A stretch of 32,115 bases of DNA from a virus (IMGVR_UViG_3300030397_000910:1-32115), one strand, 5' to 3'; positions 1 through 32,115 are shown, numbered from the stretch's first letter. Numbers and translations are program-made. The notes: generated by a model not told the origin, from the sequence alone.

Positions 1-1704
1 AAGATTCGCTTCTTTCAGCATCATTTCCCAAATTGCTTGAAGGCTAAACAATGGCTCTTCTCCATCTGGTGTTGGTCGAGTGAGTGGCTCCATGAGTGGA
101 TATAACTCTGTAAGTGTTCGCATTCGCAACCCACGTGAGAGCGGAAGACTTGATCCTGGAACAACAATCACTTCGAAATCCCCACGAACAAGCTCAGGTG
201 TAATCTCCTGCCACTCTGGCATCTTTGACTTCCCTTCAATTTGAACTGTTCGCTGCTGCTCAATCTTCTTTCCAGTCTTTGAGTCGATTTGGAATACTGG
301 TCTTCGGTAGTACTGCTGAATTGTTGCTACAACAAGTCGCCCCAATCGCTTCATTCCAAGCGCCTCTAGTCCTCGTAGTTTCTGTCGAATGCGCTTCAAC
401 GCAGACTCTTTCAACAACTGAATCTCACCAAGTGTTGCCTGTGTGCTTGCCTGTGCACCAAGAAGTTGTCGGTTGATGCCTGTTGCATCTTCAACATCCT
501 TCCTGAGCATCTCAATCTGGTTGAAGGTATCCCCACCAAGGCTTGGCATATTAATCGGAACAAATTGTCCGCCTCGTTCAATATGAAGAATCTTGCCTGG
601 TTCTGGATATAGCTCTGCCTCATCGAAGTGCTGGTCTGTGACAAACATCTGGTGCATTGAGAGGTGGTGGTTGTCGAGCATCATGCGTCGCAACAACTTC
701 ATTTCCTCGTGGTAGTGCTGAATCACCTCACACTCTCCAATACCGTAAAACTCATCAGGAACAATCACATCCAAGCACCGGAAGTATGGGAGCTCCTTGT
801 GGTCATATGGGATTGGCTCATCAAATATTAGGACACCGTTAGCAACAACAACGTGTCGGTCCATTGGCTTATTCCAGTACTCCAACACCTCAACAAGGTT
901 CTCTGCCTCATTGCGCTTATCTTCTTGCCCTGCTGTTGATGCAGTCTCTCCAGCAACCATCCCCATTCGCCCACCTGCTTTTACACGAGGAAGTTCTGGC
1001 TCAAACGTATCTCCACCAGGAGTAACCTTGTCTACATTTGGCCAATGCTGATAGATTCGTCGGAACTCGTGGATGTCATAGATGTGTCGCTCAATACAGT
1101 CACGTGCATCCTCGAACCCTGTGGCTGCCTCATCTACAAAAAAGTTGCGGATATTGATGTGTTCAAACTTCACATCATCATAGTCCACAATCAGCTTCTC
1201 CTTGTATTTCTTTGTTTCTTTCCCAGTCTTTGGGTCAATCTTGTAGTCAACAATATCTCGAACAGTACGGAAGTCTTTGTGGTACTTCACCTTTCCAATA
1301 CTGGTTCCGTATACCAATAAGTCATGAATCAGCTTGTAGTACTCAAAATCCCCCTGAGACTTATCCCATACATGCTCTGTAATGTTCTCGAGAATCTCTT
1401 GGTTCTGCTCAAAGTCGATGTTCTTTGCACGAAGCTGGTACTTCACACGCTGATCAATCATCTCTGTTTTTGCCGTCTCGATAACAGAGAATGTCACTGG
1501 AGGATTAATTGTTGACCGATAATCCTCTGTCTCGTCCGTATAAGAAACATAAAGATCATCCCAACGATCCCATCGATTCTCTTCATCTTGTCGCTTCGCA
1601 GACATGCGCTCACGTCGACTATAGATATCTCGTACTATCTTTCGATCTTTTTCGCTCGGGTTGTACAACTCAACCTTCACATCTGGTAATAGTTCTTGTG
1701 CCAT
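1..1704 (-). CDS. Portal protein, N-terminal 568 codons (runs off the window start)
   Basis: Absent from the ORF track because it has no stop in the window. Hand translation from ATG at 1704 (MAQELLPDVKVELYNPSEKDRKIVRDIYSRRERM...) stays open to base 1. It has P22-type portal motifs (LLVYGTSIGKV, VEVLEYW, ELPYF...DEFYGIGECE, DVEDATGI, GDFEVIVVPGS) and lies directly downstream of terL. Confidence 0.9.
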   Translation of the reverse strand, partial: MAQELLPDVKVELYNPSEKDRKIVRDIYSRRERMSAKRQDEENRWDRWDDLYVSYTDETEDYRSTINPPVTFSVIETAKTEMIDQRVKYQLRAKNIDFEQNQEILENITEHVWDKSQGDFEYYKLIHDLLVYGTSIGKVKYHKDFRTVRDIVDYKIDPKTGKETKKYKEKLIVDYDDVKFEHINIRNFFVDEAATGFEDARDCIERHIYDIHEFRRIYQHWPNVDKVTPGGDTFEPELPRVKAGGRMGMVAGETASTAGQEDKRNEAENLVEVLEYWNKPMDRHVVVANGVLIFDEPIPYDHKELPYFRCLDVIVPDEFYGIGECEVIQHYHEEMKLLRRMMLDNHHLSMHQMFVTDQHFDEAELYPEPGKILHIERGGQFVPINMPSLGGDTFNQIEMLRKDVEDATGINRQLLGAQASTQATLGEIQLLKESALKRIRQKLRGLEALGMKRLGRLVVATIQQYYRRPVFQIDSKTGKKIEQQRTVQIEGKSKMPEWQEITPELVRGDFEVIVVPGSSLPLSRGLRMRTLTELYPLMEPLTRPTPDGEEPLFSLQAIWEMMLKEANL

Positions 1705-1718
1705 AAAATCCTGAACAC

Positions 1719-3248
1719 TTATGATAATGGCTTATATTTACGCAGGTTAAGCCGACCTTTTGTTTTAAAGCGCGTGTTATCCACAATATTATCCACAGCA
1801 TACTCAAGTGCCGTACGAAAGTGTGATGTCCAATCATGGATAGGTTTTGTCTTTGCTGATGTTGCTTGGCTTGTTTCTCGCACCTGTGGATATCGTGCGT
1901 TCTGGATTGCCTGACTAAACGTGTCATGACAGCGCTCATGCACAACCATGTTCTTCATCGCAAGTCGTACCTTGCGTATCCTTTCCTCCACTGTACTACG
2001 TTTCCCCAGGTTTATGTACACCCCGTGCTTTTCAAGCTCCTTCTTGATACTTGTCTGGAGCATCGTCTTATCCCCATTGTACGGATCCCCCCAATGCTGT
2101 GGCACCTTCCACTCCTTATGTCGCTCAATCATCTCCATCTCCCTCTCTGTGTATTTATGCACCTGAGACGCACTAGGATGCTGTCTAAGAACGAATGGTG
2201 CGAACCATGATAAATCCCCCGTATTCTTCTCAAGGGCATCTATAACGCGTATGTGCTTTGTGTGTGGATGAATCTGCAGCCAGATAATCGATGTTGGATC
2301 TTGTCCACCTTCTCCAAAGTCCCATGATGTAAACACAGGCAACTCGTCTGTGTAGTCAAACCTCTCATCCCCACCATGCTCGACCTCATCAAATTCTTTG
2401 TAGACCCTCCCTGTAACCGATGCCTCATAACTAATATCCAACTCCTGCGCTATCTCTTCAGCAGTTCTTCTATTCTTTTGCTCATTATACCACTCCTCAT
2501 CCTTCAACGGATGCAACTTCCAGTGCAGCGTATGCACATCAATGTGTGAATCATGCCGTAGTTTTGCAAAAGTGTTGTGCCTACCCTCTGGTGTAGATAC
2601 TGCTATACGACAGGGTGTAGTATCACCAAGCTTTCTCCATGAGCTTTCTCCATGGGGCCAGTATGCAAACTCGTCCAACAATGCCCACTTACGACGACCA
2701 CCCGTACCAAAGAATGCAGTCGGTGCCTCACCAACAATGCTTACCTTTGTTTCTGGGTTTAGCAACTTCATGTAGGTTGCATGCTCTGAAAGCTTAAACC
2801 CCTTGGGAAGAATCCACTTCGGCAACTTCGACACCATGTATCTCATCTTCTCAAAAAGGGAGTCCATGTCTCCTTGTGTGTCTACGTAGTTCTCATTACG
2901 TGATCCAACCTTTCCATCCCATCCCATAAACAACCAGCCCCACAGACCTACAGCAAGAACAACCCATGTGACTCCCATATCACGGGACTTTTCCACAAGC
3001 ATGTCATTGCCAGAATCTATGTGACCAACAAGGCTCTCGACAAGATCCTCCTGAAATTCATATAAAACAAACGGTCTGTGTGGATTCTTTTGTCGAGGGT
3101 CGTATGTGTAACAGAGCAGGTTGATAAACGTTACAGGACTTTTCCGACATAATTCGTATGCCATGTCCTGACTACGCTTGTCTTTACAATTAGCTAAAAA
3201 GGTCGCTCTGTCCTTCAATATGTTTTTTGTTTCCATATCTATATTCAC
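1719..3248 (-). CDS. terL: Terminase large subunit
   Basis: 509 aa with ATPase motifs LYEFQ, KSRDMGVTW, Walker B LLDEFA and STPEG, plus an RNase H-like nuclease half (SWDFG, GDP, HDWTSHFRTALEY). Confidence 0.95.
   Translation of the reverse strand: MNIDMETKNILKDRATFLANCKDKRSQDMAYELCRKSPVTFINLLCYTYDPRQKNPHRPFVLYEFQEDLVESLVGHIDSGNDMLVEKSRDMGVTWVVLAVGLWGWLFMGWDGKVGSRNENYVDTQGDMDSLFEKMRYMVSKLPKWILPKGFKLSEHATYMKLLNPETKVSIVGEAPTAFFGTGGRRKWALLDEFAYWPHGESSWRKLGDTTPCRIAVSTPEGRHNTFAKLRHDSHIDVHTLHWKLHPLKDEEWYNEQKNRRTAEEIAQELDISYEASVTGRVYKEFDEVEHGGDERFDYTDELPVFTSWDFGEGGQDPTSIIWLQIHPHTKHIRVIDALEKNTGDLSWFAPFVLRQHPSASQVHKYTEREMEMIERHKEWKVPQHWGDPYNGDKTMLQTSIKKELEKHGVYINLGKRSTVEERIRKVRLAMKNMVVHERCHDTFSQAIQNARYPQVRETSQATSAKTKPIHDWTSHFRTALEYAVDNIVDNTRFKTKGRLNLRKYKPLS
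1777..1797 (+). promoter_or_regulatory. Tandem perfect DnaA-box consensus (TTATCCACA x2) inside the terL 3' end
   Basis: TTATCCACA at 1777-1785 and 1789-1797. It could be a by-product of the VDNIVDN codons. Confidence 0.35.
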
Positions 3249-3402
3249 TTTCTTCGTCAGTTCCCAGCAAGAATGCTGCTGCTATAACAACGAGAATAAG
3301 CTCAAGGAGTGCGATAACAACTGCATGTAGTGGCACAAAAACTAATGCGAAACCCGTAAACACTATACAAAACGCAACAACCTGCTTAGCTCTGTATTTC
3401 AT
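3190..3402 (-). CDS. Small membrane protein with two hydrophobic segments
   Basis: 70 aa with two hydrophobic stretches, between terS and terL with short overlaps. Confidence 0.6.
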   Translation of the reverse strand: MKYRAKQVVAFCIVFTGFALVFVPLHAVVIALLELILVVIAAAFLLGTDEESEYRYGNKKHIEGQSDLFS

Positions 3403-3811
3403 CTGTTTGTTTTAGCAAATATTCTTCAAGTTCTTCTTGAGACATTCCGCTAAAATCAATCCTTCCCGTATGTTCAGTTCGTTCTGTAGCTTCACCACGT
3501 AACAACTGTATTGTCTTTAAGCTATCTGCAGCAACAGCAGTGAGGTCCCTAAGTGCTAATTCACTATCCTCAATTTCCATCTTCTTCTCAGTAATCTGTC
3601 GTGCCTTAATCGCATTCCGAAATGAAATCTCATAAAGGTCTTCAATGCTCGGTGTCCTTACTGTCCTTACTTCTTTAAGTGCATTATGAGCAGCAGTCTT
3701 TGAAACTCCTGTCTCTTTAGCAACTTTCCTCACACTCTTCTGAGAAGGGTTTTCTAGATACTCTGAAACGATCTCAGCTTTCTTTTCATTTGATGTTTTC
3801 TTTCCTTTCAT
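3386..3811 (-). CDS. terS: Terminase small subunit (N-terminal HTH)
   Basis: HTH (SVRKVAKETGVSKTAAH) and C-terminal QLLRGEATER...MSQEELEE typical of TerS, upstream of terL. ATG 3811 overlaps the upstream TGA (ATGA). Confidence 0.75.
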   Translation of the reverse strand: MKGKKTSNEKKAEIVSEYLENPSQKSVRKVAKETGVSKTAAHNALKEVRTVRTPSIEDLYEISFRNAIKARQITEKKMEIEDSELALRDLTAVAADSLKTIQLLRGEATERTEHTGRIDFSGMSQEELEEYLLKQTDEIQS

Positions 3812-3975
3812 AGTCCTGATACTACGCAACTACTATTACAGGTTGGACAATTTGCTTTGAGTCGGATCCAGTTTGACGTGACCTGTTCTTGCACATCTGT
3901 TGTCTTAAACTTCTCTTCGCAAGCAAAACATTCAAATGTCTTTTTCTTTGTAAGTTTCTGTAGTGTTGTTGTCAT
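3808..3975 (-). CDS. Small zinc-ribbon protein
   Basis: 55 aa from ATG 3975, with CFAC...CPTC. Coupled to both neighbours. Confidence 0.65.
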   Translation of the reverse strand: MTTTLQKLTKKKTFECFACEEKFKTTDVQEQVTSNWIRLKANCPTCNSSCVVSGL

Positions 3976-3976
3976 A

Positions 3977-4669
3977 TTATTCGTGTGACTGTAGGCAACC
4001 GTTTCCTGTAAGTTCGCATGGTGGAAATGATCGGACCACTCCATCCCAATCTGGGAACAGGTGTGCAACACTTACCTCTTTGTTATATACATGTCGCTCA
4101 ACACTTCCATCTTCATTTCTCACCCAGTACAACATTGAGAACTTTGTAATGGGAGGAGTGAGTGGCGTGCTTGCAAACTTTGGCACATTTGCACTATTCC
4201 TTAATGTTCCAACACCATCCTTCGAAGTTGAAACAAGGCGATCACTTGCATAGAAGTACGCATGATCAATACCCTTTGAGCATCGAGCATCAAACGTAAT
4301 GTCCTCCCGTGATACAACATCTACCGTAAAACATGGGACAATTGCTGGTTCTGGTACCGGGGTAGCCGTTGGTGTTGGTTGTGGTGTAATAGTCGGCTTC
4401 GGAGTGGGTATTGTTGTAGGCCTCTTGTCTTTTCTCTTCTTCTCTCTCTTCTCCTTTTTGTCCCTACGTTTCTCTATACGTGTCTTAACCTTCTCCACCT
4501 TCGATAGTTCAGGTGAAGGTGTGAGTGTTGCTCTAACGGCAACCTGTGGCCTCTCAGCTGATTCTACAGCTGGTTTCTTAAACATGCTCTCTATCTTTGT
4601 GGGCGCTTCTCCCTGTGTAATAGGGGTCAGCAAAAGTGGCAGTCCAAGAAGAACAAAAAGCATTTTCAT
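3977..4669 (-). CDS. Secreted or surface protein with signal peptide, basic tract, Pro-Thr linker and PKD-like domain
   Basis: N-terminus MKMLFVLLGLPLLL, a K/R-rich stretch, PTTIPTPKPTITPQPTPTATP, then FTVD...ITFDARCS resembling the start of a PKD/Ig domain. Confidence 0.7.
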   Translation of the reverse strand: MKMLFVLLGLPLLLTPITQGEAPTKIESMFKKPAVESAERPQVAVRATLTPSPELSKVEKVKTRIEKRRDKKEKREKKRKDKRPTTIPTPKPTITPQPTPTATPVPEPAIVPCFTVDVVSREDITFDARCSKGIDHAYFYASDRLVSTSKDGVGTLRNSANVPKFASTPLTPPITKFSMLYWVRNEDGSVERHVYNKEVSVAHLFPDWDGVVRSFPPCELTGNGCLQSHE

Positions 4670-5067
4670 TCTTGTGGTTTATGAATTCTCTTATGTGAGG
4701 CGAGACCTGCTTTACTCTTTGCAAGTTTTCCACAGGTATCGCATTGAAGTGGGTCTCGTGGTCGGATCTCTACACCCTCTTCTGCATCTGATAGATCAAG
4801 CATCATCTCTTCCGTGTTGTCGTTCTCCTCGTATTCTCCGATCTCCATTCCTTGAAAGATCTCTCTCTGTGTGATTGTGAAAAAGGTTGTCTCTTCTGGA
4901 TCTCCTATAACCTTTATTGCTGGCCTACTGTAGTCACTATATAATCTTCCAGACCCGACATTGTCTTTAATCATTCGAGCAATAAAATCCCTCTGCTCTG
5001 CATATTGATACGCAAGAAGTAGTCGTTCTCCCCGCTTTCCTTTTAAAACGATCGCTGGGTATGTCAT
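4666..5067 (-). CDS. Protein with C-terminal C2H2 zinc finger
   Basis: Ends LQCDTCGKLAKSKAGLASHKRIHK (C-x2-C-x12-H-x3-H). ATGA overlaps at both ends. Confidence 0.75.
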   Translation of the reverse strand: MTYPAIVLKGKRGERLLLAYQYAEQRDFIARMIKDNVGSGRLYSDYSRPAIKVIGDPEETTFFTITQREIFQGMEIGEYEENDNTEEMMLDLSDAEEGVEIRPRDPLQCDTCGKLAKSKAGLASHKRIHKPQE

Positions 5068-5192
5068 GCGTCAATATTATATTCTCGCTTCAACTGCTCG
5101 ACATAACTATCAACCTGATCCTTTGTAATCTCTCCAGTAAACAGCGCCTTCTGTACCATGGTGTCGATAAAATCTTTGTCCTTCGAATTCAT
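5064..5192 (-). CDS. Hypothetical 42-aa protein
   Basis: Hand-translated MNSKDKDFIDTMVQKALFTGEITKDQVDSYVEQLKREYNIDA*. Its stop overlaps the next ATG. Confidence 0.6.
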   Translation of the reverse strand: MNSKDKDFIDTMVQKALFTGEITKDQVDSYVEQLKREYNIDA

Positions 5193-5249
5193 GGATTTCT
5201 ATTACTATGTTCTTACTCTATCACACTCACACTAAATGTACATTGTGGA

Positions 5250-5600
5250 CTACTTCAGTGATGTGCCTCGTTTGCCCTTGGGCCATAGCTTCCGTGCACT
5301 CCAGTAACTAGGAGAGAACTTGTCATTGATGACTTTCTTTCCTGACTTATTCTTAATCTTTGAGTGTCGGGCCATAAATGCCTTTCTTTTTGAAGCACTA
5401 GTGTTTTGTTTCGCACTCGATGATCCAAAGTGCACCAACTTAAATTCATTACCCTTCTTCGCTAACACCATTCCCTTTTTACCAGGACGTGTAGACTTTA
5501 CAGGTTTATTGAATCCAGGGAACGATTTTCCCCTATACGTTATCTTTCCCTTTTCTCGTTTAACACTTGATACTTTTGGCATAGGAGAGGTTAATAACAT
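5250..5600 (-). CDS. Basic protein resembling the DUF5754-like viral family
   Basis: Pattern STRPGKKGMV...KLVHFG...KRKAFMARH...KFSPSYWSARKLW. Start is at 5600 or 5582. Confidence 0.7.
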   Translation of the reverse strand: MLLTSPMPKVSSVKREKGKITYRGKSFPGFNKPVKSTRPGKKGMVLAKKGNEFKLVHFGSSSAKQNTSASKRKAFMARHSKIKNKSGKKVINDKFSPSYWSARKLWPKGKRGTSLK

Positions 5601-5604
5601 CTAT

Positions 5605-5635
5605 AGTCATTATACTATACCCATGCAAAGGAAGT
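5605..5635 (-). promoter_or_regulatory. Putative promoter (-10 TATAAT) for the packaging/late transcript
   Basis: Minus-strand gtatagTATAATgac at 5609-5614, just upstream of the first gene of the long minus-strand operon. No correctly spaced -35. Confidence 0.45.
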
Positions 5636-5639
5636 GGGG

Positions 5640-5980
5640 AAGCAATAGAGAAGTATCCCTAGCGTAGGGCTAGAGTTTATATGAAGAGATTCTTTATCAG
5701 GGTCGCGGATTTCCAAGGGAATACTAGGAACCTAGAGCATGGCTCTGCTGTTCTCATGCAAAGTATAGCGGGTATAGCTTTGGCATAGACCTTTCGTGGA
5801 CCCGGTCATCCTGTAATCCACGTGCTGTTACGCATTCGTTCTATGGTATCTGCCTATTGGCAATGACGGTTATCGGGGGTGTCCCGAAGCATCGGTAATA
5901 AAGAACTAACCTGCCCTGCTTCTACCTAGTTCGTAGGCGGCTGTCTTGTGTTGAGGAAGCCTTTGAGAAGAAGCTCCGTA
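5640..5980 (-). ncRNA. Candidate structured non-coding RNA or replication origin
   Basis: About 350 nt without a credible ORF and dense in short inverted repeats (TCGGG/CCCGA, TGCC/GGCA, CGTGGAT/GTCCACG, CAAAG/CTTTG, AGAGC/GCTCT, CCCT/AGGG). Confidence 0.4.
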
Positions 5981-5982
5981 AT

Positions 5983-6084
5983 AAAAAACAACAACTCTGT
6001 TCTTCCTTCTAGCTGTGAACGGCCTTAGCAACCGCGCGGATTGCTCCGCAAAAGAAGGAATAACAAAATTGTTGTTGAGCTAAG
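5983..6084 (-). ncRNA. c4-antisense-like three-stem-junction RNA followed by a U tract
   Basis: A 24-bp closing stem (5987-6010/6053-6076, two of three mismatches are G-U on the minus strand) encloses GCGGA-GCAA-UCCGC (GNRA loop) and CGGUU-GCUAA-GGCCG. GCUAAG in the second hairpin is complementary to CUUAGC just upstream (6079-6084). Confidence 0.6.
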
Positions 6085-6085
6085 A

Positions 6086-6133
6086 TTTTCCACATACTGA
6101 TAATCTCATCTCCACAGAGATTGTCAATCCACA
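6086..6133 (-). promoter_or_regulatory. Putative promoter (TTGACA at 6122-6127) overlapped by three degenerate DnaA-box-like TCCACA repeats
   Basis: TTTTCCACA at 6086, ATCTCCACA at 6108 and CAATCCACA at 6125. Perfect -35 on the minus strand with a weak -10. Confidence 0.4.
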
Positions 6134-6143
6134 AACGAGTAGT

Positions 6144-6161
6144 CCCCTTCCGTAGAAGGGG
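6144..6161 (-). terminator. Stable hairpin closing the microprotein cassette
   Basis: CCCCUUC-UACG-GAAGGGG (cUACGg tetraloop) just after the stop of 6179..6361. No clear U tract. Confidence 0.45.
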
Positions 6162-6178
6162 GAGCGTGAGCGAGTGGC

Positions 6179-6361
6179 CTATTTTCTGGGCCGAGCTTTG
6201 GCCTTTTTCGTTTGCGTTGCTGCTTCAATTGCTTTCTTATCCTCATCGACTGCCTTACATGCGTTACAGATTCCAACTCCTTGTCCAAACTTTGATGGCC
6301 GTTCTTCTACTTTGATGAAGCGATCGCACCATCCACAGAAGATTTTGGTTTGAGGGTACAT
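6179..6361 (-). CDS. Cys4 zinc-binding microprotein C
   Basis: 60 aa, KIFCGWCDRFIK...GICNAC. SD GAAGGAGG-aacc-ATG. Confidence 0.75.
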   Translation of the reverse strand: MYPQTKIFCGWCDRFIKVEERPSKFGQGVGICNACKAVDEDKKAIEAATQTKKAKARPRK

Positions 6362-6522
6362 GGTTCCTCCTTCAGGATGTTGGGAATAAGTCGGACTTCC
6401 AATGTTTCTCCTTGTTCAAACTTGTTCTCACATTTTTTGCAAAGGGATCCTCCATTGAGTGTTGGTGGATACTTCAGCGGGGGATTCACTTCCTTCATGC
6501 AAAATAGGCACAGAATCTTCAT
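6307..6522 (-). CDS. Cys4 zinc-binding microprotein B
   Basis: 71 aa from ATG 6522, MKILCLFCMK...GSLCKKC. Purine-rich GGGAGAAAAGGA upstream. Confidence 0.65.
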   Translation of the reverse strand: MKILCLFCMKEVNPPLKYPPTLNGGSLCKKCENKFEQGETLEVRLIPNILKEEPCTLKPKSSVDGAIASSK

Positions 6523-6694
6523 TCCTTTTCTCCCGTTGTTGTTGGATTCTCTTGTTCCTGCACCATGTACAAGTCTTCTTCTCAAGCCATGGATCCTCTT
6601 CAACAAAGAACATCCGTTGCTGCACGGAGTCTATAGGGTGTTTGCCCATATTTCTCCTACAGTATCGACAAAAAACTTCTCTTGTTTTGTACAT
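6428..6694 (-). CDS. Cys4 zinc-binding microprotein A
   Basis: 88 aa from ATG 6694, EVFCRYCRR...KTCTWC. SD AAAGGAGG-agtt-ATG. Confidence 0.7.
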   Translation of the reverse strand: MYKTREVFCRYCRRNMGKHPIDSVQQRMFFVEEDPWLEKKTCTWCRNKRIQQQREKRNEDSVPILHEGSESPAEVSTNTQWRIPLQKM

Positions 6695-6850
6695 AACTCC
6701 TCCTTTGGTAAAGGGTAGCATATAAAAGTATCCCCTCCGCAGCGACGTGGAGGGGATGGATGATGGATTCTTTGGAAACAACTTAGGAGGGTACCTAAAG
6801 TTATGGAGAATCCAGTTTACGGGGGTCCCGGTAAGGGATGATTATAACTA
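6695..6850 (-). promoter_or_regulatory. TATAAT box and structured 5' leader of microprotein cassette A-C
   Basis: TATAAT near 6841-6846, hairpins GGAUUCU/AGAAUCC (~6764-6812) and AUCCCCUCC/GGAGGGGAU (6730-6757), and a CCUUU/AAAGG stem over the SD. Confidence 0.55.
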
Positions 6851-6858
6851 TGCCACGA

Positions 6859-6990
6859 TCAATCTTTTTTATCAACCCCCTGCATAACCTGCTTGTAGCA
6901 TTTCTCGCACATCCCGTGTGATATTGTATTTGGCTTATCGCTTTCCTTTTTCCTAATAAATTTCTTGCACCAAGAACAAATAACTTTCAC
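6859..6990 (-). CDS. Cys4 zinc-binding microprotein D
   Basis: Hand-translated, 43 aa: MKVICSWCKKFIRKKESDKPNTISHGMCEKCYKQVMQGVDKKD*. SD TAAGGAGG-atac-GTG. Confidence 0.75.
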   Translation of the reverse strand: MKVICSWCKKFIRKKESDKPNTISHGMCEKCYKQVMQGVDKKD

Positions 6991-7077
6991 GTATCCTCCT
7001 TAGAAGCAAAAGCCCCCAGTTACGGAGGCTGCTGCTTTCACGATATGCACATCCTAGTGGCGGAGTATGCGTTGACA

Positions 7078-7215
7078 TTATAACTGTTCTCTGTAGTATT
7101 TCCAGGCTGTACGCACTACTCTTGAGATATTTACCTCACCTAAATCTGTTTCTTTGGCATGTTGTCGCATCTCTTCGTATACCTCGTCTGGAATTGTTAC
7201 TGTTATTCTCTTCAT
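7078..7215 (-). CDS. Ribbon-helix-helix (CopG/Arc/MetJ-like) regulator
   Basis: Hand-translated, 45 aa: MKRITVTIPDEVYEEMRQHAKETDLGEVNISRVVRTAWKYYREQL*. Alternating beta strand, helix, then S-x-V-V-R-x-A helix. First gene left of the divergent promoters. Confidence 0.8.
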   Translation of the reverse strand: MKRITVTIPDEVYEEMRQHAKETDLGEVNISRVVRTAWKYYREQL

Positions 7216-7290
7216 GTTTTTATTTACTTATCCACATCATATATTATATTATTGGTGTTGACAAGGTATTACTCAGTATGCTAGTATTAA
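7216..7290. promoter_or_regulatory. Divergent promoter region with a perfect DnaA box
   Basis: Plus strand TTGACA(7258)-N18-TAGTAT(7282). Minus strand TATAAT near 7243-7248. TTATCCACA at 7228-7236. AT-rich. Confidence 0.65.
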
Positions 7291-7413
7291 GGCAGACAGA
7301 AAGAGAGCGGCAACAATCTACTTACACCGCATCTCAACTGCCTACAAAATATAGTACTAGTCTACTCGATATACGGTAGTCCGGTGCACAAAGACTCTTT
7401 AACAAAAACAAAT

Positions 7414-7569
7414 ATGTTCGAGAAAGCAGTACCTGTAATGTTCCTGGCACTTGTCGGAGTACTATTCTTCGCAGCAGCCATGTGGGCAATACAGAGCAGT
7501 TCACTCCTATCATCAAATTGTAGTGATGGTTGGTGCGATAAGGACGGAATTGTAATCGACTATAAGTAA
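7414..7569 (+). CDS. Small single-pass membrane protein
   Basis: 51 aa from ATG 7414 (after aacaaaaacaaat), with a hydrophobic helix then CSDGWC. Confidence 0.6.
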   Translation: MFEKAVPVMFLALVGVLFFAAAMWAIQSSSLLSSNCSDGWCDKDGIVIDYK

Positions 7570-7573
7570 AACT

Positions 7574-7792
7574 ATGAACAACTCACGAGTACATCCATTT
7601 ATGCAGCAGTATCTTGATAGCATCCTTGCTGCACAAGACATGCGGGAAACAGAGGCACTTATCACTGAGTCAGAGGAAACGCTTGATAAGCTCCACGACA
7701 CAGTACAGGATGTCCAAGATGACGACTTTGACCTGTACCTCAGCAATGACCCATCAGTACCAGAATCAACAACGCACGTAGAAGTAGAGTAA
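7574..7792 (+). CDS. Acidic hypothetical protein
   Basis: 72 aa, D/E-rich, tightly packed in the operon. Confidence 0.65.
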   Translation: MNNSRVHPFMQQYLDSILAAQDMRETEALITESEETLDKLHDTVQDVQDDDFDLYLSNDPSVPESTTHVEVE

Positions 7793-8080
7793 TGAACAAT
7801 ATCAACGCAACATCAATTAAGCTAGAGTCCGACAGAGTCCGACAGAGACCTACGGAATCTTGCAGATCACTTTATCGAAGACGGATACCAGCTTGCAGAT
7901 CAGTTTGAGCAGTACGTCCGTGATCTTGATATGCACCTCTCAGAAATGATTGTCCTAGCGACTGACACAAAACGATTTGTGGTGATGCGTGGGAATGACA
8001 TTCATGTGTACAGAGATAACGCAATAACGGTAGATGAATTTCTAAGTCGACACGATGACAAAGGAAAAGAAAGTAACTAA
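7792..8080 (+). pseudogene. 92-aa hypothetical gene frameshifted by a 10-bp tandem duplication
   Basis: AGAGTCCGAC is duplicated at 7824-7843. Removing one copy gives an uninterrupted ORF (MNNINATSIKLESDRDLRNLADHFIEDGY...DDKGKESN*) that fills the gap. Confidence 0.7.
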
Positions 8081-8693
8081 GTGGGATCAGTGGAATACAA
8101 AAATCAAAGAGATTCGTAAAAACCTTGAGAGTGGAGTTGACTATGTCGCAATACGTGGCAATGACACACTCACCAAGGCTGGTGCCGAGAAGCTTGCATT
8201 TGTGTTCGACATCTCAATCAACATTGAAATGATGAGAGAAAATCAAACATTTTATTTCGAGGCAACTGCAGTATCAGAAGGAAAGGCAGCAAGCGTTGGA
8301 CGAGGGGCATGTACTGCACAAGAGAAGGACAATAACATCAACACTGCTATTAAGATGGGGCAGAAGCGAGCATATGTTGATGTAGTGATCCGACACCTTG
8401 GACTATCCAGCTTGTTTACACAGGACATTGAAGAGCATGGATACATCAAGGACAATCCAAAGGAACAGCTACAGACAATGGTGAATGAGGTGCCTCCACC
8501 AGGTGCGCCTCCAGGGGAAGTGTTCTACGAGCCATTCAATAATGATGGCAGTGAGAACTGTAAGTGTGGAAAGAAGATGGAGCTGAAGACTGGTAAGTCG
8601 AAGACAGGTAAGCCATACAAGCAGCTACGATGCCCAGATTATAAGTGGACAGGGAAAGAAGATCCAAATCACGATGCAAAGTTTATTAAGTAA
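8055..8693 (+). CDS. Putative single-strand annealing/recombination protein with C-terminal zinc ribbon
   Basis: Motifs GVDY...TLTKAGAEKL...NTAIKMGQKRAYVDVV...LFTQDIE recall phage annealase-like proteins. C-terminal CKCG...GKPYKQLRCP...H. Confidence 0.65.
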   Translation: MTKEKKVTKWDQWNTKIKEIRKNLESGVDYVAIRGNDTLTKAGAEKLAFVFDISINIEMMRENQTFYFEATAVSEGKAASVGRGACTAQEKDNNINTAIKMGQKRAYVDVVIRHLGLSSLFTQDIEEHGYIKDNPKEQLQTMVNEVPPPGAPPGEVFYEPFNNDGSENCKCGKKMELKTGKSKTGKPYKQLRCPDYKWTGKEDPNHDAKFIK

Positions 8694-8699
8694 ATCTTA

Positions 8700-8867
8700 A
8701 TGAAATACGAATATAAAATTGTTTGGGGTTTCTCTAAACACCTACAGGACGAGCTAAATAAGCTTGGAAAAAGAGGTTGGGTTGCAGTGTCGCATTCATC
8801 TGTTTACAGAGGAGAGCAAATTGAAGCAGGATCAGAGGTACTTATGATGAGAAATAAAGGAGAATAA
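8700..8867 (+). CDS. DUF4177-like small protein
   Basis: Hand-translated MKYEYKIV...LQDELNKLGKRGWVAVS...LMMR, matching the YEYK...LNxLGxxGWxxV pattern. Confidence 0.7.
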   Translation: MKYEYKIVWGFSKHLQDELNKLGKRGWVAVSHSSVYRGEQIEAGSEVLMMRNKGE

Positions 8868-8892
8868 AGCCATAAAAATTAACACAAAAAGA

Positions 8893-9030
8893 ATGGCAAA
8901 AAGACTAGATCCAGAAGTAAAAGTACTTCGACAGTTCCTTAAAGACTCAGAGAAGCTAGCTCGACGAGCACGAAAGGAGCTTGAGAAGATCGCAAAGAAG
9001 ACAGCAAAATCAACAGTACGGAAGAAGTAA
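8893..9030 (+). CDS. Basic 45-aa protein
   Basis: MAKRLDPEVKVLRQFLKDSEKLARRARKELEKIAKKTAKSTVRKK*, after an A-rich leader. Confidence 0.6.
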   Translation: MAKRLDPEVKVLRQFLKDSEKLARRARKELEKIAKKTAKSTVRKK

Positions 9031-9033
9031 AAG

Positions 9034-9326
9034 TCTTCCCCAGGTGGGATGAACAGTTGTCCCACTACGGGAGTATTATTACTCCACCAATACTTGCCCA
9101 ACAGGGTGAGCTGGAAAAGATTACTACGACTGTATTAGTGCAGGTTTTACAGTTGCCTGTAACGGACTGACCACGAGTCACCGCTCAACGATGCTTATCG
9201 CGTAATCTATTCCTTTATTGGTAGCTGAGATGACACAGGGTTAGGCAGGGGGAATGTCGATCTCCCTGCTGATACCACAACTTTCAATATGATACGTTTG
9301 AATGGGTTCAACCAAAGGAGGTTCCT
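9034..9326 (+). ncRNA. Candidate structured RNA (two multi-stem junctions, a pseudoknot and a hairpin), leader of microproteins E and F
   Basis: Junction 1 at 9034-9120, junction 2 at 9119-9207, hairpin at 9245-9269. G-U pairs favour the plus strand. No credible plus-strand ORF. Confidence 0.55.
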
Positions 9327-9479
9327 ATGAATCCATGTGTAGGATGTAAGTACTTTCGCAATTGTCCACAGAGACACCACAAACAACTCTGTAAGGACTA
9401 TAGAAAAGTCCCAAAGAAACAGGAGGAGGCAAACAAGAAATGGATGCAAAGACCACTCAGGAGAAAGATGCGACGGTAA
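9327..9479 (+). CDS. Cys4 microprotein E
   Basis: Hand-translated, 50 aa: MNPCVGCKYFRNCPQRHHKQLCKDYRK... SD AAAGGAGG-ttcct-ATG. Confidence 0.7.
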   Translation: MNPCVGCKYFRNCPQRHHKQLCKDYRKVPKKQEEANKKWMQRPLRRKMRR

Positions 9480-9625
9480 ACTACTGCGACGACTGTTCCC
9501 ACTCGACCAACTGTTTAGCATTTCGCTTGATGAAAGATCGCGAACACTGCTGGAACAAAACAACTGCTAGAAAAAGGGGCGTCGTTTCCGTCGGGTATTT
9601 GAGACATTACAAACCCGTCCGCTAG
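9440..9625 (+). CDS. Cys4 microprotein F
   Basis: 61 aa, NYCDDCSHSTNC...HC, with the same C-x2-C-x5-C spacing as E. AGGAGGAGG upstream. Confidence 0.6.
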   Translation: MDAKTTQEKDATVNYCDDCSHSTNCLAFRLMKDREHCWNKTTARKRGVVSVGYLRHYKPVR

Positions 9626-9682
9626 ATAAAGCGTAATAACCGTTCCGAGAGTACGTAACTCTCAACTCCTTTAAAAACAAAT

Positions 9683-9862
9683 ATGTTGCACAAAAAGAAA
9701 TATCTCATACAAAAGAAGCGGGACTTCCAAGAGGCAGAGAATTACTGGAGGGAGCAATGGTTTGCACGGGGACGATCAGAAGACCATGACGAAGCAGATA
9801 GGTGGCTTTTGAGACAGCGAGTAGTAGAAGAAATTTTAAGTGAAATGTATGGAACAAAATAA
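9683..9862 (+). CDS. Hypothetical 59-aa protein
   Basis: Hand-translated MLHKKKYLIQKKRDFQEAENYWREQWF... It has the same aaaaacaaatATGTT start context as 7414. Confidence 0.6.
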   Translation: MLHKKKYLIQKKRDFQEAENYWREQWFARGRSEDHDEADRWLLRQRVVEEILSEMYGTK

Positions 9863-10001
9863 AAAGATAGAGTGTTGGAACTGTCACGAAACATTTACAA
9901 TGTACGACCCAATTACCAAGAACCTTCGTGAAAATCTTATTCGGTGTAAGCGATGTGCTGCACAAGAAGAAGCAAAGACATGGGCGCAATACCAATGGTA
10001 A
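9849..10001 (+). CDS. Small zinc-ribbon protein (no SD)
   Basis: MEQNKKIECWNCHETF...IRCKRC..., 50 aa, overlapping both neighbours. Confidence 0.6.
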   Translation: MEQNKKIECWNCHETFTMYDPITKNLRENLIRCKRCAAQEEAKTWAQYQW

Positions 10002-10225
10002 GCATAGAGGATGACAAGGATCTTAAGGATCTTCGTGAGGAATACCGATACGAAAAGCGATACCTCCATGAAACACAGATGACAATCCATGATGCGAAGG
10101 AACTTGGGATAGACCCACATCCTCTGCCAGATTTATGGCATATTCATAACGAACGAAGGATTTATTTACAGAAAAGAATAGGACACATAATGCACAAGTA
10201 TGGACATAATGAAACCAAGCAATAA
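9995..10225 (+). CDS. Hypothetical protein
   Basis: ORF 9953..10225, with the likely start at ATG 9995 (MVSIEDDKDL...). Confidence 0.55.
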   Translation: MVSIEDDKDLKDLREEYRYEKRYLHETQMTIHDAKELGIDPHPLPDLWHIHNERRIYLQKRIGHIMHKYGHNETKQ

Positions 10226-10379
10226 TAAGTGTGAGTGCCGATACACGGAGAAGGAGTACAGAACAATCACTAAGCTAGTGACAAGCGTAAAACAACTCTG
10301 GGCAGTTAACCTTGGAGTAGTGTTTATGATGCTGATGATTGGCGTAGCTCTATTCTCTATCATTACAATGATTAGATAA
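10209..10379 (+). CDS. Small membrane protein
   Basis: 56 aa with a C-terminal hydrophobic helix. TAATG coupling to the next gene. Confidence 0.55.
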   Translation: MKPSNNKCECRYTEKEYRTITKLVTSVKQLWAVNLGVVFMMLMIGVALFSIITMIR

Positions 10380-10822
10380 TGACAAAGGATCCAGCAAAGC
10401 AATCTGTAGCATACCTTAGGCGAAAAGCTGACAGACTCCTACAAGAACTAGGAAGAAAGGTATACGACCTGTGTATAGTCTGTGGAAAACCAATGGATTG
10501 TTTGCACCACTACCACACAAAATCATCCTGTGCTGCGCTGAGATACGAGTGGGGTAACCTTATCCCCATCTGTACTGGTTGTCATAACCGACATCACAAT
10601 GGAGACCCATCTATCCACAACCAGGTAGACAGAGTTCGTGGACAACAATGGGTCGACGAACTTGAGATGATGCGACGAGAGAAGAAGGTGAAAACAAATA
10701 AGGGTTACTACAGGGAAATTATTGCAGCACTTGAGGAGGCATTAGACCATCCCAAAAAGATAGATCAGAAAGAAGATAATATACAGTCTTCTTTTTGTTT
10801 TCTTTCGTATAGGTGTAGTTGA
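10379..10822 (+). CDS. NinG/Rap-like HNH endonuclease
   Basis: KADRLL...CIVCG...HHY...ALRYEWGNLIPICTGCHNRHH. Confidence 0.8.
   Translation: MTKDPAKQSVAYLRRKADRLLQELGRKVYDLCIVCGKPMDCLHHYHTKSSCAALRYEWGNLIPICTGCHNRHHNGDPSIHNQVDRVRGQQWVDELEMMRREKKVKTNKGYYREIIAALEEALDHPKKIDQKEDNIQSSFCFLSYRCS
10768..10806. terminator. Possible terminator where the early and late transcripts converge
   Basis: AAAGAAGA/TCTTCTTT inverted repeat followed by a T-rich run. The stem is AT-rich and lies inside the end of the HNH ORF. Confidence 0.35.
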
Positions 10823-10826
10823 AGAG

Positions 10827-11030
10827 TTATTTCCCGTCAGAACCAAGGCTCATGCCACTGGTTCCGTCTGCGTATCCCTGTGCTCCGAGGTAAGCAATTA
10901 CCGTGGTGATAATCGTCTTAATTGCGAGATCCCACTCAATCTCTCCTGAGTATGCGAGGAGTGCCTGTGCTGCAAGGGCAGCAATAGTCATCCAAAGCTT
11001 GCGTGACTTGAGTCGTGCTGGCATGTTCAT
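10827..11030 (-). CDS. Holin-like protein
   Basis: 67 aa, LKSRKLW plus two TM segments and AYLGAQGYAD. Downstream of the endolysin. Confidence 0.75.
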   Translation of the reverse strand: MNMPARLKSRKLWMTIAALAAQALLAYSGEIEWDLAIKTIITTVIAYLGAQGYADGTSGMSLGSDGK

Positions 11031-11032
11031 AC

Positions 11033-12118
11033 TTACTTCTTAAATATTTTCTTATATAGAAGGGAAACAATGTCGTTCATTGACATCTTCTGAACCTTGT
11101 CGTTCTTGATCGCATCCTTGCTTTGCTTGTGATTCTCAGCCTGTGCAATGAGTCGTCGCTCAAGATCCTGCTTTGCAAGAAGGCATTGCTGCTGTTTCTT
11201 CTGGAGTGCCTGAACATTTCTCTGAGATGCAACGTAGTTTACATTCAGCTCCTTTCTTGCCTTCTCTAGGTCACCAATAAGTGATGTTGCGCCTGCGAGT
11301 CGCTCTTCGCATGGAGCACCCCCCTTGTTTTCTATCTGGAGCTTAAGTGCTTCAATCTCTTTCTTAAATTCTTTGCCTTTATTGCGGCACTCTTGCAACT
11401 CCTTAGTAAGCGTCTCTACCTCTCGAACACGATCGTCATACCAAGATACTTTGTTCTTTGAGGTTTCAAATTGTGGATCATTAACAAGATCACGCAATGT
11501 ATCAAGAACCTTCGAGCTTTCAAACGACTTCTTTTGGTAGTAGAGAACCCAATCATCAGCTGCTTCCTTATCCTCCCACGCACCATTGTCATCTGTCTGA
11601 TGTCCCCACAGTTCAGCCAAATGCTGCCACTGTTCATCTGTAAGTTGTTGATTTTCTGACATATCTGTTTCTTCAATAACAACAGTTAGTCCAAACCCAT
11701 GTCCCTTCCTGTTGGTTCGGTTTGCGAATAGAACTTTCCCTGGTACTGGACTATAGACTGGTTGATTCATATCTGCATTCCCAGATCCTGGCCCATTAAT
11801 ATCTGCACCTGGGTGATACACACCCTCAGTGGTCTTTTGTGTATGACTCCATCCACTATGATGCCAATTAGTGACATTGCTCTGACCTTTGCGGGTGTAG
11901 TTACTTGGGGGAATGTACTCATCTCGTACCCTCTGTCGCGACCACCCCTTGACCCAGTAGTAGTAATTAGAGGGCTTCTTCTTGATGATATCAAAATGGA
12001 GATGTGAGCTCGTACTAAATCCAGTAGTTCCCATATCTCCAATGTGTTGCCCCGACTGTATTACGTCCCCCTCCTTAACGTGCACCTTATTGAGGTGTGC
12101 AAAACGTAAGTATGGCAT
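11033..12118 (-). CDS. Endolysin: circularly permuted M23 peptidase with coiled-coil tail
   Basis: FAHL...GQHIGDMGTTGFSTSSHLHF (residues 6-42) precedes YHPGADIN...PVYSPVPGKV...GFGLTVVI (101-148). Long heptad-rich C-terminus. Confidence 0.8.
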   Translation of the reverse strand: MPYLRFAHLNKVHVKEGDVIQSGQHIGDMGTTGFSTSSHLHFDIIKKKPSNYYYWVKGWSRQRVRDEYIPPSNYTRKGQSNVTNWHHSGWSHTQKTTEGVYHPGADINGPGSGNADMNQPVYSPVPGKVLFANRTNRKGHGFGLTVVIEETDMSENQQLTDEQWQHLAELWGHQTDDNGAWEDKEAADDWVLYYQKKSFESSKVLDTLRDLVNDPQFETSKNKVSWYDDRVREVETLTKELQECRNKGKEFKKEIEALKLQIENKGGAPCEERLAGATSLIGDLEKARKELNVNYVASQRNVQALQKKQQQCLLAKQDLERRLIAQAENHKQSKDAIKNDKVQKMSMNDIVSLLYKKIFKK

Positions 12119-12121
12119 ATG

Positions 12122-12454
12122 TTATTTTATTACAAGGTTGAAAATAATAGACCCAATAGAAGCAATCATTGTCCCTGCTACGGCTCGATAGAACCAGCGC
12201 TTTCCATCAATAAGCTCTTTAATTGCCTCTTCGTTTCTATCAATATCCTCCTGTATGTATTTCATCTCTGCACGTGAGACATAGTTCTTTTTCAGGTCAA
12301 TATGAATATCGTCTAGGCGATCAGCAACCTTATCAAGGGACTGTGTAAACCCCTCAATAACAACAGTGAGTCGGACCACAGATCCACTGTTTGTATCAAC
12401 CTTTTCCTCTAATTTAGTTATCCGCTCCTCAATGAGCCTGTGGTCTTCTGACAT
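12122..12454 (-). CDS. Coiled-coil protein with C-terminal TM (XhlA/holin-like)
   Basis: 110 aa, ERITKLEE coiled coil and a single C-terminal TM, in the lysis cassette. Confidence 0.65.
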   Translation of the reverse strand: MSEDHRLIEERITKLEEKVDTNSGSVVRLTVVIEGFTQSLDKVADRLDDIHIDLKKNYVSRAEMKYIQEDIDRNEEAIKELIDGKRWFYRAVAGTMIASIGSIIFNLVIK

Positions 12455-15400
12455 TTATTGTGTAAGTAGTTTTTGAAGAATCAACTCAAAAATATCATTA
12501 TTAATAACCTTATTCTCAAGGCTCTTTTTGAGAAACTTTTTCTTTTCCGTGTTGGAATCAAGACTATTCAGTTTCTTAATCATATCATCAGCAGCAGAGT
12601 TTTGTACAAAAACCTTCATTGATTTATTCACTTCAGATTGGATTTCGTCTAGAACAACCGCTTTTTCCGACGAGGTGAGATTGTTCCATTTTGGATTTTT
12701 CATCACCTCCCTTGTCAGGGTGTCGATAGCCATATTCCTTCGGCTCTTATACTCAGCAAATGTATGGCCCTTCATCTTATACCCGTGCACCTTCTTCTTT
12801 GCTGTGGAGTATTGGTAGTCAATTCGCTCAAGCTCATTCAAGACAGCATCATCTCGCTTTTTTCCAATACGTTCTGGCGAAAGAAACTCTGTGATGTTAA
12901 ACCCACCAATCTGTGTTCCGGGCCTTTTCACAGGTGTTCCCTGTCCACTAATAACAGGAGCTACTTGCTTTGACAGCACAGGAATCTGTGTCTTAATTCC
13001 TTCAATGATTGACTCTGGAGCACGCAATGTGTCATCCAGTGATCGTGCGAGATTGCCAACAAGTGCAGATGCTGGGATCAGTTGACGTATTGCATTCTCA
13101 GTAAACCGTCGACCAAACCTTTCTGGGTCATTAAGCGCATTGAATAAATTGTTTACCCCTTGTAGGTACGACGCATCAAGAACAGATCCACCAACACGCG
13201 CAATCAGACCAGCAACATCACGTGGCTCAAACTCACCACGTTTGTCGTACTTCCAAATATCATGAGCATTGCCAACTGCAGAAAGCACCAGGTTAAGAGG
13301 AAGGATGTTGGTATATGGGACCCATGTGTCTCCAATGCGGATTGAGTTTGGTCTCCACCCTGAGTCATACAATTGTTGTCGAAGATCAGCATCCTGAGGA
13401 CCCTTTCCTGTGATCTGTCCATTGGCAGCAAGGTATGCGATTGGAGCCAACATAAGTGATCCAAGGGCAGCGCGACCAGCAACAAGTGACTTGTCTCGTG
13501 CTGCATCTTGTCGAAGAGCGGTTAAGAATCCTGCAGGGGAAGCTTCAACACCCTTCTTCATAATATTAGCTGGGGTTTCGATAAACGGAACAATAAATCG
13601 TCCAGCTGCCGGTAGCTCAATCTTCTTCCCTTTTTTGGTGATAATCTCTATCGCACCAACATCTCTCATCTTCTTCAATCCTTGTACAAACTTTCCACCC
13701 TGTGTTCGAAACACCGCATCCTTTCCTGCAGCATCAACGCGCCTAAGCAGATCTACTGGTGGATTGTCTGCAAGCCTCTTGAATTCATCAAGAAGGTCAT
13801 CACCTTTCAGCCCCTTCTTTTTTGCTAAAGCAAAGGCTCCAGACTGGAGTTCAGCCTCTGCCGCAATTGATCGAAAGAATAAGTCACCCGCCTCTAGGAG
13901 ACGAGACACTGAATTAAAGACAGCACCCGCCTTGCCACGAATTGGCTCAACTCGTGTAGCAAATTCTCCTGTAGCAACATCATCAAGAGTAAACCCGTTG
14001 CGCATCATGTGCATGGCCTTATGGAAACCCTTTTGTGCACCAGACATCATGCCCATCATTTCTGGCTTAAGCTCGGCAAGGAACACTTCTCGTTCTCTCT
14101 TCCCACCAATAGCCTTTGAAAATCCTGTTGCGATACTATCAATACCTACAGCAAACGGCTTTGCTGCGAATCGGAATCCCATATTCTGCATGTTTCCAAC
14201 GATGTTTCGAATCTGTGTCTTGGGACTTGAAAGCATGTTGGAGTACGTATACCAACCCATCCAGTCTCGTAGTGTTGGCTTCACCATGTTTCGCATAAAT
14301 CGGAACTTCTCCTCTGGTGTGTTAAGTGCAGCAAGGTGCTTGGAAACCTGCTCAATCTGCTTATCAGAAATAACATCGCCCTTAATTGCCTTAGTGATGA
14401 GATCAACATCTCTTGTTTCAAATGCTTTTCGTGCAATGCGATATGACTGCAGTGCTCGCCCAGCCTCTGCGCGCGCACCGAAATAGCTTGCTGACAATGC
14501 ACCAATTTCCTGCTGTGTCTTTTGAATATCCAGCTTAAGAAGGTCCATATTTACGTCCGGATCAGGACGACGTGACAGCTCGGCAAACTGATCAACGAGT
14601 ACCTGGTATTTATTCTGTGCATTAGCTAGTGCGTTTCCAAGAGCAATAGACTCCTCCTTGTTGAGTGTTTGTCCTGGCTTCAGCGCTGCCCTTGGCTCAA
14701 GCTCTCGTGCCATTCGCTCTGCAACCTCATCTGTAACAACACCTCTTCGCTGCTTTGTGAAACCACCATTATCTAAAAGGATTTGTGCAATATCGTCCTG
14801 AGCCTGGTCTGGAAACTTATCGAGACGAAACTTCTTAGACACAAGATCACGCGCACGCTTCACGTCCAAGTCTGCAACCTGTTCATCTGACACACCAACA
14901 ATTCGCTTTACAGACTCTTTCTCGATATTGGTCATTGGCCGTTCTTCTGTAACCTCTCGGACATGTCGAAGAACTGCCTCTTGCGCATCGTTAAGCGAAG
15001 GATCTGCCTTGGTAAGAACAGAGGCATTTGGCTTCTTTGCTTCAAAGTATCGAACAATACCCTCCTCTCCCTCATTGAGTAAAGCATCTACCTCATTACG
15101 CATCTTCTGCAGCTTTTTAAATTCCTGTAGCTGCCCCTTAGTGATTGTCTCTGCCTCTTCAAGAAGATTAATCTCACTGCTTATCCTGTTTCTGTGGGAC
15201 TCAAACCCATGTAGAAACTCTTCTGTTGAACCAACCTTCTTGGCAATATCATCAAGGCCATTAAACTTCTGTGCTGAAATCTCACCAAGTTTGTCTTGAA
15301 GGTTTTTGTGTACCACATTAGTAATTTTGGATGTGGCTTTTTTCGTGACCTTTCCCGTTGCCTTCACTCCACCAAAAAACATGAGGCCTAACCCAGCACC

Positions 15401-16246
15401 AGTGAATCCTCCTATACCAAGCTTGAGCGGGTCCTGCTCTCCCTCTCTCGCCTCTCCAATAACACCACGAGCAAACCCCTCACCAGCACCAGTGAGTGCC
15501 TGATGGGTCGCAACCTTTTTAATAATTGCTTTCTTTGCGGCAGCTGAGCCAGCCTTTGCTGCCGCTCCACCACCGATAAGTGTTAGTGGTAGCGATGCTA
15601 AATCAAGCGCAAACTCAACATTCTCAGCCAACACTTGTGTCTTTGTTTTTGCTGTAATTGGTGCAATTCGTGCAATCCTCTGATCAATTTCACCTAACTT
15701 GTCTTGGAGCTGTGTCTCTAGGCTTGTTGCCTCTTGGAACTTTCCATCTTTTCTTAAGTTGTCGAGCTGTAGGCTAAAGTCTTTTTCTAGCTCTTTTCGT
15801 GATACCTGAAGAGACTTAATAACATCATTCTTCTGCAACGCACGCTTGCTCAGTGTTGATCCAAGAAATGAGGAGGTGAACGGAATCTTGTCTGCATTAA
15901 GCACCACATAGTCCCCAAGGTTTTCACCAAAAGTCTTCGCTGACCTAAACCCAACAAATTCTCCAACTGTACTTTGGAGCTTGTTAATTCCACGACCTAC
16001 TTTTGTTTTAGGGTTTCGAATTCTCTCAGCGACAACATTCACAACATTCTTAGCCTTTTGACGACCTTTAGGTGTTGAGAAGATTGGACCGATCAACGCG
16101 TTCTTCCCAACTTCTTTTACCTTAGAGCGAACCTGTTGAAACTTTCGGATTCTTTCCTGTTGTTGTTCTCGCTGCCTATTAATAAAAGCCTTACCCCTTT
16201 CAACAAGTTTTCCAGCTGTTCCTTTAAAGAAGTTTACAAGTCCCAT
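12455..16246 (-). CDS. Large internal virion/DNA ejection protein
   Basis: 1263 aa, helical with Gly/Ala-rich segments. C-terminal motifs IVPFIETPANI, GQITGKGP and GWRPNSIRIGDTWVPY recall large podovirus-type internal proteins. Confidence 0.7.
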   Translation of the reverse strand: MGLVNFFKGTAGKLVERGKAFINRQREQQQERIRKFQQVRSKVKEVGKNALIGPIFSTPKGRQKAKNVVNVVAERIRNPKTKVGRGINKLQSTVGEFVGFRSAKTFGENLGDYVVLNADKIPFTSSFLGSTLSKRALQKNDVIKSLQVSRKELEKDFSLQLDNLRKDGKFQEATSLETQLQDKLGEIDQRIARIAPITAKTKTQVLAENVEFALDLASLPLTLIGGGAAAKAGSAAAKKAIIKKVATHQALTGAGEGFARGVIGEAREGEQDPLKLGIGGFTGAGLGLMFFGGVKATGKVTKKATSKITNVVHKNLQDKLGEISAQKFNGLDDIAKKVGSTEEFLHGFESHRNRISSEINLLEEAETITKGQLQEFKKLQKMRNEVDALLNEGEEGIVRYFEAKKPNASVLTKADPSLNDAQEAVLRHVREVTEERPMTNIEKESVKRIVGVSDEQVADLDVKRARDLVSKKFRLDKFPDQAQDDIAQILLDNGGFTKQRRGVVTDEVAERMARELEPRAALKPGQTLNKEESIALGNALANAQNKYQVLVDQFAELSRRPDPDVNMDLLKLDIQKTQQEIGALSASYFGARAEAGRALQSYRIARKAFETRDVDLITKAIKGDVISDKQIEQVSKHLAALNTPEEKFRFMRNMVKPTLRDWMGWYTYSNMLSSPKTQIRNIVGNMQNMGFRFAAKPFAVGIDSIATGFSKAIGGKREREVFLAELKPEMMGMMSGAQKGFHKAMHMMRNGFTLDDVATGEFATRVEPIRGKAGAVFNSVSRLLEAGDLFFRSIAAEAELQSGAFALAKKKGLKGDDLLDEFKRLADNPPVDLLRRVDAAGKDAVFRTQGGKFVQGLKKMRDVGAIEIITKKGKKIELPAAGRFIVPFIETPANIMKKGVEASPAGFLTALRQDAARDKSLVAGRAALGSLMLAPIAYLAANGQITGKGPQDADLRQQLYDSGWRPNSIRIGDTWVPYTNILPLNLVLSAVGNAHDIWKYDKRGEFEPRDVAGLIARVGGSVLDASYLQGVNNLFNALNDPERFGRRFTENAIRQLIPASALVGNLARSLDDTLRAPESIIEGIKTQIPVLSKQVAPVISGQGTPVKRPGTQIGGFNITEFLSPERIGKKRDDAVLNELERIDYQYSTAKKKVHGYKMKGHTFAEYKSRRNMAIDTLTREVMKNPKWNNLTSSEKAVVLDEIQSEVNKSMKVFVQNSAADDMIKKLNSLDSNTEKKKFLKKSLENKVINNDIFELILQKLLTQ

Positions 16247-16255
16247 TGATTTTAC

Positions 16256-17089
16256 TTAGTCTGGAAATATTTGATTGAGTGCCTGGTCTGCAGACCTTCC
16301 ACCGAGAAGCTCATCAAGTGGTGAGCCACTGGACTTGGTTCCAGCAGATGCACTAAACTTCCCCTTAAGTCTGTTGAGAAGCCGAGCATCATCGTCGCTT
16401 AGTGATACACTGAGGACATCTCGAGCATCAAGCCCTGTTCGTCCAATGAACTCATTTAAGGGTGTCCCCCGGCCACCATGTGAGAGGATAAGCCCACCTG
16501 ATTCTGGATTAATTTGAATATCACCACCACGCTCACGGGCCATGCGTCGGATCTTGTCAAAGCTTGTCTCTTCTTTTCGTGATGCCTTTCGTGCTGCACG
16601 AGCCGCTGCTGCCTGTGACAACGCAAGCCGTGCCCTCGACATCTGATTGCTAAACTCTTGCTGCCTTCTCCGATTTAGCTCGGACTCATACTTCTGCATT
16701 GCATCAAGAAGTGCATGCTCGCGAGCAACCTGTGACTTAAATCCTTCAGTGGCTGTAGTCACAATGTTTTCAATACGCTGTCGACGAATATCAAGGCCCT
16801 TCTCAATTGTAGAAAGTGCTGCTCTTTTACTAGCAACCCTCTGCTCGATCATCTGTTTTCGAACAAATGGGTTTGTGATCCCACGATCTTTCAAGTCTTG
16901 TCGAACCTGCTCACGAAGAACAGGGATTTCTGCACGCTGCTTCTCGATAGCACCAACAAATCTTTCCTCAGAGTCTGCAGTCTTTTCTGTTATTGCCCCA
17001 CGAAGAGCAGAAGCAAAATCTGTATCCGATGGTCCAGATATGATCTGAGCCCTTCGCTCAAAAATGTCTTGTAGTGACGGTGTTGCCAT
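16256..17089 (-). CDS. Putative internal virion/ejection protein
   Basis: 277 aa, helical and charged, between the tail genes and the large ejection protein. Confidence 0.6.
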   Translation of the reverse strand: MATPSLQDIFERRAQIISGPSDTDFASALRGAITEKTADSEERFVGAIEKQRAEIPVLREQVRQDLKDRGITNPFVRKQMIEQRVASKRAALSTIEKGLDIRRQRIENIVTTATEGFKSQVAREHALLDAMQKYESELNRRRQQEFSNQMSRARLALSQAAAARAARKASRKEETSFDKIRRMARERGGDIQINPESGGLILSHGGRGTPLNEFIGRTGLDARDVLSVSLSDDDARLLNRLKGKFSASAGTKSSGSPLDELLGGRSADQALNQIFPD

Positions 17090-17098
17090 AATGTTTTC

Positions 17099-18067
17099 CT
17101 AAAATCTAGAACGAACAGCAGAAAGTTCTTCTTGTAGCTTTCCAATCTCCTGCTCTCTTTTTCCAATTTGTGAAGCACGCTCCGCCTGAAGCTTTGCGAA
17201 CTCTTGCTCTTCTCGTATTCGCTCTGACTCAACATCCTTTTCAACAGCCTCTTTGCGAGCCTCTTCAATTGTTTCCCGCTTCGCTTCTTCTTGGAGTTGT
17301 GATGTTTCAGTAAATCGATCAAGCGCTCTTTTCCGATCCTCTTCTTGTTGTTCAAATGATCGCTCCACATCCTGTCGGCGCTCAGTCCTCTGGATATCCC
17401 CAAGCCCTGCTTGCCGCTGAGCAACACCAGCCCCAACAATTCCTCTCAACCTAGCAGCACGACGCTCACCAATAATATCAATCATTTCTTGACGCTCAGC
17501 CCGCTTAAAGAAAATGCCAAGCTTTTCTTGTGCTCGCTTCTGTGCAGTACCAAAGTCCTCACGTCGACGACGTCGCTCAACGCCGACAACCTTTAGGTAT
17601 TGATCCAATTGCTTTTTAAAGAATGGGTTAAACTCTGCCTCAGATCGGACACGTGCAGCAGCTTCATCAAACTCAGGGGGCCGAAGTTCTGGCAGTGCAC
17701 CAATCTGACCAACAATCACAGAGATTGCATCCTGCAGGCTTTTCTCTTGGTCTCGAAGATTCTGCAACCTTCGCAACTCAACTTCCTCTGCAGATACCGA
17801 TCGCAACCCAGCACCACCACCAAACCCACCCCCACCGAAGAATTGTGGTTCTGGCTCAGGCTCTGGTTCGGGCTCAAATCGTTGTGTTGGTGGGATAAAC
17901 TGATTGGCAACAGCAGTTCGTGTTGTTGTAAATGGGGTGGAGGGATCAGGTGCTTGTTGTCGAACAGACTCACGTCGAAGTCTTGCACGACGCCTTCCTG
18001 TTCCTCTTTGCACAGCTGAATCTATTGTTCTTCGTAAAAAGCTCTTTGCTCTGCTTAGGAATGCCAT
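17099..18067 (-). CDS. Putative internal virion/ejection protein
   Basis: 322 aa: Arg-rich N-terminus, (EP)n and Gly tracts, and a long E/R/Q coiled coil. Confidence 0.6.
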   Translation of the reverse strand: MAFLSRAKSFLRRTIDSAVQRGTGRRRARLRRESVRQQAPDPSTPFTTTRTAVANQFIPPTQRFEPEPEPEPEPQFFGGGGFGGGAGLRSVSAEEVELRRLQNLRDQEKSLQDAISVIVGQIGALPELRPPEFDEAAARVRSEAEFNPFFKKQLDQYLKVVGVERRRRREDFGTAQKRAQEKLGIFFKRAERQEMIDIIGERRAARLRGIVGAGVAQRQAGLGDIQRTERRQDVERSFEQQEEDRKRALDRFTETSQLQEEAKRETIEEARKEAVEKDVESERIREEQEFAKLQAERASQIGKREQEIGKLQEELSAVRSRF

Positions 18068-18069
18068 AA

Positions 18070-18276
18070 CTATTCGTTATCGATTTTAGTATACTGCCCA
18101 CCTTCAAACCTATAATTAAGCAGGCTGTCTATTTCTTTTGGAATACTCTTATCCTCTACAATATGCCAAATAATATCATCCTCAGTGAGTCCTCCAGGTG
18201 TAACAAGTACTGTCTTTTTCATCCCACTCTGTGTACCAACAATATGGTTGTTGTGCTTGTTAATGAATAATACCAT
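18070..18276 (-). CDS. Hypothetical tail-region protein
   Basis: 68 aa, abutting both neighbours. Confidence 0.6.
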   Translation of the reverse strand: MVLFINKHNNHIVGTQSGMKKTVLVTPGGLTEDDIIWHIVEDKSIPKEIDSLLNYRFEGGQYTKIDNE

Positions 18277-19293
18277 CTAAGTTATTGAATCTTTAAATAT
18301 GTAGTACCGAAATGGGTATGTCCCATCAATATTCCAATCAGGTGCAATAGTTGGATCATCCATTTCTATACGAATCTTCAGTGTATTGTTGTCCGTAAAG
18401 GCCAAACATGTACCCTTTGTTGGAAGTGCATTGGCAAGAAAGTGCGGAACCTGTCGTGCATTTCCACCAGATTCATTATAAAACACTGAAAATGCTGGTG
18501 GATACCCAAGACTGTGCGACACATCGGCCTTTCCATATGCTGTACGAACGCGATCATTGGTTGCATGTGTTGTTGCAGTGGACCCCCAATACCCTCTTGT
18601 ACATCCAGTAAATGTTGTTGCTGTTGTTCCCGTATATGCAACGGCCTCTGCAGTACCAAGGCCAGCCTCCTCTATCCATATAACACCACTACTATCGAAT
18701 CCAGCTGTTGAGTTAACGGTAATTGTTGTTACTGCTGCAGTATGTGCCCCATTAATTGTGTCCGCTGCAATAGTTACATTTGCTGTCCCATTCGTCTCCT
18801 CCTTAAATGTCTTAAAGCGACTTGTCAAAGAAAGGTCTGTATCCTCTGCAGTAAGTACATTGTTGCCAGTTGTTGACACTTTAATCCCATAATCCTGTTG
18901 ATCTGTTGCGCTACCCGTAGCATCTTCTGCTGGATCAACGAGAATAAAGTAATATCCTGTTTCTGTTGTTTGACAATCAATATTTAAATTTGTCGAATCT
19001 GTCCAATACACCGTCCCCTGTGCCCCACCAGTAGATGTAGTACTTTGGTCAAACCCACAAAACAAGTAATTGCCACTATTTGCTTCAGCATCTGTGTAGG
19101 TTTGAAAGACCAGCGCTGCTGGCTCAAACGACAACCCATGAGCAACGGTGTCTGTGGCACCACCAATTGATATACTTCCCTTCGCCAATATCTTCCACCC
19201 CTTAAACTTCGAACTATAAATTAGATCCTCATCATCCGCATCAAAGACGCTGAATCCTGGCTTTGAAACTTTTAATCCGTAGCTTTCTACCAT
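18277..19293 (-). CDS. Tail structural protein with two YG(L/I)KVS repeat domains
   Basis: YGLKVSKPGFSVFDADDEDLIYSSKFK and YGIKVSTTGNNVLTAEDTDLSLTSRFK, each followed by H(G/S)L(S/G)(F/Y)xP. Confidence 0.7.
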   Translation of the reverse strand: MVESYGLKVSKPGFSVFDADDEDLIYSSKFKGWKILAKGSISIGGATDTVAHGLSFEPAALVFQTYTDAEANSGNYLFCGFDQSTTSTGGAQGTVYWTDSTNLNIDCQTTETGYYFILVDPAEDATGSATDQQDYGIKVSTTGNNVLTAEDTDLSLTSRFKTFKEETNGTANVTIAADTINGAHTAAVTTITVNSTAGFDSSGVIWIEEAGLGTAEAVAYTGTTATTFTGCTRGYWGSTATTHATNDRVRTAYGKADVSHSLGYPPAFSVFYNESGGNARQVPHFLANALPTKGTCLAFTDNNTLKIRIEMDDPTIAPDWNIDGTYPFRYYIFKDSIT

Positions 19294-19295
19294 GT

Positions 19296-19718
19296 CTATG
19301 ACTGAGCTGTATCAATTGCGTAATACCAATACACATTAAAGTCCTGTGTTCCGTTCGCAGTATCTGTACCAATATCGAGGTAAACTGTAATCTTTGTCGT
19401 CGTGATGTCTGTCCAGATAAACCCAGGAATTGTTCCTGAAAGAACTGATGCTATACCCGGCTGCGTTCTACAGAAATTGGTCGAATTGTATCGCTTGCTA
19501 TCAATAAGTGTGAATGTCTGTGCCCATGGCCTGTACCCAAGGCTATGTGTAACAACATCAACACTCGCTGACGATGATCCATTGGTTAGTGAAAGTGTTG
19601 CCTCACCCTGTTCCTTAAGCTTGAGTGTGTTTGCCTCACTAGTAAACACGAGGTCTTTTGCAGCAGCATCAAGAACATTGTCACCATTTGCACTTATCTT
19701 AAGACCATAGTTTGCCAT
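19296..19718 (-). CDS. Tail structural protein with one YGLKIS domain
   Basis: Paralogous to the repeats of 18277..19293. Confidence 0.7.
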   Translation of the reverse strand: MANYGLKISANGDNVLDAAAKDLVFTSEANTLKLKEQGEATLSLTNGSSSASVDVVTHSLGYRPWAQTFTLIDSKRYNSTNFCRTQPGIASVLSGTIPGFIWTDITTTKITVYLDIGTDTANGTQDFNVYWYYAIDTAQS

Positions 19719-19724
19719 AGAAGC

Positions 19725-20024
19725 CTAGAAACCATCTTTTTGAAATCCCAAAATCACTCGAGGATTCGACCCATCATGTATAACAATCCTTCGATTCTTT
19801 CCATCAATTGTTATATTTTGATCCGCGATAGTAATCTCTGTCTTTGCGCTAATACTTCCCGATATAATCTTGTCAGCAGAAACAGTGCCAATCTTTGCAG
19901 TTTGAATAGAGTTGTCAGACAAGTTGCTGTCGAAATCTAATGGGCTTAAAGTATTCCCCGAGTTATCCCCAAGGTCTTGTTCTCGTATCAGGAATTCATT
20001 GTAACCCTCGTCTAAGTAGCTCAT
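19725..20024 (-). CDS. Small tail protein
   Basis: 99 aa, TAKIGTVSADKIISGSI...ITIDGKNRRIVIHDG..RVILG. Confidence 0.65.
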   Translation of the reverse strand: MSYLDEGYNEFLIREQDLGDNSGNTLSPLDFDSNLSDNSIQTAKIGTVSADKIISGSISAKTEITIADQNITIDGKNRRIVIHDGSNPRVILGFQKDGF

Positions 20025-21667
20025 GTTCCAAAGTCTTTGTCATGCTCAAACTCCATCGTTAGGGACTTAATCTTTGGCCCTGTCTGTGTACCAGACTCAT
20101 TAATCTTGAACTGCACCCATGTGCCAATAGCATCAGGAATTTGTGCGTATGAGACCAAGTGATTGAGTTGTCCAAGCGGCTTCCAGTCAGTCACACTATC
20201 TCCCCGACCGACACGGTAATACAGTGCTGCGCCTTCACCATTCTCAGATGTTATCCACACACCCTTGTAGCGCTTTAATTTGTACGGTGTCTGCTGTTCA
20301 AACTTGCGCGTCTGTAGCTCAAAGCTTATATCCCGAGTGTCATTACTTGTTCCATCATTGAACTTGTACACCTCTGCAGTATTTGCAAAATACAAGTCGA
20401 ATACACCATTGCTATCAATAAAGCTTCCACCAATCTTCCCTTGGATATCATCACGAATATGCCAAACCTTTTGATATCGATCATAGACCAGCATCACATT
20501 GTTAAGTGCTGGGTTGCGATCACCTTCTGAAACATTGCCAATCCACAAGTAGTACTTCTGATCATCTGCCATTGACCACACATTCTCATAGTTTGTTGAA
20601 GACATGTTTTGTAGATATGCCTCAACTTTCTTCGAAATAAGGACAGGCGAGCGACCATCATAAAGGTACACACCAGGTACACGACCCCTATGGAAGAAGA
20701 ATGTTTGTCGGTCAATTGTTTGGATGGATCTGTGTGTTGGTGTTCCAATTGTGCTAGATACAGTAACTAATGAGCTCTCATCCCAGCGATGCATCGAGCC
20801 CTCCTTGAACACGATGAGCCTATTATTGTTCTCTGCAAGCCCAGTAATCTCTGAACCAAGACCATCACGCACCTCAAACCAATTGCCACCAACTGAGTAT
20901 GTGCTGTTCGTAGTGGTATTTGTGAGCGTTGTTGTAAGTGTGATCTGTGTTGCTGAATCAATACTACTTACCGTATATGTCCCCGTATTCGTCCCTGTGG
21001 TGATTTGGAATGGATCTCCTGGCTGGATGCCTCGAGCCAAGAAAGATGCGCTAGCGCTCGTTACAACAGCACTGGAGGCAGTCTGTGCAAGGTCTGTGCC
21101 CGTCTCTCGATTCCACTCTACACTCTCACGATCTGGTTCCGCGTTATACCACACCTTAACATCCTGTCCAGTTAGCCCTGCCTCATCAGCGAGATTCGCA
21201 ACATACAACAGCCCATTCGCTTTCTTAAGGTACTTACCCTTAGGCATATTGGTGACATTTGTTGTCGTACTCCAAGTAGTGGCGTCTGCTGAACTAACAG
21301 GTTGGTCTGTGCCGTTAGAGTAGTATGCGTACCCAAGATAGGTCTCAAAAGTTCCATCAAGGTCAGCGGTGAGACTTGAGTATCGAGATGTCCATGTTCC
21401 AGAAACATTCTCATAAATATCTTGGTCGTATACCGCAAGGTGGTGCCGTGTCCCATCTTCTTCGTAGAATCCATGCATTGCCCGTGGATCTTCTGATGCC
21501 TCAACGGTTCCACCCTCTTGTGTATAGCCAGCAGCCTTCTCCACACCCCCAATAAAATCTGTGTCGACATTGAGGGCAAGGTTCAACTCAGAATCACGCA
21601 TCAACTCATCGGTTGTTGCGACATTCATGAACCCTGACAGGTTGTTGACTACTTGTTTCTGTGGCAT
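20021..21667 (-). CDS. Tail nozzle/DNA stabilisation protein (P22 gp10 or T7 tubular B-like)
   Basis: 548 aa, beta-propeller-like (EITGLAENNNRLIVFKE, GVYLYDG, LVYD...W). Follows the adaptor gene. Confidence 0.75.
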   Translation of the reverse strand: MPQKQVVNNLSGFMNVATTDELMRDSELNLALNVDTDFIGGVEKAAGYTQEGGTVEASEDPRAMHGFYEEDGTRHHLAVYDQDIYENVSGTWTSRYSSLTADLDGTFETYLGYAYYSNGTDQPVSSADATTWSTTTNVTNMPKGKYLKKANGLLYVANLADEAGLTGQDVKVWYNAEPDRESVEWNRETGTDLAQTASSAVVTSASASFLARGIQPGDPFQITTGTNTGTYTVSSIDSATQITLTTTLTNTTTNSTYSVGGNWFEVRDGLGSEITGLAENNNRLIVFKEGSMHRWDESSLVTVSSTIGTPTHRSIQTIDRQTFFFHRGRVPGVYLYDGRSPVLISKKVEAYLQNMSSTNYENVWSMADDQKYYLWIGNVSEGDRNPALNNVMLVYDRYQKVWHIRDDIQGKIGGSFIDSNGVFDLYFANTAEVYKFNDGTSNDTRDISFELQTRKFEQQTPYKLKRYKGVWITSENGEGAALYYRVGRGDSVTDWKPLGQLNHLVSYAQIPDAIGTWVQFKINESGTQTGPKIKSLTMEFEHDKDFGT

Positions 21668-21670
21668 AGG

Positions 21671-23011
21671 CTATCGTGTTCTACGCTGCTTATATTGAGG
21701 GTTGAAGATAAATCGCTGTGTTCGTCCATGGTTTCGTATCTCCATTCCAACCATTCTGTCCCGAGCAACAATGTATTGATTCATCAGGTTTGTCGCACGG
21801 CGTGGTTCGTCCTTGATCTCCATCACCTTTGCCATCGCATACAACTTCAATACACGCGACTCTGGTATTCGGCTGATGTCTCCACCACTATCAAGTGAAA
21901 GCGGCTTCATGCGATAGAGGATCTTTACACCGTTCGCAACTGCAGTATCAGGTGTTGGGTAGAGGTAAATTCTTCCACCCCATAGTGCAAACGCTTCAAA
22001 GTCGTCACTCTCTGCACTATTGTTTTCCACCAGCTCTACGTACTCCTGATAGCTCACCTCTCGTAGTGCATCAGTCTCATTGGTTCCATCATTGCCCCGA
22101 ACACTGAGTACTGCTTGAAAGTCTGAAGGAAGGTCGTACGACACCTGGCTCGCAACTGTTGTGATATTCACATCTGCATCCCACCACCAGAGATCTTTTG
22201 ATTTTGACCATACATCCTCCTGTGCCTCATCGAGTAGGCGCATCAGCTCGTCATCGGAGAAGGTTGTGCTGTTCTCTATGCGCTCTCCTGTTTGGAATCG
22301 TATGTCTTCAATGATCTTTCGTGTAGCATTGCGATCACTGCCACTTGCAGAAATAACATCAGACAGACTCGAAACACTCGCAGTAGTGGAGTTGTAGTAT
22401 GCAACTCGGTAGAAATCCTCTGCAATACCATCCGTGTCGTCCCATGTCGTGTCGTGCCGATCAATCTGTGCAGCAATTGTTGTTTGTGCAGAGAAGAGAA
22501 TTGCTTTATATGTATGACCAGCTGCAGACTCCTCTTCAAAGGGGATAGTGAGTGTGACCTGTGTTGCTGAGTCTATGCTCGCGATGTCGTAAAACTTTTC
22601 ATTGATCTGCAATGAGTGGCTTGTTGTGACATTTCCACCTGTAAAGGTTGTTCCCACACCAGTAATCGTCTTCGATCCATGGGTCACTGTAAGCGATCCT
22701 GTGCTGTATGCAGCAGAAGTATCCCCAAGGAAGAATCGAACCTGGTTGTACTTAATAAAGGCAACCTGTGTATCTGAGGAGTGGGCGAAGCTTGTTGTTC
22801 CAGAAAGCGCCAAGGTCGTCGCATTTGTCACTGAAGAGATTTGCACAATCTCAGCCTTCTCTGTTCCAGGTTGCTCAAGGACAACATAATCATTTGCTGT
22901 GAATCCAGCAGTATTCCGAACTGTCAGTGACGATGCGCCAGACGCTGCACTTGTTGAGAGTGTAGTCCTGACCTTGTCTGAAACATTGTAGTTTCTCGCC
23001 TTAATAAACAT
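21671..23011 (-). CDS. Head-tail adaptor (tubular A-like) fused to N-terminal beta domains
   Basis: The C-terminal half has FSDDELMRLLDEAQ, SYDLPSDF and IYLYPTPD. The N-terminal half is Thr/Ser-rich. Confidence 0.75.
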   Translation of the reverse strand: MFIKARNYNVSDKVRTTLSTSAASGASSLTVRNTAGFTANDYVVLEQPGTEKAEIVQISSVTNATTLALSGTTSFAHSSDTQVAFIKYNQVRFFLGDTSAAYSTGSLTVTHGSKTITGVGTTFTGGNVTTSHSLQINEKFYDIASIDSATQVTLTIPFEEESAAGHTYKAILFSAQTTIAAQIDRHDTTWDDTDGIAEDFYRVAYYNSTTASVSSLSDVISASGSDRNATRKIIEDIRFQTGERIENSTTFSDDELMRLLDEAQEDVWSKSKDLWWWDADVNITTVASQVSYDLPSDFQAVLSVRGNDGTNETDALREVSYQEYVELVENNSAESDDFEAFALWGGRIYLYPTPDTAVANGVKILYRMKPLSLDSGGDISRIPESRVLKLYAMAKVMEIKDEPRRATNLMNQYIVARDRMVGMEIRNHGRTQRFIFNPQYKQRRTR

Positions 23012-23012
23012 A

Positions 23013-23258
23013 CTATTTCGTTATATGGTTGCACCCCATAATAGGGCAGCCTTTTTCTGAAAGGTAGATTTTATGAGCAGTACAGAATTTCTTAAATGTT
23101 GGCACTCCATTAATTCCTTTCGACTCAATCAATCTATGATTATCACCATTCCACCATCTTGGAACTGACTCTTCCTTAGTATATGCATCATACTCATAAT
23201 ATCGATCAACAACCTTTTTTTGTGGAGACCAAGTCTTATTTGTTTTAACAATTTCCAT
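23013..23258 (-). CDS. Hypothetical protein
   Basis: 81 aa, coupled to neighbours, with a C-terminal C/H cluster. Confidence 0.55.
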   Translation of the reverse strand: MEIVKTNKTWSPQKKVVDRYYEYDAYTKEESVPRWWNGDNHRLIESKGINGVPTFKKFCTAHKIYLSEKGCPIMGCNHITK

Positions 23259-24034
23259 TAGTTCAGCTCACCAATTGCAAGCCATGTATAAGCATTGTAT
23301 TGGTTTGACGGAATTGCTGTATAGATTCGATATGCAGCAGTAAAGCCAGTTGTTGTTACATCTTCTGTTGAGGCCGCCCAAAGACCGGAGGTTTTGTGTG
23401 TCGAATTAAAATCCCCGAGACTGGTTGGTGGTGATCCAGCTTCATAAAATCCAGCACTGGATATTAAAGGAATCGGTTCTTGGGAAAATGTGATGCCAAA
23501 CGTTACTGATTCTGTGTAGTAGGAAAGTGCACCATCGCCAACCTTAAATCCCCAACCACTAAGCAATACAGTGTTCTCCTCATAGCTGTTGGTCGTATCG
23601 TCCTGCCGAAGAACCTTAATCTTCACTAACTTGCTGGTTCCAGCATTAATAATGGTGTGTCCGTCTTGGTTGTTGGCACCAATTGTAATGTTGTCCGACG
23701 TGTCTGCCTTAATCAATTCAACTGTTCCAGTACCCGCATTATCGGTCGCTTGATAATACGCATTGTTATCAATCTCGCAGGCAGTCGGCTTTAGTGTGCT
23801 GGTTTCCCCATCATCACCACTGTGATCATGCGCTTTAAACCTTCCAGAAGCGTGGTCAAGCATATAGTCATGACTTGTGACTACAGAACTACTATCAATG
23901 CCCACCTTGTCTTGAAGGGCTTCAATGGTGTCATTTTTATCTGCATGTAGCCCAGCATGATCAGGACTGTTCAACTTGTCCGTTGACGTTGGATTGGTGA
24001 ACGACTGCTTACTTGTTGGAAATGTTGTTGACAT
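23258..24034 (-). CDS. Short tail fibre/appendage protein
   Basis: N-terminal anchor (TFPTSKQSF...IEALQDKVG), HDHSG, and C-terminal VTFGITFSQEP...VTTTGF...WLAIG typical of fibre tips. Confidence 0.7.
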   Translation of the reverse strand: MSTTFPTSKQSFTNPTSTDKLNSPDHAGLHADKNDTIEALQDKVGIDSSSVVTSHDYMLDHASGRFKAHDHSGDDGETSTLKPTACEIDNNAYYQATDNAGTGTVELIKADTSDNITIGANNQDGHTIINAGTSKLVKIKVLRQDDTTNSYEENTVLLSGWGFKVGDGALSYYTESVTFGITFSQEPIPLISSAGFYEAGSPPTSLGDFNSTHKTSGLWAASTEDVTTTGFTAAYRIYTAIPSNQYNAYTWLAIGELN

Positions 24035-24038
24035 ATTT

Positions 24039-24506
24039 CTAGTAATCTATTGAAATCTGTGGTTTTTCTGCTTGGAAGTTCCCGCTATAGAAGAAATCTT
24101 CGTCGCTATATTCCACACTTGAATCATTATATGTTGGGATATCTGCCAACTCTCCCTTAATTGTATCAATAAGAACAAATGGTTGTTCGACAGATATGGA
24201 TATCTCCGGCTTCTCTGCTTGGAAGTTTGTGGAGTACTGGAAGTCTGGGTCACTATATTCCACTGAGGAGTCATTGTATTCTGGTATCTCGTATAATGAT
24301 CCCTCAATTGTATCTAGTATAACAGACGGTCGATCGTCAATCATAGATACCTGCACTTGTGGACTTTCACCAGTGCTTCCAATTAATCCGCTATAAAAGG
24401 TACTCGTGTCGTTATAATCAAGCGAAGAATCATTGTATTCTGGTGCATCGTCCGCATGACCTTTTATGCCATCTATATATACAACTGGCGCTGGTCCTTG
24501 GGTCAT
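24039..24506 (-). CDS. Acidic protein built from three ~50-aa repeats
   Basis: Three units of ID(G/T)I(K/E)G...P(E/T)YNDSSx(D/E)Y(N/S)D...YS...E(S/K)P(Q/E)(V/I). Confidence 0.7.
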   Translation of the reverse strand: MTQGPAPVVYIDGIKGHADDAPEYNDSSLDYNDTSTFYSGLIGSTGESPQVQVSMIDDRPSVILDTIEGSLYEIPEYNDSSVEYSDPDFQYSTNFQAEKPEISISVEQPFVLIDTIKGELADIPTYNDSSVEYSDEDFFYSGNFQAEKPQISIDY

Positions 24507-24510
24507 ATCT

Positions 24511-26385
24511 CTACTCTATTGGCACACCAAAGTAGTGCTTAATACTATGAATCTTTGCATTGCTATATGTTGTCAGCTGCCGCTCTGTCTGGAAATCTGT
24601 GACATCTGTACATGGATTGCTTCCTGTGGCTGCTGTGAGCTGAACACCATCCTTATATAGGGTTGTGTTATTTGTTGATACATTAGCCTTTTTATCTACC
24701 CGAATCACCTGTCGCTCAAAGTCTACTGAACTAGTGGCAAACACCACACCGCCAGTGCTTGTTGTGTACGCAATACGTGCACTACCAGAGTCACCTACAT
24801 CAAGAATGGCAAACGTTCCTAAGTCAGCAAACAAATGTCGTACTCGAGTGCCACTTGTAGGCGTGACATCAATCTCCAGCCGACCAAACGTATGATCTGG
24901 TCCTGGTCGCTTCAATACATTTCCAGCTGATGGGCTTGTAATATACTTTGTTCCATCAGACTCAGCACCAATTCGTCCACTCACTGACGATACAGACCAG
25001 TCGGTTCCTGGAATTGGTCCGTCTGTTATCGCAGCCTGGTGCTCATATGCATCACTAAAGTCTTGATAGTAGATGACCTTATTGGCATATTTGTTCCAAT
25101 CTTCTTTAATCTGAACCTCACTCCACGTCTCTGGTGCGATAATAACGTCTCCTATTTCACCCGCAAAACTTCCACCTAGCCTTGTACTTGTACTTGATCC
25201 ACCTGTCGGGCCATTGGTGTAATTGAAGTCACTGCCAAATTGCTCTCCATCTACATAGAGTTTTACAGTTTTTTCAGAGGCATCCCTAACAAAAACCACA
25301 CGATGCAATACCCCGGGCCTGAATGCATTTGCCCATACATTCGACTCATCATTTCCAGCACCATATTCATGTATGTATTGTAGTCCGGTTACGATGGTTT
25401 GAATATAATATTGCGAATTGGTTTCTTCTGTTTCTCCTGCTACCCAATTAGTAATGAGTAGTTGGGTTCCGGAAGCTGCATCCACTTTGAGAAAAAAGGC
25501 CAATACTAGGTCTTCGGATATTTGCAAACTTGAGTCATTACCAAAATCAACTCCAGCAGCAGTTGAAGACCCATCGAATCGTAACAGTGGGGAGCCAAAA
25601 GGAGACTCTACTTGCCTCACACCATTACTAACTACTCCATTGTTTCCATTTGGCCCTTGGTCAACAATAATTCCATTGATAATTTCTGAGTTCCACCCAG
25701 AACCAGATGCGAGTACTGGAATACTTTGGGGTGTAGAAAAGTTCTCCTTAGATTTAAACGCAGTCTTCCTGTTCGAAACAGCTTTGTGAATTTGTGCCAC
25801 CTCAGAAGGCGTCTTTGCATCTGAGTAAATCAATACAGAGTAGAGCGCATTGTTGTAGTTCTGTCCGCTCAATGAGAACTGGTTAGCTATATATAGATCT
25901 GCATCATTTGCAGCAAGGGTGATATTGACGCTCCCCTCGTCAACAAACACACCATCCAGGTATGCTTTTGGCTTATTCGCACCAGCCTCTTGGGTAATAA
26001 TTAGTGTCTGTTTTCCATAAGGATCTGCGCTGAGCACTGTTTGTGCTGTCCCATCATAGATCTGAATACTATTCCCAGACCCAGTAAGGATGTCATAGTT
26101 TGATCCCCCAGCATCACGCTTTGCCATTAATCGCTGATTAACAACAAGCTCCTTTGAAAAGTCCCCGAAAAATACCCACGTTGCAGCTGTGAGCTGAAGG
26201 CTTGCATCATCAGAAACCAGAACATGGCTAGTGGTTCCATCTGGTAGATAGGCCAAACCATTCCCCTTCTTTAAAAACCCCTCACCATTTGTGATTGTTC
26301 CATCATTGCCCTCAACGCTAAAATCCTTTGCGTGTCCGCGAGTGTAGTCGTGATCAAGGACTAGGTTTTCAGTTATCAATGTCAT
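24511..26385 (-). CDS. LamG/concanavalin-like multi-domain virion protein
   Basis: 624 aa, with repeated D.S..GN.G starts and VKLYVDG / KAYLDG motifs. Confidence 0.8.
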   Translation of the reverse strand: MTLITENLVLDHDYTRGHAKDFSVEGNDGTITNGEGFLKKGNGLAYLPDGTTSHVLVSDDASLQLTAATWVFFGDFSKELVVNQRLMAKRDAGGSNYDILTGSGNSIQIYDGTAQTVLSADPYGKQTLIITQEAGANKPKAYLDGVFVDEGSVNITLAANDADLYIANQFSLSGQNYNNALYSVLIYSDAKTPSEVAQIHKAVSNRKTAFKSKENFSTPQSIPVLASGSGWNSEIINGIIVDQGPNGNNGVVSNGVRQVESPFGSPLLRFDGSSTAAGVDFGNDSSLQISEDLVLAFFLKVDAASGTQLLITNWVAGETEETNSQYYIQTIVTGLQYIHEYGAGNDESNVWANAFRPGVLHRVVFVRDASEKTVKLYVDGEQFGSDFNYTNGPTGGSSTSTRLGGSFAGEIGDVIIAPETWSEVQIKEDWNKYANKVIYYQDFSDAYEHQAAITDGPIPGTDWSVSSVSGRIGAESDGTKYITSPSAGNVLKRPGPDHTFGRLEIDVTPTSGTRVRHLFADLGTFAILDVGDSGSARIAYTTSTGGVVFATSSVDFERQVIRVDKKANVSTNNTTLYKDGVQLTAATGSNPCTDVTDFQTERQLTTYSNAKIHSIKHYFGVPIE

Positions 26386-26387
26386 GG

Positions 26388-27698
26388 TTATCGCTTACCT
26401 AAATAACGTGGACCCTTGGAGTACAGCCACTTAATTTGATGTGGGGTCAGGGCTTTATCCCACATCGCAAAACCAAGAATGTCTCCCGTGAAGTAGTTGC
26501 CTGGACCAACACGAGCTCCGACAAAGATGTTTCCTGTTGAATCTGGTACGAAGTCTCCTGTAGCAGTTCCCTGATCAGAAGAGTCAACATTCACTCCATT
26601 CACAAACACCTTCGCAAAGTTCGTTGAATCGTATGTTCCTACAACAAAGTTCAATCCCTGCTGTATTGCATTTGTGGTACTTAACTCTCCTCGTGCCCCA
26701 CCAGATGTGGTATGCACAGACATCACAAGAGAATCTATTGCTGAACCACCACGATCATCGATATAAAAGCTAAACCCTTCATTCACTGATGTAGAGGCTG
26801 CTGCTGAGTCAGCAATCACCGTAAATACTCCAGAGTTTGCAACTGCATCATAATTAATCCAAGCAGCCACAGTAACCTCTGTTGCCGATACTGTATTGAG
26901 TACGCTTGCCCCCAAGTCGATATAGTCACCTCCATCAAAACTATATCCATTCTTTCCTGTAAGTTTCGTAGGAAATGTTGTACTTGTTGACCCATCACCA
27001 AGTGTTGCTTCGGTGCCACGCACTACACCTGTAGTCGTAAATGGAGCAGCGGATCCAATCTTGTCATGCAGGGGAAACACCTCTCCAGGATTGTTTACCT
27101 CTGAGGCTGTGACCATGTTGTGCAAGTCCGTAATCTCATCTGCGCTCAACACCTTATTAAACACACGGAACTGTCCCATCTTTCCATCAAAGGAGTCATT
27201 ATTACCTTCAAGTCGTCCACCAATTTCTAACCGCTGTTGAAACAGTCCAACCTGCGCCATTGTCGCAGCCTCATCAAGTACGCCATCAACATAGAATGCA
27301 ACACCTCTCGTACTGTCATCATAGGTGATTGCGAGTGTAAATGGTGCAGTTGGTGCAGCAATACCAAATGTCTTTGCAGTTGCTCCTGTATTGTTCCAAA
27401 AGAGAACTGAGGTGCTACTTGCAAACCGCAACATTGGGCCATTAGCTCCAGTGCTTGTTCCAAAAATCGCCTTTGTTGAGAAACTGTCCATCTGGTCCAC
27501 CTTTACAAAGATGGTGAACGCTCGTCCAATACTTGACCACTGAACATCTGTCGAAATACTGTCACCAGTTCCATCACCCTCGTAACCATTCTTGATGTTT
27601 GGGTTACCATTAATGGACCCACCATTCTTAACAACACTAAAGGGGGAGTGAAAATCCTCTCGAAATACTTCTCCTAGATGTGTGAGTGGTTTTATCAT
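26388..27698 (-). CDS. Tandem LamG-domain virion protein
   Basis: 436 aa: AITYD..FYVDG, FDGKMGQFRVFNKVLSADEI, VVGTYD..VFVNG, WDKALT. Confidence 0.85.
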   Translation of the reverse strand: MIKPLTHLGEVFREDFHSPFSVVKNGGSINGNPNIKNGYEGDGTGDSISTDVQWSSIGRAFTIFVKVDQMDSFSTKAIFGTSTGANGPMLRFASSTSVLFWNNTGATAKTFGIAAPTAPFTLAITYDDSTRGVAFYVDGVLDEAATMAQVGLFQQRLEIGGRLEGNNDSFDGKMGQFRVFNKVLSADEITDLHNMVTASEVNNPGEVFPLHDKIGSAAPFTTTGVVRGTEATLGDGSTSTTFPTKLTGKNGYSFDGGDYIDLGASVLNTVSATEVTVAAWINYDAVANSGVFTVIADSAAASTSVNEGFSFYIDDRGGSAIDSLVMSVHTTSGGARGELSTTNAIQQGLNFVVGTYDSTNFAKVFVNGVNVDSSDQGTATGDFVPDSTGNIFVGARVGPGNYFTGDILGFAMWDKALTPHQIKWLYSKGPRYLGKR

Positions 27699-27715
27699 GT
27701 ATTGTTTATCAACAA

Positions 27716-28015
27716 CTACTTTTGACTCTGCTTTGCAAGATAATCTGCGTGCAAAACATCAATCTCTTTAAGGATTGTTTTAACTTGTCCTGTTGTAAGG
27801 TCATTATCAGATGCAATTTGCTTAATGCCTCCAGCACCCTTAAGACCTGATGCAGAAAATAGTGCATTTGCAATTGCTACAACTTTTGACTTTGTAACAC
27901 TTGGCTCAGGCTGTGCAGCCGGCTTTTCTGGAATACTAGCAAAGTAGTTCCTTGCCTGAGCTTTGGTTACGCCTGCGCCACTAATGGTTGGTGCGAGCTC
28001 TGCGTATGTTGGCAT
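27716..28015 (-). CDS. Hypothetical protein
   Basis: 99-aa ORF in the structural operon. Confidence 0.65.
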   Translation of the reverse strand: MPTYAELAPTISGAGVTKAQARNYFASIPEKPAAQPEPSVTKSKVVAIANALFSASGLKGAGGIKQIASDNDLTTGQVKTILKEIDVLHADYLAKQSQK

Positions 28016-28034
28016 AGTGTTGTGTATTTAGTTG

Positions 28035-28880
28035 TTATGCGTACCACCGCTTGATGTAGATTGCGTAATCAGCATCATTCGTTCCTCCCGAGGAAACTGT
28101 TTTGATATTGAGATACTTATAGTTGATACGATCCTTCATAACAAGCATGTTGTCCGCAGTGTATGATGCAGCATCTGTACCACCCTGTACGGCACTAAAT
28201 GAGTACTGTGTTACATCCTGATATGTACACGATGCAGCAGCAGTTCCATCGTCTTGAAGTGTTGCCTCCACAGTAAGGGTCACTGTATCTGTTCCGCCAG
28301 TCTTCTCAAATTGAATGGCAATATTGTTGTATCCATCCATATCAACATACCGGTTGTTCGTTGCATTCGTCTCATTCGTAACATCAGCAAGAGTTTCACC
28401 AACATACCGTGTCTCTGGTCCATTAATAGACTCGACAACTTGTGAATCATTTGCCTCATCTACCCCCTTCGGCGGAAGAGCAAAGGCAACAATAAACTCA
28501 TCAGTTGCAGCAAAGCTTGCCCCTGAAACAGTGATTGTTGTACCTGATACTGAGAAGTCTGCAATATCTGTAAATGTTGTGTCCTGTGCACCACTTCCCC
28601 CAGAGTTTGGAATCTGACGAATCGATACAATATCGTACTCGGTAAATGTAAACGGAAGGCCTGTAACAGTCAGTGTTGTTGCTGATGCATAGGCTGAAGT
28701 AGCGTCCGCATTTGTTCCGCTTGGCTTTGCATAATATGTGGAAAGACCGCCACCAGTGGATCCTCCACCACCACCTCCGCTAATGTCGTTCACATCAAGA
28801 GCACGCTGGCTCCCACTTTCTGTAAGAGTGGCTCCTTTGTGAACCTGATTCGTTCCGTGAATAATTACCCCTTGTCCCAT
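28035..28880 (-). CDS. Virion structural protein (beta-rich)
   Basis: 281 aa, Thr/Gly/Ser-rich with a Gly linker. First gene after the capsid gene. Confidence 0.65.
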   Translation of the reverse strand: MGQGVIIHGTNQVHKGATLTESGSQRALDVNDISGGGGGGSTGGGLSTYYAKPSGTNADATSAYASATTLTVTGLPFTFTEYDIVSIRQIPNSGGSGAQDTTFTDIADFSVSGTTITVSGASFAATDEFIVAFALPPKGVDEANDSQVVESINGPETRYVGETLADVTNETNATNNRYVDMDGYNNIAIQFEKTGGTDTVTLTVEATLQDDGTAAASCTYQDVTQYSFSAVQGGTDAASYTADNMLVMKDRINYKYLNIKTVSSGGTNDADYAIYIKRWYA

Positions 28881-28894
28881 TGTCGTGTTGTTTA

Positions 28895-29010
28895 CGTATT
28901 ATACGCACCCCGAAGGGCAGTTAAGGAAGTATCCTTTCTCCAGAGCCCGAAGGCCCTGAAAGAAAACATGCTTCGACAGAGGAAGAAGGGGAGCAAAAGC
29001 TCCCCAAGCT
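28895..29010 (-). terminator. Three hairpins after the capsid gene, followed by TATAAT
   Basis: GGGGAGC/GCUCCCC (28988-29005) with a pyrimidine tail, two cUUCGg hairpins (28935-28965 and ~28905-28918), and TATAAT at 28898-28903. Confidence 0.6.
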
Positions 29011-29013
29011 TCA

Positions 29014-29946
29014 TTACACTGTACCGTCTGATCCATAAAGACCTTCCCATGAGATTGTCGCAACAACCTCTCGGAACTTTGCCTTATAGATATAATCGTT
29101 GTTTGCCTGGTAGATGCGGTCAACAAGATCAGTTGTAAGATCTTCTCGAACATATCGCTTCACTCCATGCATTGCTGATAGGAGGAACCATGCGGTGTCT
29201 GAACCACCTGCTGCAGCACCAAGATATGGAGACGTCTTCACGGTCAATCCATAGCGTGAGCTGTAGAAGTTGATGTCATTGTTGTCTGTGCCACTTCGTA
29301 GTTCTGAATCTGTGATCTCAACAGCATCTTTGTAAAGAGCCGCTGGGACAAGAAGGCAAGCTGCCTTGTGTCCTGCAACAGTTCCAGACTGGTCTAGCTG
29401 CTCCATAAGAGCAACAATTCCAGTTTCTAGAGAAGCTTCTGTCAATGCAGCTGTATCCAAGTTGTCTACAGTATCACCACTCAGTGTTGTGTGGGTTGCA
29501 TTGAAGAGTGAGCTTCCGTCATGAGTTGTTTGTGTTGTGAACCCATTTCGGAAAGCTGCGAATGCATTCTTTGTTCGGGTAATGCGTCCCTTGCGTGCCA
29601 TGTCACGGATCATTGACTGAACTGTGTCATGCTCGTCGTCAGCAAAGTACTCTTCTGAGATACGCACAGCTTGTGCGAACTTTGTGACATTGTGTGTTTG
29701 CTGGTCACCAACCCGTGGGCTGTACTCAGCAAGGTTTGCCTGTTCTGCGGTTGAGCTCCATTCGCCAACTCCCTCGAATACTTCAGTAACAATTGCACCC
29801 TTGTCTGTGCTTGTCTGCATGAAGACTTGTGGGTCTAGTGCAGTAGCGACATCAGGGGTCATTTGCTCCTGAAATTCCATGTTAAACACTTCATCGAGAG
29901 CAGTTTTGACTACATTTGGATTCAATCCACCTGATAGACCTGCCAT
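29014..29946 (-). CDS. Major capsid protein (HK97 fold, Mu gpT-like family)
   Basis: 310 aa: KFAQAVRISEE...DD, DGSSLFNATH, LLVPAAL, SPYL...TAWFLL, WEGLYGSDG. Confidence 0.9.
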   Translation of the reverse strand: MAGLSGGLNPNVVKTALDEVFNMEFQEQMTPDVATALDPQVFMQTSTDKGAIVTEVFEGVGEWSSTAEQANLAEYSPRVGDQQTHNVTKFAQAVRISEEYFADDEHDTVQSMIRDMARKGRITRTKNAFAAFRNGFTTQTTHDGSSLFNATHTTLSGDTVDNLDTAALTEASLETGIVALMEQLDQSGTVAGHKAACLLVPAALYKDAVEITDSELRSGTDNNDINFYSSRYGLTVKTSPYLGAAAGGSDTAWFLLSAMHGVKRYVREDLTTDLVDRIYQANNDYIYKAKFREVVATISWEGLYGSDGTV

Positions 29947-29972
29947 AGTGTCATCTTAATTTCACCAGGTAA

Positions 29973-30467
29973 CTACGCGATATTTGATCCCGTAAGCGTT
30001 ACCTCATTTTTTACTGCAACATAGAGTCGACCCTTGTCTATGTCTCCACCGAGAATGCGTAGTCCATGTACGTTGTCATCATCTCCCTCGTTCTCATCAA
30101 TTGTGTATGTCGATGAGGCAAGGTCAAATGTTACACAGTCGTTCTCAATAGCGAGAAGCTTTGCGTCTGTGTCAACGTTTCCAGCTGTTTCTGCAGCACA
30201 TTCAAGTACTGTGTCTACTGCTGGTACAAATACTTCAACAGTTCCGTCAGCTGATGCTGTCTGTGTTGAAGCCTTTTGTGCGATGCCTACAAAGATATCT
30301 GTTCCAATCTCTGGATCTCCAGTTGCTAGAGGCACAACATAGTTGCTTCCTGTTCCTCCAACTTTCACTGGCTCTCCTGGGTTGATCGCTGTTGCAGCTG
30401 CTTCTGTTCGAAACACCTCAACGCGACCTGATCCTTTTTCTCGGATCTTTACGTCACCTGTTGCCAT
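29973..30467 (-). CDS. Head decoration/cement protein
   Basis: 164 aa (INPGEPV, FVGIA, GTVEV) between the scaffold and capsid genes. Confidence 0.7.
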   Translation of the reverse strand: MATGDVKIREKGSGRVEVFRTEAAATAINPGEPVKVGGTGSNYVVPLATGDPEIGTDIFVGIAQKASTQTASADGTVEVFVPAVDTVLECAAETAGNVDTDAKLLAIENDCVTFDLASSTYTIDENEGDDDNVHGLRILGGDIDKGRLYVAVKNEVTLTGSNIA

Positions 30468-30479
30468 AGTGGTAAGTGT

Positions 30480-31247
30480 TTATCCTGCGTACTTATTAGG
30501 ATCAACACCATAACGTTCTAGAAATCTCTTCTCATCCGGATCTAATGATGGGCCTCGTTCTCGTTCTGGCTTCATTTCAGCCCCACCTCCTACAATTTGC
30601 TGATCCCGGAAGGAATCTGCTGAACGAAAACTTGAATCCTGCACTTTCTCCCGATACTTGTCGGGATAGGTTTTTGCATACGCGAGCTCTGCAAGCTCTC
30701 CTGCTGGAGTAGACTTGTCGACCTGTAGAAGGGTTTTAAATGTTTGTTCCACACGTGGATCAATATCATTTAAAAGGTCGTCGCCCTGGTATGCATCAGG
30801 AAATCGATCTTTAAACTGTGAGAGACTTGCCTCATCTTCCTTCGCTGCCTTCTCGGCCATGCGTTGGACAGTATCATCACTCTGAAGGATCTCGGGAATA
30901 TTCCGTTTGAGCTCCTCTTGAATGAGAGGTTTGAGAGTCTCGTACTGCTCGGGATCAATCTTTCCCTGCAATGACTCTGGAATTGAAGGTTCTTGAACTT
31001 CTGGCGCTGATTGTTGAACTTGATTGAGCTGCTCTTGGAGAGCTTTGTTCTGCTCAGTAAGTTCATTAATCTTCCTACTTTCGCCAGCACGGCGTTTCTC
31101 TAGGTCTTCGAGTCTAGCTTTCAACTCGTTAGAGCTTGAGTCCGTACCCGCTTGAGTGTCCTCTGAAGGAGACCCTTGCTGTGCGGAATCGAGGCTCTTG
31201 TCTTCTGCGTCCGCTGCGGAGGCATGCGACTGTGCGTCGTTTTCCAT
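30480..31247 (-). CDS. Scaffolding protein
   Basis: 255 aa, acidic N-terminus, coiled coil, and C-terminal LDPDEKRFLERYGVDPNKY. Position upstream of the capsid genes fits. Confidence 0.75.
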   Translation of the reverse strand: MENDAQSHASAADAEDKSLDSAQQGSPSEDTQAGTDSSSNELKARLEDLEKRRAGESRKINELTEQNKALQEQLNQVQQSAPEVQEPSIPESLQGKIDPEQYETLKPLIQEELKRNIPEILQSDDTVQRMAEKAAKEDEASLSQFKDRFPDAYQGDDLLNDIDPRVEQTFKTLLQVDKSTPAGELAELAYAKTYPDKYREKVQDSSFRSADSFRDQQIVGGGAEMKPERERGPSLDPDEKRFLERYGVDPNKYAG

Positions 31248-31259
31248 GTGAGTAGTTAT

Positions 31260-31365
31260 ACAATAAGACCACCCATTGAGGGTGGTCCATTATCTCTCAC
31301 TAGTCCTACTGCCACGCAAAACCAGGAGGGATAATAGATGACCCTCAAAGAGTGGCAGTATTTGT
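31260..31365 (-). promoter_or_regulatory. Structured leader upstream of the scaffold gene
   Basis: Stems UACUGCCAC/GUGGCAGUA (31307-31360) and GACCACCC/GGGUGGUC (31267-31287), with cross-complementarity between them. Confidence 0.6.
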
Positions 31366-31373
31366 GAAAGAAT

Positions 31374-31658
31374 CTATTTCTTGTAAAGAGTGTGAATCTC
31401 TTTCATTGTTCGGAGAATATTCTCCATGGTTTCAATCTCTGCCCTTTTCTCCAGAAACATCGCCCAATCAGTACATGTGTGCACACGATTCTTAGCCGAT
31501 TGTATCTTTGTTTCGAGAATCTTGATAAGAGATTGTATTCCATCATTATTGTAACACTCGGCAAACTTCTCAGCAATCTCTCTATCAACATCTTTCACCA
31601 TACCTGAGACAGTTTGTCTTTGTGATGGCTGCGGAGACGCTATTGGTCGTCGCTTCAT
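31374..31658 (-). CDS. Small helical protein between portal and scaffold
   Basis: 94 aa, with ATGA coupling to the portal stop. A common position in podovirus-like head modules. Confidence 0.7.
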   Translation of the reverse strand: MKRRPIASPQPSQRQTVSGMVKDVDREIAEKFAECYNNDGIQSLIKILETKIQSAKNRVHTCTDWAMFLEKRAEIETMENILRTMKEIHTLYKK

Positions 31659-32115
31659 AGTTCAATATCGTTTAGTTTTTCACGCAACATCTCCTTCTCA
31701 TCCTCAATGTGTTGCTTAAATGCTGCACGTGTTTCTGGGTCAGCATCAACAAATGCTCCTTCTGGACTTGTAAGCTCATCCTCATGGATACGAATATGCC
31801 GAGGAGTAACCACTGATTCATCCAACTCAACCTCCATCTGCTCAAGAATTCTGTGTGTGTGGTCTTCTGCAGCAGCAATATCAAGTGCAGTAATCTCATC
31901 AGCAGCAACCTCCTGTGGTCCTTGTTCTCGCATAATTCCTTGTTCAAGTTCTGGTGGAAGTTGTGGTCCTTCACCTTCAACAACCTCACCATTCTCATCA
32001 AGTTGTTGTGGTGCAAACTGCTGACGTAGTTGCTCAACCTGTGCACGATCTGCAAGCTGTTGTCGTGCCTCACCCTCTGTTCGTCGACCTTGTGTTGCGG
32101 CACCAAGTACATCTT
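31655..32115 (-). CDS. Portal protein, C-terminal part (enters from the window end)
   Basis: The frame of ORF 31655..31933 is open up to the window edge (DVLGAATQGRRTEGEARQQ...EDHTHRI...HIRIH...FKQHIEDE). Gene order portal-x-scaffold-capsid fits. Confidence 0.8.
   Translation of the reverse strand, partial: DVLGAATQGRRTEGEARQQLADRAQVEQLRQQFAPQQLDENGEVVEGEGPQLPPELEQGIMREQGPQEVAADEITALDIAAAEDHTHRILEQMEVELDESVVTPRHIRIHEDELTSPEGAFVDADPETRAAFKQHIEDEKEMLREKLNDIEL

Follow-up and report, generated by a model that had tools for sequence, protein, structure and literature searches.

Six Cys-rich ORFs carry SD sequences in an otherwise SD-less phage

Why would a phage whose genes otherwise start without a Shine-Dalgarno (SD) sequence place strong SDs before a few tiny ORFs, and for which ribosomes would these be meant? 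The question is raised by a viral stretch of 32,115 nt (IMGVR_UViG_3300030397_000910; the whole stretch is called the window here), in which a preliminary description had listed six such ORFs; all were located again at the same positions. On the minus strand lie Z1 (6179..6361, 60 aa), Z2 (6307..6522, 71 aa), Z3 (6428..6694, 88 aa) and Z4 (6859..6990, 43 aa, with a GTG start), and on the plus strand Z5 (9327..9479, 50 aa) and Z6 (9440..9625, 61 aa). Measured overlaps of 95 nt (Z3/Z2), 55 nt (Z2/Z1) and 40 nt (Z5/Z6) match the 40 to 95 nt described. Four Cys had been ascribed to every ORF, which is correct for Z1 and Z4, for Z3 (CxxC...CxxC), for the very basic Z5 (C-x2-C-x5-C-x8-C; 17 K/R versus 3 D/E) and for Z6 (C-x2-C-x5-C-x11-C) but not for Z2, which has five. 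Cys4 by itself is no sign of an SD, since the CxxC pattern is also present in 4 of the 85 small ORFs of the window that lack an SD.

Both the sequence and the pairing energies agree with the SDs reported previously. AGGAGG precedes Z1, Z3, Z4 (as AAGGAGG, 4 nt upstream), Z5 and Z6, with energies of -11.6 to -12.3 kcal/mol, and Z2 has the weak SD GGGAG (-7.4); the distance to the start is 4-5 nt for Z1, Z3, Z4 and Z5 and 10-13 nt to the ATG of Z6. Scoring 43 further start entries in the window (a set in which terS is counted twice and one start is misplaced by 3 nt) gave a strongest pairing of -5.2 and no SD site, as had been claimed for the other starts. AGGAGG occurs at SD distance before 16 of 2181 ATG/GTG triplets in the window, and before 5/6 Z starts versus 0/41 others (Fisher, p=4e-6), a post hoc comparison in which the six ORFs had been picked for the SD trait. 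GC and GC3 are 0.37-0.48 and 0.41-0.60 in the Z genes and 0.43-0.47 and 0.40-0.47 in four control genes; thus, the Z genes are not foreign in GC (genome, 0.44).

Leaders, promoters and flanking hairpins

Hairpin-rich leaders of 90-300 nt had been proposed for the three units, and the lengths are borne out, although structure exceeds chance only in part. The Z4 leader (6991..7077, minus strand, 87 nt) has a terminator-like hairpin with a short U-tract (7030-7011) directly before the SD, and its fold is not above chance (z -1.65, dinucleotide shuffle). The Z3 leader (6695..6858, minus strand, 164 nt) contains a perfect TATAAT (6846-6841) that lacks a good -35, together with a long hairpin and a 9-bp GC hairpin with a U-rich tail, and 6760-6860 folds at z = -2.9. 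Serial hairpins make up the Z5 leader (9031..9326, plus strand, 296 nt), with the strongest fold at 9028-9110 (z = -3.7); like the Z3 leader, it ends in AAAGGAGG. Other pieces do not fold above chance (z -1.7, -1.0 and +0.45), and the non-SD leader 7290-7415 folds too (z -3.4). Comparison of the three leaders revealed no repeats beyond chance-level pairs. The predicted unpaired probability of the SDs is 0.26-0.57.

A GC hairpin with a UACG loop (6141..6161, minus strand; z -2.1), likely a 3' end protector or terminator, closes the Z3-Z2-Z1 unit, and a small, weak hairpin (9647..9663, plus strand; z -1.85) closes the Z5-Z6 unit; both have poor U-tracts. The gene that follows Z5-Z6, starting at 9683, lacks an SD. 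Directly downstream of Z3-Z2-Z1 is a sigma70-type promoter (6127-6100) with a three-way hairpin, RNA-like element carrying a U-tract (5975..6127, minus strand), the non-coding part of which (5975-6095) folds at z -4.2. Upstream of Z4, at a divergent promoter region, sits a ribbon-helix-helix regulator gene without an SD (7078..7215, minus strand; PF07878, E 1e-7). Promoter-like sites lie before Z4 (7104-7077, 10/12), before Z3 (the lone TATAAT) and at 9050 (9/12); the search gave 16 sites versus 10.7+-3.9 in shuffles. No Rfam match reached the gathering score in the window (best E 3.4 within 5500-11100), a tRNA scan found no tRNA, and folds of the whole units, made with no control fold, did not pair the two ends convincingly enough to suggest an intron or a circle.

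The Z proteins belong to two phage families

Z1-Z4 are members of one widespread, predicted zinc-finger family of phages and Z5-Z6 of another, and both are otherwise found mainly in SD-using phages. The first, WC...HG.C..C, has four invariant Cys in two CxxC motifs and a nearly invariant W and HG, and about 440 IMG/VR stretches match its pattern (Atlas clusters, 0.93-0.94). Z4 carries the complete motif; in the diverged Z1-Z3, whose identity to Z4 is only 19-26%, the four Cys and their spacing are retained but the W/HG positions vary. The family has no Pfam or PHROG name, and none of Z1-Z6 matched Pfam or PHROG above the cut-off, including toxins, bS21 and ribosomal regulators; the toxin role suggested earlier gains no support. 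Z1 had no close homologue among 1.84 billion representatives, and a word-index search with Z4 returned no candidate. Because the Z4 family is nearly absent from chromosomes (1 clear match in 401 Patescibacteria, 0 in 151 Bacillota-phylum genomes), we regard it as a phage family. The predicted Z4 model (pLDDT 87), composed of a hairpin, a strand and a helix, shows weak alignments with Fin, the anti-sigma-F factor of B. subtilis (Z 3.2, rmsd 3.2 over 43), and with the C-terminal Cys4 zinc site of Fur/PerR, as in PerR (Z 3.1, rmsd 2.1 over 35); these likenesses are far below significance (no Z above 3.2 and no Foldseek E under 1.7), and no function follows from them. For Z5 the structure model was unusable (pLDDT 58) and the Atlas recognition score fell under the reliable level.

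The phage host is probably a member of the Patescibacteria

Judged from sequence, the host is probably a member of the Patescibacteria (CPR), which are parasitic bacteria of very small size. Phage start contexts are A-rich and G-poor with U at -1 at 0.50, compared with 0.46 and 0.41 in CPR, and the contig of a related phage (capsid 34%, E 1.6e-42) is part of a MAG, G001, whose 16S tail lacks CCUCC. Vampirovibrionales gave many partial TerL matches and were rejected as host because their start context differs (U at -1, 0.23). The phage promoters are of the sigma70 type; the divergent region has TTGACA-type sites, and 5500-11100 contains three matches to TAnnTTTG, which we take to be the Bacteroidia promoter motif. 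CCUCC is kept in 49/50 CPR 16S tails sampled phylum-wide, a figure biased toward anti-SD-bearing genomes since the 16S pattern used overlooks those without it; a wider pattern was applied only to the class of G001. No RNA run was found to hold the stretch. Contigs from three DNA runs of one study cover it with no listed differences in the cassettes, and these may be its source and are not independent.

SD-led units recur in related phages

An SD precedes 2/360 long genes in 17 records of related SD-less phages. The same split recurred among their small ORFs, with CxxC in 4/25 SD-led versus 22/1418 non-SD ORFs (OR 12, p=8e-4; window excluded). Units of promoter, SD and gene, some with a terminator, were judged by eye in G005, G006, G415 and G419, and their promoters are clear. 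In these four the SD-led units begin 10-30 nt behind the promoter, which speaks against a long structured leader as a defining part of the architecture. By a strict count, such a unit is present in 3/17 records, and most relatives lack one. The closest relative has a TerL 68% identical, on a 28.7-kb contig; the L281 contig holds only 1 kb upstream of TerL. Among 80 TerL-related loci there was no Z1-Z6 homologue and no nucleotide match to 5400-11200, and a search of viral contigs with TerL alone gave 0 loci. An SD-led HNH-like gene is common to phage G006 and chromosome G462 (41%).

SDs persist in CPR genomes whose 16S lacks the anti-SD

One subgroup of Parcubacteria has lost CCUCC (available text of PMC9297842), a loss reproduced here: 21/30 Paceibacteria-class 16S tails lack it, 14 of these wholly, with one 16S match per genome behind each call. 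A class that is SD-scarce and without CCUCC has also been described, as the accessible part of PMC10783764 relates. Nevertheless, in 800 kb from four Paceibacteria genomes without the anti-SD, GGAGG peaks 5-9 nt before ATG (48 versus 8.3 expected, p=3e-15), a peak that none of five control 5-mers shows. At this ribosome spacing, 86/865 ORFs (about 10%) are SD-led; they have their own promoter more often than other ORFs (24/86 versus 74/779, p=6e-6) and, at 100 aa or more, lack a Pfam family more often (37/74 versus 16/70, p=1e-3). The pattern SD-start-CxxC, which was not frame-locked, gave 61 matches versus 19 for controls with the pattern reversed, in the 17 genomes whose tail was read and lacks the anti-SD. 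These results support the separate initiation regime proposed for the phage and extend it to CPR-type phages and CPR chromosomes in general. Among the SD-led genes of the genomes without the anti-SD are those for a CsgG-family protein and for an outer-membrane beta-barrel (a match to PF13505 above the cut-off), although CPR have been proposed to lack an outer membrane (PMC12102498); SD-led CPR genes also include sugar-modification genes of the typical imported kind. Core genes in the set are probably false internal starts from a crude gene caller; one rpsD ORF, in G435, was called SD-led. GC3 is richer in SD-led genes of G489 (p=7e-4) and no different in the other three of the four genomes. 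Genome-wide, the leaders of SD-led genes do not fold clearly better than the rest (median z -1.5, n=9, versus -0.8, n=23). The literature found, as available in part, describes anti-SD loss and yielded no account of retained SDs or phage SD cassettes.

One CPR family keeps the SD in 12/17 ORFs listed, at 27-54% protein identity over long alignments, and its members include three paralogues in G487, which lacks the anti-SD. Most members show a consensus promoter together with a hairpin in the leader. The family is found in 14/121 genomes, a patchy distribution, with relatives on 4 Bradyrhizobium plasmids, and repeated transfer from SD-using donors or anti-SD-bearing CPR could refresh its SD. 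A boxA-like motif (a regex picked after inspection) occurs in 8/15 leaders of one family and is not enriched genome-wide (2/13 versus 1/39), and an antitermination role for the leaders was therefore dropped.

Proposed messages for partner-cell ribosomes and competing explanations

At somewhat less than even chances, we favor the reading that the three SD-bearing units are addressed to the anti-SD-bearing ribosomes of a partner cell, a route that the phage would use for small effectors. The phage would infect a CPR epibiont living on the partner, the SD would be under selection in this phage, and the Z proteins would bind zinc and act as effectors in the partner. The RNA or its DNA might reach partner ribosomes through the relaxase-less type IV secretion system of CPR (PMC12102498) or a cell-cell conduit such as that of 8.6 nm (PMC11880426), both possible routes; alternatively, partner ribosomes might enter the CPR cell. 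Flanking hairpins would stabilize a message poorly translated in its cell of origin. The reading also draws on Flavobacterium, where, in the available text of PMC13000453, ribosomes with an ablated anti-SD fail on the SD-led rpsU mRNA but still work on SD-less messages. It is rather doubtful, going further, that CPR epibionts themselves export a special set of SD-led mRNAs into the partner for translation, for example by their relaxase-less type IV secretion system, and that their phages pirate this route against the host's host; such export would explain why lineages without the anti-SD keep flawless SDs before genes for effectors, metabolism and the outer membrane. The earlier speculation about a different ribosome, that of a CPR partner cell, gains support because SDs persist at ribosome spacing where the 16S lacks the anti-SD. 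Counted against the favored reading are that SD-led leaders show no clear genome-wide excess of structure or boxA, that most related phages lack such a unit, that the SD-keeping CPR family is patchy with plasmid relatives, that sugar-modification genes of the imported kind are among the SD-led CPR genes, that SD-using phages are the main carriers of both Z families, as would be expected of imports, and that most CPR keep the anti-SD, so that the phage's host may read the SDs itself.

Imports from SD-using donors are the main rival. As ordinary phage morons, the Z genes would be imported with donor-type SDs, read by an anti-SD-bearing CPR host and active in the infected CPR cell; core CPR genes would start without an SD, and the donor-type SD would make imported accessory genes translatable at once. 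We consider this somewhat unlikely. CCUCC retention in the biased phylum-wide sample and the frequency of both Z families in SD-using phages accord with it, as do anti-SD-bearing CPR with SD-led accessory islands (7/16 long genes in L407, 6/15 in L420), the promoter and terminator of the related-phage units and the shared HNH-like gene, which points to one gene pool feeding phage and chromosome. It leaves unexplained, however, the SDs kept across diverged paralogues in genomes without the anti-SD, and it sits poorly with the absence of SDs from capsid and other abundant genes, the genome-like GC of the Z genes and the lack of a close donor sequence for Z1 and Z4.

Conditional translation inside the CPR cell, through a masked anti-SD, a ribosome subpopulation or a GGAGG-reading protein or small RNA with the leaders as part of the switch, is improbable. 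Its precedent is rpsU autoregulation (PMC13000453; PMC7797042, both as available in part), and the terminator-like hairpins directly before the Z4 and Z3 SDs, the partial pairing predicted for the SDs and the rpsD ORF of G435 would suit it. Masking, however, is impossible where CCUCC is missing from the 16S found, Parcubacteria often lack bS21 (accessible part of PMC9297842), no trans-acting SD reader is known or was found, and no riboswitch in Rfam matched. Least probable is that the cassettes are inert relics, recent imports not usefully expressed and due to decay, since their families' SD-using source, their patchiness among relatives and the GC3 of G489 are outweighed by six intact ORFs that all keep CxxC and, in five, the full SD despite the divergence of Z1-Z3, by host-like GC without a close donor, by unremarkable GC3 in three of four CPR genomes and by a CxxC enrichment that random import would not predict.

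If messages are indeed addressed to the partner, an SD before the start codon would be a one-line marker of partner-targeted genes in thousands of CPR genomes and phages, phages would be acting on the host of their own host, and expression of genes across the boundary between two prokaryotes could be tested directly in existing co-cultures. This bears on how Patescibacteria manipulate partner cells and on what cargo their essential relaxase-less secretion system carries. Even if the Z genes are morons, two-regime initiation in CPR and their phages is undescribed in the literature found and marks accessory genes.

Comparison with known systems

Phage morons are self-contained accessory genes with their own promoter and terminator. 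The Z units resemble them as small accessory genes between promoter-like sites and hairpins, patchily distributed and from families present in unrelated phages. Unlike morons, they start from a translation signal avoided elsewhere in the genome, their base composition does not set them apart from it, and genes of this class are kept in CPR lineages with ribosomes unable to pair with an SD. In SD-blind Bacteroidia, as in this phage, a strong SD is limited to special genes of an SD-less system, there one ribosomal gene, rpsU, with the anti-SD present but masked (PMC13000453; PMC7797042, available portions); here, many family-less accessory genes are involved, the anti-SD is gone in part of the lineage and the promoters are of the sigma70 type. 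The accessible parts of the accounts of Parcubacteria without the anti-SD (PMC9297842, PMC10783764) make no mention of an SD-keeping gene minority or of phage cassettes. A signal unusable by the carrier's own machinery is indicated, by sequence, for Paceibacteria chromosomes without the anti-SD. In Agrobacterium, bordered T-DNA is moved by a relaxase into plant nuclei. By analogy, the carrier's genes would bear the expression signals of the exploited cell; here no border or relaxase was found, and the recipient would be a prokaryote.

Six Shine-Dalgarno-led genes in an otherwise SD-less phage

The six small CxxC ORFs, their Shine-Dalgarno (SD) sites and their overlaps were confirmed as claimed in the preliminary description (Z4 and Z3-Z2-Z1 on the minus strand, 6179-6990; Z5-Z6 on the plus strand, 9327-9625), except that Z2 has five cysteines, contradicting the claim of four in all six, and that the Z6 SD lies 10-13 nt before its ATG. 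SD pairing energies are -11.6 to -12.3 kcal/mol for five of the ORFs and -7.4 for Z2. The claim that the remaining starts lack an SD held for the 43 other start entries scored, the strongest reaching only -5.2 kcal/mol, and AGGAGG stands upstream of only 16 of the 2181 ATG/GTG triplets in the window. Two further small CxxC genes, at 9849-10001 (plus) and about 3972-3808 (minus), have no SD; Cys-richness is therefore not strictly tied to it.

All six proteins are basic, and their motifs suggest zinc binding. Z1-Z4 can be aligned with a widespread unnamed phage family that has two CxxC motifs and occurs in about 440 IMG/VR stretches; Z1-Z3 share 19-26% identity with Z4. The arrangement C-x2-C-x5-C-x8/11-C is common to Z5, Z6 and small proteins of SD-using phages. 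Among 5.8 billion proteins, none was a word-sharing relative of Z4; for Z1, nothing but itself fell below E 1e-10 among 1.84 billion. The Z4 structure model is confident (pLDDT 87) and gave no significant structural match, the best rows being Fin (Z 3.2) and PerR (Z 3.1).

Leaders of the three units measure 87, 164 and 296 nt. Their description as hairpin-rich stands for parts of the Z3 (z -2.9) and Z5 (z -3.7) leaders, which beat dinucleotide shuffles, but not for the Z4 leader (z -1.65). Because the latter folds no better than shuffles, and a non-SD leader (7290-7415) and a non-coding element (5975-6095) do fold, leader structure is real in places yet not specific to SD units. No Rfam family matched the window. 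At 5975-6127 (minus), a TTGACA promoter precedes a three-way hairpin of about 100 nt with a GCAA-loop arm and a U-tract (z -4.2), followed at 5620-5975 by about 370 nt of further non-coding sequence, likewise without an Rfam match; it may encode a small RNA of the phage or an RNA for its replication. Elsewhere, a similar 22-nt pair (86%) with a boxA-like motif, at 7393-7420 and 9665-9694, lies immediately upstream of the SD-less starts 7414 and 9683, and these stretches may serve the early operon as antitermination sites. A 210-nt non-coding gap (10823-11032) between convergent NinG-like and M23 genes does not fold above shuffles.

The window is the full 32,115-bp record of a tailed phage, with a terminase (1719-3248, minus), a capsid gene (29014-29946), an SU10-type adaptor, an M23 lysin and a divergent early region. 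Both ends cut through portal-like coding sequence, and the genome is therefore probably nearly complete. No DNA polymerase, primase, helicase or integrase was found among the 26 window ORFs scanned, a set outside which several large ORFs lie. The window was found in three DNA runs, all from one aquatic study, and no RNA run was listed. In two of the sequencing runs (X2 and X3), contig depth over the Z5-Z6 unit (8853-9606) was about twice that of its neighbours, as over some other stretches; the module may be common to a co-occurring relative.

SD-led units in related phages

Many of the TerL relatives at 35-45% lack SDs. In 17 SD-less records of this kind, window excluded, an SD was present on 2 of 360 long genes, and the CxxC pattern occurred in 4 of 25 small ORFs led by an SD versus 22 of 1418 others (OR 12, p=8e-4; both ORF sets include spurious frames). 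The CxxC unit is absent from most of these records and present in 3 of 17 by strict count. Clear SD-led units occur in the related records G005 (promoter, AAAGGAGG, Z4-like gene, terminator), G006 and G419 (AGGAGGTGA). In an SD-less provirus, G415, a promoter and a terminator enclose three SD-led genes at L360 16025-16650, among them one for a stand-alone LuxR-type HTH protein and one for a CxxC protein. All four units have short leaders, so the proposal that long leaders define SD units is not supported.

Host and 16S tails

Full-length TerL relatives occur in MAGs of Parcubacteria, Paceibacteria, Peribacteria, Saccharibacteria and other groups, the binning of phage contigs being weak evidence. 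The window capsid protein has one match in 401 Patescibacteria (CPR) genomes, on a contig of the Paceibacteria-class MAG G001, whose 16S tail lacks CCUCC. Window start contexts are A-rich and G-poor, with U at -1 in 0.50 (22 genes only), and over these 22 genes the profile correlates at 0.59-0.61 with CPR chromosomes and SD-less phages, at 0.38 with Vampirovibrionales and at 0.42 with Z4-family phages; its correlation with the G001 phage contig is low (0.21, 21 genes). The host is probably a CPR bacterium.

CCUCC, the anti-SD (aSD), was kept in 49 of 50 16S tails of a phylum-wide CPR sample whose search pattern is biased towards aSD-bearing genomes. Of 30 tails from the class of G001, 21 lack it, 14 of them wholly, which agrees with its detection in 48% of Parcubacteria (PMC9297842). 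The chief rival to the account proposed below is that the host keeps an aSD and reads imported morons itself; the phylum-wide sample would suit it, and we consider it somewhat less likely than that account. Intermediate tails such as AUCUCCU and ACUUCUU (L444, L448, L450-L454) suggest that aSD decay in Paceibacteria may have been stepwise.

SD sites in aSD-less CPR chromosomes

Over 800 kb of four Paceibacteria genomes whose 16S tails were read and are aSD-less (G435, G487, G441, G489), GGAGG peaks 5-9 nt before ATG (48 versus 8.3 expected), with five control 5-mers flat. The SD-led ORFs number 86 of 865; a consensus promoter of their own is commoner among them (24/86 versus 74/779 non-SD ORFs), as is the lack of a Pfam family (48/86 versus 16/70 sampled from the 779); at 100 aa or longer, 37 of 74 are Pfam-less. 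They include thymidylate synthase, dCMP deaminase, a HIT protein, IscU, radical SAM enzymes and sugar-modification genes of import-like appearance, and several core genes among them are probably false internal starts. They also include a CsgG-family protein encoded on the contig that bears the aSD-less 16S, and G425 has an SD-led gene for an outer-membrane beta-barrel, although CPR are proposed to lack an outer membrane (PMC12102498). The SD-start-CxxC pattern has matches in 113 of 121 class genomes, and the 17 genomes whose tails were read as aSD-less contain 61 matches versus 19 for controls. Complete SD-led CxxC microgenes occur in G421, G437, G462 and G487; the one in G462 shares 41% identity with a small ORF from the SD-led cluster of phage G006.

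Two loci may be described separately. At L584 14321-17209 (G435), SD-led genes for thymidylate synthase, HIT and dCMP deaminase form a cluster resembling phage-type nucleotide-metabolism genes, and at L612 11048-12340 (G489) an SD-led radical SAM gene precedes an SD-led ORF for a 50-aa peptide; these two may be a modified-peptide pair.

A family of CPR proteins, unnamed and about 200 aa long, has no Pfam match. It was found in 14 of 121 class genomes and on four Bradyrhizobium plasmids but in none of 50,697 named phages. An SD of -8.4 or stronger precedes 12 of its 17 ORFs (listed from 19 loci); of the other five, one was the query, called with a wrong start, one a broken copy and one spurious, and two stayed ambiguous. 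SD-keeping members, three of them paralogues in G487, are 27-54% identical over long alignments. This speaks against one-off recent imports, but the retention is still compatible with transfer that recurs from aSD-bearing carriers. Among 13 leaders measured, two of them added by resemblance, the promoter scores 10/12 or better in 12, and 9 fold at z <= -2.8 versus mononucleotide shuffles. Leaders at L615, L617-L618, L621-L624, L627, L629 and L632-L633 combine a consensus promoter and, in many cases, a boxA-like motif with a long 20-bp hairpin and further short ones upstream of the SD; they are a candidate new structured leader RNA.

Proposed reading by the partner cell

An SD at ribosome spacing that the cell's own 16S is unable to pair with needs another reader. 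In Flavobacterium, ribosomes lacking the aSD translate SD-less messages but not an SD-led one (PMC13000453), so little product would be expected from SD-led genes in an aSD-less cell. Those of the partner cell are the nearest ribosomes to bear an aSD. CPR broadly keep a relaxase-less type IV secretion system with unknown cargo (PMC12102498), and one CPR is joined to its prey by a tube-like conduit (PMC11880426). Together, the need for another reader, the partner's ribosomes and these routes lead us to favour, tentatively, a scheme in which SD-led units would be messages destined for partner-cell ribosomes and the phage would carry such units of its own, with hairpins that may shield the RNA and ORF overlaps that may couple translation. 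Conditional reading of SD-led genes inside the CPR cell is improbable. Least probable is that the Z units are inert relics, which their patchy presence in related records would fit.

No published account of retained SDs or of partner translation was found in full-text searches of a collection that lacks most subscription papers. Loss of the aSD is itself already described in PMC9297842, PMC10783764 and PMC6107228, as is a CPR phage in 10.1101/2024.03.08.584096.
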